From a virus (lineage: Duplodnaviria; Caudoviricetes), in IMG/VR virus record IMGVR_UViG_2974760311_000001, positions 4,022 to 68,021 of that record: DNA of 64,000 nucleotides; one strand, 5' to 3'. How positions within the stretch are numbered: position 1 is the stretch's first letter; each line of letters starts with the position of its first letter. The notes beneath the pieces are model-generated. The model saw only the letters and a program-made list of their open reading frames with translations. It was not told the origin of the DNA and did not search any database. This document shows positions 1 through 64,000 of this stretch, one piece after another. The position numbers and the translations under genes were made by a program.

Positions 1-2
1 AT

Positions 3-278
3 ACCCAGGAGCGGGTTATCGCGGCTCAGGGCGACGTTCAGAAGGAATTGCAGGAAGCGCAGGCGAAGGCTCAGAAGGAGCTGGCCGCGCAGAACGCTAA
101 GGCTCAGGAGAAGCAGGCGGCGGCTCAAGCTAAGGCTCAGGCCGCTGCCGCTTCTGCGGCTGGCCCTTCTGGTGGCGCGTCGTCGAGCGCGGCTCGGAAG
201 ACCAGCTCTACGTCTAAGCGGACGCCTAAGAAGCAGGGCGGGGTGAACGGCAACGACCCGGCTAGCAGGGCGGCCTAA
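3..278 (+). CDS. C-terminal end of probable portal protein (partial, runs off window start)
   Basis: Frame open from nt 3; Ala/Gln/Lys-rich tail; position directly upstream of the MuF-like, scaffold and capsid genes. Identity inferred from synteny only. Confidence 0.55.
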   Translation, partial: TQERVIAAQGDVQKELQEAQAKAQKELAAQNAKAQEKQAAAQAKAQAAAASAAGPSGGASSSAARKTSSTSKRTPKKQGGVNGNDPASRAA

Positions 279-300
279 TAACTGAATAGAGGGGGGATGA

Positions 301-1356
301 GTGGCTGAGGCTGACGAGAGGGAGGACAAGGCCACTCTCCCACTAATCGCGGTTCCTGCCCTGGCCGCTTGGTATGCGACTCAGCATGTCGAGCGCCAGG
401 AGCAGATCGCGGCCTCAACTGCGGCAGGGCTAACCCTGTTGTGGCCGATTATGAATTTTGCTGATCTGGACGGTTCGACTCCAGCTTGGCTGCACGCAAC
501 CACGCTACAAATTCAACAGGGCTGGAATGAGTCAGTCGACGCGGCGAATGAGTACGTGCAGCAAGCATTGTTTGCGAACGAGCCAGATGCAACGCCACCT
601 GATCCGGTGGTGGTTAAGTTTCCCGCGCAGGAGATTCAGACTGCGATGCGGGTTCGTGGTCCCGTCGAGGTTAAGCGCCAGGTAGCTCGCGCTGTTCCTG
701 AGGACGAGGCTATGAAGGCCGGTGAAGTGGCTTCACAAGCGGTGGGGTCCACTAAGGCGACTGACGGCGGTCGCGCGACGGTTTTGGAGTTCGTACGTAA
801 AGAGGCCCCTAAGCGGCTTAAGCAGGGGAAGCCTATCGGGTACGCACGCAAGACCGACAACAATCCGTGCTCATTCTGTGCGATTTTGGCGTCACAGGGG
901 GCGGTTTATTACACGGAGACTGCTTTCGCGGGGTCGAACTCGAAAATCCGTGAGGTTAAGTGGTCTAGCAATAGAGACAAGGGCAAGCGGCGCGCGTTCA
1001 TCGGTGATGGACCGGCGAAGGTGCATGACAACTGTCAATGCACGATGCGACCGGTTTTTAGTGAATCGGATAAATATGATGAGCGCGCCAAATATTTCCT
1101 TGAACAGTGGATAAAGCACGGCAGTGGCGGGGTTGGTCCGGACGGTAAATACCGGTCGGCTGAGCTTAACTTTCGTCGTAACTACGTGCCGCCTCCACCC
1201 TACAGCGCAGATGTGCTGGATTTGAGCGAGCGCCGGAAGATTCTTTCCGACGTTCAAGAGAACCGCGAGCGGCTTATCGCTCGTGGCTTCGCGGCGGATT
1301 CGCCAAACGTCAAATTTATTGACGATTCGATTAGGAAACTAAGCGCTTCAGCTTAG
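301..1356 (+). CDS. Capsid maturation / MuF-like minor head protein
   Basis: 351 aa; YARKT..NPCSFCAILASQGAVY and HDNCQC motifs typical of actinophage MuF-like head proteins; lies between portal and scaffold. Confidence 0.7.
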   Translation: MAEADEREDKATLPLIAVPALAAWYATQHVERQEQIAASTAAGLTLLWPIMNFADLDGSTPAWLHATTLQIQQGWNESVDAANEYVQQALFANEPDATPPDPVVVKFPAQEIQTAMRVRGPVEVKRQVARAVPEDEAMKAGEVASQAVGSTKATDGGRATVLEFVRKEAPKRLKQGKPIGYARKTDNNPCSFCAILASQGAVYYTETAFAGSNSKIREVKWSSNRDKGKRRAFIGDGPAKVHDNCQCTMRPVFSESDKYDERAKYFLEQWIKHGSGGVGPDGKYRSAELNFRRNYVPPPPYSADVLDLSERRKILSDVQENRERLIARGFAADSPNVKFIDDSIRKLSASA

Positions 1357-1409
1357 GACGCGGGACAGTCACGCGTTTTCAATTGACTGGCTTAAGTGAA
1401 GGAAAATTA

Positions 1410-2021
1410 ATGTCTGATCTTAATAACGATACCGAGGACGTTACCACCCCTGATTCTGCCGCTGATTCTGGTGGCGACAGTGGCGGCGGTGATACCGGCT
1501 TCAAGCCTATTACCTCGCAGGAGGATTTCGAGAAGGCGCTTTCGCGTCGGATTGCCCGCGAGCGGAATAAGTACAAGGACTACGACGACCTTAAGGCTAA
1601 GGCTGCGGAGTTCGAGAAGCTACAGGCTGAGAAGGGTACCGATATTGAGAAGCTGACGCGTCGTGCCGAAAAGGCTGAGCGTGAGCTTGCGTCTCTGACG
1701 GAGAAGCTGTCTAAGGCTGAGCGCATGGAGATGGTTCGGGACCTAGCTGACGAGATGGGTCTGCCTAAAAAGCTGATCAAGCGTGTTCAGGGCGATTCTG
1801 AAGAGGATATTCGCGCAGACATTGAGGACCTTCTAGACGGTCTCCCGAAGCCCGAAAAGAAGGCTGAGGCTGATGGTGGCGATAAGGATAAGGAAAAGAA
1901 GCCGCCGACTCAGGCACCTAAGGCCCGTATGACGTTCACCGCTACTGGTGACGAGGCCGATGAGGGCTTGGAGCTGACCGCCGACGAGATCCTTAAGGAC
2001 GTTCCTCGCGGCGGCGTCTAA
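1410..2021 (+). CDS. Capsid scaffolding protein
   Basis: Acidic, coiled-coil (FKPITSQEDFEKALSRRIARER..YKDYDDLKAKA); ATG at 1410 after GAAGGA; precedes capsid gene. Confidence 0.85.
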   Translation: MSDLNNDTEDVTTPDSAADSGGDSGGGDTGFKPITSQEDFEKALSRRIARERNKYKDYDDLKAKAAEFEKLQAEKGTDIEKLTRRAEKAERELASLTEKLSKAERMEMVRDLADEMGLPKKLIKRVQGDSEEDIRADIEDLLDGLPKPEKKAEADGGDKDKEKKPPTQAPKARMTFTATGDEADEGLELTADEILKDVPRGGV

Positions 2022-2064
2022 GTAAGCAAGTCATAACTGAATAACAAATAAATAGGGAGTATAT

Positions 2065-3216
2065 ATGGCGCACATTTTTGTGAAGCCCGAACTGGTCGCT
2101 GAAATCGGTGTGAAGCAGCTTCAGCGCGAAATCGTTCTACCGAGCCTGGTGTGGACCAACCCGCTAACCAACTTTGGTGGGTCTAAGAACGACACGATTA
2201 CCGTGCGCGTGCCCGCCATCACCACGGCTAACTCGCGCGATCTGCGTGATAGCGACCGGTCGGTCACCACGTCTGAGCTGGTCGAGCACTCGTTCGGCGT
2301 GACGCTGGATAAGCACATCTACGCGGCCCTGAAGTTCACGGACGAGCAGCGGACGTTGGACATTCGGGACTACACCGCTCAGGTGCTTGTGCCGCAGGTC
2401 AGCGCGGTTGCGTACAAGCTTGAGGATTACATCGCTCAGCTTATCGAGAACGCTCCGTACGAAGAGACGATCCTGATTGACCCTGAGGACACGGTTCCCG
2501 CGTTCATCACGGCTGATCAGCGTCTTGGTGAGGCGTTCGTGCCGAACGACCAGCGCGTTCTGGTTGTGGGTTCGGCTGTTGCTGCGGCTCTGGCTAAGGA
2601 TAAGCAGTTCCGTCATGCCGATTGGAGCGGCGATCAGGCCAACTCGGCTCTGCGTGAGGCGCATGTCGGTCGCCTGGCTGGCATGAACGTCATTAAGTCG
2701 CTGGCTATCGCGCCGGATAAGGCTTATGTGTGGCACAAGACGGCCTTCATCCTGGCTTACCGTACGCCGGTTGTTCCGGAGGGTGCTAAGGCTGGCGCTT
2801 CGTTCTCTGCGAACGGTGTGGCTCTGCGTTGGCTGGCCGATTACGACTACAGCAACTTGGGTGACCGCACCCTGTTGGACGTGTTCACGGGCCGCAAGGT
2901 CGTGACCGAGGTCGACGGCAGCTTTGTCCGCGCTCAGGAGCTTCAGCTTACGGCTGACAGCATCTCGATTGTGGGCGGCGATTTCGCTCTGCTGACCACG
3001 ACGGGCACCAGGCAGCTTAAGGTCCGCGATTCGAACGGCACCGACGTTACGGCGCGTTGCACGTTCTCTTCGAGCGCGACGGGTAAGGCCACGGTTTCGG
3101 CTACGGGCAAGGTGACCGGCGTTGCTGACGGTGAGGCGACGATCACGGCGTCTTACGTGCCTCCGCAGGGTGGTGCTGCTAAGACGGCGACGGCTAAGGT
3201 CACCGTCCCTGCCTAA
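2065..3216 (+). CDS. Major capsid protein with C-terminal Ig-like domain
   Basis: 383 aa; HK97-like N-terminal part (NDTITVRVPA); C-terminal Thr/Ala/Val beta-rich segment (FSSSATGKATVSATGKVTGVADGEATITASY) resembles Big_2. Confidence 0.85.
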   Translation: MAHIFVKPELVAEIGVKQLQREIVLPSLVWTNPLTNFGGSKNDTITVRVPAITTANSRDLRDSDRSVTTSELVEHSFGVTLDKHIYAALKFTDEQRTLDIRDYTAQVLVPQVSAVAYKLEDYIAQLIENAPYEETILIDPEDTVPAFITADQRLGEAFVPNDQRVLVVGSAVAAALAKDKQFRHADWSGDQANSALREAHVGRLAGMNVIKSLAIAPDKAYVWHKTAFILAYRTPVVPEGAKAGASFSANGVALRWLADYDYSNLGDRTLLDVFTGRKVVTEVDGSFVRAQELQLTADSISIVGGDFALLTTTGTRQLKVRDSNGTDVTARCTFSSSATGKATVSATGKVTGVADGEATITASYVPPQGGAAKTATAKVTVPA

Positions 3217-3226
3217 GGGGTAGCTG

Positions 3227-3694
3227 ATGGCGGGTCTAGCGACGATTCAAGAGTTGCAGACCCTCATGTCGGAAACGTTCGTCGGTGATGAGCTAGCGCA
3301 GGCGCAGCTTGTGCTAGACATCGTGTCCTCGTGGGCACGGGTGGTGTCGGGCCGGTCTTGGCCCGACGCCCCCACCGATGTTCCCGATGACGTGCGGGCT
3401 GTTGTGTTGCAGGCGTCCCGCCGTGAGCTTAAAAACCCAGACCGCGTTATCTCGCGGCAGATGGGTCCGTTTAACGTCCAGTATTCCCAGCCACCGGACG
3501 GGTTCTTTTACCCGGCTGAGATGGCGATTCTGAAGCGCTTTCGGCGCTCTGGGGGTCTCCGGACGGTGAGCACGTCTCGCGGTGAAGAGGGACGGCCTTG
3601 GGCCGGTAAAACGGCGTACATCAACTATGAGGGCGGCTCTCTGTTTCCCTTCTGCGCTGAGGATGAGGGTTACGGGGTGGTGGTGCCCTGGTGA
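3227..3694 (+). CDS. Head-to-tail adaptor
   Basis: LATIQELQTLM..AQLVLDIVSSWAR..VRAVVLQASRR..NPD..ISRQMGPF; position after capsid. Confidence 0.75.
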   Translation: MAGLATIQELQTLMSETFVGDELAQAQLVLDIVSSWARVVSGRSWPDAPTDVPDDVRAVVLQASRRELKNPDRVISRQMGPFNVQYSQPPDGFFYPAEMAILKRFRRSGGLRTVSTSRGEEGRPWAGKTAYINYEGGSLFPFCAEDEGYGVVVPW

Positions 3695-4014
3695 ACGAAG
3701 AGACCATAACGGTTATTCGCGGTGAGACCGACAAGTACGGAAACCGCACGAATAGTGACGAACGCACGGTTAAAGGCATTTTCTCGTGGGGTTCGGGGTT
3801 CGGCAGGGACAGGCAGTCTCGGGGCGAAACCGCCAGCCTTACGACGGAGCTGTACGTGAAGCGGAGTGTTGACATTCGGGCGCGTGACCGTATTAAGCGG
3901 GCTAACGGGGAGCTGTATGCCGTGGTTGGTCACTCGAAATGGGACCAGGGCCACGCTTTCGACGGGTTCGATTTTGGCTACAAGGTCTATCAAGTGGAGG
4001 CGGTGACGGGGTAA
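3691..4014 (+). CDS. Head-to-tail stopper
   Basis: 107 aa, DKYGN motif, beta-rich, GTGA overlap with adaptor; synteny. Confidence 0.7.
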   Translation: MNEETITVIRGETDKYGNRTNSDERTVKGIFSWGSGFGRDRQSRGETASLTTELYVKRSVDIRARDRIKRANGELYAVVGHSKWDQGHAFDGFDFGYKVYQVEAVTG

Positions 4015-4445
4015 TGCCTGCTGCGGGTACAACGATTGGTCACCAACTCACCGATATTCAGGTGCCGACGCCTAACCGGGCGCTGGCGGCGATTCTGCTA
4101 AGCCCCAACATGGAATTGCTTATGCAAATTCTGGGCGACGAGGTTGTCTTAGCGTATCGCGCTGGTGTTGCTAAGCGTACGGGCCAACTTATGCGGTCGG
4201 CGGCGTCGCAGCCAAAGATCGGCGGCAAGAGGAATGACCGGTGGGTCGCGCATGTCACTATCGGCGGTGAAAAGGCTATCGCTAAGTGGCACAGTCCGCG
4301 CAACCCTAACCCTAACGATCTGTTCTTTTACGGCGTTCTCCATGAGCATGGCGACGGTGGTAACCCGCCCTCGGGGTGGGATTTTCCGGCGCACGATGAC
4401 TTGGCTAAGGCTGTGGCGGTCGTTAAGGCTAAGAATGGGCTGTAG
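4014..4445 (+). CDS. Neck/tail completion protein (HK97 gp10-like position)
   Basis: ATG at 4014 overlapping the upstream stop; GVLHEHG motif; synteny. Confidence 0.55.
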   Translation: MPAAGTTIGHQLTDIQVPTPNRALAAILLSPNMELLMQILGDEVVLAYRAGVAKRTGQLMRSAASQPKIGGKRNDRWVAHVTIGGEKAIAKWHSPRNPNPNDLFFYGVLHEHGDGGNPPSGWDFPAHDDLAKAVAVVKAKNGL

Positions 4446-4453
4446 GGGGGTTT

Positions 4454-4942
4454 ATGGCTCTGGTGCTGCCTGAATGGTACGAAGAGACCTTTGTCAATAT
4501 CGAGAACCTGTTTATCGACATTTTCTCGAAGCTATTGCCGAATTATGAGTCGGGGTGCTGGCTGCCTGACGACTGGCTGGACGATGCTGACCCCACTCCT
4601 ACGCTGTGGTTTTTCCGTATGCCGGGTGGGCAGGTCGACTGGGACCGGCGTAAGGATGAGTGCCAGTTGCAGGTCATGGTGGTTACTGGGTCGCGTGATG
4701 ACTCGTGGGACCTCATGAATTTCGTGCGGTCGATATTGCTGCCGATTCAGGGTGACAAGTTCAAGATGGCTGATGGCTACACGGCGCAGATTCATAGCGC
4801 GCGGGAGGTAGCGGGGCCGGTTTTGATGACCCCTAATCAGCGTATCGACAACCGGGTTATCACCGCGACTTTCCAGGTTTCGGTGTCGATGAAAACCGCT
4901 AAGAGCTTTAAGCAGTTCATTTATGAGCTGTTTCGTTCTTAG
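4454..4942 (+). CDS. Tail terminator
   Basis: 162 aa directly before the major tail gene; FFRMPGG..D..QLQV pattern. Confidence 0.7.
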   Translation: MALVLPEWYEETFVNIENLFIDIFSKLLPNYESGCWLPDDWLDDADPTPTLWFFRMPGGQVDWDRRKDECQLQVMVVTGSRDDSWDLMNFVRSILLPIQGDKFKMADGYTAQIHSAREVAGPVLMTPNQRIDNRVITATFQVSVSMKTAKSFKQFIYELFRS

Positions 4943-4969
4943 TTCATAACTAAATAAGGACAACTGAAT

Positions 4970-5872
4970 ATGGCTGATTTCTACACGATTAAGGATGCGC
5001 AGGCCGATCTTGCGATTGCGCCGCTGAATCTGACCGTGCTGTTGGCCCCGTATGACACTGTTCCGGCGCTCACCCTTGAGTCGCCCACGGACGGTGAGCT
5101 GGCTATCCCTGACGGCTATAAGTCGGTGGGTCATTTCCAGAAGGCTGCGGGTCTAACGCTAGGTAACGAGTTCGACTCGACGGATATTGAGGCGTACGGC
5201 GAGCCTGAGCCGATCCGGACGATTACTTCTAAGCGGACGACGACCTTTGAGTTCTCGCTGTACCAGAACCAGCGCAACGTGCTTGAGCTGGTGTGGACGG
5301 AGGACTTCTCGGACGTTCAGCCTACGGAGTTCGGTGGCATTGTTCTGGAAGCGCCTAAGGTGCCTAAGAACATCTACTACCGGGCGATTTTGGTCGGCAT
5401 GGACGACCGTGGCGACCGTCCGATCTGGATGTACTGGCTGCTACCGAAGGTGAAGCTGGATCGTCTGGACAATCAGACGCTCAACGACGATGGCGTCATT
5501 GAGTACAAGCCGACGCTTAAGGCGTTCCGTGACGACGTTACGGGTTACTCGGTCGCTCAGGGCTTCGCTGGGCCGGGTTGGCGCGACATTGTTGCGACGG
5601 CTGGCTTCGCTTCGTCGCTGACGGCTCTGTCGGCTACGCCTAGCACGGTCTCTGTGACTGTCGCGGAAGGTGAGAACCATACGGCTCAGCTGTTGATCGA
5701 GGGCAATAACGGCATTAACTACACGCCGGATGTCACGTTCACGTCGAGCGATCCGACGAAGGCGACCGTTTCGGATTCCGGTCTGGTGACGGGTGTCGCT
5801 GCGGGTTCGGTGACGATCACGGCCAAGAAGGGTGCGCTTGAGGCCACCGTTGCGGTGACCGTCTCGGCGTAA
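4970..5872 (+). CDS. Major tail (tube) protein with C-terminal Ig-like domain
   Basis: 300 aa; EAYGEPEPIRT motif of actinophage tail tubes; C-terminal TSSDPTKATVSDSGLVTGVAAGSVTIT Big_2-like segment. Confidence 0.9.
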   Translation: MADFYTIKDAQADLAIAPLNLTVLLAPYDTVPALTLESPTDGELAIPDGYKSVGHFQKAAGLTLGNEFDSTDIEAYGEPEPIRTITSKRTTTFEFSLYQNQRNVLELVWTEDFSDVQPTEFGGIVLEAPKVPKNIYYRAILVGMDDRGDRPIWMYWLLPKVKLDRLDNQTLNDDGVIEYKPTLKAFRDDVTGYSVAQGFAGPGWRDIVATAGFASSLTALSATPSTVSVTVAEGENHTAQLLIEGNNGINYTPDVTFTSSDPTKATVSDSGLVTGVAAGSVTITAKKGALEATVAVTVSA

Positions 5873-5886
5873 GTGTTTTAAGGGGA

Positions 5887-5925
5887 ATGAGGGGGGCGAG
5901 CTTAGGTTCGTCCCCCTCATCTCTT
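5887..5925 (+). terminator. Intrinsic terminator-like hairpin after major tail gene
   Basis: ATGAGGGGGGCGAGC-TTAG-GTTCGTCCCCCTCAT followed by CTCTT. Confidence 0.6.
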
Positions 5926-5960
5926 GCTGTTCAAATTACTAAAGAAGGGGAAATAGACTT

Positions 5961-6263
5961 ATGGCTGAAAAGAGCAAGGAACTGGGCGAGTTGGTTGGTT
6001 CGCTGTTCGCTGATCTGATTGAGTCGGTGCGGGTGCCGGAACCGCTTGAGGTTGCGCCTGGCCTGACTGTTACCAACCCTACTAAGAAGCAGGCTAACGA
6101 GCTGTTCAAGGCCGTTACCGAAGAGGATGCGCAGCGCATTATCTTCGGCGACCAGTACGAGCGTGCGATGGAGCTTTTCGATCCGCAGCCGGTGCAGGTT
6201 TGGCAGAAGTTCATGGAGAAGTACAACGAGCACTTTTTCGGGGATAAGGACTCGGGAAAGTAA
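5961..6263 (+). CDS. Tail assembly chaperone (short form)
   Basis: 100 aa after major tail; ends in slippery heptamer GGGAAAG (6254-6260) immediately before TAA. Confidence 0.85.
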   Translation: MAEKSKELGELVGSLFADLIESVRVPEPLEVAPGLTVTNPTKKQANELFKAVTEEDAQRIIFGDQYERAMELFDPQPVQVWQKFMEKYNEHFFGDKDSGK

Positions 6264-6787
6264 TCTACGCTGCGGATATTGTTGAACGGTATTGGCGTGC
6301 GATCAATTGGGATTTCCAAGAGATTTTGCACGTCAATGCCTACGACTTTTTCGCGGCACCTTGCCGTTGTGGGCAGTGCAAGGAGCGGTATGGGCATGAC
6401 TTGAACGCCAGGTATGCGTCTCGGCGTACGTGGGATCAGTTCATCATGTTCTATGAGACTCTTTTGCAAATCCGTGGTTCCTATACGCAGTCGATGTACC
6501 TGCATGACCCAGAGGTTATCGAGCTGCAAGCTAACGCTAAGGATTCGGACTGGAAAGCGAACACTAAGCCGCCGTTGTTCAAGTGGACGCCTGAGATTGA
6601 GGCGATGTATTTCATTGCTGATCAGGTTCAGGCTGGACGGGTTAGTAAGGCTGACGACTTTAAGCCGTATCCGCGTCCGGAGATTCCTTCGGAAAAGAAG
6701 CGGAAGCAGCGTAAAGAGTCGAAGCAGCTCTCGGGTATTGAGGCCGCTTTGGCTCGTGGCCGTGAGTCGAAATGGGTCACCCTATAA
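5961..6787 (+). CDS. Tail assembly chaperone, -1 frameshifted long form
   Basis: A -1 shift at GGGAAAG enters the frame VIYAADIVERYWRAINWDFQEILHVNAYD.., which is continuous with ORF 6326-6787; same heptamer as lambda G-T. Confidence 0.85.
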
Positions 6788-6816
6788 CTGAATAATAACT
6801 GAATAGAGGGGGCACT

Positions 6817-9800
6817 GTGGCTGAATACGTTGCCGCCCAAGCGTCGGTGCTTATGGTGCCGACGCTTGGGAAGGGTGCCAATAGCTTCCAGTCGAAGCTA
6901 AAAGCAGAACTAAAGAAGGTCCGCGCGCAGGTCGACGTTCAGGTTAATGCTGATACGACGGCGATGCTGGCGCAGATTAAGGCCGCTAAGGAGGCGGCTG
7001 AGCGCGACCCGATCAACCTGAAGGTGAATGCCCGCCAGGCGACGGTGGGCCTTAACGCGGTCAAGCGCAACCTGAACGACTTGAAGGATCAGGCTCGTCG
7101 CGGCCTGGTGGTGAACCTGACGGTCGCGGGCATGTCCCAGTTGACGCAGCTCGGCTTGGCTATCGCTTCGCTGAACACGTCGGTGGTCCAGTTGGGCCAG
7201 TCGATGCTTGTGCTGCCGGGCATTGTCGGTGGTTTGGCGTCGTCGGTGACGACGGCGGTGGTGGGCACGCGGGGCTTGACAGATGCGTTTCAGGCGCAGT
7301 CGAAGGCGTCTAAGAACGTGGCCGATTCGGCTCGTCAGCAGACGATGGCTAACCGCGCGGTGCGGGACTCGACGAGGGACCTTAGCAACGCGATTCGGGA
7401 CGCTAAGCGTCAGCTTGAGGACCTGAATGCGCAGCTTCGTGATGCGCCTCTTGATGAGGCCGAAGCCATGCTTAACCTGCAAGAGGCTATCGCTGAGGCT
7501 GCCGACAAGGCCGGTAAGACGGCGTTCGAGCAGCAGCGGGACCAGCTTTCGGTGGCGAAGGCTGAGAGTCAGCTCGCGGAGACGCGGCGGCGCAATCTGC
7601 GACTACAGCAGGACGTGCAGGAGGCCAACGCTAAGGGCGTTCAGGGCAATGACGCGGTGGTCGCGGCTACGGAGCGGTTGACGCAGGCGCTTGAGGATGC
7701 GGCGCGGGGCACGGACGCGATTCGGGACCTGGCCGATGCGATGGGCAACCTGTCGCCGAATGCTCAGGATTTCGTCAATAAGGTCCGCGCGCTTGGTGGC
7801 GCGTGGGGCGAGCTGCGCATGGCGGTTCAGGATCGGCTATTTGCCAATCTGGGCGACGATATTCAGGCGTTGGCGGGTAAGGGTCTGCCGACACTTCAAG
7901 AGGGCCTGACGGGCATTGCAGGGGCCATTAACGGCAACTTGCGGCAAGCGTTCACGTCACTCGGTAGCGATAACAACCTGAGTCTCCTAGAGCGGCTGTT
8001 CGGCAACACAGAGCAGGCGCAGACGCTTTTCTCGCGTGCGCTCGATCCGCTTATCAGTGGTGTGCTGCGGTTGACGGCTGCGGGTTCGGATTCGTTGCCG
8101 CGTTTGTCGGATGCGTTTGCGTCGGTGATGAACCGGTTCAACAACTTCGTCACGGCGGCTGACAATGACGGTCGTCTTGATAAGTGGATCGACGCTGGTC
8201 TTAACGCGCTTACCGATTTGGGTAACTCGCTGATCAACATTGGTTCGATCCTGAATTCGGTTCACGAGGCGTTCACCGGTACTGGCGGTAGGGGCCTGCT
8301 TGAGGTTTTGGCTGACGGTACTAAGCGTTTGGCCGATTTCCTTAAGGGCGCTGAGGGTCAGGAGAAGCTGCGGCAGTATTTCTATTCTGCTCGCGCGGAG
8401 TTCCAGAAGTGGAAGCCGACGCTGGAACAGATTCCGGGCATTATCAGGAATGTCATGGCCGCTGGTCAGGCGTGGGCTGACATGTTGTTGCCGTTCCTTA
8501 ATACGGCTGCCACGTTGCTTAAGGAGCATCCGGCTCTGGTGGCGGCGTTGCTCTACACGTATTTGACGTGGCGCACGATTCAGCCGGTTATCACGGGCAT
8601 TAACACTGCTCTGAGTGGTATGCGTACGGCGCTGGATTGGGTGAGCCGGGGCTTGGGCGACGGTAACAGTGGCGCGAACGGCAAGCTGTCGCGGTTTGCG
8701 AGCTTCATCGGTGTTGGTGGTCCGATTGCGACGGGTGTCGCGGTGGTGGCTGGCCTGCTACTCAATGAGTATGCGACGGCGCAGAACGAGGCCGCGCAGG
8801 AGACGGAGTACCACGCGAACATGGTCAATCAGCTCCGTTCGGAGATTGATGACCTGACGGGTTCGCTTACCACGGGTGGCGCGATTCGCCAGTTGCAGCG
8901 GTTGAGTAATTGGCAGAACTTCAACCTGACTGGTGATCCGTCGTTCAACATTCCGGAGATTGCCGACAATTTGGGCATTAACCGGGCGAAGTACCAGCAG
9001 GCGTTGAATCCGACGCAGCAGGCGGCGCGTAATGAGGTCGAGGGCGATCTTAAGAAAATCCTCCGTGAGGAATTGCTTAAGCCGGGGAACATGTACTCGG
9101 AGAACACCGAGGGTTTCCGTGAGGCTCTGGACAAGGCGAAGATTTCGATTGACGATCTTGTCGAGGCTCTAGGCGGCACCGACCAGTCTGCGGTTAAGAA
9201 GTACGAAGAGGCGTTCGGTTTCGGCGGTCCTGGCTGGGTTTCGATGAAGAACTCGGGCACGCTGATCCGTAAGCCTCCGACGCTTTCGGACGTGTTGCAG
9301 GGTTACGACACGAAGTTGCCGTTTGATCTGGGCGATTTGCCTGCTCTTAGCCCTCGTGGTTTGGAGGCCGCTAACGCTCTTAGGGTGCTGCATGACGAGT
9401 CGTCTACCGCTTTGCGGGTGGGTGAGGATACTCGCCGTAACAACGAAGCGGTGTTGGGCAAGGCTGAGGTTAGGCCGGATTCGCCGCTGGCGCGTTTGGG
9501 TTCACCGAGGGCGTTCTGGAATTCCAACGGCGATGGTGGCGCGACGGTCGAGGTTGATGCTTCGCAGGTTCCTCCGGAACTGATCGAAGCTGTCGGCGGC
9601 GAGCACAACATTGAGCGGCTGGCTGATCGGCGTACAAAGATCAAGTTGCCCAAGGAGGTCGCGGAAAAGTACCTGTATCGGCGCGCTGGCGGCGGCTTGA
9701 TGGACGGTCCTGGCACGGGGCGTTCTGACTCGATTCTGGCGATGTTGTCGACGGGTGAGTTTGTGACTCGCGCTGATTCGGTGGCTAAGTACGGTCGGGA

Positions 9801-11748
9801 TTTCTTCTATGCCCTTAACGAGGGGAAGATTGATCCTGCCGCGCTGCCTCGTTTCAACGGTGGTACGCAGCCTGGGTCGGATGACCTGTTGTTGCCTGGT
9901 GGTGAGGGGTTCACGCCTCGTACGCCGACGCCGGGGATGAGTCCGCTTGCTGGTCTGGGGCCTGCCCCGGCCAGCTCGGGTGGTGGTTCGATCCTTCTGC
10001 CTGGTGCGGAGGGGTTCTATCCGCGTACGCCTTCGGGTCCGTTGAGTCCGCTTGCCGGGTTGACGCCGGGGCCGAAGCCTGCACCGAAGCCTGCACCGAA
10101 GCCGGTTCCTAAGCCTGCTAAGGCGTCTGTGTCGGGTGTGCCGGTGGCTGGCCCGTCGTCGTCGAGTGCGCCGGTCTCTGTGGGTGATGTTCACGGTTTG
10201 GGCGCTTCGCCGGGGCCGGGTAACGGTGTGCCGCACGTGGGTTCGGGTGTTGCGCCGGGGCCTGCTACGGAGACGGCTGCAAATACGGGTCTGTTTGGGG
10301 CGCTTGGCATTTCGGATAATCCGGATGGACCTAAGCACTTGCAGGAGGACAACGTTACCAAGTTCCTGGGCAACCTTGCTCAGGATGTTGGTTCGCAGTT
10401 GCTCAGCATTGGTGTGAAGTTCCTGGCGGGCATTACCGGTATCGATCTGTCTTCGGTGTTGGGTTGGGGCCAGTCGATTGCTGGTCACTACCTGGGCGAT
10501 AAGGACAAAGAGGACGGTAAGGGTAAGCCTAGGGACGCTGATCCTGATGTTGCGAAGATTCTCGCTGATTATGAGGCGTTGAATGTTGCTTCGCAGTATG
10601 GGTTTGTTGGCACGCTGACCGGTGAGGTTCGGGATGTTCCTGGCGGTGATGGGCTGAAGCCTAACGCGGCTAAGCTTCGGAATATTCTGTTCGCTAAGTA
10701 CCCGATGTTGCAGACGATTGGCGGTTTCCGTCAGGACTCGTTGCCTGAGCATCCGTCTGGCCGTGCGCTCGACATCATGATTCCTAACTGGAATAGCCCT
10801 GAGGGCATTATGTTGGGTAATCAGATTTTGGGCGATGTCATGTCTCATCCGGACTTCTACGGCGCTATTTGGCGTGGTATGTCGTACGGGTATGGCAGCG
10901 GCGGTGCTAAGCCGTACACGCGGGGTGGCAATGACCCGACTCAGGGCCATTATGACCACGTTCATGTGTGGCTTAAGGAGGCTCAGAAGTTCGCTCTGGG
11001 TGGTCCGGTTGTTGGGCCGGGTACAAGCACGTCGGATTCGATTCTGGCGCAGCTCAGCAATGGCGAGTACGTCGTTAACGCTAATGCTGTGAATCAGGTC
11101 GGGACCGGGTTCCTTGACGCGGTGAACTCGGGTGATGTGTCTGTGCAGTCTCAGCCTACGGATACCGCTATGCGGGCCGCTGGGGAGGCGATCAACGGTA
11201 TCGGTGGCGCTTTGGGTGGCACGGGTGTTGGTGCTGGTGGGCCTATTCCTGGCGCTAAGGCTCCGTCTGGGGCTACGGCTGAACAGGACCCGCGTTCGAT
11301 CCTGGGGGCGGCTCCGACGAATCTGGACCACAACAACCCGGCTCTGTCTAAGGGCATTTCGGGCGCGGCGTCGACCATTGGTTCGCTCATCGCTTCGGCG
11401 GCGAGCGCGGCTGGTGGCGCGGCTGGCGCGGCTGGTGCTCCTGGCGCGGGGCAGGGGGCCGCTTTGGCGGCTTCGGCGGTTCAGGGTGGTGCGCAGATTG
11501 CGGGCCAGGTCGCTAACGGCGCGGTCAACATTCTGTCGAGCTTGCTGGTGGGCACGCTTAGCGGTGGTACGACGCAGAACGCTTACGGCGCTCCTGTGTT
11601 GCCGCAGGGACCGCCTCAGTCGGGCGGTGGCGGGCCTGCCGTGGTGAACAACTACGGCGATATTCACACGGCGAGCTACGACGAGTTCTATCGCGGTCAG
11701 CAGCGGCGTGAGGCGCAGCAGCAGGCACCCATCCTGCCAATGCGATAA
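6817..11748 (+). CDS. Tape measure protein
   Basis: 1643 aa Ala/Gly/Leu-rich, follows chaperones; C-terminal HPSGRALDIM..HYDHVHV peptidase-like motif. Confidence 0.95.
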   Translation: MAEYVAAQASVLMVPTLGKGANSFQSKLKAELKKVRAQVDVQVNADTTAMLAQIKAAKEAAERDPINLKVNARQATVGLNAVKRNLNDLKDQARRGLVVNLTVAGMSQLTQLGLAIASLNTSVVQLGQSMLVLPGIVGGLASSVTTAVVGTRGLTDAFQAQSKASKNVADSARQQTMANRAVRDSTRDLSNAIRDAKRQLEDLNAQLRDAPLDEAEAMLNLQEAIAEAADKAGKTAFEQQRDQLSVAKAESQLAETRRRNLRLQQDVQEANAKGVQGNDAVVAATERLTQALEDAARGTDAIRDLADAMGNLSPNAQDFVNKVRALGGAWGELRMAVQDRLFANLGDDIQALAGKGLPTLQEGLTGIAGAINGNLRQAFTSLGSDNNLSLLERLFGNTEQAQTLFSRALDPLISGVLRLTAAGSDSLPRLSDAFASVMNRFNNFVTAADNDGRLDKWIDAGLNALTDLGNSLINIGSILNSVHEAFTGTGGRGLLEVLADGTKRLADFLKGAEGQEKLRQYFYSARAEFQKWKPTLEQIPGIIRNVMAAGQAWADMLLPFLNTAATLLKEHPALVAALLYTYLTWRTIQPVITGINTALSGMRTALDWVSRGLGDGNSGANGKLSRFASFIGVGGPIATGVAVVAGLLLNEYATAQNEAAQETEYHANMVNQLRSEIDDLTGSLTTGGAIRQLQRLSNWQNFNLTGDPSFNIPEIADNLGINRAKYQQALNPTQQAARNEVEGDLKKILREELLKPGNMYSENTEGFREALDKAKISIDDLVEALGGTDQSAVKKYEEAFGFGGPGWVSMKNSGTLIRKPPTLSDVLQGYDTKLPFDLGDLPALSPRGLEAANALRVLHDESSTALRVGEDTRRNNEAVLGKAEVRPDSPLARLGSPRAFWNSNGDGGATVEVDASQVPPELIEAVGGEHNIERLADRRTKIKLPKEVAEKYLYRRAGGGLMDGPGTGRSDSILAMLSTGEFVTRADSVAKYGRDFFYALNEGKIDPAALPRFNGGTQPGSDDLLLPGGEGFTPRTPTPGMSPLAGLGPAPASSGGGSILLPGAEGFYPRTPSGPLSPLAGLTPGPKPAPKPAPKPVPKPAKASVSGVPVAGPSSSSAPVSVGDVHGLGASPGPGNGVPHVGSGVAPGPATETAANTGLFGALGISDNPDGPKHLQEDNVTKFLGNLAQDVGSQLLSIGVKFLAGITGIDLSSVLGWGQSIAGHYLGDKDKEDGKGKPRDADPDVAKILADYEALNVASQYGFVGTLTGEVRDVPGGDGLKPNAAKLRNILFAKYPMLQTIGGFRQDSLPEHPSGRALDIMIPNWNSPEGIMLGNQILGDVMSHPDFYGAIWRGMSYGYGSGGAKPYTRGGNDPTQGHYDHVHVWLKEAQKFALGGPVVGPGTSTSDSILAQLSNGEYVVNANAVNQVGTGFLDAVNSGDVSVQSQPTDTAMRAAGEAINGIGGALGGTGVGAGGPIPGAKAPSGATAEQDPRSILGAAPTNLDHNNPALSKGISGAASTIGSLIASAASAAGGAAGAAGAPGAGQGAALAASAVQGGAQIAGQVANGAVNILSSLLVGTLSGGTTQNAYGAPVLPQGPPQSGGGGPAVVNNYGDIHTASYDEFYRGQQRREAQQQAPILPMR

Positions 11749-11760
11749 CTGAATACGGAT

Positions 11761-11820
11761 AACGAGCAACCCCGTTCGGTGGGTGGTGTTAAGCCGCTTA
11801 CCGGACGGGGTTGTCTCGTT
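11761..11820 (+). other. Long hairpin between tape measure and first minor tail gene
   Basis: AACGAG-CAACCCCGTTCGGTGGGTGG / CCGCTTACCGGACGGGGTTG-T-CTCGTT; no U tract; flanked by two AACTGAATA motifs. Confidence 0.6.
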
Positions 11821-11836
11821 GGAAAGACAACTGAAT

Positions 11837-12718
11837 ATGTCCGATTTTCTCAAGATCGAGTTGGTTGGCCGGGACGGCTCGCATTGGAATTTGTCGGGGC
11901 CGGGTATGGGCGCGCAGGGGGTCACCCTGTCACCTGGCTTGCAGCAGTTTTACGACGCGCCTGTTAAGACGCTTTATGTTCCCGGCCCGTTTGGCGAGGA
12001 ATACGCGGGTAAGCGTGTCCAGCGCCGGGAGATTGTTTTCACTGTTCAAGCGTGGGACGGCGACCACGAGACGTGGGCGACGGTGGATTCCGCTTGGCGG
12101 TGGGCTTGGGATTATGACGAAGAGTCGGAGATTCGGGTTACGACCAGTGATGGCACCCGGTATTTGAAGGTTCGGCTTTTCGAGGAACCTAAGCCGTATA
12201 ACCAAAAGGACCCGTTTATCACTGCGGATAACCCGATTGTGATGACGGTGACGGCGACGTTCCCGTATTGGCGGGAAGAGCCTAAGGAGTATGTGTGGAC
12301 GACGCTCCACGCTAAGGATTTGACGACGTTCCCGGTTCGGAACGACGGGGATGTGCCGGTGTGGCTTAAGTGGACGCTTACCGCGCCGGGTTTGTGGACG
12401 TTGCCTGATTTCTCGTGGGGCAATGACATGTATTCGCGCGGCCTTGAGGATTCGGGCCGCACGGTCAAGCTGCCGAAGCTTGTTAACGGGGAGCATGTCT
12501 CCGTCGACTCGGACCCGCGTGTTCAGACGATTATCGCGGTCAACGGTATGCCGACTCAGCACCGCTGGAAAGGCAATGACCTGCTTTATCCGCTGATGCC
12601 GGGTAAGGGCGGGGATATTCCGGTGCGGCTGTCGGATGCGCCTCAGGGCGGGGCGTGCAAGTTGACGGTGCCGCGTTGGTTCTCGCGTCCGTGGTCTCGA
12701 CCGGGGGTGCTGCGCTGA
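11837..12718 (+). CDS. Minor tail protein (distal tail-like)
   Basis: Start re-assigned to ATG 11837 (MSDFLKIELVGRDGSHWNL); first gene after tape measure. Confidence 0.8.
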   Translation: MSDFLKIELVGRDGSHWNLSGPGMGAQGVTLSPGLQQFYDAPVKTLYVPGPFGEEYAGKRVQRREIVFTVQAWDGDHETWATVDSAWRWAWDYDEESEIRVTTSDGTRYLKVRLFEEPKPYNQKDPFITADNPIVMTVTATFPYWREEPKEYVWTTLHAKDLTTFPVRNDGDVPVWLKWTLTAPGLWTLPDFSWGNDMYSRGLEDSGRTVKLPKLVNGEHVSVDSDPRVQTIIAVNGMPTQHRWKGNDLLYPLMPGKGGDIPVRLSDAPQGGACKLTVPRWFSRPWSRPGVLR

Positions 12719-14487
12719 TGGCTGACACGCAGTATTGGCAGGACATCCTCGACGCGGCTGACGGCGACGAATGGAAGGCGTTCGCGTCTCTTGAGGCTAA
12801 GGCCGACAGTGTGCGCCAAGAGCATGTTGCGATTAGGCGCGCTAAGCCGCTGATCCGCTTGTGGATGAACAATCCGGACGGGTCCGAGGGTTTGGTCTAT
12901 GTGGGCCGCGTCGATTACGACGACACCATTAAGGGTTCGTTCCCGTTTAAGAACAACACTCCGTCTCAGGGCGTGCTGGAATTGCGGGACGATCATTACC
13001 TTGCGGTGTGGCTTAAGAAGTTGCCGAATGACCCGACGCTTAAGAAGAATGTGGTTATTACGGTCGACTTTTACGGTGGCCGTAAGCGGTGGTCTGGCCT
13101 TCTGGATAAGTGGACTGTTAAGACGGCTGACAATGTTAAGTACCTTGAGGTCTCGTTTAATGACGACCTGACCTTTTTGCAATACTTGCTATGTCCCCCG
13201 AATCCTTTGCTACCGATCCCGGTGTTCCAGTTCCCGCGTGTTTTCGGAATTGCTGGACCAGCTAAGTGGGCTATTAGCACCGTTATTTTCTTGAACCTAT
13301 TCCGCGTTCAGGGCAGCCTTTGGCAATTGCCCGACGATCCGTTTGATTTGGAGTCGTGGGACGATCTGTGGGATTGGTCGGATTGGCAGTGTTTCGTTAA
13401 GTCGAACTCATTCCTTTTGGATGATAGTTCGGTTTGGACGTTCATTAGCTCGCGTATGAATCCCATTGACTCGATCATTGCGGATTCGCTGGATGATGCG
13501 CAGCTCACGATTACTTACCGGCGCGTTCTTACGGACGACGGGGAGACGGCTTCAGGGTTCCCCGGCGCGAACAACATTAAGAACGGCGCGCTTGTGTTTG
13601 AAGTTGTGGACAACTCGAATGCGACGGCGCTTGAGGGCACGTTCTTTGAGGGCAGCATTGTCGACGGGTTTGTCCGGAGCGTGCTGTTGTACGGCGGCGG
13701 GTTCGTGGAGGACACGCTTAGCGTTGTTGGCGACGACCAGACGTTGCAGCCTGACGAGTATTACCAGTCCGGTTGGTTGGCGACGATGGCGAAGATGCCG
13801 TGGTTGGTAATCCGCGATAACGAGTGGACGCCAATCGAGTCGAGCGACCTTAGCTGGGGGCCAGCTAAGAACGTCAGCGTCATTGTTGGTGGTGATAATC
13901 CGGCAGCGGATGCCATCGCCAAGCTTGTGATTGAGACCACTGGAAACCTGCTCGGTTATTTCTTGCTAGGTGGGTTTAGCTCGGCGGGCACGATTGCCGC
14001 CGACATCATTATGCCGTTCCTGGTGGGCACAATCGCGGCTTGGCTTCAGTGGAAAAACAATGGCCGCGCGCAACAGTTGGGCTGGGTCCACTACTGGGAG
14101 CTGTACCAGCAAGGCGCTGAGCAGAACAGTTGGTCCCTAGCGGCGCTGTCTGCGCTTCGTGGCGGGTTCCTGGTGGGCCGCGCTGAGACGGTGCATTTGA
14201 TGGCGCTGTATGACTCGTGGGTTATCCCTGGCGTGCATATCGACATCGGGCAGCGTTTGGGTTCGACGGTCAACGCTAAGGGCCTTGAGGACATCATTTG
14301 GGTCAATCAGCTCGAAGAGATGACGTGCGGGTGGGACCACTCTGCGGGTGGCACTGCGCCGTTGTCGTGGGTTCTAAAGGCCGGTAAGTCGGATCGCGCT
14401 ATGAGCATCGGCGAACGTATGGCCCGTATCGCAAAGAAGATGAGTGACGCTCTGAACAACGTGGGTGTCCACATTATCCAGAGTTAG
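12718..14487 (+). CDS. Minor tail protein (baseplate hub-like)
   Basis: ATG overlaps upstream TGA; RLWMNN..YVG, LQYLLCPPNP.LP..FQFPR motifs of mycobacteriophage minor tail proteins. Confidence 0.85.
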   Translation: MADTQYWQDILDAADGDEWKAFASLEAKADSVRQEHVAIRRAKPLIRLWMNNPDGSEGLVYVGRVDYDDTIKGSFPFKNNTPSQGVLELRDDHYLAVWLKKLPNDPTLKKNVVITVDFYGGRKRWSGLLDKWTVKTADNVKYLEVSFNDDLTFLQYLLCPPNPLLPIPVFQFPRVFGIAGPAKWAISTVIFLNLFRVQGSLWQLPDDPFDLESWDDLWDWSDWQCFVKSNSFLLDDSSVWTFISSRMNPIDSIIADSLDDAQLTITYRRVLTDDGETASGFPGANNIKNGALVFEVVDNSNATALEGTFFEGSIVDGFVRSVLLYGGGFVEDTLSVVGDDQTLQPDEYYQSGWLATMAKMPWLVIRDNEWTPIESSDLSWGPAKNVSVIVGGDNPAADAIAKLVIETTGNLLGYFLLGGFSSAGTIAADIIMPFLVGTIAAWLQWKNNGRAQQLGWVHYWELYQQGAEQNSWSLAALSALRGGFLVGRAETVHLMALYDSWVIPGVHIDIGQRLGSTVNAKGLEDIIWVNQLEEMTCGWDHSAGGTAPLSWVLKAGKSDRAMSIGERMARIAKKMSDALNNVGVHIIQS

Positions 14488-14511
14488 GAACTTTAGGGGG
14501 GTTTAGGAGAA

Positions 14512-14958
14512 TTGGCTAAAACGCAGTCGGAGTGCAATCTCGACGATCCAAAGGAGATGTTCGCGTGGATGTTCGCGGCTGGCGTCCCTGATCCTCGGGG
14601 TGATGGGAAATTCCCTAATCAGCCGCTCATTCCGCCGATGTGCTACGAGGCGCTAAGCGAAATGCTCTACAAGATGGGCGCGCGTTTTCATCCGGATAAG
14701 CAGGAGCTTTGGGTTAAGCCAGCGTCCGGTCCTACGGGGAATTTCTGCGCTGCGGGCACGACGGACGTTAAGCCGGAAGAGCTGGCCCCGTTTGTTGCGG
14801 AAATGGTGGCTGACCAGTTCGCGGATGTGGCTGCCGATGTCGCGGCGGTGACGCCGGAAACGCACGACGAAGCGGTTAAGGAGTACGGCGAAAAGCTTCT
14901 GTCGAACATCGAGAAGCTGATGGCCGCGCGCAAGCAGATGGAGGGGAGGTTGACCTAA
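14512..14958 (+). CDS. Minor tail protein (DUF2744-like)
   Basis: QSECNLDDPKEMFAWMF..LSEMLYKMGARFHP motif. Confidence 0.75.
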   Translation: MAKTQSECNLDDPKEMFAWMFAAGVPDPRGDGKFPNQPLIPPMCYEALSEMLYKMGARFHPDKQELWVKPASGPTGNFCAAGTTDVKPEELAPFVAEMVADQFADVAADVAAVTPETHDEAVKEYGEKLLSNIEKLMAARKQMEGRLT

Positions 14959-17640
14959 ATGACGATGCCTAACGGGGATGGCGGTCTGGATGAAGGCGCT
15001 TGGCTTGCCCCGTTTGTCGCTCAGAACGACCTTGCGTCTCTGACGGATCGCACTGAAGAGAATATCCGCGCTTATTACGCCGATCTGGTTCAGATTGATC
15101 CTGGCTGGGGTGAAGCGTCGGAGACGTTCTTTAACTTCATCATGGCGGGCTTTAACACCATTGGTGATGTTATGCGGGCCATCGTCAACGCGATTATTGG
15201 TATTCCGGGCAACCTGGCTGATCTGGGGACCTGGATGGGGGACCGGTGGGGCGACCTTGCGGACGCCCTATCGGCCACCGGCCAGATTATCGACGCGCTC
15301 GCTAACAAGGTGGGCGCGGGCATTCACGATGCCATTCAGCGGATCAACTCATTCCTCACTTCGCTGTCTCCACTTAACGCGGGCAACCTGTTCGGCGGTA
15401 TCAATATCACTCAGCTACCGCTGTTGTCGGTGTCGCATATCGCTAACGTCCAACCTGAGCTGCTAACTAATGGCGGGTTCGATACGGACGAGTCGGTGTC
15501 GGCTAACGACGAGTGGGAGTGGGACGGCGAGGTTGGCCGTACCTCTCCGTATGGCTCGGTGCGTATTGAGGCTGACGGCACGCAGCACGAGTTGGTGTCG
15601 GGGCCGAACGCCATTCTGGTGGCGGCTGGGCAAGAGCTGGACGTGTCTGTGTGGGTGACGCAGGTCGACGCGGTTGGGTCCGGTGCGCGCGCGCAGCTCT
15701 ACGTGCGGCCTTACACGAACGGTGTGGCCGGTACGGCTGTGCTGGCCGCTCAGGCGGCGGTGCCTACGACGTGGGCCAAGCTGACCGGCACGTACACGGT
15801 GCCTTCGGGTGTGGATTCGATTCGCCTAGTGCTAAGGGTCACGTCTAACGCGACCGCTGGCACGTTTTGGTTTGACGACGCATCGGTTAAGAAAAAGGGC
15901 CTGATGTCGCGCGGCCTGGTCGATGGCCTGGAAATGCTGCATACGGCTTTCAATCAGGTGATGGAAATTCTCGGCGGCGCGATTGTCACGCCGATTAACT
16001 CTGCTGTGCAGGCCGTTAAGGACTGGTGGAATGCCGTCGCGGGCAAGGTCCAGAACTTGACGCTTAGCGGTATCTTGCCGTCGATCAATGTTGGTAGCCC
16101 TATTGGCGGTATCAACATTGGGCAGGACTTGCTTGACACGTGGAACCGGATCGTTAACGGCTTCCGGCGCACGAGCACGACGGGTAACACGTCTGCGGAC
16201 GTGGAAGAGATTATGGCGACGGTGGGCCAGGAGATTCTTGTGGCTCAGGAGTCGGCGATCACGTTGGCTAACCAAGCTAACGCGCCTAAGAACGTGGCGT
16301 TCTGGGAGTCTCCTAACCCGTTCGAGGATGTGTCGTTCCCGCGCGCGCTACTTCAGCCGCAGTTGCAGGTGACGCTTCCGACCGCGACGGCGAGGTCGAG
16401 CCTTAATAGCCTTCCGGCGAACTGGACGGCTTCTGTGGCCGACACGGTTGAGGCGCACACGCACCAAATCACGAGCGGTAGCGTTAGCTACGCCAAGCCG
16501 ATGTATTCGATTCCTTCGGGGACGCTGGCGCTGTCGGCGGTGCGCATTAAGCAGGACCGCATTGTTAACGTCGCGCGGTTCATCGCGGGCGGTGGTACGC
16601 CGCCGTCTACGGCGCTGTATGTGGGCCTGTACGCGATTGACCCGACTAACGGCAACATGACGTTGGTTTACGATTTCGGTGACCAGAAGGGCAATGTCAA
16701 TACCGGGTCTGCTCTGTATGAGACGGCAGTAACGCTGCCGAATGACCTGCTGGTCGACGGTGGGACGTTGTTCGCGGTGGGCATTCTGCCGGTGGGTAGC
16801 GCTTTCTCTGTGGCGGCGATTCGGCGGTCTCCGATTGTCACGTCAGCGCTGGTGTATCCGCAGGCCGCTACGGAGCTGCTAACCGGCCAAACGTCGCTGC
16901 CTAGCACGATCACTGAATCGTCGCTCAACCACGCGTCGGATTACCGGGTGTGGGTGAGTATCGGCCAGGCGGTCGATTCGATTCCGGAGGACGCTAGCCC
17001 GGTTACGTTGTCGATGAACTTCGACGTGTCTAACACGCTTAGCTGGTCGTCGCCGTCATTCCAACAGTTCGGTACAGCGAATAGCCGCTTCGGCATTGAT
17101 AGCGGGAACATCTTTGCGGACGCTCCCGCGTTCCTGTTGGGCGATGAGACGTATTGGCGTTCTGCGTTGTGTTTGACGCCGGTCCATACCAACGACCATT
17201 CGGTAGGTATCACGATTGGTTCGGGCTGGAATACGAACACTTACGGGTACACGACGACGCGTGCTTACGTGCGGATGAACTCGCAAGGCACGTCCGGTGT
17301 GGCTATGCACTTGGATTCCGCAGGGTCGAACGTTGTTCGTATTCGTATTGCGAATGTGTCGAACATGACCTCAGTGGGCACGGTTCGGGCCACGGCTACG
17401 TGTCCGTTCTCGGTGGGGGACGAGTTCACTATCGCGGCGGTCGGCAGTGTGTACCAGGTGTTCCGGAATGGCGTGGCTGTTCCCGGCGCGGTTTGGGATG
17501 ACACGACCAGCATCGTTCCGGTTGGTAAGGCGTGGCGTCGGCATGGCTTCGGCGGCGGCTCTCGGAACGTGTCTGCTTACACGATTCATCGTTCGGCGTA
17601 CATCGACCGGTATAAGGCGATGGATTTGTCTGGTAACTAA
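14959..17640 (+). CDS. Minor tail protein with carbohydrate-binding-like domain
   Basis: 893 aa; HIANVQPELLTNGGFD..WEWDG..G..RIEADG CBM-like block; beta-rich C-terminus. Confidence 0.8.
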   Translation: MTMPNGDGGLDEGAWLAPFVAQNDLASLTDRTEENIRAYYADLVQIDPGWGEASETFFNFIMAGFNTIGDVMRAIVNAIIGIPGNLADLGTWMGDRWGDLADALSATGQIIDALANKVGAGIHDAIQRINSFLTSLSPLNAGNLFGGINITQLPLLSVSHIANVQPELLTNGGFDTDESVSANDEWEWDGEVGRTSPYGSVRIEADGTQHELVSGPNAILVAAGQELDVSVWVTQVDAVGSGARAQLYVRPYTNGVAGTAVLAAQAAVPTTWAKLTGTYTVPSGVDSIRLVLRVTSNATAGTFWFDDASVKKKGLMSRGLVDGLEMLHTAFNQVMEILGGAIVTPINSAVQAVKDWWNAVAGKVQNLTLSGILPSINVGSPIGGINIGQDLLDTWNRIVNGFRRTSTTGNTSADVEEIMATVGQEILVAQESAITLANQANAPKNVAFWESPNPFEDVSFPRALLQPQLQVTLPTATARSSLNSLPANWTASVADTVEAHTHQITSGSVSYAKPMYSIPSGTLALSAVRIKQDRIVNVARFIAGGGTPPSTALYVGLYAIDPTNGNMTLVYDFGDQKGNVNTGSALYETAVTLPNDLLVDGGTLFAVGILPVGSAFSVAAIRRSPIVTSALVYPQAATELLTGQTSLPSTITESSLNHASDYRVWVSIGQAVDSIPEDASPVTLSMNFDVSNTLSWSSPSFQQFGTANSRFGIDSGNIFADAPAFLLGDETYWRSALCLTPVHTNDHSVGITIGSGWNTNTYGYTTTRAYVRMNSQGTSGVAMHLDSAGSNVVRIRIANVSNMTSVGTVRATATCPFSVGDEFTIAAVGSVYQVFRNGVAVPGAVWDDTTSIVPVGKAWRRHGFGGGSRNVSAYTIHRSAYIDRYKAMDLSGN

Positions 17641-17646
17641 GGAGGG

Positions 17647-18822
17647 TTGATGACGTGGGCGGTAACCCCGCCCACTCTCATCACGCCTAAAGCGACGGGC
17701 TGGTACAGCTCGGAGCCGGATGGAATTGGTGGGAATGGGCAAGGCTGGTGGGCTGTCCTCGGCCTAAACGGCGCGTTGTCAATTGAGTTTGTTAATGAGG
17801 CTGAGCTTGAAGCGTTTATGCAGCTCGAATTGGTGCTGGCGGTCGAGGCCACACGTGAGCTGGCTTTGCAGGCGACCTTGAATCTGACGGCTCATCGGAG
17901 CTTCACGATTGATAATCCTGTTGACTTGGCTGGCGTTTTCCAGTTGGACGCGGAGTTCTCCGCAACGGTTAATCGTGCGTTGACGCTTTCGCGGGTGATT
18001 GGGTTCGATCTAGCGCAGACGCTAACGGCTGACCTGAATCTCGATTTGGAGCGGATAGCGCCGATTAGTTCGGAGATGAACTTCACGGCTAACCGCTCGC
18101 TAAGCCTCGGTAAGGTCGTGCCGCTTTGGGCTGACGCTGGTGTGGGTGTTACTCGCTCACTGAAGCTGGCGCGTGTTGTGAACATGGGCGTCGCGCAGCG
18201 GCAGATCGGTATGACCAGTTGGGTTGAGATGGGCTACCCGCTCCACTCGCCGGAAACGACGGTCGTAACCCTAACGGGGACGTACACGATTCCGCGTTGG
18301 GCTGACGCTATCGACATCGTTTTGGTGGGCGCTGGTGGTGGCGGCTCTGGTGGTGACTCTGGCCTTTCCTACACCGGTAACGGTGGCGGCGCGGGTAGTT
18401 GGGCGACGTTGACGGTAGAGCGCGGCCCTGGCGGGATTCCTTACACGGCGACCTCAATCACGGTCACTATCGGCACAGGCGGCACGGCGGGCGGTACTAA
18501 CACGGCTGGCAATGCTGGTGGCAGCACGTCGGCGTCCGCTACTGGCATGTCGACGCTGGTCGCTATGGGCGGTAATGGCGGCGCTAGGGCCACCCTGACA
18601 AACCAAGGGGCTTCTGGCGCTTCGCCGGGGTCGATCACTTACAGGAGCGTGACCTATACGGGTGGCGGCACGTCACCGTCCGGTTCTAGCCGTACTGACG
18701 GTAAAGAGCCTGGCGGCGGTGGCGGCGGTGGCGCTGGCGGCATTCTCGGCGGCGGTACTGCGGGCCGTCCTGGTGCGCGCGGCCAGGCATGGTTCAGGGC
18801 CTTTCAATGGGGCAATTCTTAA
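17647..18822 (+). CDS. Minor tail protein, glycine-rich C-terminus
   Basis: YTIPRWADAIDIVLVGAGGGG..GGGAG motif. Confidence 0.8.
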   Translation: MMTWAVTPPTLITPKATGWYSSEPDGIGGNGQGWWAVLGLNGALSIEFVNEAELEAFMQLELVLAVEATRELALQATLNLTAHRSFTIDNPVDLAGVFQLDAEFSATVNRALTLSRVIGFDLAQTLTADLNLDLERIAPISSEMNFTANRSLSLGKVVPLWADAGVGVTRSLKLARVVNMGVAQRQIGMTSWVEMGYPLHSPETTVVTLTGTYTIPRWADAIDIVLVGAGGGGSGGDSGLSYTGNGGGAGSWATLTVERGPGGIPYTATSITVTIGTGGTAGGTNTAGNAGGSTSASATGMSTLVAMGGNGGARATLTNQGASGASPGSITYRSVTYTGGGTSPSGSSRTDGKEPGGGGGGGAGGILGGGTAGRPGARGQAWFRAFQWGNS

Positions 18823-18834
18823 CAAGGGGGTTTT

Positions 18835-19218
18835 ATGGCGTTTGGTATTAGTAAGTATCTCGCTAACAAGTTGTTGGATCACGCGTTCAGGAATACGACG
18901 TATACGCCTCCGACGACGATTTATGCGAAGTTGCATACGGGCGATCCTGGCGCTAACGGCACGGCTAACGCGTCTCTAGCGACGACTCGGATTGCTGTTT
19001 CTTTCAGCGCGGCTTCGGACGGCATCATTATTGCCTCGAATGCACCGGAATTCACGCTTGTCTCTACGGAGACCATCGAGGGCGTTTCGTTTTGGGATGC
19101 GGCGACTGGCGGGAACTTTTTGTATTCGTCACCGGCCATTATCTCCAAGGGTGGTACAGCGGGCGACATTATTCGGCTCTCTGAGCACACGATTGGCCTA
19201 TTGCCGATTGCGGCTTAG
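18835..19218 (+). CDS. Minor tail protein
   Basis: YLANKLLDH..YAKLHTGDPGANGTAN..FWDAATGGNFL motif. Confidence 0.7.
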   Translation: MAFGISKYLANKLLDHAFRNTTYTPPTTIYAKLHTGDPGANGTANASLATTRIAVSFSAASDGIIIASNAPEFTLVSTETIEGVSFWDAATGGNFLYSSPAIISKGGTAGDIIRLSEHTIGLLPIAA

Positions 19219-19226
19219 GAGTTGGC

Positions 19227-19400
19227 GTGAACTATCAGGCTGGCCCTCCGGAGGCGCGCTGCATTATCTGCGGCCTTCCGGAGGGCTTTAACAATGAGAA
19301 CCACCCTAACCGTAAGCACACGCTGTGTATGAAAGCTGCGATTTTCGAGTATCGGGTGGGTTTGTTCATGGGCAAGTTTAAGGGGTGGTTCAATGCTTAA
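19227..19400 (+). CDS. Small hypothetical protein with CxxC..H..C
   Basis: 57 aa read manually (GTG start after AGGAG): VNYQAGPPEARCIICGLPEG..KHTLCMK..; fills the gap between tail genes. Confidence 0.55.
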   Translation: MNYQAGPPEARCIICGLPEGFNNENHPNRKHTLCMKAAIFEYRVGLFMGKFKGWFNA

Positions 19401-20331
19401 CATCGGCCCGTCTCTGGGCACTCTGGCTTTGAGCCGCGACAGTGCGTTTGAGATTCCGGAATTCAAGCTAAGGGGTAGTTACCCCGAGGGCACTACTTCG
19501 TTTTTGAGGATTACAAACTCTGCGGGTGGTGAGCTTGCAGAGTTTGAGGGGACCGTTACCGCTAAGGGTATTCATTACCTTCAGGCCCCCGATGATGTGA
19601 AGGATATTCCGCACGGCGCTAATTTCCAGCTCTATGTGCAGTATCCGGACATGGAGCCGGTGTGTCTGCATTACGGGACGGTTATTCGCACGGAGCCACG
19701 GTTCCCGCTTGAGACGGTGGTTAGCCCTGAGGATGCGGCTAAGCAGTTTAAGGCTGACTTCTCTGAGGGTTATGTGGGGCCGATGTGGAAGCCGCTCGGC
19801 GGCAAGGGGTCGCTAATGATCCACACGTGGACGCTGATTAGTCAGGCACCTTCTTTGGGGCCGAACTATTCGCTGTTCTCGTCGGCGTCTGCGCGGTGGC
19901 TGTGGCCGTTGAGCATGGATTCTATGACCATCGTTGTAAAGGTCGTTAACGTTGGCGCGGGTAAGTTCAATGTCATTCTCTGCGGCGACTATTTGCTTCA
20001 GTCGTGGATTGGCATTCAGTTTGAAACTGGCATCTCTAATAACAAACTCCACGTTTTGACGGGCGATGGCGGCGCTCTGTCGTGGGACATTCAGGAGTCG
20101 GTGAATAACACCACGTCTAACGGAGATGTCTACACGATCAAGTACAACCATCTGCTTAACACGATTGCCTGCTATAAGGGCACGTCGTTGGAGCCGGTTA
20201 TCGAGTGGGAAGACACCGACAACATTGTTCCGCATGGCGAGGGGTTCCGTTATACGGGCTTGTCGTGGCATACGTCGCTGTTTACGCCGGGTGTTGAGCC
20301 GACCGCATGGGAAGCGAAGGACGGTGTTTAG
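19393..20331 (+). CDS. Minor tail protein (beta-sandwich)
   Basis: 312 aa, LALSRDSAF N-terminus, GEGFRYTG C-terminus; last gene before lysis cassette. Confidence 0.65.
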   Translation: MLNIGPSLGTLALSRDSAFEIPEFKLRGSYPEGTTSFLRITNSAGGELAEFEGTVTAKGIHYLQAPDDVKDIPHGANFQLYVQYPDMEPVCLHYGTVIRTEPRFPLETVVSPEDAAKQFKADFSEGYVGPMWKPLGGKGSLMIHTWTLISQAPSLGPNYSLFSSASARWLWPLSMDSMTIVVKVVNVGAGKFNVILCGDYLLQSWIGIQFETGISNNKLHVLTGDGGALSWDIQESVNNTTSNGDVYTIKYNHLLNTIACYKGTSLEPVIEWEDTDNIVPHGEGFRYTGLSWHTSLFTPGVEPTAWEAKDGV

Positions 20332-21509
20332 GCACTTTGGCGCTACTGGGAAGCCTTACGGCTGATTCGTCTTTTGACGATGTTGGGGAAGCGATTGTTA
20401 GGGAATGTCTAAGGCGCGGTTATCCGCCGACTAAGACCATTGCGTGTGTCTCGACTGCGATTCAGGAGTCCTACCTCAGGCCGCGCGCGCGAAGCGCTAA
20501 CGGCCTGTGGGTAGGCATTTACCAGCAGGACACGAGTTATCCAAAGCGGGAGGACCCGAACGAAAACATTCGGGAGTTCCTGAACCGGCTGGATGTTAAA
20601 TGCGCGAGCGCGGGTGCGTCTCCGGACCCGTGGAAAAACATCTTCTGGCTTCAGCAGAGGCCGGGGGAGAAGTCCGCTGAGGACGCGTACCGCAATGGTC
20701 GCCAGGCGTACCTAACCGAGATTAAGAGTCGCGTTAATCAGGCGACGGTTTTATTTGAGAAGTATTCGGGGGGTGAGGTAATCGTGGCCGAACGGCCAGA
20801 CTTTAACGAGTACGCGATTTGGAGTCCTAACCGCTCTTCACGCAACGGTGTTAAGCCGACCATGTTCCTTCTCCATACGCAGGAGGGGAGCGGCAATGCG
20901 GATTCGTTGGCGAAGTATTTCACGTCCGCGAATCAGGTTAGTTACCACTACACGATTTCTAAGGGCGCTAACGACGATGGGGTGACTGTCGTCGACTGTG
21001 TTGATACGGATTACGCGGCGTGGTCGGTGGGTAACGCGAATAGCCGGTCGATCAACCTGTGCTTTGCGGGTTCGTTCGCGTCGTGGACGCGTGAGCAGTG
21101 GTTGGCTAAGGCTGGCCGCGCTATCGACGTGGCCGCGTATCTGGCGGTGCAGGACGCTAAGAAGTACGGGTTTTCGACGCTGGTGGTGCCGCCGCCGTAC
21201 TCGAATGGCACGCCGGGTATCAGCGATCACCGTTGGGTCACGGACGTGTTCAAGTGGGGCACCCATACGGACGTTGGTCCAGGGTTCCCGTGGGACGTGC
21301 TAGCGGCCTCTGTGGCGAAGTACACGGGCCAGGCGCAGGCCCCGGCAGCACCGTCGTTCGCCTACCCGTCCACGGACGTAATGATCCGCGAGATTTGGGA
21401 ACAGTTGCGCGGCCCGCAGGGTAAGGGTTGGCCGCAGCTTGGTAAGAACGCTAGGGGCGAGAACTTGACCCTTGTCGACGCCATCGCCGAACTGAAAGCG
21501 GCGAGCTAG
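20307..21509 (+). CDS. lysA: Lysin A (N-acetylmuramoyl-L-alanine amidase type)
   Basis: FLLHTQEG, VSYHY, AWSVGNANSRSINLCFAG, GISDH..HTDVGPGFPWD amidase motifs; C-terminal GWPQLG..LTLVDA binding motif. True start may be TTG 20337. Confidence 0.9.
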   Translation: MGSEGRCLGTLALLGSLTADSSFDDVGEAIVRECLRRGYPPTKTIACVSTAIQESYLRPRARSANGLWVGIYQQDTSYPKREDPNENIREFLNRLDVKCASAGASPDPWKNIFWLQQRPGEKSAEDAYRNGRQAYLTEIKSRVNQATVLFEKYSGGEVIVAERPDFNEYAIWSPNRSSRNGVKPTMFLLHTQEGSGNADSLAKYFTSANQVSYHYTISKGANDDGVTVVDCVDTDYAAWSVGNANSRSINLCFAGSFASWTREQWLAKAGRAIDVAAYLAVQDAKKYGFSTLVVPPPYSNGTPGISDHRWVTDVFKWGTHTDVGPGFPWDVLAASVAKYTGQAQAPAAPSFAYPSTDVMIREIWEQLRGPQGKGWPQLGKNARGENLTLVDAIAELKAAS

Positions 21510-22540
21510 TGGCGAAGGGTCTCAATGGTGAGTGGATCGGCTACGGGCCTGGGGACTCCGGTACTCAGGTCCTAGCCGCCCGCGAAAAGCTCAAGGCGAA
21601 GTTCTCGTACGGCAAGCATCTGAAGCTGACGACGCTCTATGACGCTGAGCTTCTGCCGGTTCTGGTGGAATTCCAGCTCCGCACGAATGTGCAGCGTGCG
21701 TTGACCGGTAAGCAGCTCTTGCGGGTCGACGGCATTTTGGATTACGCGACTCAGGTGGCGTTGGGCATTGTGGCCCCGCCCGCTGTGGTTAAGCCGCTGT
21801 TGTTCACGGTTCATGGCACCGGCCAGCCGGTTCCGGATGGGCCGGGGTTGCCCGCTGATACGGCGCGCAATGTGCTCGACAAGTGGGATTGGCAGCCTAT
21901 CGGGAATTACCCGGCTGAGCCGTTCCCCATGTGGCCGTCGATCCTTAAGGGTGTTGCGGAGCTGCGGGTGCAGATTCGTAAGGCGTTCGCGGCTAACCCT
22001 AACCGGAAGATCGGTTTTGCTGGCTACTCGCAGGGCGCGGTTGTTGTGTCGCTGGTGATGAAGTACGACTTCATGGCCGAGGGCGGCGAGTTCAACGCGC
22101 TGTACAAGGCCGGTCAGGTTATCGCTGTGGTCACGTGGGGCAACCCGATGCGTGAGCGCGGTGTGCAGCATTCGGACGGCACTAAGCAGGTCGCTCCCGC
22201 TGACACTGAGGGAATCCTTGAGGACCGTCTTCAGGGGACACCGGCGATGTGGCGTGAGTATGCGCATAAGGGTGACATGTACGCGGCGTGCGAACTTACC
22301 GGCGTTCAACGCGGGGATAATAAGCGCGCTATTTGTAAGATTGTCATGTGGCATGAAGTGCTTAAGGGTGAGAACAACATTTTGGCGCAGATTGCCGAGT
22401 TGTTGCAGCAGCCAGTGTTGCACATCATTCCGCTGTTTCAGTCGATTGTGGACGCGGGCATGTTCTTTACGGCTGGTGTTGATGGCCCGCATAACTACGC
22501 GATCCAGCCAGCTATTGATTACCTAAGGAGTGTTGTTTAG
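21509..22540 (+). CDS. lysB: Lysin B (cutinase-like mycolylarabinogalactan esterase)
   Basis: PLLFTVHGTG, WQPIGNYPA..FPM, GYSQG nucleophile elbow, WGNPMR. Confidence 0.9.
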   Translation: MAKGLNGEWIGYGPGDSGTQVLAAREKLKAKFSYGKHLKLTTLYDAELLPVLVEFQLRTNVQRALTGKQLLRVDGILDYATQVALGIVAPPAVVKPLLFTVHGTGQPVPDGPGLPADTARNVLDKWDWQPIGNYPAEPFPMWPSILKGVAELRVQIRKAFAANPNRKIGFAGYSQGAVVVSLVMKYDFMAEGGEFNALYKAGQVIAVVTWGNPMRERGVQHSDGTKQVAPADTEGILEDRLQGTPAMWREYAHKGDMYAACELTGVQRGDNKRAICKIVMWHEVLKGENNILAQIAELLQQPVLHIIPLFQSIVDAGMFFTAGVDGPHNYAIQPAIDYLRSVV

Positions 22541-22984
22541 GTGTTGGTTTACGACGAGAAGTTCCCTCTGTTGAGCGACAAGTTCAAGGGCGACGAGGTT
22601 GTTATTCAGGCCGCGCGCGGCGGCAAGGTGGATAAGCATTTCCGGCGCAACTATGCGCTCGCTAAGCACCTGGCAGACCGGGGCGTGGTGAAGAAGATTT
22701 TCGTGCGTGTGGGGGTCAACAGGGATTCGTGGGTTCACACGGTGAATGCGGTTACGTCGGCGGTGTCGGGCCGTCCGCTGCATTGGGCTGCGGCGTTCGT
22801 GGTCGACGCGGAGGTCCGCGACATCGGCACGGACAAGCTGGAGCAGGTTCTTACCGCGCTCGACGAGCTGGGCGTTGAACCTGCCCCGAAGGCCCCGGTG
22901 AAGGCTCCCGCTCCGGTGCAGGCTAAGCCCGCGCCTAAGCAGGAATCGAAGAGTGAAGAAAAGGACGGTAAGGACGGTGAGTAA
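22541..22984 (+). CDS. Hypothetical protein
   Basis: 147-aa ORF abutting lysB, codon usage like neighbours. Confidence 0.6.
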   Translation: MLVYDEKFPLLSDKFKGDEVVIQAARGGKVDKHFRRNYALAKHLADRGVVKKIFVRVGVNRDSWVHTVNAVTSAVSGRPLHWAAAFVVDAEVRDIGTDKLEQVLTALDELGVEPAPKAPVKAPAPVQAKPAPKQESKSEEKDGKDGE

Positions 22985-23238
22985 TGAAGATTCTCGGTCA
23001 CAAGCCGAGCGAGATTCGGAAGGCGATTGCGGGGTTCGCGGCTGCCCTGTTGGTGCTACTGGTGGCGTTGCCTGTGGCAGGACTTCCGGTCGCTGTTGCG
23101 GGTGCGATAGCGACTGTGACGGCCTTCCTAACGGGTGTAAGCGTCTATCTAGCTAAGCCTAACGTTTCGGCGGTTATTGACGGGTTGGATCATGTAGACC
23201 CGCCCGTGAATTACCCGCCCTTTATTGAGAAGGGATAA
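22984..23238 (+). CDS. Holin
   Basis: 84 aa, two hydrophobic helices, basic N-terminus (SEIRKAIAGF), within lysis cassette. Confidence 0.75.
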   Translation: MKILGHKPSEIRKAIAGFAAALLVLLVALPVAGLPVAVAGAIATVTAFLTGVSVYLAKPNVSAVIDGLDHVDPPVNYPPFIEKG

Positions 23239-23241
23239 GCC

Positions 23242-23661
23242 TTGGACCCGAGCGATATGGCAGTTGCGATTGCGAGAGATTGGCCCGACCTTGCGGTTGT
23301 CGCAAGTCTCTTGTGCGGGCTGTACGTGATCGTTCGTTACCTGGCTGGAACCTTTGAGTCTGTTAGTAGGGCGCTAGGGCCGGTGGGGCGTTGGTTCCGG
23401 TCCCGGCGCGCTATTAACAAAGCTGAACTAATGGATATGCAGAAGCGCGTTGAGTATTTGGATGAACGTGTTACGCGCCTGCTTTACCGTGACCAGTGTT
23501 ATTTCGCGTACGTGTTAGCAGACACGGAGTGGCATCGGAGGCATGAGATTAAGGCCGCAGCGCTGGGTTGGGACCTTGAGCGGCATGTCTCGTTTATTGA
23601 GTTCCGAGACCGCTGGATGCGCGACCGTGGACTAGATAAGGAATTGGACATTTGGAAGTAA
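23242..23661 (+). CDS. Lysis-cassette membrane protein
   Basis: N-terminal TM helix followed by coiled coil; follows holin. Confidence 0.6.
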   Translation: MDPSDMAVAIARDWPDLAVVASLLCGLYVIVRYLAGTFESVSRALGPVGRWFRSRRAINKAELMDMQKRVEYLDERVTRLLYRDQCYFAYVLADTEWHRRHEIKAAALGWDLERHVSFIEFRDRWMRDRGLDKELDIWK

Positions 23662-23921
23662 AAGTTTATTCGCCGACGACTCCATGCACGTACTGCATGG
23701 CTACTAAGCTCGCGCTTAAGAAGGCGGGTATTCCATTTGAGCCTCTAACTGCCACCGACGAAGACGCCGACAAGTTCAGGACCGAGGGGCATTCGTCGTT
23801 CCCGGTGGTCATTGTTGACTGCGGGGACGGCGCTACTTGGTCGTGGAGCGGATACCGACACGACAACATTAAGCGACTTAAAGAGCTAAGCGAGGAACGA
23901 ACGGGCCAGACAGCGGCCTAA
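23652..23921 (+). CDS. nrdH: NrdH-like glutaredoxin
   Basis: VYS..PCTYCMATK..L.KAGIPF..FPVVIV..WSWSGYR. Confidence 0.8.
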   Translation: MEVKVYSPTTPCTYCMATKLALKKAGIPFEPLTATDEDADKFRTEGHSSFPVVIVDCGDGATWSWSGYRHDNIKRLKELSEERTGQTAA

Positions 23922-23928
23922 CATGACT

Positions 23929-23984
23929 AGGGCACCCGTGCTCCCCTTTTTCCCCTGGGGTCGAGCACGGGTGCCCTCTTTTTT
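23929..23984 (+). terminator. Intrinsic terminator ending the late operon
   Basis: 15-bp stem AGGGCACCCGTGCTC / GAGCACGGGTGCCCT followed by TTTTTT; between convergent genes. Confidence 0.85.
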
Positions 23985-24012
23985 CGTATCTAGAGTTTTT
24001 TCGTATCTAGAG
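23979..24012. repeat. 17-bp perfect tandem duplication
   Basis: TTTTTTCGTATCTAGAG x2. Confidence 0.9.
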
Positions 24013-24213
24013 TTTGGCGGGTGGGTACTTGCCGTATATGCCGCGCTCGTCCCCAGCCAGCACGAGCCGGTGCTCCCGGTCGGCCTGCGTGGCAATGGCG
24101 CGCATTTCCTTGGCCCTTATTGCTGCCTGATCGGCCCTGTAGCCGACGATCTGCTTCCCCATGACCCACAGGAGCCAGGAGACGGCTCCGATGAGCACCA
24201 CAGCCTCAATCAT
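24007..24213 (-). CDS. Small membrane protein
   Basis: 68 aa, N-terminal TM helix; ATGA overlap with upstream gene. Confidence 0.65.
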   Translation of the reverse strand: MIEAVVLIGAVSWLLWVMGKQIVGYRADQAAIRAKEMRAIATQADREHRLVLAGDERGIYGKYPPAKL

Positions 24214-24962
24214 GCCGCCAGTTTATCTCTCAAGATCGGATTCCACCCCCACAGCTCCCGATGCACGCCGACGAGCCACGCGTTGATGCGCTCCATGTCG
24301 GGACCGTCAGGCAGGGTGGTCCTCTGCTCGGCGGCTTGGATGAGTGACCGCCAGTGCTCGATTTCCCTGAGCACTTCAGCTTCGGGGACCTCACCGTTAC
24401 GGATGCTTAGCAGATAGCCACGTTCCTGCTCGATCATGGGCATGACCATGTTGTGCGTGATGAGCATTTCGTGGCCCTGCATCAGCAAACGCACTGCGTG
24501 GAATGCGGCCTTGGTGTCGTAGCCGTGCTTAGCGATCAGCTCTGGCCGGTTGGTGCGTGGGGCCTTCTTGCCAGTGAGGCGCGCGTACATGGAGTCCGCG
24601 TATCCCATGTGCCGCGCGGCTAGGCGCTTAGACAGGAACATCCGCGCGTTGGCTTGTAGCCCGATCATGTCGGGGGAGCGGAGGTTTGGGGTGAACAACA
24701 GTGTCATGACTGTCGGGTTGCCTTGGCACACGAGGCTCACGTACTTGCGAAGGCCATAAAACTGGGTCTCAGAGTCGCCAGGCTCGCTCTTCACGCCCTC
24801 TGGCTTGTCCCGGTCGCGGATGGCCCCGGCGAGCGGCTTAAGGCCAATTAGCGCTTCTGGCGGGTCTGCGTATATCCCGATGTAATCATGATCAGAATCT
24901 TCGCGGTTTAGCCCGTGGGCGAATGATCCGATTTCGCCAATGATCAGCGGCTGCATGTCCAT
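24210..24962 (-). CDS. Pol-beta-fold nucleotidyltransferase (RlaP / Nuc-transf-like)
   Basis: GSFAHGL..DSDHDYIGIY (GS..DxD) and YDTKAAFHAVRLL motifs. Confidence 0.8.
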   Translation of the reverse strand: MDMQPLIIGEIGSFAHGLNREDSDHDYIGIYADPPEALIGLKPLAGAIRDRDKPEGVKSEPGDSETQFYGLRKYVSLVCQGNPTVMTLLFTPNLRSPDMIGLQANARMFLSKRLAARHMGYADSMYARLTGKKAPRTNRPELIAKHGYDTKAAFHAVRLLMQGHEMLITHNMVMPMIEQERGYLLSIRNGEVPEAEVLREIEHWRSLIQAAEQRTTLPDGPDMERINAWLVGVHRELWGWNPILRDKLAA

Positions 24963-24976
24963 GTGTCCCCCTAAAT

Positions 24977-25036
24977 GAAACTGGCCCCTACGCCAGGTGC
25001 TCCCCTCCCAAAGAGCACCGGCCAGGGGCCAGTTTC
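24977..25036 (-). other. Hairpin between lsr2 and nucleotidyltransferase
   Basis: GAAACTGGCCCCT / AGGGGCCAGTTTC with inner GGTGCTC / GAGCACC. Confidence 0.6.
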
Positions 25037-25046
25037 GGTCTGTGCG

Positions 25047-25475
25047 TTAGGACTGCGCTGCGGAGAACTCAGGCGCGTCCTTGCGCGGTGCAGCTTTCTT
25101 AGCTGCCGGTTTCTTCTCTGGCTCAGCTTCGCTGGTCGCGGCTTTCCAGGCCCGCACGACTTCTGCGGAGACCCGGCCCTTGTCGCTGATGTCGAAGCCA
25201 TTAGCCCTGGCCCACTGCCGGATTTCCGCGAGCGGAAGACCCGGCTCCCCACCGGAGTGGGTGATGCGGTTAGTGCGACGACGCACACGCTCCGCACGAC
25301 CGACACGCGTGGCAACCTCAAGCCACTTCGCCAAGTCTTTGTCGAACGCTTTCGCGTTCTTATCCGAGAGGTCGAGGTGGTACTCGACTCCATCGACGGC
25401 GAAGTTGCGTTCGGTGCTGGCTTCCAGCTCCGGCTCAAGATCGTCAAACAACGTGACGGTTACGCGCTTACCCAT
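25047..25475 (-). CDS. lsr2: Lsr2-like nucleoid-associated protein
   Basis: MGKRVTVTLFDDL..FAVDGVEYHLDLSDKNA and EIRQWARANGFDISDKGRVSAEV motifs. Confidence 0.95.
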   Translation of the reverse strand: MGKRVTVTLFDDLEPELEASTERNFAVDGVEYHLDLSDKNAKAFDKDLAKWLEVATRVGRAERVRRRTNRITHSGGEPGLPLAEIRQWARANGFDISDKGRVSAEVVRAWKAATSEAEPEKKPAAKKAAPRKDAPEFSAAQS

Positions 25476-25716
25476 CGCTTTCGTATCCCTTCAAGTGCGG
25501 TTGCGTACTTGCTGTGTACGACATTAAGCGCTTGAGTTCGCTGATGTCAACTGAAACGCCGTCAACTTCTGGATTTCCTCGATAGCGCATACATCCGCAG
25601 CGCTGAGCTTTCCGCTTTCGTCCGCGATAGTGGCAGCGCCATCCGACGCCTCTGTCTGGGCTATGGCAAATCCTGCCGTGACCACAGGTTTCGCAGAGAG
25701 GCCAACGGATTCTCAC
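25468..25716 (-). CDS. Hypothetical Cys/His-rich protein
   Basis: CETCGHGRICH..C..C..C; overlaps the lsr2 start. Confidence 0.5.
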   Translation of the reverse strand: MRIRWPLCETCGHGRICHSPDRGVGWRCHYRGRKRKAQRCGCMRYRGNPEVDGVSVDISELKRLMSYTASTQPHLKGYESDG

Positions 25717-26041
25717 GCGCGCGTGTCTCCTACCGTACTTACGTAACCACTAGTTCTCTTGACTGTTTACCTACTCAACGTGACTCTCGTTGAGCGAGTG
25801 CTTGAAGGATTTCTTTTTCTCTTCACTCAACCCCCTGCCCAAGGTGACGTTTGGAGGTTTGTGTCGTTGCCTTGGTCGGGGACGGTACTAGCGCCCCCCC
25901 TACCCCCCCAGTTTTCGGGTCGACCCCGAAAAATCGAAATGTTAGAAACATTCTCATAGTTCTCTTACTGTTTGAGGGTGTCTGAAACATGTCCGCAGGT
26001 GAGGCCCTTAACCCGTTCTGACCAGCCACGATCTGATTCTT

Positions 26042-26251
26042 AGTTGACACCTGTGTTGACACTTGACAGAGAAAACCGCTCTGACCAGGCATTTCTTAGA
26101 AGAGTCTGAGGATTAAAAGTCCCCAGAGGCACCCCCCTGCACATGCTGGTGTAGTCTGTCAAACATCCAGCTAACGAGGGTTTAAGTCTCGTATGGCACG
26201 CTGTGGCACTGCTGGATAGTTGACACCTTAGTTGACACCTAGTTGACACCT
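26042..26251. other. attP: attP region with integrase arm-type repeats and candidate core
   Basis: AGTTGACACCT at 26042, 26218, 26230, 26241 and TGTTGACAC at 26054; between them CTGAGGA-TTAAAAG-TCCCCAG (26106-26126), an imperfect inverted repeat with 7-bp spacer; directly upstream of integrase. Confidence 0.75.
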
Positions 26252-26264
26252 GGGAGGGTGCGGA

Positions 26265-27572
26265 GTGGCCGAGACGGACTCGAAAATTAAGAGACGCCTA
26301 AGGGGTGATGGGGGTCTCACCTACGACAAATCGCGGGGTCTCTACATCGGCATCGTGTGGGTGGTTGGACCGGACGGAAAACGTCGCCAGAAGCGCGTCT
26401 CAAGCCGCAAAGAGAGCGAGGCTCTGCGGAAGCTGAACAAGCTCCGCGCCGACGTGCTCGCGGGCAAGATCGCCACGACGCCGGGGAAGGTCAAGACGGT
26501 CGGCGAATGGCTGGACTACTGGCTCACCGTCAAAAAGAGCGAGTGCCGCCCCAGCACGTACGAGTCCTACGAAGGCTCCGCGCGGCTATACCTCAAGCCG
26601 CACCTGGGACACATCCGGCTCGACAAGCTCACAACGCCTCAGGTGCGCGACATGCTGACGAAAGTGCGCGACGGGGGTGGGAACACCAAGGCGTCCACGC
26701 GAAACCCTCAGAAGGCGTATCAGGCCCTAAACAACGCCATGAAACTCGCCGTGGACGAAGGCGTGTTGGACCGCAACCCGGTGGCCCCGATCAAAAAGCC
26801 GGGGCACGTGAAGCAACAACGCGGCGCATTCGAGACGAGCGCTGCGGTTCACCTGCTTAAGACGGCGGCAGCTCTCGACGACGAGGACAACCCTAAGCGG
26901 CCTAAGCTCGCTTCGCATTGGGCGGCGGCTTTCATGACCGGCGCGCGGCAAGCCGAACTGCTTGGTCTGGAATGGGACCGGGTTGATTTCGACCGGGGCG
27001 TGCTCGACATCTCCTGGCAGTTGCAACGGCTGAAGTATGCGCACGGCTGTGGGCTTAATAGCGACGGTGAACCTAAGTGTGGTCGGCAGCGTGTCGGTTA
27101 CTGCCCTGAGCGCAAGTTTGTCCCACCGCCAGGGTTCGAGTACCGGCACTGCCATCGGTCCCTGTTTTGGACGCGACCTAAGTCGTTAGCGGGGGAGCGG
27201 ACGGTGCCAATGGCTCCGCTGCTTCTGGAATCGCTTAAGGTGCATAAGCGGCTGGATAAGGACCCGAATCCGCATAACCTGGTGTGGCATCACCGGGACG
27301 GCAGGCCGATCAGCCAGGAGGACGATAACGAGCATTGGAATCGGCTTGTCGCGGCGGCGGGTATCGAGAAGCGTCCGCGTGAGGTTGTATTGCATGAGGC
27401 GCGCAATACGGCGGCGACGATGCTCTTAGAGTCTGGTATCGACGCTAAGGTCATTCAGACGATCTTGGGGCACGCGTCGATCTTGCAGACACGGGACTAT
27501 CAGCGGGTGAGTCTGGAATTGAGTAAGAGCGCCGTAAGCAATGCTTTCGACGCTCTGTTACCCAGTGTTTAG
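26265..27572 (+). CDS. int: Tyrosine integrase
   Basis: TGARQAELLGL (R), LHEARNT (HxxR), ILGH..Y; N-terminal arm-binding and SAM-like domains. Confidence 0.95.
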   Translation: MAETDSKIKRRLRGDGGLTYDKSRGLYIGIVWVVGPDGKRRQKRVSSRKESEALRKLNKLRADVLAGKIATTPGKVKTVGEWLDYWLTVKKSECRPSTYESYEGSARLYLKPHLGHIRLDKLTTPQVRDMLTKVRDGGGNTKASTRNPQKAYQALNNAMKLAVDEGVLDRNPVAPIKKPGHVKQQRGAFETSAAVHLLKTAAALDDEDNPKRPKLASHWAAAFMTGARQAELLGLEWDRVDFDRGVLDISWQLQRLKYAHGCGLNSDGEPKCGRQRVGYCPERKFVPPPGFEYRHCHRSLFWTRPKSLAGERTVPMAPLLLESLKVHKRLDKDPNPHNLVWHHRDGRPISQEDDNEHWNRLVAAAGIEKRPREVVLHEARNTAATMLLESGIDAKVIQTILGHASILQTRDYQRVSLELSKSAVSNAFDALLPSV

Positions 27573-28355
27573 TTAGTGCGCGGTCTTGTGACGCCTGTGT
27601 TCGCGCCGGGAAGTCTTTCGCTTGAGGGGCTTCTCGGCGCGAATGCGTTGCCACATGTGGAGCTTGATGTACCGGCGCTTGCGAATCCACGAGATAGACG
27701 CGGCTGCCATGAACAGGAGCGCCGCGAAGGACCTGAACCGCCAGCCCCACGGCTCCCACAGGCTGACCGGAGCAAACCACCTGGTCAGGGGCGCGGCCAC
27801 CTGGAAAACGAACGCGGCAAGGTGGAGGTCGACCACGATCCCCGAACGCGGGTCAGTGCGCTTAATGCGCCATAACAGGTAGCCGATGTGGCTAAGCGTG
27901 TAGATGAGGCTGACCGCCAGGATTTCCATTACCCACCGGGATTGAGCGGTCCAGAGGCCAATGACGGTGGGTAACATGATGGTTCCCGGGAGGACCACGT
28001 ACAGGTTCATGTAGCGGGCCTTAGCCGCGCACTCCCACACCATGCGGCCAGCCAGGTCGAGAAGGAACATCTGCGCGGCCAGCAGGAGCGTTAGGTACCC
28101 GATAAGGAATTGGCCGGGGAGTGCGTCGGTGCGTATTTCCGGCGACAGGCGGGGGTTGAAGACGATGAGCTGTGGCGAGAGGCACAGTGTGCCTACGCAC
28201 AGGAGCGCAATGCAGGCTGTGGCGGCTGTTTCCCAGCGGACAAGCCACGTGTGCCTGCGGATGTAAAGCGCGGTGCATCCTGCGGCGAGAACTGTGCCTA
28301 AGAGCGCGCTGTCAACAATCTGTGTGTGATAGAGCACAGAGTGCGTCGTATGCAT
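27573..28355 (-). CDS. Multi-pass membrane protein downstream of repressor
   Basis: 260 aa with ~7 hydrophobic segments and basic C-tail; same strand as repressor. Confidence 0.7.
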   Translation of the reverse strand: MHTTHSVLYHTQIVDSALLGTVLAAGCTALYIRRHTWLVRWETAATACIALLCVGTLCLSPQLIVFNPRLSPEIRTDALPGQFLIGYLTLLLAAQMFLLDLAGRMVWECAAKARYMNLYVVLPGTIMLPTVIGLWTAQSRWVMEILAVSLIYTLSHIGYLLWRIKRTDPRSGIVVDLHLAAFVFQVAAPLTRWFAPVSLWEPWGWRFRSFAALLFMAAASISWIRKRRYIKLHMWQRIRAEKPLKRKTSRREHRRHKTAH

Positions 28356-28505
28356 TTACGAATGCCTTTGCGAAGCGGGGTTCCTTACTGGACCCATCAG
28401 TGGGAGGAAACGCGGCCCCGAAGGACCGCGTTACACCCAATGTACTCCGTTTAGACACATGCGTCAAATCCTATTTGAGCTGCGAAAAGACGGCAAAAAG
28501 GCGCG

Positions 28506-36895: not shown

Positions 36896-37077
36896 GCGGC
36901 TACTACGAGGTCACGGTCAGTTTTTTCAATGACATTGTGCCACGAAAGATTGTGACGATCGCTAAGCCTGAGACCGACCGCAGCAACAACCTGGTCCTGA
37001 AACATCTGGACGGGGACATTGTGTACGCAGCCGGTCGCTGGTCCGGTTACACCGTTAAGGAATACAGGGATGAATAA
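36892..37077 (+). CDS. Hypothetical protein
   Basis: 61 aa, coupled start. Confidence 0.55.
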   Translation: MSGYYEVTVSFFNDIVPRKIVTIAKPETDRSNNLVLKHLDGDIVYAAGRWSGYTVKEYRDE

Positions 37078-37252
37078 GCCGGTCGGCACGGTCGTCATTA
37101 AGCGTTACCCCGAGTTGGGGCCGGATGTGTTCGACGCTTTCGTGATGACTCGTCGCGGGTGGGTTTTGGTCGATCAGACCGCTACCCGCTTTTACCCTAA
37201 CGAGGCTAAGCCGCGCTTGCCAGACAAAAACACTGTGATCATTGAAGGATAG
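37070..37252 (+). CDS. Hypothetical protein
   Basis: 60 aa from ATG 37070. Confidence 0.5.
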   Translation: MNKPVGTVVIKRYPELGPDVFDAFVMTRRGWVLVDQTATRFYPNEAKPRLPDKNTVIIEG

Positions 37253-37303
37253 CGAGGTCCCATTACTGATTATCAAGTAAAGCGGGACTACTGGGACCGT
37301 CCG

Positions 37304-38236
37304 ATGGTTTACCCACCGGACTTTACCGGCCCGCTAACGGGGGAATGGCGTGAAGGGAGAGGGCGTGACGGAAAGCTCAAACGTTGGTGGTACTCCAAAG
37401 ACGCCAAGGGATATGGGCGTGCGTCCGGTGCGGGCAAAGGTCTCGACACCAAAGATGGGCTTATCGACTGGGCGGCCTGTCAAGCCGCAGTTGGCATCCT
37501 CTTGGACGCCTCCGCGCGCTCAGAGGTCGCAACGCTTATCAATGAGTACGACGCCGATCCCTGGTACAAAGGCGACGACGGCGGCACCCGCTCAGGCAAA
37601 GAACGTCTCAAAGCCGCAGTCGAGCAAGCGCGTAACACTGCCGGTCAACACACTGCTGCTTCTGCTGGCACTGAGTTTCATAAGCTCGGTGAGCTTCGCA
37701 ATAAGGGCCAGCAACCGCGCATCGTCCAAGAGCACCTAAAGGAACCGCTCGCCAAGTACGACAAAGCGGTCGAGCCTATCGAGTTCCTTGACCAGGAAAT
37801 GCTCGTGGTTAACGACAAGCTGGAATTGTGCGGTTCGGTGGATTACCTGATGGCGCTGCCTTCGGGGATTACCACTCCGGACGGTGTTCAGCACGATGAG
37901 GAATTGGTTGTGGTTGGCGACCTTAAGACGGGTCGGTGGGACGCTAAGCGTCCAATGTCTGTGACGTGCCAGTTGGCGGCGTATGGCACTGGTCAGCGTT
38001 ATGACCAGGAGACGAATACGCGTTCTCCGCTGCATCCGCAGATAAACACCAAATGGGGATTGATGGTGCATTTCCCCATTATGACTAAGGACCCTGAGGT
38101 CAAGTTTTATTGGGTGGACCTTGAGTTGGGTTTGGAGGCCGCTCTGCTTGGTAAGCAGGTTGAGGCTATGCGTAGGCGATTCAGCTCTAAGGATTCGGAT
38201 TTGAAGGAGTTGGACCTTGGCCGTTATCACTGGTAA
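37304..38236 (+). CDS. PD-(D/E)xK exonuclease (RecE/Cas4-like)
   Basis: GTEFH, LCGSVDYL, VGDLKTG, QLAAY motifs; upstream of ERF-like gene. Confidence 0.85.
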   Translation: MVYPPDFTGPLTGEWREGRGRDGKLKRWWYSKDAKGYGRASGAGKGLDTKDGLIDWAACQAAVGILLDASARSEVATLINEYDADPWYKGDDGGTRSGKERLKAAVEQARNTAGQHTAASAGTEFHKLGELRNKGQQPRIVQEHLKEPLAKYDKAVEPIEFLDQEMLVVNDKLELCGSVDYLMALPSGITTPDGVQHDEELVVVGDLKTGRWDAKRPMSVTCQLAAYGTGQRYDQETNTRSPLHPQINTKWGLMVHFPIMTKDPEVKFYWVDLELGLEAALLGKQVEAMRRRFSSKDSDLKELDLGRYHW

Positions 38237-38564
38237 TCGGAAGGGCGCTAAGGCTCGTCGGACTGATCCGGCTACGAGTCATGCGGCTGCCGCGTCGATT
38301 AATCCGAAAAAGCTGCGCCAGTCGCAACAGGCGATCTTGAAGGTGATGGGCCGTTTCCGCAACGGCGCTACCGATCAGGACATTGCGCGTTACTACGGCT
38401 TCTCGGGTTGGGCTGAGACGCTGCCGCAGTCACCGTCCGGTCTGCGTACCCGCCGTGCGGAGCTGGTGGACCTGGGCCTGGTGGTCGATTCGGGAGAGCG
38501 TAAGCGCCTGCCGAGTGGGCGTAAGGCAATTGTTTGGGCGAAAGCTAAGAACGGAGCTAAGTGA
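38217..38564 (+). CDS. Winged-HTH DNA-binding protein
   Basis: ARRTDPATSHAAA..GATDQDIA..SGLRTRRAELVDLGLVVDSG..SGRKAIVW. Confidence 0.7.
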   Translation: MAVITGNRKGAKARRTDPATSHAAAASINPKKLRQSQQAILKVMGRFRNGATDQDIARYYGFSGWAETLPQSPSGLRTRRAELVDLGLVVDSGERKRLPSGRKAIVWAKAKNGAK

Positions 38565-39322
38565 CAGCCACGAAAGCTGAACTGGAAGCGGCGCTCGCGG
38601 AAGCGGACGCCAAAATCGAAGTCCTCGAAGAGGAGCTGAAGAACGCTCCTAGGTGGGATAAGCGCGACGACGAGCCGCCTACGGTTTATGAGGCGTGGAA
38701 TCGTGTCATGCGGGATGTGCAGTTCATCTCTAAGAACTCGCGCAACCAGCAACAGGGATTCAACTTCCGTGGCATTGACGCGGTGATGAACGCGGTTGGC
38801 CCGGTGCTCCGCGAGCATGGCGTGATCGTCGTTCCGATGGTTGAGCACCACGAGGTTGAGCGGTACGAGTCCAAGAGCAAAGCCCTCATGGCTAACCGGG
38901 TTGTTCGGATGAGCTTTGAGGTCTTCGGGCCTGCCGGTGACTCGTTCGTTGGTTCGGTGTACGGCGAGGCTGCCGATTCGGGCGATAAGGCGATGACTAA
39001 GGCCGAGTCAGTTGCGCTTAGGACGTTCCTCCTGCAATCGCTGATGCTGCCGACCGATGAGCCTGACCCCGACGCTAGCTCGCATGAGCGGGCTACCGGG
39101 GGCCAGGCCGCGCCCGCCGCGCCCCCGGCTCCGGTGGGCAACGCGGATTCGGTTGCGGAGCGCGACAAGCTGCGCACATTGGCGATGGAAAAAGATTGGG
39201 ACTTGAACGCCATCGCCAACACCTTCGCTAAGCACAACGCTAACAAGGCGCTTAAGGACGCTAGCGCTGAAGAGGTTAAGGCGTTCCGGCTGCTTCTCGA
39301 AGAGGGGATGGTGACTCTCTAA
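38561..39322 (+). CDS. erf: ERF-family ssDNA annealing protein
   Basis: RNQQQGFNFRGIDAVMNAV.PVL.EHG; GEAADSGDKAMTKAESVALRTFL. Confidence 0.85.
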   Translation: MTATKAELEAALAEADAKIEVLEEELKNAPRWDKRDDEPPTVYEAWNRVMRDVQFISKNSRNQQQGFNFRGIDAVMNAVGPVLREHGVIVVPMVEHHEVERYESKSKALMANRVVRMSFEVFGPAGDSFVGSVYGEAADSGDKAMTKAESVALRTFLLQSLMLPTDEPDPDASSHERATGGQAAPAAPPAPVGNADSVAERDKLRTLAMEKDWDLNAIANTFAKHNANKALKDASAEEVKAFRLLLEEGMVTL

Positions 39323-39459
39323 TGCCGCCTCCTGTTAAGGAGTGTGAGCATCGGTTTGTCGATAAGGTGATTGACGCCACTAAAGGGTGGTCGCAATTCA
39401 TCTACGTGATTATTTACTGCCAGAAGTGCGGCAAGGTCTCACATAAGGGGTATGTCTGA
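39322..39459 (+). CDS. Small Zn-finger-like protein
   Basis: 45 aa read manually: CEHRF..YCQKCGK. Confidence 0.5.
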   Translation: MPPPVKECEHRFVDKVIDATKGWSQFIYVIIYCQKCGKVSHKGYV

Positions 39460-39650
39460 TGCGTGGCATGTCTATTCCGTGCGATACGTGCGGGACTAAC
39501 GAGGCGCAGGTCGCCGTGGGCCTTTTGGACCCTCGGTTGGTCTGCAATACCTGCCTCGAATGGGGTGACCATCGGCGCTGGTGGAATAAGCTGCCGCGCC
39601 AGCTCATCTCCAAGCCGTCGCCGGGGCCTCGCTTTGCGCTAGCCGGTTAA
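39459..39650 (+). CDS. Small CxxC..CxxC protein
   Basis: CDTCG..CNTC. Confidence 0.5.
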   Translation: MRGMSIPCDTCGTNEAQVAVGLLDPRLVCNTCLEWGDHRRWWNKLPRQLISKPSPGPRFALAG

Positions 39651-39664
39651 GGTTAGGGGCCTAA

Positions 39665-40033
39665 TTGAGCGATACCTACGAGTACAACCCTATCTCGGTT
39701 GAGAAAGAAATCTTGACCACGGTCAATGAGATTTCTCAGGGGGTTATCTCGGCTCGGGAAGCGCACGAGCAGAAACTAAAGACGGAGCGCGAATACAAGC
39801 GCGCTTACGCTCGTGCGTTTATGGCACATAAGGGTCCGCAGACTGAGAAAAAGGTCGCGGCCAATATCGTGCCGGAAGTTATGGACGCTGAGGATCAGCG
39901 TGACGCGTGGGCGGTCGCATATGAGTACGCGAAAGACAACAACCGGGCTTTGAGCGCGAAGCTTGACGCTATCCGGTCTGTGGGCGCTTCTGTGCGCCAG
40001 GCGTACGCGAACGCAGGCAGGGGTGAATGGTGA
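39665..40033 (+). CDS. Helical protein, possibly UvsY-like recombination mediator
   Basis: All-helical 122 aa in the recombination module; weak resemblance only. Confidence 0.45.
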   Translation: MSDTYEYNPISVEKEILTTVNEISQGVISAREAHEQKLKTEREYKRAYARAFMAHKGPQTEKKVAANIVPEVMDAEDQRDAWAVAYEYAKDNNRALSAKLDAIRSVGASVRQAYANAGRGEW

Positions 40034-40263
40034 AAAAGATATTTGCGGCCCTGGTCGCGTTCTGGATGGTGGTCGGTGGCGTTGTTGTCGTCGTCGTCAC
40101 CGCCAGGGCCGAGACGGGGCCTCACCCGGTTTATGACCAGGTGTGCATGAACCCGGCGTTTGGCAAGACCGGCGTCGGGATGAGCAAGCGGGCCGATAAG
40201 TGTGACTCGGCGGTTCATCCGTCCGGTTATGGCACTGGCCCTGATGAACCGGAAGAGCCATAA
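40027..40263 (+). CDS. Small secreted/membrane protein
   Basis: Signal-like N-terminus, two Cys. Confidence 0.55.
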   Translation: MVKKIFAALVAFWMVVGGVVVVVVTARAETGPHPVYDQVCMNPAFGKTGVGMSKRADKCDSAVHPSGYGTGPDEPEEP

Positions 40264-40628
40264 ACGAGCGCCGGTGCCGGGAGATTCTGCGAGTCCGCTC
40301 TGGGGGCTCCTGTGAGCGCTGTACCCGGTGGGGAAGGCTAACCCTCCACCACCGCTTAAAACGCTCTCAGGGCGGCTTGTGGACCCCCGATAACTGCGTC
40401 CTGCTATGCGGGCACGGCACCGCAGGGTGCCACGGGTGGATTGAGCACCACCCACAGCGGGCGGAGGCCGAGGGCTGGCATGTGCGGCCCTGGCAGTACC
40501 CCGCAGAGGTATCGGTCCTTTACCGGGGCAACGAATGGTCACTGTTGACGACGGAGGGCACGCGTGAGCGACTTCGGGAAAATCCACAAAGGTTTCCACC
40601 GGCACCGGAAGGTGGGCCAGTGCAGTAA
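40260..40628 (+). CDS. HNH endonuclease with ATA (non-canonical or mutated) start
   Basis: Frame upstream of the TTG-called ORF reads INERRCREIL..CERC..LHHRLKRSQGG..NCVLLC..CH; no ATG/GTG/TTG before CERC. Confidence 0.7.
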   Translation: MNERRCREILRVRSGGSCERCTRWGRLTLHHRLKRSQGGLWTPDNCVLLCGHGTAGCHGWIEHHPQRAEAEGWHVRPWQYPAEVSVLYRGNEWSLLTTEGTRERLRENPQRFPPAPEGGPVQ

Positions 40629-41241
40629 CGGGGCTATCGGACTCTGGGCTAAGGCGAACTCGTGGTGCCGCGATAACCGCTCCGCTGGCGTGATCCCCCT
40701 CGATGACGTGCTCCGCTTGGGTACCCGCGAGGAAGCCGACGAGCTGGTCGCCGCTGGCCTGTGGGTCAAAGCTAAGCGCGGTGACCTGCCCGTCGCGGTG
40801 TTTAAGGACTACGAGCAGTGGAATGACGACGTAGAGCCTGACACTGAAGCGGGCAACATGGTCCGCAAGATCATTCCGGAATCCCACCCGGTTGCCATCC
40901 GGAAACAGCTCGTCCGTAAGACGGGCGAATTGCTGCGCGAAGGCATTGAGCCGGAAATCATGGAGCGGGCGCTTAATCTGTGGCTCGCTAAAGAGTTCGG
41001 CCCGAATATCCTGCCTAACCTCGTTAGTGAGGCGCAAAAAGAGGCACGTCGCGCGGCCACGCTCCGGAACACGATCAATGAGTGCCTTAAGACGGGGCAG
41101 GTAAGTCCGCTTAAGGCTTACGGTCACGTTTTCACGCCACCAATTCCCCCTGACGGCTTGTCCCTTGATGAGCGCCGCAGCTTCTACGACGAAGAAAAGA
41201 AACGGTGGCTACTTGGACTTCGGGAAAGGGTAGCGGCTTGA
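40564..41241 (+). CDS. Putative replication initiator / helicase loader
   Basis: KIHKGFHRHRK..AIGLW..A.SW..DN..G..P..L..AGLW N-terminus typical of actinophage rep-like proteins; precedes DnaB. Confidence 0.6.
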   Translation: MSDFGKIHKGFHRHRKVGQCSNGAIGLWAKANSWCRDNRSAGVIPLDDVLRLGTREEADELVAAGLWVKAKRGDLPVAVFKDYEQWNDDVEPDTEAGNMVRKIIPESHPVAIRKQLVRKTGELLREGIEPEIMERALNLWLAKEFGPNILPNLVSEAQKEARRAATLRNTINECLKTGQVSPLKAYGHVFTPPIPPDGLSLDERRSFYDEEKKRWLLGLRERVAA

Positions 41242-42503
41242 CGGAGGCTCAGCCCCCACAAGATGAACTCGCAGAGCAGTGCGTAATCGGCTCTGCGTTG
41301 ATGTCTAAGCAGGCGTGTAACACGCTTGCGACGATGCTCACGGCTGACGACTTTTACCGGCCTATTCACGGCGAGATTTGGTTGGCGGCGATGGCTCTCC
41401 TGTCGGAGGGGGAGCCGGTCGACGCGATGACCGTCGCTAAGGAACTTGAGCGGCGCGAACAGCTTCACCGCGTCGGCGGGGCCGGGTACCTGTTGACGTG
41501 CATCGAGAACACGCCGTCAGCGACGAACCATGAGACGTACGGTCGCATGGTCCTCGACAAGGCCAAGCTGCGCGGACTGGCGGTGCTGGGCGACCAGCTT
41601 AAGCAGCTAGCATTCGCCCCGGCCTCGACGAGCGAGGACGTTACTAAGCTCCTAGAGCAGGGCGAGGCGTTCTTCCGTGACCAGCACGAGGCCGACGAGA
41701 AGGCGATGGACTTCGCCAAGATGGCCGAGTCTTGGGAGACCTGGCAGGCGTCAGAAGAGGGCTACATCAAGACGCCGTGGCCCGCGCTTAACAAGATGCT
41801 CAACGGCGGCTTGCAGCGGGGGCGGCTCTACACGATTGGCGCGCGGCCAGGTGGCGGTAAGAGCATCGTCGCCTTGCAGTTGGCGACTAACGCGGCGTTC
41901 TGGGGTTTCCCGGCTGTGTACTTCACGCTGGAAATGTCCACCGATGAAGTGATGTCCCGCATGGTGTCAGCCGGGTCGAATGTCGACTTCGGCAAGATCA
42001 TGCGCAAAGAGGTCGACCTTGAGGACCGCAAGAAAATCGACAACTACATGAACCTGCATAGCGATATGCCGATTCAGGTTATTGACCGGCCACGCATTAA
42101 CACTGAGCAGATCGTTGCTCATTGCCGCGCGGTCGGAAAGCTCGATGTCCTGGTGGTCGACTATCTGCAATTGATTGACCCGTCCGATAAGCGGTTGTCC
42201 CGCGAACAGCAGGTGGCTCACATGTCACGCGCGCTAAAGATTGCCGCTAAGGAGCTTAACGTGGCGGTGGTTGCGTGTTCGCAGTTGAACCGTGGCCCGC
42301 TTAAGGACGGGAAAATGCGCGCTCCGACGATTGGCGATCTGCGCGAGTCGGGCGCGGTTGAACAGGACAGTGATGTGGTTCTTTTGCTGCATCGAGACGA
42401 AGACGATCCAGCGGCGATCCAGTTCATTGTTGGTAAGAACCGTAACGGGACGATGGGGGACCTTGCTTTCAACTTCGAGGGGCACTACCAGCGAATCACT
42501 TAA
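41205..42503 (+). CDS. dnaB: DnaB-like replicative helicase
   Basis: PPQDELAEQCVIGS, GARPGGGKS, LEMS, VVDYLQL, SQLNR, DLRESGAVEQDSD, KNRNG. Start may be TTG 41238. Confidence 0.95.
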   Translation: MATWTSGKGSGLTEAQPPQDELAEQCVIGSALMSKQACNTLATMLTADDFYRPIHGEIWLAAMALLSEGEPVDAMTVAKELERREQLHRVGGAGYLLTCIENTPSATNHETYGRMVLDKAKLRGLAVLGDQLKQLAFAPASTSEDVTKLLEQGEAFFRDQHEADEKAMDFAKMAESWETWQASEEGYIKTPWPALNKMLNGGLQRGRLYTIGARPGGGKSIVALQLATNAAFWGFPAVYFTLEMSTDEVMSRMVSAGSNVDFGKIMRKEVDLEDRKKIDNYMNLHSDMPIQVIDRPRINTEQIVAHCRAVGKLDVLVVDYLQLIDPSDKRLSREQQVAHMSRALKIAAKELNVAVVACSQLNRGPLKDGKMRAPTIGDLRESGAVEQDSDVVLLLHRDEDDPAAIQFIVGKNRNGTMGDLAFNFEGHYQRIT

Positions 42504-42510
42504 GGACTTG

Positions 42511-42735
42511 ATGGAGGGCAAGCCGGTCCACTGGACTGAGGAGGCCGCGTGCCAGGGCGATACCCGGTACACGGGCCGGATGGAATCGCTCACCTTTGAT
42601 GACCTTAGTGAGATGACTGTCACGTGCGCTAGGTGCCCGGTGGTTAGGGAATGCGCCGACTGGGCTAAACGTGAACAAGTAATCGAAGTATTCGCGGCGG
42701 GATATTGGAGGCTTCCGCGTGACAATTCAGCATAA
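42511..42735 (+). CDS. whiB: WhiB-like protein
   Basis: W..EAACQG..CARCPVVREC..WA (divergent). Confidence 0.65.
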   Translation: MEGKPVHWTEEAACQGDTRYTGRMESLTFDDLSEMTVTCARCPVVRECADWAKREQVIEVFAAGYWRLPRDNSA

Positions 42736-42901
42736 GGAAACGCTAGTCCTATCTGAGCCGATTCGGCTTGGGGACGTGGAGCAGTTCGTGGAGATGGCTA
42801 AAGCCAAGGGTCATAAAGCCGACGAACAGCTTAGCGCCCACATTTTTCATCCTAACGGCAGTGGCTACAAGATCGAGCTGAGGTTGGGGGACAAATGGTA
42901 G
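42719..42901 (+). CDS. Hypothetical protein
   Basis: 60 aa. Confidence 0.5.
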   Translation: MTIQHKETLVLSEPIRLGDVEQFVEMAKAKGHKADEQLSAHIFHPNGSGYKIELRLGDKW

Positions 42902-43022
42902 ATCCCGATGAGGACTACGAGAACCCGATAGGTGAAGTGCTAGACGAGGACACCGTTAGCGACCTTGCCAGGGCGCATCTCGCTTATTCATTGCTCGGCA
43001 TTCTGAGGATGGGACCGAATTC

Positions 43023-43874
43023 ATGGCCGTTTATCTGAGGGCTTACCGGCCTTCTACTGGGCTTCTGCGTAATGCGGCTAAGCCGTTCAGATTCCCTGGC
43101 GGGGAGGTTCACCTACAGGACATCTTGCCCGAGGACGCCGGTCGCATGGTGTACGTCGCTGACGTGCGCGGCGCGGACCTTGAAGAGCTTATGGCGGCGG
43201 CGATGTGGGCCGATGTGGCGCACGACCGGGAAATGCAGTTCGTGCTAATGGTCCCGTACCTGCCCGCTGCGCGCGCTGACCGGGGCGAGCCGTGCGGCAA
43301 GTACGTGTACGCCAAGTTCATCGAGACGATGGGCGCTGACCTGGTGCTCACGATTGACCAGCATTCCAAGGCTGGCGAGCAGTGGTTTAGCAACCTGGTG
43401 GACCTCGACCCGCTGCCGCTTCTGGACCGGGCGCTTGAGAGCCAGGCTCACTGGCGGTACGACGCGATCATTGCGCCGGATAAGGGCGCTAAGAACCGGG
43501 CTGAGGCGGTCGCTAAGCATTACGGGCTGGACCTAGTGGTCTGCGATAAGCAGCGCGATTTCGCTACTGGGAAGATCACCGGCTACAAGGTGCCGCCGCT
43601 GCCGAGTTCGGGCAAGTACCTGGTGGTCGATGACATTTGCGATGGCGGCTGGACGTTTACCCGGCTGGCTAGCGACTCGTTTATTCCTAGGGACCACCTG
43701 GACCTGTGGGTGACGCACGGGATTTTCTCGGGCGCGGCCACGAATCTCCGGAATTACTACGGGCGAATCATGACTACCGACTCCCATCCCGGTCATAACC
43801 GCAATGGTGTCTCTACGTCGATTGTCCCGGTCTTCACTTATCTATACAACGAAATGGTTAAGGGGCTTAAGTGA
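43023..43874 (+). CDS. Ribose-phosphate pyrophosphokinase-like protein (Prs/Adps-like)
   Basis: FRFPGGEVH, PYLPAARADR, IDQHS, IAPDKGA, LVVDDICDGGWTF. Confidence 0.9.
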   Translation: MAVYLRAYRPSTGLLRNAAKPFRFPGGEVHLQDILPEDAGRMVYVADVRGADLEELMAAAMWADVAHDREMQFVLMVPYLPAARADRGEPCGKYVYAKFIETMGADLVLTIDQHSKAGEQWFSNLVDLDPLPLLDRALESQAHWRYDAIIAPDKGAKNRAEAVAKHYGLDLVVCDKQRDFATGKITGYKVPPLPSSGKYLVVDDICDGGWTFTRLASDSFIPRDHLDLWVTHGIFSGAATNLRNYYGRIMTTDSHPGHNRNGVSTSIVPVFTYLYNEMVKGLK

Positions 43875-45346
43875 GCACTAAGTTCGCGCCTGTTGCGCCG
43901 CTTTTTGAGACCGACGCTTACAAGCTGGGCCACATCCAGCAGTACGCGGTTAGCGGCCCGGTCACGCAGGTCTACTCGAACTACACGAACCGCAAGAGCC
44001 GGATTCCTGGCGTCGACAAGGTTGTTCACTTCGGGCTTCAGGCGTACATCCAGAAGCACCTGATGGACGCCTGGAAGCCGTTTTTCGAGGCCGATGAGGG
44101 CTTGGTAGCGGAGCTGTACGAAGAGCGCGTGACGGCGATTCTGGGGCCGAACACGATTGGCTCCGGTCACATCCGCAAGCTGCACCGGCTGGGGTACCTG
44201 CCGCTGCGGTTCTGCGCGGTCCCTGAGGGCACGTTGGTGCCTATCGGGGTGCCTAGCTTCACCGTCGAGAACACGAAGCCCGAGTTCTACTGGCTGACCA
44301 ACTACATCGAGACCGGCCTTAGCGCTGGGGTGTGGCAGGCCAGCACGTCTGCGACCATCGCTAAGCAGTACCGGCGCGTGCTCGACGAGGCCGCGGCCTT
44401 AACTGGTGGCGACAAGGCGTTTGTCGATTGGCAGTGCCACGACTTCTCGTACCGGGGCATGTCCAGCCACGAGACGGCGGCAGCTTCCGGCGCGGCGCAC
44501 CTGCTTAGCTTCACTGGCACGGATTCGCTTGTGTCGCTTGACTGGATCGACCGTTACTACGGCGGCGAGTACATCGCCGGGTCGGTGCCCGCGACTGAGC
44601 ATTCGGTGATGTGTACCGGCATCGAGACGGTGGGGGAGCTTGAGACGTTCCGGCGTCTGCTCACCCTGTATCCGGAAGGCATCGTAAGCATCGTTAGCGA
44701 CACGTTCGACCTGTGGCGGGTGCTCACGGAGTACCTGCCGACGCTGGCGAAGCAGATCAAGTCGCGTGACGGCAAGCTGGTGATCCGGCCCGACTCGGGC
44801 GATCCGGAGACCATCATTTGCGGTGACCCGACGAAGCCTTACGGCTCGCCTGAGGGCATGGGTGTGCTCAACCTGCTCTATGACCACTTCGGCGGCGTCA
44901 GGAACGCTGAGGGCTACATCGAGCTGGACCCGCATGTCGGTGTGATTTACGGCGATTCGATCACGATTGAGCGCGCTAAGCAGATCACCGACCGTATGCG
45001 GTCGCTCGGGTACGCGTCGACAAACGTGGTGTTCGGTGTCGGCTCTTACACGTATCAGCACAACACGCGTGACACGTTCGGGTCCGCGATGAAGGCGACG
45101 TGGGTAAAGGTCGGCGCGAAGGAATACAACCTCCTGAAGAACCCGGTGACGGACGACGGGACAAAGAAGTCCGCGACGGGGCGGCTGGCGGTTCTGCGCA
45201 ACCTGCATGGCGAGCTGGTGCTGAAGCAGAACGCGACTCCTGAAGAGGAACGCGCCAGCGAGTTGGTTCCGATCTGGCAGAACGGCACATTTTTGCGGAA
45301 GCAGACGTTCCCCGAGGTCAGGGAAGTTTTGGCGAGTAGCCAATAG
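43871..45346 (+). CDS. Nicotinamide phosphoribosyltransferase-like protein (Nampt/Namat-like)
   Basis: TDAYKLGH, HDFSYRG, ATEHSVMC, VSDTFD, IRPDSGDP, IYGDSIT, FGVGSYTY, KKSATG. Confidence 0.92.
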   Translation: MSTKFAPVAPLFETDAYKLGHIQQYAVSGPVTQVYSNYTNRKSRIPGVDKVVHFGLQAYIQKHLMDAWKPFFEADEGLVAELYEERVTAILGPNTIGSGHIRKLHRLGYLPLRFCAVPEGTLVPIGVPSFTVENTKPEFYWLTNYIETGLSAGVWQASTSATIAKQYRRVLDEAAALTGGDKAFVDWQCHDFSYRGMSSHETAAASGAAHLLSFTGTDSLVSLDWIDRYYGGEYIAGSVPATEHSVMCTGIETVGELETFRRLLTLYPEGIVSIVSDTFDLWRVLTEYLPTLAKQIKSRDGKLVIRPDSGDPETIICGDPTKPYGSPEGMGVLNLLYDHFGGVRNAEGYIELDPHVGVIYGDSITIERAKQITDRMRSLGYASTNVVFGVGSYTYQHNTRDTFGSAMKATWVKVGAKEYNLLKNPVTDDGTKKSATGRLAVLRNLHGELVLKQNATPEEERASELVPIWQNGTFLRKQTFPEVREVLASSQ

Positions 45347-45365
45347 AGACGGGTCGAGGCAAAAG

Positions 45366-45383
45366 TGTCCGACTTTTCGGACA
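45366..45383. promoter_or_regulatory. Second perfect copy of the repressor-type operator
   Basis: TGTCCGACTTTTCGGACA is the exact reverse complement of 28964-28981. Confidence 0.8.
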
Positions 45384-45445
45384 TTTTGGCCTTCTGACCG
45401 GATACATGTGCTGTACTTGAGGGGCAGCACCACAGAGAGGAAAAC

Positions 45446-45694
45446 ATGGCAACCACGCCGAAGATCGAGTCCCTTCCCATCACCATTGACAACAACCCCG
45501 AAACCGAGACGGTCACGCTGACCATCCCGTTCGAGGCGGCGTTGCTGGTGCGCGAGGCCATCATGGGCCTTGCGACCGAGCTGGTGAGCGATAACACGTT
45601 CCACGAGAACGAAAAGCTGTCGCTCGTTTCGAGCACCGCCGCGATCAACCTGGGCACCCTGTATCACGCGATGGGTAAAGCCGGTATCCAGTGA
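45446..45694 (+). CDS. Hypothetical protein
   Basis: 82 aa, GAGAGGA RBS. Confidence 0.6.
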   Translation: MATTPKIESLPITIDNNPETETVTLTIPFEAALLVREAIMGLATELVSDNTFHENEKLSLVSSTAAINLGTLYHAMGKAGIQ

Positions 45695-46611
45695 GCGAGC
45701 TGTCGTTAACCGCCATGCGCGGTTATCCCGGCTCCGGTAAGTCCACTATGGCGCGGCAGGTTGCTAACGAGCTGGGCGCTGTAGTGGTCAGCCGGGATGA
45801 GTTGCGCATCATGCTTCATGATTCGTACTGGACCGGCAAAGCGGAATGTGAGGATCAGGTAACCGTCGCGGAGCGTGCGATGGTTACCGCTCTTCTCAAG
45901 AATGGCTTCTCGGTCGTTCTCGACGAGACGAACTTGGAGCCTAACCGCTTGCGTAAGTGGGCTAAGCTCGCTAGCCAGTTCGGCGCTACTTTCCGTCGCT
46001 ACGACATGGCCGTTCCCGTTGAGGAATGCATCAAGCGTGACCGCCGTAGGTGGGAGCGTGGCATCCGTTCGGTGGGTGAGGACGTGATTCGGAAGATGGC
46101 TAAGCGCTATCCAATGAAGAACTGGCCGGATATTCAGGCACCGCCGACTTTCGACCCGACTCCGGTCGAATGGGTGGAGGGGTATCCGGAGGCGATCATT
46201 GTCGACATCGACGGCACGTTGGCGCACATGGATGGCCGGTCGCCGTACGACTACAGCCAGGTCCACACCGACACCGTTGACGAGCAGATCAAATGGCTTG
46301 TTAACAAGATGGACGACGCCGGGGTAATGATCCTGGTCGTGTCCGGTCGGGACGATGAGTGCCGCGAGGCCACTGAGAAGTGGCTCTCGGAAAACGGCAT
46401 CTGGTACGACGAGCTGCACATGCGTCCTACCGGGTCGGTGGACGAGCGCGGGAACAAGCTGCCGGATTACCTCGTGAAATACAACCTGTTCAACGAGCAC
46501 ATTCGCGGCAAGTACAACGTGCGGTTTGTCCTGGACGACCGGAATCAGGTGGTCGACCTGTGGCGGGCTATCGGGCTTAAGTGCCTGCAAGTGCAACCGG
46601 GAGATTTCTGA
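45691..46611 (+). CDS. pnk: Polynucleotide kinase / 3'-phosphatase (T4 Pnkp-like)
   Basis: P-loop GYPGSGKS + SRDELR; HAD DIDGT, VSGR, VLDDR. Confidence 0.92.
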   Translation: MSELSLTAMRGYPGSGKSTMARQVANELGAVVVSRDELRIMLHDSYWTGKAECEDQVTVAERAMVTALLKNGFSVVLDETNLEPNRLRKWAKLASQFGATFRRYDMAVPVEECIKRDRRRWERGIRSVGEDVIRKMAKRYPMKNWPDIQAPPTFDPTPVEWVEGYPEAIIVDIDGTLAHMDGRSPYDYSQVHTDTVDEQIKWLVNKMDDAGVMILVVSGRDDECREATEKWLSENGIWYDELHMRPTGSVDERGNKLPDYLVKYNLFNEHIRGKYNVRFVLDDRNQVVDLWRAIGLKCLQVQPGDF

Positions 46612-46817
46612 TGAAACTGGGAAACGTCGTGATAAGCGGCTCAGGGTCGGTGAGCATTTCACCGGATGGGCTGCACATCCCGATTCCTGACACGGACGCG
46701 GTTATCAAGTACGACGCTAAGGCGCGCAAGCTTGAAATCGCGGGCCTTAAGGACGCCGACAGGGTACTGCTCCGCTCCGACACCTACTCACAGCAGGTGT
46801 TTGTCGAGTTCAAGTAG
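46611..46817 (+). CDS. Hypothetical protein
   Basis: ATG overlaps upstream TGA. Confidence 0.5.
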   Translation: MKLGNVVISGSGSVSISPDGLHIPIPDTDAVIKYDAKARKLEIAGLKDADRVLLRSDTYSQQVFVEFK

Positions 46818-47231
46818 GTGGAGCACCTACTCGTAACGCCTTTCACACGGCCACCCATGACCGCTAACGATCAGCGGCGCGCACATTGGGCCGTGGTCGC
46901 TAAGGCGAAAAAAGAAGTAGGGGACACGGTTTACTGGCTGGCACGGCGGGCGGGCATTAAGGACTTAGGTCCGTCCGTCGTGTCTGTCACCTGGTACACG
47001 CCAACTCGGCGCGCTACCGATTCCGATTCCCTAGGCCCTTTCGTTAAGGGTGCCCTAGACGGGTTAGTAAGGGCGGGCGTCTGGCCTGACGACAACTCAC
47101 GGTACGTCAAACAGACGCGTATGGCAGTAACAGATTCGGATACGAAACATCCACGCATCGAGATAAGGATTTGGGAAGTTGGCGACACCGGAATTGAATT
47201 GGTGGGCACAGAACTGGCGCAAGCTGGCTGA
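46818..47231 (+). CDS. rusA: RusA-like Holliday junction resolvase
   Basis: PPMTAN..HWA; RRATDSDSL..KGALDGL..GVWPDDN. Confidence 0.8.
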   Translation: MEHLLVTPFTRPPMTANDQRRAHWAVVAKAKKEVGDTVYWLARRAGIKDLGPSVVSVTWYTPTRRATDSDSLGPFVKGALDGLVRAGVWPDDNSRYVKQTRMAVTDSDTKHPRIEIRIWEVGDTGIELVGTELAQAG

Positions 47232-47484
47232 CTGCCAGTACGTCGACCCTGAGTTGTTTTTCCCCCTAAAGGGCCAGAACAACGCATGGGCTAAGCGCAT
47301 CTGCGCGGGTTGCCCGGTGCGTGAAGAGTGCCTTGAGGACGCGATGGCTGCCGAATACCGCGAGCAGAAGGAAAACCGGCACGGCATTCGCGCGGGGTTG
47401 ACGCCTACCGCGCGCTACCAGCTCGCTAAGGAACGCGGCGAGTTCATCCGCACGAACGACGACGATTTGATGGAGGTTGCGTAA
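47179..47484 (+). CDS. whiB: WhiB-like protein
   Basis: ADC..VDPELFFP..AKRICAGCPVREECL..GIRAG. Confidence 0.9.
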   Translation: MATPELNWWAQNWRKLADCQYVDPELFFPLKGQNNAWAKRICAGCPVREECLEDAMAAEYREQKENRHGIRAGLTPTARYQLAKERGEFIRTNDDDLMEVA

Positions 47485-47486
47485 AA

Positions 47487-47822
47487 GTGGCAGAACACGT
47501 GACGGTAATCGCAACCAACGTCGCTGGGAGGCGTAACCGCACCATTCCGGAGTTGTCAATCCCAGACCTTCCCGGCGCGGTCTGCAAAGGGGTTGAAGAC
47601 CCTGACATTTTCTTTCCCGGCGTCGGCGGCGGGGGGCGCAAAGCGATTAAGCAGGCTAAGGCCCTGTGCGCCACCTGCCCCGTGCGGGTCAAGTGCCTCG
47701 ATGAGGCGTTGAACTGGGACCGGGAATATCCCGACTACTACGACCGGACGCAAGGCATCTGGGGCGGGACTACGGAAGCTGAGCGGAAGGTAATCCTGAA
47801 AAAGGAGCGACATGCTGCTTAG
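47487..47822 (+). CDS. whiB: WhiB-like protein
   Basis: GAVC..DPDIFFP..AKALCATCPVRVKCL..GIWGGTTEAER. Confidence 0.9.
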   Translation: MAEHVTVIATNVAGRRNRTIPELSIPDLPGAVCKGVEDPDIFFPGVGGGGRKAIKQAKALCATCPVRVKCLDEALNWDREYPDYYDRTQGIWGGTTEAERKVILKKERHAA

Positions 47823-48054
47823 CACCAAAATTAAGCTCACTAACGGTGCCGTGCTCTGTTACGAGTACAACAGTCTGCTCGACCGCCATAGCGTGAGCTA
47901 TCGGCACGGTTGCGCCGAGGGCTTCTGGATGAAGTTCGTTAAGAAGCCAGGCGAGATTATCAACCTGATTGCCCCGTACCGGGACGGCAACCCCGAGGTC
48001 TGCGAGCTGATCGCCTGGCTATCAGAGCGGGCCGAGTTGCCACGGTATGCGTAA
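47812..48054 (+). CDS. Hypothetical protein
   Basis: 80 aa. Confidence 0.5.
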   Translation: MLLSTKIKLTNGAVLCYEYNSLLDRHSVSYRHGCAEGFWMKFVKKPGEIINLIAPYRDGNPEVCELIAWLSERAELPRYA

Positions 48055-48135
48055 GCGCCGTAAGCGGCACCGCCGCAATTGGGGTGAGTTTCTAGGCAGT
48101 CTGTTCGGCGCGTTCATCGAAGGGTTCTTAGACAT

Positions 48136-48702
48136 ATGGGACTAGGGGAGCGGTGCAGGTCCGGTCGCAAGTGTGTGAGCCGCACTCCAGACGGGCCAGC
48201 GCTCGTAGTGGCGCGGCCCCTCTGCGACGGCTGCATTAGGGACATTCAAAAGTGCCTCGATGAACTGCCGACCTATTCGGAACTGCTCGAAACCTACAAG
48301 GGTTACGTGCCCGGTTCTGTGGGTCAGTCAAAGGTGAGTTCATCGGCTGAACCTAAGGCCCCGCTAAACCTGACGGTCGTTGACCTGATCGGCCAAATTC
48401 GGGCGGTGCTTCACCGCGCGGACGGCTACCAGGTGCGGGACCTAATCACGCTTAGCGGCGGCTTAGAAGTGGCTCTCGATATTCGGGACGTTTATTCCAA
48501 AGCGGACGGAATTATCGGGCTGCAAAGGGTGTGGGAGCGGCGGCGCGTCCCATGTCCTGAGTGCGCTTTACCCACTCTCGGGGGATGGGTGGGTGAGGAC
48601 CGCATTTACTGCACTAACGCAGACTGCGGGACCACCTTAACGAAAGCGCAGTACGAAGAATATTGCGAAATGAAATCGAAAGAGAAGGTTAAGCGTGGCT
48701 AG
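48136..48702 (+). CDS. Hypothetical Zn-binding protein
   Basis: C..C..LCDGC and CPEC..CTNADC motifs. Confidence 0.6.
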
Positions 48703-49078
48703 TGTTGACATTCAGCAGGTTGGCAATCTCACCGCCGATCCAGAGCTGAGGTTCCTGCCTTCTGGTGTTGCCGTTGCCCAGTTCTCCGTGGCTTCTACGC
48801 CGCGCGTTAAGAAGGGCGACGAGTGGGTCGACGGGGAGACGGTGTTTCTCCGCTGCACCGTGTGGCGTGAGCTGGCTGAGGGTGCCGCAGAGACCCTGCG
48901 GAAGGGCGATCAGGTCGTTGTGCTCGGCAAGCTGAAGCAGCGTTCGTTCGAGACCAAAGAGGGCGAGAAGCGGACGGTGTTCGAGGTCGACGGCGAGTTC
49001 GTCGGTAAGTCTGTTCGGGCCAGGAAGTCCCGCGACGGTGGCTATTCGGCTGCCGCCACGGAAGAGCCTCCGTTCTGA
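48695..49078 (+). CDS. ssb: Single-stranded DNA-binding protein
   Basis: [20 protein letters not shown]; acidic EEPPF C-tail. Confidence 0.95.
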
Positions 49079-49095
49079 TCGACAATCCTCGCTGA

Positions 49096-49132
49096 GGGTG
49101 GGGCTGGTAACCCCGGCCCCACCCATTCTTTT
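49096..49132 (+). terminator. Terminator-like hairpin after ssb
   Basis: GGGTGGGGCTGG / CCGGCCCCACCC then ATTCTTTT. Confidence 0.65.
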
Positions 49133-49145
49133 CTAAGGATACGAA

Positions 49146-49364
49146 ATGTCTCACGAGAAGACTTCTGTTGTGCTGCGCAAAATCGGCAGAGCCGCTAAAA
49201 GCCGAGGACTCACGTTCGAGGTTAAGCGGGCTGGCGGTAATCACACCATTTACAGCTTGGACGGCCACATGGTGACCATTCCTAATGGCTCAAAGGTCAC
49301 TCGGGTTGAGGCCACGTATCGGCAATTGCAAGTCAAACTCGGAAGGGGTTGGTGGCGGGAGTGA
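49146..49364 (+). CDS. HicA-like mRNA interferase fold protein
   Basis: 72 aa; F..KR.GGNH.IY......VTIP pattern of HicA with the conserved His. Confidence 0.65.
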   Translation: MSHEKTSVVLRKIGRAAKSRGLTFEVKRAGGNHTIYSLDGHMVTIPNGSKVTRVEATYRQLQVKLGRGWWRE

Positions 49365-49603
49365 TCGGTTTCCTGATTTTCCTGTTTTTCACACTCATTT
49401 ACCTGTTCGTCGCGGGGATGGTTTACCAGCGGACGCTAACGATGCTAAGGGCGCGGTGCCGCGACCGTCGCTCCGTTTATCGGGATTCCAGCCATCGCGG
49501 CTGCGATCACGCTGTGGGCGCTGGTCTTGCTGCGGCCTTCTGGCCTTTCGCTTTCCCGCTTATGTGGGGCATCAGCATCGTTTCTCCTAAGGAGGATAAG
49601 TGA
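49349..49603 (+). CDS. Small membrane protein
   Basis: Two hydrophobic segments, FWPF motif. Confidence 0.6.
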   Translation: MVAGVIGFLIFLFFTLIYLFVAGMVYQRTLTMLRARCRDRRSVYRDSSHRGCDHAVGAGLAAAFWPFAFPLMWGISIVSPKEDK

Positions 49604-50019
49604 AGAGAATCCTCGTAACCGGCTCCCGTGATTGGCGAGACGACACCACTGTCCGTCTGGCGCTGACCATCCATTGCGTCTGCGAAGACGAAATAACGAT
49701 TGTTCACGGCCATTGTCCCACGGGAGCCGACGCCATCGCAGACCGCTTCGCGGTGAAGCATCCACGCTGCACGCCTGAGCGGCACCCTGCCAACTGGGAG
49801 GCCCCGTGCGGCCCACAGTGCCATCACCGGCCCCGCTCTAAGAACGGTAAGCCGTACTGCCCGATTCAGGGCCATATCCGGAATCAGGAGATGGTCGACC
49901 TCGGCGCAGACGTGTGTTTGGCGTTCCCGCTTGGCGAGTCCAGGGGGACGCGTGACTGCATGAAGCGCGCTGAGCGCGCCGGTATCCACGTAATCAATTA
50001 CGGAGACGAGGTTAAGTGA
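49600..50019 (+). CDS. SLOG / DUF2493 (YspA-like) protein
   Basis: RILVTGSRDW, IVHG.CPTGADAIA, HIRNQEMV, AFP..SRGTRDC. Confidence 0.8.
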   Translation: MKRILVTGSRDWRDDTTVRLALTIHCVCEDEITIVHGHCPTGADAIADRFAVKHPRCTPERHPANWEAPCGPQCHHRPRSKNGKPYCPIQGHIRNQEMVDLGADVCLAFPLGESRGTRDCMKRAERAGIHVINYGDEVK

Positions 50020-50158
50020 GAAAGCCCTATCAACGCGACTGGCGTTGGCTGCAAGCTATGGGGCTTTACCTAAACCCGCCAGGTGACACACCAAGCGAAC
50101 GCTTCATGGTGAGCATTTCAGCAATCAAAACCCTCTACGACATCGAAATGAGTTATGA

Positions 50159-51433
50159 ATGAGTTTTGAAGCTCCCGAAAACGTTAACTACGCGGCCACC
50201 ATTGTCCAGGTGCCAGAGCCGGTCAAACTCGACAACCTCGACAACCTGGTGGGCATCCCCCTGTTCGGCTACCAGGCGCTAACGCAGAAGACCATCCAAG
50301 CCGGGGACCTGCGTGTCCTGTTCGTCGCTGAGACGCAGCTCGACCACGAGTACGCCAGCGAGAACAACCTGTACCGCGAGGCCACCCTCAACAAAGACGG
50401 CAGCGTGACCGGCTACATCGAGCCGAACGGGCGCGTCAAGGCCCTGCGCCTGCGTAAGAACCAATCGGACGCCCTGCTCATGCCGCTCGAATCGCTGGCC
50501 TACACCGGCTACGACATCTCGACGCTGAAGCCGGGTGACACGTTCGACAAGCTCAACGGCCACACGATCTGCCGCAAGTACGTGCCCAAGGGAGCTAAGT
50601 CGCCAGCTAAGGGCCAGCCTAAGGTGCGTAAGCAGGTCGACGAGCGGTTGTTCCCGAAGCACCTGGACACGGAGCACTTTTTCCGGAACCTGCACTACTT
50701 CCGGAAGCCGCGCCATGTCGTGTTGACGCAGAAATTGCACGGTACGTCCTGGCGGGGCGGCAACATCCCGGTCGCGCGCGCTAAGGGCCGGGTTGAGCGG
50801 TTCCTGAACTGGCTGGGCTACCACACGCCTGACACCGAGTACAAGCATGTCTTCGGGTCGCGCAACGTGGTTAAGGGCCGGTCGGAGAACAACCACTACT
50901 ACGAGACCGATCTATGGGCCGAGTACGGCAAGAAGCTCGAAGGGAAGATCCCTGAGAACTACATCGTGTACGGCGAACTGATCGGTTGGGTGGACGAGAC
51001 CACGCCGATTCAGAAGAACTACACCTACGACCTTAAGCCTGGCGAGTGCGAGTTGTACGTGTACCGGGTGGCGGTGGTTAACGCTCAGGGCATTATCGCT
51101 GACCTGTCGTGGGAGGGCGTTAAGGACTTCTGCCGGTCGCTCGGTTTGAAGTGGGTTCCGGAGTTCTTTCAGGGCACGGAGCATTACGCGCACGCGGAAA
51201 ATGACGATGACGTGGTGAGCACGGTTAAGGCTCATTACCTCGATAAGCGGTTCGCCGATCTGGGATTCCCCGATGCGGTTCGGCTGTCTGATCCCAAGTC
51301 GGTCGATGAGGGTATCTGTGTGCGTATTGAGGGTCAGATTCCGCGCGTGTTTAAGGCTAAGTCGCCGCTGTTCCTAGAGCACGAGACGAAGCAGTTGGAT
51401 AAGGGTGAAATGGATATGGAGGTAGCGGCTTGA
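50159..51433 (+). CDS. ATP-dependent RNA ligase (Rnl2-like) with N-terminal OB-like domain
   Basis: Motif I TQKLHGTS, YGELIG, EGICVR, FKAKSPLF. Confidence 0.88.
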   Translation: MSFEAPENVNYAATIVQVPEPVKLDNLDNLVGIPLFGYQALTQKTIQAGDLRVLFVAETQLDHEYASENNLYREATLNKDGSVTGYIEPNGRVKALRLRKNQSDALLMPLESLAYTGYDISTLKPGDTFDKLNGHTICRKYVPKGAKSPAKGQPKVRKQVDERLFPKHLDTEHFFRNLHYFRKPRHVVLTQKLHGTSWRGGNIPVARAKGRVERFLNWLGYHTPDTEYKHVFGSRNVVKGRSENNHYYETDLWAEYGKKLEGKIPENYIVYGELIGWVDETTPIQKNYTYDLKPGECELYVYRVAVVNAQGIIADLSWEGVKDFCRSLGLKWVPEFFQGTEHYAHAENDDDVVSTVKAHYLDKRFADLGFPDAVRLSDPKSVDEGICVRIEGQIPRVFKAKSPLFLEHETKQLDKGEMDMEVAA

Positions 51434-51918
51434 GTTACGACTACAAGGCTCCGGTGTTGGAGCCGCACGAGGTGGCTTTCCCTAAGCCGACGCCAGAGCC
51501 GATGAGCAGTAGGACGAAGGTGCAGGCGGTTAAGGCGCTGCGGGACAAGTACCCCAGCATGGGCCTGAAAGAGGCTGTCGACATCGTTGAGGGTAAGAAG
51601 CCCCGGCCTGACGAGCCGGATCGGAGTGCCCCGATTGTGCTGTCTGACGCGGAGCTGAAGGCCGCTAAGTCGGCTATCCGGCAGGTTCACGCGAACTTTG
51701 ACGTGAAGTTGCAGGCGGTCATTGACGCGATCAACCACGTCCGGACGAACGATCCGGTGGGGACTCTGCGTAAGAACACGAACGGTCAGTACGCGTTCTG
51801 CTACGAGCCTGGCAAGTGGCTGGTCATTGATCCGGACAAGCCTGCTTACCGGGCTGCGGACGGGCTGTCTGAGAGCGCCGCGATCCGCTCGACGTGGGAA
51901 TTGGTGGTGCTCGGCTAG
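51430..51918 (+). CDS. Hypothetical protein with ribosomal L7/L12 C-terminal-like motif
   Basis: KVQAVKALRDKYPSMGLKEAVDIVEG. Confidence 0.6.
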   Translation: MSYDYKAPVLEPHEVAFPKPTPEPMSSRTKVQAVKALRDKYPSMGLKEAVDIVEGKKPRPDEPDRSAPIVLSDAELKAAKSAIRQVHANFDVKLQAVIDAINHVRTNDPVGTLRKNTNGQYAFCYEPGKWLVIDPDKPAYRAADGLSESAAIRSTWELVVLG

Positions 51919-52022
51919 GTGGTCAATTACCTGTCGGGGTTGACGGTGGGCACGGTCGTGGGGGCCGTGCTCATCCTCACCCTCATCGCTAAGGGTGGAT
52001 TGCAAATCGGGAGGGCTGAAGA

Positions 52023-52307
52023 GTGAGCTACACACTGTTCGCCGCGTCCAGCAATGGCCTGGCCCTGGTGACGCATAAGGACGGCGAGATTTACCGCTAC
52101 AACCTTGGGCGTCGTGACGGCGTTATCACGTACGAGAACACGAAGTACGCTAAGCCGTTCACGCCTGACGAGATGGGCGGCTGGGAGTTGTTTAACCGGA
52201 CGTTCTCTACGGCACGCAACATGCAGGTGTGGTGGCAGTACGACCGGTCGGGTGGCCGGAAGCCTCGTGACTCCGGTCTGTTGCGTTCGGTGCGGGATGT
52301 CGGGTAA
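52023..52307 (+). CDS. Hypothetical protein
   Basis: 94 aa. Confidence 0.55.
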   Translation: MSYTLFAASSNGLALVTHKDGEIYRYNLGRRDGVITYENTKYAKPFTPDEMGGWELFNRTFSTARNMQVWWQYDRSGGRKPRDSGLLRSVRDVG

Positions 52308-52647
52308 GTGGCCGTGGCCGTCAGATACTAAGGAGGACCGGTACCGTCGAATTATCGACCACTACCGGTCAGCCTTAGCTGAAGCCGACTATGAAGCGTG
52401 CGCGAAGGTCGATAACCAAATGGTCGAGTATGGGCAGGGTTGGGTCTGCGACAACTCGATCATTGACGTTAACGAGATGCTTAGCGCTAAGGAGCTTGCC
52501 GAGAGGTTCGGCCTGTCGGAGTGGAATGTGCGTGATTGGGCGCGGCGTCACCCTGACAAGATTCGCAAGCATAAAGCTGCTAATGGGCGGACTTTGTTCC
52601 GTGTCGGGGATGTGCTGACGTACCACGCAACCAAAGGGAACTTGTGA
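52297..52647 (+). CDS. HTH DNA-binding protein
   Basis: ATG 52297; LSAKELAERFGLSEWNVRDWARR HTH. Confidence 0.7.
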   Translation: MSGKWPWPSDTKEDRYRRIIDHYRSALAEADYEACAKVDNQMVEYGQGWVCDNSIIDVNEMLSAKELAERFGLSEWNVRDWARRHPDKIRKHKAANGRTLFRVGDVLTYHATKGNL

Positions 52648-52683
52648 GCGTGCTTTAATTAAAGAGGGGAAAGTTATACCCAA

Positions 52684-53094
52684 ATGTGGGTTGAGAGTCC
52701 GCTGATTCCTGGCGTGATGGTTTCCGACCAGGGCAAGGTCAAGGGTCCGCGCGGCAAAGAGTTGTCACAGTGGACGGACGAACGGGGCTGTAGGCGCGTC
52801 AAAGCGGGCGGTAGGCCGTGGGCGGTACATCTCCTAGTCTTGACCGCTTTCATCGGTCCACGGCCCGATGGGGCCGGTCCAATGTGGCTTAACGGCGACC
52901 CGTCAGACAACCGGCTGGTGAACCTGAAATGGCACACCGAAAACGAGCCAGGTGTTCAGGTGCGGGTGAACCGCTGCCGCAATGGTCACATCTACTCACG
53001 GGAAAACACGAAGATGTGGGGTTCGGGTCACCGGATTTGCCTCGACTGCGAACGCGGTGTGGCTCCGGTTACTGAGCTTCCGGAAGTGCTTTAG
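52684..53094 (+). CDS. NUMOD4/HNH-like endonuclease (probably inactive)
   Basis: VSDQGKV, VHLLVLTAFIGPRP, LNGDPSDNRLVNLKW, CRNGH..C..C; usual catalytic His replaced by Trp. Confidence 0.7.
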   Translation: MWVESPLIPGVMVSDQGKVKGPRGKELSQWTDERGCRRVKAGGRPWAVHLLVLTAFIGPRPDGAGPMWLNGDPSDNRLVNLKWHTENEPGVQVRVNRCRNGHIYSRENTKMWGSGHRICLDCERGVAPVTELPEVL

Positions 53095-53195
53095 CGCGCC
53101 CGCCAAGCCTTTGATGCTTGGCCGGTTCTGGCTGCGCTAGGGGCGGGTGTCCTAGCTGGGGGGTTGGGACACCCGTCCTTCTCGTCTAAGGGGGT

Positions 53196-53438
53196 GTGAT
53201 GAGGCCGTCAGATATTGCGTGGCTGGCGCTCGCGGCTGGGATTGTCGGGTACGAGATTGCTGCCCCTCCTGGTGAGCTTCTTAGCGAAGGGTGGGACCGG
53301 TACTTGCGGCGGTTCCCGGTGGCGGCTCGTGTGCTGCCGCTGATTGTGACGCTGCATGTGATTAACGCGCTGCCTGAGCGGTTTGACCCGGTTCACCGGT
53401 TGTCAGTGCTGCTTAGCGGCTTAGGGGGAAAGAATTGA
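53196..53438 (+). CDS. Small hydrophobic protein
   Basis: AWLALAAGIVGYEI.A..GELLSEG.DRY motif. Confidence 0.6.
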   Translation: MMRPSDIAWLALAAGIVGYEIAAPPGELLSEGWDRYLRRFPVAARVLPLIVTLHVINALPERFDPVHRLSVLLSGLGGKN

Positions 53439-53797
53439 CCACGAGGGACGCTGTTAACCCTTCGCATTACAAAGACGGTTGGTCGGACGGCGCGCAGCTG
53501 ATCAGCATTTCTGAGAATTTGACCGGTAACGGTGCTCAGGCTGTGCAGTACATTGCGCGCGCTACTCGGTTGGACCCGTCGCTTACCAAAGGCGACACGG
53601 ATTCTGAGCTGGTCGAAGACCTTAAGAAGGCTAAGTGGTTCGTCGAGCGTGAGATTGCTCGTATTGAGCGCCGGATTAAGGACGCTGCACTCCGGCCTGG
53701 TGATAGCCCGAAAATCACAATTAATCCAATTATGCCGCCGGTTGACCTTGATGTTTACTTCAAATCGCTGGCGTCGCACCCGCAGGGGTTTGCGTGA
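53435..53797 (+). CDS. DUF3310-like protein
   Basis: DAVNPSHYK..GNGAQAVQYIARA..EDLKKAKWFVEREI. Confidence 0.8.
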   Translation: MTTRDAVNPSHYKDGWSDGAQLISISENLTGNGAQAVQYIARATRLDPSLTKGDTDSELVEDLKKAKWFVEREIARIERRIKDAALRPGDSPKITINPIMPPVDLDVYFKSLASHPQGFA

Positions 53798-54573
53798 GCG
53801 CGCGGGTCCTGGTCCTCGACATCGAGACGCAGCGGGCCATTGTTGAGGTATTTGACCTGTTCAGGCCGTGGATTGGCATTGACCAAGTTCGTGTTCCTAA
53901 GCGGGTGTTGTGCTTCGCGGCTAAGTGGCGCGGCGAAGACAAGGTGATCTTCAAGGCCGCGTGGGACGACAATGACGAGGATGCTTACCGGCGCATGATG
54001 CAGGCCGCGTGGGAGCTGCTCGATTCCGCAGACATCGTTGTCACCTGGAATGGCGACCGGTTCGATATGCAATGGCTTGAGGCCGAGTTCCTGCGCCTAG
54101 GTATGCCGCGTCCTATGCCGTACAAGTCGGTTGACCTTATTAAGACCGCTAAGCGGTGGTTCAAGGGTGGCCTGATGAGCTTGAAGCTCGATTGGTCGTC
54201 CCGAATCATTCTTAAGGACCGCAAGGTTAACCACGGCGGTAACGACCTGTGGTGGGACATTCGGCACGGTACGCGCGCTGAGAAGCGGGCCGCGCAGAAG
54301 ACGATGCGGGAATACAACGAACACGATGTGGTGCTTACCGCTCGCTTGTTTGAGAAGTATCTGCCGTATCTGAATGTGAACTTGGCCCTGTATGGGGGGC
54401 ATGACGACGACGTTATGCGTTGCGTTAAGTGTGAGAGCGAGAACCTGAAAAAGGACGGCGTTAAGGCGTACGTCACTAACGCGGGTGTCTATCAGATGTA
54501 TCGCTGTAAGGACTGTGGCGCGACTTCGCGGGGTAAGAAGATTCGCGCAACGACGGAGTTGAGGCCGGTCTAA
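53794..54573 (+). CDS. DnaQ/DEDD-like 3'-5' exonuclease with C-terminal Zn ribbon
   Basis: VLDIET, TWNGDRFD, YNEHDV; CVKC..C.DC. Confidence 0.85.
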   Translation: MSARVLVLDIETQRAIVEVFDLFRPWIGIDQVRVPKRVLCFAAKWRGEDKVIFKAAWDDNDEDAYRRMMQAAWELLDSADIVVTWNGDRFDMQWLEAEFLRLGMPRPMPYKSVDLIKTAKRWFKGGLMSLKLDWSSRIILKDRKVNHGGNDLWWDIRHGTRAEKRAAQKTMREYNEHDVVLTARLFEKYLPYLNVNLALYGGHDDDVMRCVKCESENLKKDGVKAYVTNAGVYQMYRCKDCGATSRGKKIRATTELRPV

Positions 54574-54974
54574 TGGATTGGGACATTAAGCACCCTAAGC
54601 GTGAGACTATGCCGTGCGATAAGGCTATCTGGCGCGCGATGTGCCAGGGTGCGGCGGGAAAGCTTGTGCTGTGGCTGTCACCTTCGGTGCAGGCGATAAA
54701 GACAACGTTATCCGCGTTTAACCACTTCACGTTTGAAGACCAGTCAGCCCGTGATGTTATCCATCATGTGTATACGGCTCACGGCTATCAGCGTGTGACG
54801 TTCCGTGAGGGTGGCGGGAAGGTCGTGTTCCTGTCTTGGCAGGGATCGGCTGGTCGTGGCTTCTCACCGGATGTCGTGGTGGTAGATGGTAGCCCCGTGC
54901 CTAAGCGTGTGCTTGAGGACCTTGGTCCTGTTATCGCGCGTGCTGATGCGGTTTACCAGATTGCGTCGTGGTGA
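54573..54974 (+). CDS. Hypothetical protein
   Basis: 133 aa; GRGFSPDVVVVD helicase-like fragment. Confidence 0.55.
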   Translation: MDWDIKHPKRETMPCDKAIWRAMCQGAAGKLVLWLSPSVQAIKTTLSAFNHFTFEDQSARDVIHHVYTAHGYQRVTFREGGGKVVFLSWQGSAGRGFSPDVVVVDGSPVPKRVLEDLGPVIARADAVYQIASW

Positions 54975-54975
54975 T

Positions 54976-55182
54976 ATGGACGATCCTTACCTGATTACCG
55001 ATGCCGCTGAGATGGGGCCGGATGGCGCTCACTTCGGCTGCCGTATGGAGCAGTTGAGCCTTGAGGGGCCTTGGCGGTGTATCGGTATGCATTGCGCGTT
55101 TTGCGGTAAGCCATGTGGCGCTCAGGGCCATGTCCGTTGCCGTAAGCAGTCAGTCAATATCGTGGTTGACCTCGATGAGTAA
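54976..55182 (+). CDS. Small Cys-rich protein
   Basis: HCAFCGKPCG..H..C. Confidence 0.5.
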   Translation: MDDPYLITDAAEMGPDGAHFGCRMEQLSLEGPWRCIGMHCAFCGKPCGAQGHVRCRKQSVNIVVDLDE

Positions 55183-55304
55183 GGTCGCGGCGATTCGTCG
55201 CCAGGAGCTACGTCGGTCGAATGCGGCGGTGCCTCATAGGAACCGTTACCGCGAGTTTAAGTCTGGAAAGGACAAACGTGGGGCCATAGCCGAGGGGGTA
55301 GCGG

Positions 55305-55727
55305 ATGCCAGGGAATCTAAGGAAAAAGGGCGGGACTGGTAAGACCGAGAGGGATTACCTTCGTGCTCGTCGCCGGGTGTTGAGGCAGTCGCAGATTTGT
55401 GCGCTGCCGACGTGCCGCAAGGCGATTGACCTTAACCTTAAGCCGATCTGCCAGTATGTCGATACTTCGACGTACACGGTGGAGACGGCGCATTTGATTC
55501 CCTTGGTGTGCGGGCCGGAATGCCGTGCTGAGAAGCATCATCGTAAGGCGAATCCGTGGGGTCCGTCCGCTAACCACAAGATTTCTGTGGCTTCGTTGCC
55601 ACCTGATTCACCGCTCTTGGCGTCCGCTAAGAACCTTGAGCCGATGCATTTGAAGTGCAATCAGGAGCTTGGTGACGGCAAGAATGTTAAGCCTCGACAT
55701 AAAACGTCGAGAGATTGGTTCGCATAG
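55305..55727 (+). CDS. HNH endonuclease
   Basis: CALPTC..ANHK..NLEPMHLKCNQELG; near the genome end, where packaging-associated HNH genes often lie. Confidence 0.7.
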   Translation: MPGNLRKKGGTGKTERDYLRARRRVLRQSQICALPTCRKAIDLNLKPICQYVDTSTYTVETAHLIPLVCGPECRAEKHHRKANPWGPSANHKISVASLPPDSPLLASAKNLEPMHLKCNQELGDGKNVKPRHKTSRDWFA

Positions 55728-55951
55728 TGTCGGATACCGAGAATCAGCCCGACGATCAGGGCAACTTGATGGTTGCTGAGCTGCGTATTGTCCAGTACAT
55801 CGACTCTGAGGGCACGCTTAATACTGTCGATTTGTCGCAGGGGCCTGGCGGCAAAGAGTTGGCTGAAGAGGAATATTCTCAGCTTATTGACTGGGCGCAG
55901 GCGTTTACGATTGCCCCTAAGGTCGCGGCTATTTTGGCGGCTGATGATTGA
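55727..55951 (+). CDS. Hypothetical protein
   Basis: Acidic 74 aa, GTG start. Confidence 0.55.
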   Translation: MSDTENQPDDQGNLMVAELRIVQYIDSEGTLNTVDLSQGPGGKELAEEEYSQLIDWAQAFTIAPKVAAILAADD

Positions 55952-56059
55952 GGTTTACAACTCGGATATGGATGCGCGCTGTTCTGTGTGTGATGACATG
56001 ATTCGGCGCGGTGATGAGGTTGTGGAGTTCGCGGGCGAGTTGTTTCACGGGGAGTGTGC

Positions 56060-56365
56060 GTGAGCATTAATCCGTTCTATGGGCCGTTGCCGTCGATTGA
56101 GGACGTTAACCGGGCTATTGAGTTCGTCGGCTGGGCTTACGAGGGCGGCAATGATGTGGCTGTGGAGATGTACCGCGAGCGGTATGGGGACGCGCCTAAC
56201 TTTGCGTTCGACTCTCCGGATATGGGTCTGCTGCTGTCGCTGACGTACCTTAAGCGGGCGTTGTGCCTGATAGGTGAGGGTAAGCGGATTCGTTACCCGG
56301 TTGGCGGCGACGGGAATCCGATCATTTCACCTCTTGTGGAGGACCCGAGTGGAGTTCAAAGCTGA
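56060..56365 (+). CDS. Hypothetical protein
   Basis: GTGA overlap, 101 aa. Confidence 0.55.
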   Translation: MSINPFYGPLPSIEDVNRAIEFVGWAYEGGNDVAVEMYRERYGDAPNFAFDSPDMGLLLSLTYLKRALCLIGEGKRIRYPVGGDGNPIISPLVEDPSGVQS

Positions 56366-56610
56366 GTGTTGTGAGCCGGGGCATGACTGGTGCGATCCGT
56401 GCTGCGTGTGTGGCGAACCGGAGGGGCTTAATGAGCGGCCCGATTTGTCGCCGCCTGCTAATCCGATTCCGTCGCGTGTGAAGCGTAAGCGGGAGATTAA
56501 GAATCCGTGGCCGCAGGACAAGAGGGGCTGATGGAGTTCGTGATGGAGTGCATTTGGTTTGCAACCAAGTGTTTCCTGACGTGGGTTGTCCTGCTGCTGG
56601 TCTTTGCAAT

Positions 56611-56684
56611 GGTCCTGTAGGCAAATTGGCAAAGCCGCGTCACTCAAAATGACGTGTCTGTGGGTTCGAGTCCCACCGGGACTA
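56611..56684 (+). tRNA. tRNA-Leu(CAA)
   Basis: GGTCCTG/CGGGACT acceptor; loop CT-CAA-AA; T loop TTCGAGT; short variable arm. Confidence 0.9.
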
Positions 56685-56685
56685 C

Positions 56686-56759
56686 GCTGCCTTAGCTCAG
56701 ATGGCTAGAGCGCCGCTCTCGTAAAGCGGAGGTCGCGGGTTCGAGGCCCGCAGGCAGCT
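56686..56759 (+). tRNA. tRNA-Thr(CGT)
   Basis: GCTGCCT/AGGCAGC; CCGCT-CTCGTAA-AGCGG. Confidence 0.92.
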
Positions 56760-56789
56760 CGTAAGTACAACTGAATATTGGGAGTTTTG

Positions 56790-56954
56790 ATGACTGAAGT
56801 TGATCCGATCTGGGCGGCGAAGCAAGAGCTGGGTGTGATCCAGAAGCTTGATGAGCGTGAGTGGCCGAAGGTGCCTGCTCCGGCTCCTGTTGAGGTCGAC
56901 GAGGATAAGCCTAAGCGTGGCCGTCCTAAGGCCCCTGAGGTTGATGAGAGTTAA
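56790..56954 (+). CDS. Small hypothetical protein inside tRNA cluster
   Basis: 54 aa (MTEVDPIWAAKQELG..PKRGRPK..), GGGAG RBS, preceded by ACAACTGAATA. Confidence 0.6.
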   Translation: MTEVDPIWAAKQELGVIQKLDEREWPKVPAPAPVEVDEDKPKRGRPKAPEVDES

Positions 56955-57046
56955 GGGATTACCCCGCTTCACGGCGTGTGGCCCCTTCGGTTAGTCCACC
57001 GACTGAACGGCCCGCAGGAGGGTAGCTGCGTTATCAAGCGGCCTTT

Positions 57047-57119
57047 GCCTCGTTAGCTCAGTTGGTAGAGCTGCCGACTCTTAATCGGTAGGTCGCAGGT
57101 TCAAGTCCTGCACGGGGTA
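57047..57119 (+). tRNA. tRNA-Lys(CTT)
   Basis: GCCTCGT/ACGGGGT; loop CT-CTT-AA. Confidence 0.92.
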
Positions 57120-57130
57120 CTCATTGCTAA

Positions 57131-57213
57131 GCGTCGGAGGTACCTGTTGGTTTGGTACACCTGCCTGTAAAGCAGGCGCTTCGGCTTCGGGGGTTCGATT
57201 CCCTCCCGGCGTA
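57131..57213 (+). tRNA. tRNA-Tyr(GTA)
   Basis: CCTGC-CTGTAAA-GCAGG; long variable arm; GGGGG-TTCGATT-CCCTC. Confidence 0.88.
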
Positions 57214-57223
57214 CTTAGTTCAA

Positions 57224-57296
57224 AGCTCGGTAGCTCAATTGGTAGAGCAACGGTCTCCAAAGCCGTGGGTTCCCCGTTCGAGTCGGGGCCGGGTTG
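57224..57296 (+). tRNA. tRNA-Trp(CCA)
   Basis: ACGGT-CTCCAAA-GCCGT; CCCCG-TTCGAGT-CGGGG. Confidence 0.88.
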
Positions 57297-57297
57297 C

Positions 57298-57371
57298 GGA
57301 ACTGTAGGCAAACTGGAAAAGCCGCCTGACTTAGGATCAGGTGTTTGCGAGTTCGACTCTCGCCAGTTCTA
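57298..57371 (+). tRNA. tRNA-Leu(TAG)
   Basis: GGAACTG/CAGTTCT; CCTGA-CTTAGGA-TCAGG. Confidence 0.9.
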
Positions 57372-57372
57372 C

Positions 57373-57442
57373 GCTAAGTAGCTTAATGGTAAAGCGCCCC
57401 GTTGTGGCCGGGGTGATTCCGGTTCGATTCCGGGCTTAAGCC
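57373..57442 (+). tRNA. tRNA-His(GTG), acceptor stem with 1-nt bulge
   Basis: CCCCG-TTGTGGC-CGGGG; 5' GCTAAG vs 3' CTTAAGC. Confidence 0.75.
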
Positions 57443-57444
57443 AC

Positions 57445-57533
57445 GGAAAGTAAAGCAGGCCGTGAGAGTGCCGACTGGTCTTGAAAACCAGGTGTCCCGT
57501 TAGGGGCTGGGGGGCGGGTCGCTCTGCTTTCCG
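57445..57533 (+). tRNA. tRNA-Ser(TGA) with aberrant T arm
   Basis: GGAAAGT/GCTTTCC; CTGGT-CTTGAAA-ACCAG; T loop reads GGGTC instead of TTCRANT. Confidence 0.65.
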
Positions 57534-57575
57534 CTTTAGACATACATTCACGCTGACTTACTTGGGGGGTGGTCC

Positions 57576-58283
57576 GTGTCTGAGGTTAAGAGCCTTTACG
57601 GCACGCGTTCCTCTCGCTACTGGTCGGAAATGCCGGGGAAGATGGATGTGCTTAACCTGCGCATGATCTTCCCGTCTAGCTCGCGGGAGGGCATTCCGGA
57701 TTTGCAGCGATGTGATTGGGTGCCTGATTTCCTGGGCGCTTGGCATATGCCGCGCCAGCGGGCGCGTGCTGCGCGGGAGAACGGTGCTCTGCACTTCTTT
57801 CTGGATGACTACCGCTTTGAGACGGCCTGGTCGACGCCTGAGAAGCTGTCTGACCGCGTTTTGTCGGTGGGTGCGGCTTTGGAGCCGAACTTCAGTCTGT
57901 ATTACGACATGCCGCGCGCTGCGAAGGTGTGGAATACGTACCGGACGCGTTGGTGTGGTGCCTATTGGCAGTCGCTCGGCGTGAAGGTCATTCCTACGGC
58001 CTGTTGGGCACGCTCAGACACTTTTGAGTATTGCTTTGATGGGATACCGCAGGGTGGGCCTGTTGCGCTGTCTACGTTGGGCGTGAGGGCCACTCCGGAG
58101 GACATTGAGATTTTCAATGATGGCTTGCGGGAGCTGGTGGACCGTGTTCAGCCGTCCGTGATCTTGTCGTACGGGAAGCTGCGGTATGTGCCGGATAGCG
58201 TGTCGCTGCCGGAAGTGCGGGAGTACCCGACGTTCTGGGATGTGCGCCGCGATGAGCTTAAGGCTGTCGATGGGGCGCGGTAG
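57576..58283 (+). CDS. DUF4417-like protein
   Basis: GIP.L, LHFFLDDYRFE..W, PNFSLYYDMP..WNTYRTRW.G.YWQ..G..VIPT, FDGIP, ILSYG. Confidence 0.8.
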   Translation: MSEVKSLYGTRSSRYWSEMPGKMDVLNLRMIFPSSSREGIPDLQRCDWVPDFLGAWHMPRQRARAARENGALHFFLDDYRFETAWSTPEKLSDRVLSVGAALEPNFSLYYDMPRAAKVWNTYRTRWCGAYWQSLGVKVIPTACWARSDTFEYCFDGIPQGGPVALSTLGVRATPEDIEIFNDGLRELVDRVQPSVILSYGKLRYVPDSVSLPEVREYPTFWDVRRDELKAVDGAR

Positions 58284-58614
58284 GGGCGGCGGTCCCGCTA
58301 AGTCGCGGTCTAACACGGTGACGTTGTATCACCGGACGAGTGATCCGGCTGCCGCTCAGTCGATTGTTGAGAATGGCTTCAGCCCGAAGTACCGGCCTGG
58401 CACTAGCGAGTCTTACGTTAAGGAGAACTCGCAGTATGGGTTCTTTTCGCGGGATGTGAATTCACAGGCTGGCTATGGCGAGCATGTGGTGACGGTGAAG
58501 GTGCCTAAGTCGGCGGTTGAGAAGGACCCGTGGTCGGGTGAGTATCGCGTGAAGGTTCAGGACCTTCAGAACGCTAAGTTTCGGCAGTATAAGCCGCGTA
58601 AGAAGCGTAAGTAA
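58270..58614 (+). CDS. Small ADP-ribosyltransferase-fold-like protein
   Basis: MGRGRGGG N-terminus; TLYHRT..SIVENGF..GFFS..GEY pattern. Confidence 0.55.
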   Translation: MGRGRGGGPAKSRSNTVTLYHRTSDPAAAQSIVENGFSPKYRPGTSESYVKENSQYGFFSRDVNSQAGYGEHVVTVKVPKSAVEKDPWSGEYRVKVQDLQNAKFRQYKPRKKRK

Positions 58615-58615
58615 T

Positions 58616-58689
58616 GCCGCTGTGGCCGAGTGGCTAGGCACCGGCCTGCAAAGCCGGTTAGTCCGGTTCGATTCCGGAGGGCGGCTCCA
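58616..58689 (+). tRNA. tRNA-Cys(GCA) with encoded CCA
   Basis: CCGGC-CTGCAAA-GCCGG; TCCGG-TTCGATT-CCGGA; ends TCCA. Confidence 0.9.
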
Positions 58690-58882
58690 TCTCACTGGCG
58701 TACTGCTCTTCGCACTTGCGGACGACGCGCCGCAGTCCGGAGATTTCAGCCCTTAGCATCTGGATCGTGTCGAGCGCTTCAATGTGGCTGTCGATGACCT
58801 GCTTGTAGTCGTTCAGGCTGACGTGGTAGTCGAACTTATTGGTGTAGTGGCGCTTCTCGATAAGCGTTTCCCGCTTCATCAT
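58658..58882 (-). CDS. Hypothetical protein (3' end antisense to tRNA-Cys)
   Basis: MMKRETLIEKRHY.. coiled coil; start re-assigned to 58882. Confidence 0.5.
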   Translation of the reverse strand: MMKRETLIEKRHYTNKFDYHVSLNDYKQVIDSHIEALDTIQMLRAEISGLRRVVRKCEEQYASEMEPPSGIEPD

Positions 58883-58888
58883 GGTTGT

Positions 58889-58952
58889 TCCCCTGTCGTT
58901 TAATTGGCAGGACGCCGGGTTGTTGCCCCGGTTGCGCCCCGTTGAAGCGGGC
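58889..58952 (+). pseudogene. tRNA-Asn(GTT) remnant
   Basis: D arm GTTT-AATTGGC-AGGAC and CCGGG-TTGTTGC-CCCGG are intact; T arm is distorted and the 3' acceptor strand is missing. Confidence 0.55.
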
Positions 58953-58971
58953 ATATCTCCGTAAGTACCGG

Positions 58972-59044
58972 TGCCCCCAGCAGGACTCGAACCTGCGACC
59001 TGTCGCTTAAAAGGCGATAGCTCTACCAACTGAGCTATAGGGGC
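58972..59044 (-). tRNA. tRNA-Lys(TTT), isolated and on the opposite strand from the cluster
   Basis: GCCCCTATAGCTCAGTTGGTAGAGCTATCGC-CTTTTAA-GCGACAGGTCGCAGGTTCGAGTCCTGCTGGGGGCA. Confidence 0.95.
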
Positions 59045-59058
59045 CTGCGGGCCTGAGT

Positions 59059-59355
59059 CTAGCAGTGCCCGCGTGCGTGGGCGTAGTCGCGCCAGCGGTG
59101 GTATTCGTGGATGTTCTCTGCGGACACGACTTCCAGCAGGGCGACGATCCGGCCTAGGCGTTCGTCGTTGTGCTCGTGGTCCTGCTTGGACAGTTCGTGT
59201 GCCTCGCGTGCGAGCCTGAGTGCGCCACGGAGCTGGTCGTCTGTGCGGCTTAGCCGGGAGCGGATGGCTTCGGCGCGGTCGGCGCTCTGTTCACGCTTGG
59301 CGTGGTCGCAGGCGCATGGCCGCGCGAGTGATGAGCAGGGGATTTGGCAGGTCAT
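59059..59355 (-). CDS. Hypothetical protein
   Basis: 98 aa, helical, N-terminal Cys cluster. Confidence 0.55.
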   Translation of the reverse strand: MTCQIPCSSLARPCACDHAKREQSADRAEAIRSRLSRTDDQLRGALRLAREAHELSKQDHEHNDERLGRIVALLEVVSAENIHEYHRWRDYAHARGHC

Positions 59356-59359
59356 GGCC

Positions 59360-59500
59360 TTAGTCCTCGAATCGGTCGTAGTCCTCGAATCGGTCGTAGT
59401 AGGCGTCCACGTCGGGTTCGTCGTCCAGGTACGCCTCGAAGCGTGCTTGCGCGGCGGTCATGAGCGGTTCGCCCTCTTCGTTGAAGTAGCGGCCTGGCAT
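59360..59500 (-). CDS. Small acidic protein with duplicated YDRFED
   Basis: 46 aa read manually; 18-bp tandem repeat at 59363-59398; GAAAGG RBS. Confidence 0.55.
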   Translation of the reverse strand: MPGRYFNEEGEPLMTAAQARFEAYLDDEPDVDAYYDRFEDYDRFED

Positions 59501-59686
59501 GTTCGGTCCTTTCACTTGAGTGTGACTGTGGTGTCGAATCCGTGTTTGTTGAGTTCATGTTGGACGGCTTGGAGCGCTAAGGACTTAAGGTCGTCCCTGG
59601 CTCCGCGTGGGCCGACGATTTGGAAAGCATCGGCCCATTGTTCGAGGTCAATGTTGATGACCAAGTTGACGATAACTCGGTCCACA

Positions 59687-60406
59687 TTAAACGTCCTGGA
59701 ATCGCCAGTTTTCCACGTCTTCGGGGAGCACAACGATTTCGTCCTCGTTGCGGCCAGTGAAGTAGGCAATGACCTTCTCCTTAGAAACGTGGCCGGTAGC
59801 GATGCGCGGCCATTCGCAGTCAGGGTCGATGTGGAATCGCCTGGCGAACCACTTAGCTTTCTCTTGGTCGAGGGTCCAAGACATGCCTTCTTCGCCGCCG
59901 TCGTACATGAAGCCTCGGTAGACGGTTAGCACGTCGGGTAGGAGCGCTAAGGCAGCTTGTTCCTCTTTGTCCATGAGCATGTGCCGGTCGGGTCGGTTGG
60001 CGGTGAGCGTTTCGCGCCAGGTGTCGCGGTTCTGCCAGATGTTCTCGCTGTCTGTCCAGACGTTGCCGAGAAGTTGCCAGTATTCCTGGTCTTCAAGCTG
60101 GTCTTGGAAGATGTTGAACGCGTTAAGCCGGTAAGGCCGCTCGTAGAGGAACACGGCGTTATTCCATTTCCGGCCCGCGATGGCCTCACCGAGCGCTCTT
60201 CGCTTGGCCTCGTATGTGGCGTTGATGCGTGCGTGCTCGCGCTCGTGGAATAGGTAGGCGTAGACGAGCGGGTGCTTGATCATGACGCCGATTTCCGTGT
60301 CGACGGTGTATTCGGCCAGGTGGGGGTGTATTGGCTCAACGGGTTGGTTGAGCAGGTCCACAATGGACTGGATTTGCGCTTCTCGGGTTGTGGCTTCGTC
60401 GCTCAT
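59687..60406 (-). CDS. R-S-ExE type ADP-ribosyltransferase-like protein
   Basis: LTVYRG, SWTLD..A..FA, RNEDEIVV; ATG 60406 lies 8 nt from a TACTAT -10 (leaderless). Confidence 0.65.
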   Translation of the reverse strand: MSDEATTREAQIQSIVDLLNQPVEPIHPHLAEYTVDTEIGVMIKHPLVYAYLFHEREHARINATYEAKRRALGEAIAGRKWNNAVFLYERPYRLNAFNIFQDQLEDQEYWQLLGNVWTDSENIWQNRDTWRETLTANRPDRHMLMDKEEQAALALLPDVLTVYRGFMYDGGEEGMSWTLDQEKAKWFARRFHIDPDCEWPRIATGHVSKEKVIAYFTGRNEDEIVVLPEDVENWRFQDV

Positions 60407-60413
60407 GGTTCCC

Positions 60414-60441
60414 ATAGTACACGCCCTGTAGTGAGTGTCAA
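60414..60441 (-). promoter_or_regulatory. Sigma-A-like promoter
   Basis: TTGACA-16-TACTAT with TG extension on the minus strand. Confidence 0.75.
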
Positions 60442-60750
60442 CCCTGAGGTTTCCACAAAATCTTAGCGCACACTAATTCGGGCTTAAGCTCCTTAGGGAA
60501 GTCTTTAGGCTCGTTGCGGTTCATGCCGTCGAACCATTCCCGTGCTTGGGCCTCGTTATCCATGCGCATATAGACCGGTTTGTCACCAATGTCATTGCGC
60601 TTAATGGCCCAAATGGTGCCGCCGTCGTAGAAGCTGGGTTTACTGGCGTGCAATTCCCAGTCGTCAACGGTGTCCCAGTTACCGGCGCACATCATGCCAA
60701 GATCGTCTACGCAGTAATAGCTGCCGTTGTGGGCTTGCTTAAGGTTGTGT

Positions 60751-60978
60751 TTAGTCGTCTTCATTCCAGCGTTCTCCGGCGTAGGTTGGGTCGAACCAAT
60801 CGGGTGGCGTGGCGCTGTCGGGGTAGCGCTTACGTGTTTCTTCAATCTTGGGCCAGGTGCGTGCGTAATACTCGGCGTAGTGCCGTTCGCACCGGGGGTA
60901 GCGCTCTCCACTTCCGGAGAGCGCTTCGTACATCAGTACCTCACCCGCGCAACCGTCGGGTCCTTCTAGGCAGTCCAA
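60751..60978 (-). CDS. Hypothetical protein
   Basis: CLEGPDGC.GEV..SGSG..YPRCERH..PSWFDP-like motif common in mycobacteriophages. Confidence 0.65.
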   Translation of the reverse strand: MDCLEGPDGCAGEVLMYEALSGSGERYPRCERHYAEYYARTWPKIEETRKRYPDSATPPDWFDPTYAGERWNEDD

Positions 60979-61006
60979 GGGTTACCCCCCTTTTGTCACT
61001 GTGACG

Positions 61007-61975
61007 TTACTTGAGCAGGCCAAGCCTCTTCAGGACCATTGGCACGAACTCGCCCGCCTCTTTGTCGTTGCGAATGACCGGAATGTAGATCGAGTACGGG
61101 GGAAAGTCGTCCATGTCGGTCGCATCGTGGATGACGGAACCGTAGCCGCCGTCGTTGTGGATGCCGCACGCCTTGCGTACGTCGGCGTCGTGCGAGTGCA
61201 TCGCGTTGAAGATGTGCGCACGGTCAACCTCGTCGCACAGAAGCACTCCCCCGTTCGGGTTGGTTGCCCAATCGTAAACAACGGTAGGCACGTACTCCCC
61301 GTTAGCCGACATGTAACCCTTCAGCTCGCTCGCGGTGGACTGAAGATGGAAATTGATTGCGTAGAAGTCCAGACCAAGTGCCTGAGCGGCTTGCTCGCAC
61401 ACGTGAGTCTTACCAACGCCAGGCGCGCCAACGAGCTGCAAGTTCTCACCGCTGGCAATGGCCTTCAGAATGTCGTCAAATTGCTTGTGGGTCACGCCTT
61501 CAATCTCACGCGTTTCGCCATCCTTAACGACAATGGTCCGCTCAGGGAAAACAACGTCCTGAAGCTTCTCGTCAACAACCTTGGTCACAATGTCGACTAC
61601 CTGAGCTTCGTCGATTTGCTTGGTAGCCATGATCTCAGCCAGCATTTCGAGGACCTTAGCCATGCGCGGGTCAGTAGCGGGAGCGTCGCCAGCGGGGACC
61701 TCAGCGGGGACCTCAGCGGGGACCTCAGCGGGGACCTCAGCGGGAGCGTCGCCCTGGCGCTCGCCAGCGGGGACCTCACCCTTGGTGGGGCACACGTGAA
61801 GGTACTGAACGGGGAGCGAGTCACCCTGAGCCGCTTCACGGGTCAGCCGGTTAGCCATAACGCGACGCTCCACGCCATTCTGGTCAGTAGCCAAGTAGAA
61901 CGGCCCTTCATTGCCGCACTCGCAAGCGGAGCGCATCGTGCGGAGCGAGACCTTGGTGAGGGACGTAACGGACAT
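61007..61975 (-). CDS. AAA+ ATPase (MoxR/CbbQ-like), apparently truncated and fused
   Basis: Walker A GAPGVGKT and Walker B LLCDEVD; only ~70 unrelated residues follow; start ATG 61975 after GAAAGG. Confidence 0.7.
   Translation of the reverse strand: MSVTSLTKVSLRTMRSACECGNEGPFYLATDQNGVERRVMANRLTREAAQGDSLPVQYLHVCPTKGEVPAGERQGDAPAEVPAEVPAEVPAEVPAGDAPATDPRMAKVLEMLAEIMATKQIDEAQVVDIVTKVVDEKLQDVVFPERTIVVKDGETREIEGVTHKQFDDILKAIASGENLQLVGAPGVGKTHVCEQAAQALGLDFYAINFHLQSTASELKGYMSANGEYVPTVVYDWATNPNGGVLLCDEVDRAHIFNAMHSHDADVRKACGIHNDGGYGSVIHDATDMDDFPPYSIYIPVIRNDKEAGEFVPMVLKRLGLLK
61691..61738. repeat. 12-bp VNTR x4 encoding (PAEV)4
   Basis: AGCGGGGACCTC x4, flanked on both sides by AGCGGGAGCGTCGCC. Confidence 0.95.
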
Positions 61976-62042
61976 TTCGGGACCTTTCGGTAGGTGTGGC
62001 GCGCGCTCCGGGCGGAGCGGCTGTGTCGTGGTGACAGGGATT

Positions 62043-62071
62043 AAGGTACACACCGCGTACGGTGAGTGCAA
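62043..62071 (-). promoter_or_regulatory. Sigma-A-like promoter for AAA gene
   Basis: TTGCAC-17-TACCTT; transcript leader TCCCTGTCACCAC shared with the 63343 promoter. Confidence 0.7.
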
Positions 62072-62678
62072 ATTCAGGGTACAACCTAAGTAGTTTGCGC
62101 TGGTCAACGCGCTAGGTGAGCGTGTCGCTAAGGGCACTCAGGGCACAAGTGAGCGCGGTTAGGGGAGCTGGCGCGGCCTAGGGGAGCGGTTACGGGGAGC
62201 TAGGCCAGGCCAGGCCAGGCCAGCGACGGTGCTGCTTGGTTGGCAATCGCTGGCCAGGGGAGCGCGCTAGCGAGCGGCCAGGCCGTCGCACGCGTAAGCG
62301 GCCTAAGCCAGCGCGGCCTTAGTCGACGTTAGGGACCGCGCCAGGACCGTCAACCACAGCGCGGCCTAGGCAACCGCTACGGGGAGCGCTAAGCGTCGCT
62401 TAGGGGAGCGCTCAGCGGCCAGGCACGCGGCCTGGCGAGCGGCCAGGGGAGCGCACACAAAAAAGTGACCCGGCAACCAAGCGGTTACCGGGTCACTAAG
62501 GGACTAAGCGGCCTATGCGCGGCCAGGTGCTTACCGGTCCTCGTGGCAGGAGCAGGAGCGGCAATCGTCGCAATGGTTGCGGCCATGCTCCAAGCATCCG
62601 TGCCATGCCTTAAGGCCAGTATGTGGGTCCTCGTATGCGCACATGTGGGTTACCTCCTGGTGTGTGTGCCTTAACGCG

Positions 62679-63305
62679 TTAGCGTGCGTACTGCGCGGAA
62701 ATCTCGACGCGCTGGATAAAGCGCTGCGCTTCGCCGATCAAATTCCGCATTTCTGCCCGTTCGAATTCGGTCAATTGCGCGGCCAGCTCGCTAGCGCGCG
62801 TGGCCCGTTCGATGGCGCTAAGCGCGTACCCGGTTGAACGGTGCTCATAAGCCCGGTCCAAAAGCTGGCCTGCGTTACGGGCCAGCCGATCATAGGCAGC
62901 GTAGGTATCGCTGTGCCGGTAGTCGCTGGCCTCTTCTGCCCAATCGAGCATTTCCTCAACGTCCTCAGCGCTAGGCATAGCGTCAGGGTCGGAGTGGTCG
63001 GCATACTCGTCAGCGTCAACGTCAGCGTCGGTAGCGCTGGCGCTCAGCGGGGAGCTAGCGAGACCTGACTCAATCTCAGGCAGCATGATCGCCGAAACAA
63101 CCTTGGTATCCAGCTCCATAACGTCCGTCCATTGCGTTGCGCCAGTGCGCACCGTGACCCAAACCGACGTAGGCGCGTAGCCAGCATCCATCAGTGCAAT
63201 CCGACGCTGGATAGCTTCGGTAAGCGTTGCGAACGACTCGCCCGACTCACCGAACACGTTGACGCGTGCGACGGCCTCACCAGCGGGAGCGACATAAGCG
63301 AACAT
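62679..63305 (-). CDS. Hypothetical acidic protein
   Basis: MFAYVAPAG.. start after GAAAGGA; 208 aa. Confidence 0.65.
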   Translation of the reverse strand: MFAYVAPAGEAVARVNVFGESGESFATLTEAIQRRIALMDAGYAPTSVWVTVRTGATQWTDVMELDTKVVSAIMLPEIESGLASSPLSASATDADVDADEYADHSDPDAMPSAEDVEEMLDWAEEASDYRHSDTYAAYDRLARNAGQLLDRAYEHRSTGYALSAIERATRASELAAQLTEFERAEMRNLIGEAQRFIQRVEISAQYAR

Positions 63306-63342
63306 TGGGAATTCCTTTCGGTTGGCTGTGGTGACAGGGACC

Positions 63343-63372
63343 AAGGTACATGCCCTGTACTCACGCGCGCAA
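63343..63372 (-). promoter_or_regulatory. Sigma-A-like promoter
   Basis: TTGCGC-18-TACCTT, containing the perfect palindrome GTACA-TGCCC-TGTAC. Confidence 0.7.
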
Positions 63373-63420
63373 CACACGGGATAGGTAAGCGTCGAAAGCG
63401 CTGGTCACCGGTGAGCGCTC

Positions 63421-63599
63421 AGGCCGTCGCTAAGCGGCCTACACACACAGCCAGACACACAGCCGTAGTGACCCGACATTCCAGCCAGGGGGAGCGCCAG
63501 GCCGTCGCTAAGGCCGTCGCTAAGCCAGGCCGTCGCTACCGGGCACAGCACAGCCGCTACCGGGCACAGCACAGCGCCAGGCCGTCGCTAAGCGGCCTA
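63421..63599. repeat. Right-end repeat cluster
   Basis: AGGCCGTCGCTA at 63421, 63499, 63511, 63527, 63579; CGCTACCGGGCACAGCACAGC tandem x2 (63534-63575). Confidence 0.85.
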
Positions 63600-63733
63600 C
63601 GCCAGCGCTACCGGTACGCAAGGGCACGCGCCAGGCAGCAACGTAGGCCAGCGCGCTAGGGGAGCGGCTAAGCGGGACCTAAGCGGCTAGGCCAGGCCAG
63701 CGGTTGCTAAGCACAGTGTGGCGCAAGTCACGC

Positions 63734-63762
63734 TTGACATACCCAAGCGCACCCGGTATCAT
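63734..63762 (+). promoter_or_regulatory. Near-consensus sigma-A promoter pointing toward the genome end
   Basis: TTGACA-17-TATCAT. Confidence 0.75.
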
Positions 63763-64000
63763 GCCCGCCCTTAGCGCCAGCAAACACGCACCCAAGTTAG
63801 CTGACCCGCACCCAACCCATTGTTTACGGCCTAACGCACAAAACCGCAGGTCAGCGCGTGCCGGCTAAGGACGAAACCTGTGACTCACTCGCGGCCCGCC
63901 CCGGTGGGCTAAGGCCAGCTAACCGCGTTTCCGCAGGTCAGAGGCCCGAACCCCCTGGGGGGTGCCCCCGAGCGGCCCGCCGACGCCGCCTCGAACGGCC

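Follow-up and report, generated by a model that had tools for sequence, protein, structure and literature searches.

We find it very probable that the phage studied here integrates into the anticodon loop of its host's only tRNA-Lys(UUU) gene without rebuilding that gene, and that it carries its own tRNA-Lys(UUU) as the replacement. The stretch of DNA that was analysed, 64,000 nucleotides in length and hereafter called the window, corresponds to bases 4022-68021 of a 68-kb virus record and is that of a Cluster L1 (LeBron-type) temperate mycobacteriophage. Between positions 25700 and 27600 the window displays 99.7% DNA identity to Mycobacterium phage LeBron over 1.9 kb, including the int region, and about 20 further Subcluster L1 phages are equally near over this interval, all of them with M. 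smegmatis mc2155 as isolation host. This mode of integration, termed tRNA-dependent lysogeny, was described by Guerrero-Bustamante and Hatfull (mBio 2024, PMC10865867), whose Table 2 lists LeBron (L1) with attB-4 as its site, a core of 17 bp, a host tRNA that is not reconstructed and a phage tRNA that is present. Since the mechanism has been published with LeBron among its examples, the inference drawn in an initial annotation of this DNA, that integration breaks the host tRNA-Lys(UUU) and that the phage copy is needed for lysogeny, is correct and not new. With both the mechanism and the phage group (LeBron/L1) already on record, what is provided here is a confirmation of the sequence basis, together with a natural lysogen of a relative in Mycolicibacterium sphagni as an independent example.

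The attachment site and its match to the host tRNA gene

The attP ends just short of the gene for the tyrosine integrase, and the elements recognised within it are given below with their positions in the window and their strand.

26042-26251 (no strand): whole attP, made up of P arm, core and P' arm; it ends 14 bp upstream of int, and both M. sphagni prophage junctions are homologous to it
26042-26062 (+): left (P) arm, two direct arm-type sites with GTTGACAC; the motif pair is also present at the distal M. sphagni prophage junction
26106-26126 (-): core, an imperfect inverted repeat CTGAGGA / TCCCCAG round a 7-bp centre, read from the sequence; unique in the window
26110-26122 (-): 13-bp stretch equal to positions 29-41 of the host tRNA-Lys(UUU), from comparison with the host tRNA; the natural-lysogen junctions of the M. 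sphagni relative map here
26157-26171 (-): inverted, extended arm-type-like site that pairs with 26211-26225, recognised as an inverted repeat; TGTCAAAC is conserved at the equivalent spot of the M. sphagni junction
26217-26251 (+): right (P') arm, three direct arm-type sites with GTTGACAC; two homologous sites in M. sphagni
26265-27572 (+): tyrosine integrase of 435 aa, an ORF with the Pfam domains Phage_integrase, Phage_int_SAM_3 and Phage_int_M

The integrase gene lies 139 bp downstream of the attP core. Within attP, GTTGACAC is found five times on the plus strand, at 26043 and 26055 on the left and at 26219, 26231 and 26242 on the right; outside attP there is one copy in the 64 kb, with 1.9 expected for the whole window. 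Between these arms the core is composed of CTGAGGA (26106-26112), TTAAAAG (26113-26119) and TCCCCAG (26120-26126), and on the minus strand it reads as a 7-bp stem round CTTTTAA, with GGA-CTTTTAA-TCC at its centre. The seven central letters, 26113-26119 on the minus strand, are the anticodon loop of tRNA-Lys(UUU), and no second copy of the central 13-mer exists in the window, even if one mismatch is tolerated (0.05 occurrences expected by chance). An Rfam search of 25900-26300 at E<=10 gave no tRNA-like match, and thus no tRNA half adjoins the attP core. The initial annotation had described arm repeats flanking a core, a Lys(UUU) loop on the reverse complement of CTGAGGA-TTAAAAG-TCCCCAG and the lack of either tRNA half beside it; these points are borne out, the five same-strand arm sites being those of a tyrosine-integrase attP. 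CTGAGGA and TCCCCAG are presumed to be the core-type Int sites that flank the overlap region, and we infer that 26110-26122 is the crossover region.

Additional repeats surround the left arm. Two 19-nt direct repeats with CTCTGACCAG, at 26010-26028 and 26073-26091, bracket the left arm sites, and the P arm of the M. sphagni prophage likewise contains GCTGACCAGG (L254, about 495-507); an accessory protein, e.g., an excisionase or a host factor, may bind at these repeats. Further upstream of attP, the gene calls of near-identical L1 genomes indicate two leftward genes, one for an Lsr2-like DNA-binding protein just upstream (24971-25447, minus strand) and one for an RlaP-family nucleotidyltransferase (24210-24962, minus strand).

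For the host site we used an M. smegmatis-like JGI metagenome contig (L288), which was identified by primers and is not a named mc2155 record: the published M. smegmatis attB-4 R primer matches it exactly and the F primer matches with one indel. The tRNA-Lys(ttt) enclosed by the two primers is intact and precedes tRNA-Glu, Asp and Phe; its anticodon arm is ACGGA-CTTTTAA-TCCGC. As stated in PMC10865867, tRNA-Lys-TTT is single-copy and essential in M. smegmatis. The host sequence was obtained from three independent lines, of which the L288 contig is one. The second is provided by long attP cores, in which an identical 39-48 bp, covering tRNA-Lys(UUU) from its anticodon loop up to its 3' end, is shared by at least five unrelated M. 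smegmatis phage groups; the cores compared were those of Sunflower1121 and Ximenita (K6), TribleTrouble (K3), SirPhilip, IdentityCrisis, the Redi group and the 32HC group, and those of Ximenita and TribleTrouble are stated in PMC10865867 to be identical to attB-4. The third is given by the tRNA-Lys(UUU) halves of M. sphagni, which equal the L288 tRNA except for one D-loop base.

When the core was aligned to the host tRNA-Lys(TTT) on L288, as the initial annotation had suggested, the window attP and the host were found to share GGACTTTTAATCC (26110-26122), 13 contiguous bp at tRNA positions 29-41, and a further CAG after one mismatch. A match of the core to the host anticodon stem had been assumed in that annotation, and it holds for the inner GGA/TCC and fails for the stem as a whole: with ACGGA/TCCGC as the host arm, agreement is confined to these three inner pairs, and the outer two pairs of the phage core 'stem' are phage-specific. 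Most L1 phages carry two host mismatches in the presumed core-type half-sites. Other forms of the host stem were also rejected, namely the phage's own GGGGA/TCCTC, on account of the host arm read on L288, and GAGGA/TCCTC, for which viral contig searches and a 37-nt probe gave no perfect phage match. GGGGACTTTTAATCC, a query built from the rejected GGGGA/TCCTC stem, occurs in many non-mycobacterial Actinomycetota and other bacteria, with matches in 131/301 genomes of an unrelated class, and in 1/401 genomes of the M. sphagni genus (a sample without an M. smegmatis genome); the lone match in that genus lies within a coding region, without arm sites, and was dismissed as chance.

The phage tRNA-Lys(UUU)

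Three features describe the tRNA region of the window.

58972-59044 (-): phage tRNA-Lys(UUU), called by ARAGORN (lower coordinate 58970/58972) and by Infernal (71.4 bits)
56611-58689 (+): cluster of eight other tRNAs, including tRNA-Lys(CUU) at 57047-57120, called by ARAGORN
59056-59064 (-): candidate extended -10 (TGC TAGACT), read by eye, 11 nt upstream of tRNA-Lys(UUU)

The phage tRNA-Lys(UUU) has the top Infernal score among the nine phage tRNAs, its fold energy is better than that of shuffled versions (z = -2.7), and all four stems (acceptor, D, anticodon and T) are paired in its predicted structure. It is the sole tRNA on the strand opposite to the cluster, set among leftward ORFs, and is present at >=95% identity in 23/23 L1 records. 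No promoter or terminator was detected in its surroundings by a scan for the sigma-70 consensus; TGC TAGACT, which overlaps the stop codon of the upstream leftward ORF, could, judging by its letters, be its extended -10. The initial annotation had placed a full tRNA-Lys(TTT) here, apart from the plus-strand cluster and with an anticodon stem different from the attP core; ARAGORN and Infernal agree on the first point, and the stem, ATCGC/GCGAC, accords with the second.

Phage and host tRNA-Lys(UUU) are identical at 64/73 bases. Six of the nine differences fall in the anticodon stem, where four stem pairs are kept, and two more constitute a compensatory T-stem pair. Departures from the host anticodon stem were likewise seen in each of the other tRNA-Lys(ttt) genes compared, namely those of Gabriela (L2), Chaser (L4), Unicorn (K) and the M. 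sphagni prophage; that every rescue tRNA examined has an altered anticodon stem is a small addition to the published work. The non-L1 rescue tRNAs compared still share 11 bp with attB. The L1 phage tRNA and the attP core have just the 7-nt loop in common, and so it is a reasonable view from the sequences that the two should not recombine. The phage tRNA-Lys-TTT as a possible secondary attB is a matter of speculation in PMC10865867.

The window encodes nine tRNAs including a second Lys isoacceptor, and an RNA ligase and polynucleotide kinase of the T4 tRNA-Lys repair type are noted in the LeBron paper, which together lend some weight to the idea that the phage tRNA-Lys(UUU) serves lytic growth, either through codon use or by replacing nuclease-cut host tRNA-Lys, and that its pairing with the attP core is incidental. 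We regard this as unlikely. Its solitary position on the opposite strand, among leftward ORFs, speaks against such a role, and its anticodon loop is identical to that of the host, i.e., it bears no obvious nuclease-escape change. Furthermore, a short Lys(UUU) core goes together with a phage tRNA of that anticodon repeatedly, in K4, in L1-L5 and in the M. sphagni prophage, and the tRNA of Fionnbharth is reported to be dispensable for lytic growth (PMC10865867). A role restricted to lytic growth leaves the strand, the pairing with the core and the published phenotypes unexplained. Because RNA-repair genes are present, a lytic or counter-defence role is possible beside rescue, and the two roles are compatible.

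Junctions in a natural lysogen, simulated junctions and core variation

A look-up by integrase identity, in which an L1 lysogen junction (attL/attR) was sought, returned free phage genomes only. The nearest non-phage integrase (P0009) is that of Mycolicibacterium sphagni, at 69% identity to the window integrase, and the element concerned is located as follows.

M. sphagni GCA_002250655.1, contig NOZR01000003.1 (C33, 332 kb): L-like prophage of 78.6 kb, between the tRNA-Lys(ttt) 3' half at 193.2 kb and the 5' half at 271.8 kb

The gene order after int in this prophage is that of L1, with two leftward ORFs, HTH proteins and DUF6197. At the int-side junction, upstream of int, there are two GTTGACAC sites, a P'-arm-like stretch, the core and the tRNA-Lys(ttt) 3' half (minus strand), and at the distal junction, 78.6 kb downstream, two P-arm-like arm sites, the core and the 5' half of tRNA-Lys(ttt). 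The M. sphagni tRNA-Lys(UUU) is broken in its anticodon loop, at a position homologous to window 26113-26119, and the core shares about 12 bp with its own host. Nine tRNAs form a plus-strand cluster within the prophage, directly followed by a minus-strand tRNA-Lys(ttt). Among the CTTTTAA sites of the assembly (n=20), none outside the prophage lies in a tRNA, and BLAST of the host tRNA against the assembly gave no further full-length copy; the prophage tRNA-Lys(UUU) is the sole intact copy found in this draft assembly. With the host gene split and the prophage copy alone left, the M. sphagni draft genome is a natural example of the state proposed for L1.

Other elements were seen at, or resembling, the same tRNA gene. 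Beside the L-like prophage, at C33:186087-193240, lies an integrative element of about 7 kb with genes for a 391-aa integrase, HTH, DUF2742 and AAA_25. It is bracketed by direct repeats of 41 bp that correspond to the tRNA-Lys 3' half, as in the canonical mode in which the tRNA is rebuilt, so that one M. sphagni tRNA gene has been used both canonically and by breakage. Isolated fragments of the tRNA-Lys(UUU) anticodon arm occur outside tRNA genes at C9:4034-4064 (31 bp) and C10:106499-106524 (26 bp), and other elements could have left them as remnants or use them for attachment; the C9 fragment was considered as the missing tRNA half and rejected, as its 31 bp run from the anticodon arm to the T stem. 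On a separate JGI contig, Ga0182740_1000174 (L287, 105 kb), an M. smegmatis-like attB-4 locus near 8462 is identical to the intact locus of L288 for 566 bp and diverges within the tRNA-Lys(TTT) anticodon loop into prophage-like DNA, which has partial 93-96% matches to Cluster I phages. Two GTTGATT repeats adjoin this junction, ARAGORN called no tRNA there, and the contig looks like another natural insertion that breaks tRNA-Lys(TTT).

For the window itself, attP was joined in silico to the host tRNA at the anticodon loop. No tRNA was called at the distal simulated junction, and the int-side simulated junction gave a poor ARAGORN tRNA-Lys call. As ARAGORN also called a tRNA-Lys at the real M. 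sphagni junction, it might be argued that the int-side junction forms a usable hybrid tRNA, from a phage-derived 5' part and the host 3' half, which would leave the phage tRNA unneeded. This is very improbable, as in the simulated hybrid the acceptor stem contains two mismatches, the D stem is 3 bp long, the T arm is displaced and the anticodon stem includes a G-G mismatch, and the M. sphagni int-side hybrid scores 27.9 bits, below the Rfam cut-off of 29 and far from the 71 bits of the phage tRNA; on these grounds the ARAGORN calls at the hybrid junctions were rejected as functional tRNAs. Additionally, attP-int plasmids of Gabriela (L2), Chaser (L4) and Baudelaire (L5) are reported to transform only with the phage tRNA-Lys-TTT and to fail without it (PMC10865867). 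A canonical tRNA-rebuilding attP has a longer identity with its target: the shared cores of Ximenita, Sunflower1121 and TribleTrouble span 45-48 bp, whereas in the window identity stops at 13 bp, with 3 more after one mismatch.

Variation in the core was compared across 20 L1 genomes, the window included, and in 17 of them the identity to the host is 13 bp. The LeBron attP differs from the window by two adjacent base changes, at tRNA positions 27-28, and these give it 17 contiguous bp of host identity (positions 25-41), exactly the figure tabulated for it in PMC10865867. In Silverleaf and the Logan assembly of SRR13670712 it is position 42 that carries the host base, by which 17 bp is reached on the other side. 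A core of 13 bp in 17/20 genomes, with the 17 bp of LeBron as an exception, is another small addition to the published work. All three variant positions (27, 28 and 42) carry host tRNA bases; because in each variant the host base lies to one side of the core, they can be read as possible footprints of past exchange with attB, and recombination with other phages or selection may also account for them. It is conceivable, and on balance we doubt it, that both of two things are true, namely that rescue tRNAs have been systematically recoded in the anticodon stem, which would keep the phage's own integrase from taking them for an attB, and that the core variants are attB footprints.

The short identity, only 13 bp, and the lack of an L1 lysogen junction on record in the collections searched would suit an anticodon-arm likeness that is a by-product of the palindromic core, with L1 integrating elsewhere or never, but there is little chance of this when the core aligns base for base with the M. 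sphagni crossover, whose junctions are tRNA-Lys halves, when the three variant positions all hold host tRNA bases, and when related Cluster K integrases use the same tRNA.

Proposed mechanism and comparison with known systems

We propose the following mechanism for breakage of the host tRNA gene and its rescue by the phage. The integrase would bind the GTTGACAC arm sites and the inverted core half-sites, and strand exchange would take place within the 13 bp shared with the single M. smegmatis tRNA-Lys(UUU) gene (attB-4), at the anticodon loop. As the attP has neither a 3' nor a 5' tRNA half, the prophage would split the host gene and neither junction would encode a working tRNA. The phage tRNA-Lys(UUU), transcribed leftward and apart from the rightward cluster, would then supply the missing decoder of AAA codons, and should for that reason be required for viable lysogens and not for lytic growth. 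For L1, we infer integration at attB-4, expression of the tRNA from the prophage and an essential role for it in lysogeny.

The marks of tRNA-dependent lysogeny can be followed through the window. An integrase with an adjacent attP is evident from the Pfam domains, the five arm sites and the unique palindromic core; the overlap of attB with a host tRNA is given by the sequence match between the core and positions 29-41 of the attB-4 tRNA-Lys(ttt). The core is short and does not rebuild the tRNA, with 13 bp shared, nothing tRNA-like in attP and simulated junctions that yield either no tRNA or a defective one, and the phage tRNA-Lys(ttt) matches the anticodon of the targeted host tRNA. What the initial annotation predicted at this level, a core equal to the anticodon arm, no credible junction tRNA and a phage tRNA of the same anticodon, holds throughout. 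Its statement that some mycobacteriophages disrupt a host tRNA and complement it is in agreement with PMC10865867, where LeBron is listed, and its reading of tRNA breakage with phage complementation is supported.

The closest systems are those of Cluster L. As described in PMC10865867, LeBron (L1), Gabriela (L2), Whirlwind (L3), Chaser (L4) and Baudelaire (L5) resemble the window in their use of attB-4, in a short, non-rebuilding core and in a leftward tRNA-Lys-TTT set apart from a rightward cluster, Lys-TTT being the one leftward tRNA in most Cluster L phages; LeBron and the window differ in sharing 17 and 13 bp, respectively, with the host. The bench tests presented there cover K4, L2, L4 and L5 and not L1, which is assigned by sequence. 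Fionnbharth (K4), the prototype in which the mechanism was worked out by experiment, is reported to integrate at attB-4 with a 10-bp core, and deletion of its tRNA results in clear plaques; Rumpelstiltskin, which lacks the tRNA, likewise forms clear plaques (PMC10865867). In common with the window, Fionnbharth has an integrase of the same family (48% identical to LeBron Int according to the same source), the attB-4 site and a phage tRNA-Lys-TTT, which in Fionnbharth is required for lysogeny. Unlike the window, its backbone is unrelated and its single tRNA overlaps a protein gene on the opposite strand, whereas the window tRNA sits beside a nine-tRNA region.

Ximenita and Sunflower1121 (K6), TribleTrouble (K3) and Boilgate (K8) possess related integrases, target the same host tRNA and have a crossover that starts from the anticodon loop. 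These phages rebuild the tRNA, however, and the window attP is without the tRNA half by which they do so. The M. sphagni prophage shares with the window its arm motif, the gene order after int and a minus-strand tRNA-Lys(UUU), in addition to the related integrase; it differs in a core that is adapted to its own host and in the small second integrative element adjacent to it.

Dependence of lysogeny on a phage-borne tRNA assigns a clear function to one class of phage tRNA genes, and it explains why a temperate phage that loses its tRNA can become a clear-plaque phage. The mechanism is also relevant to the building of integration vectors and of engineered lytic derivatives. If rescue-tRNA stems have indeed been recoded and the core variants are indeed attB footprints, then core and rescue tRNA would co-evolve under pressure from the integrase.
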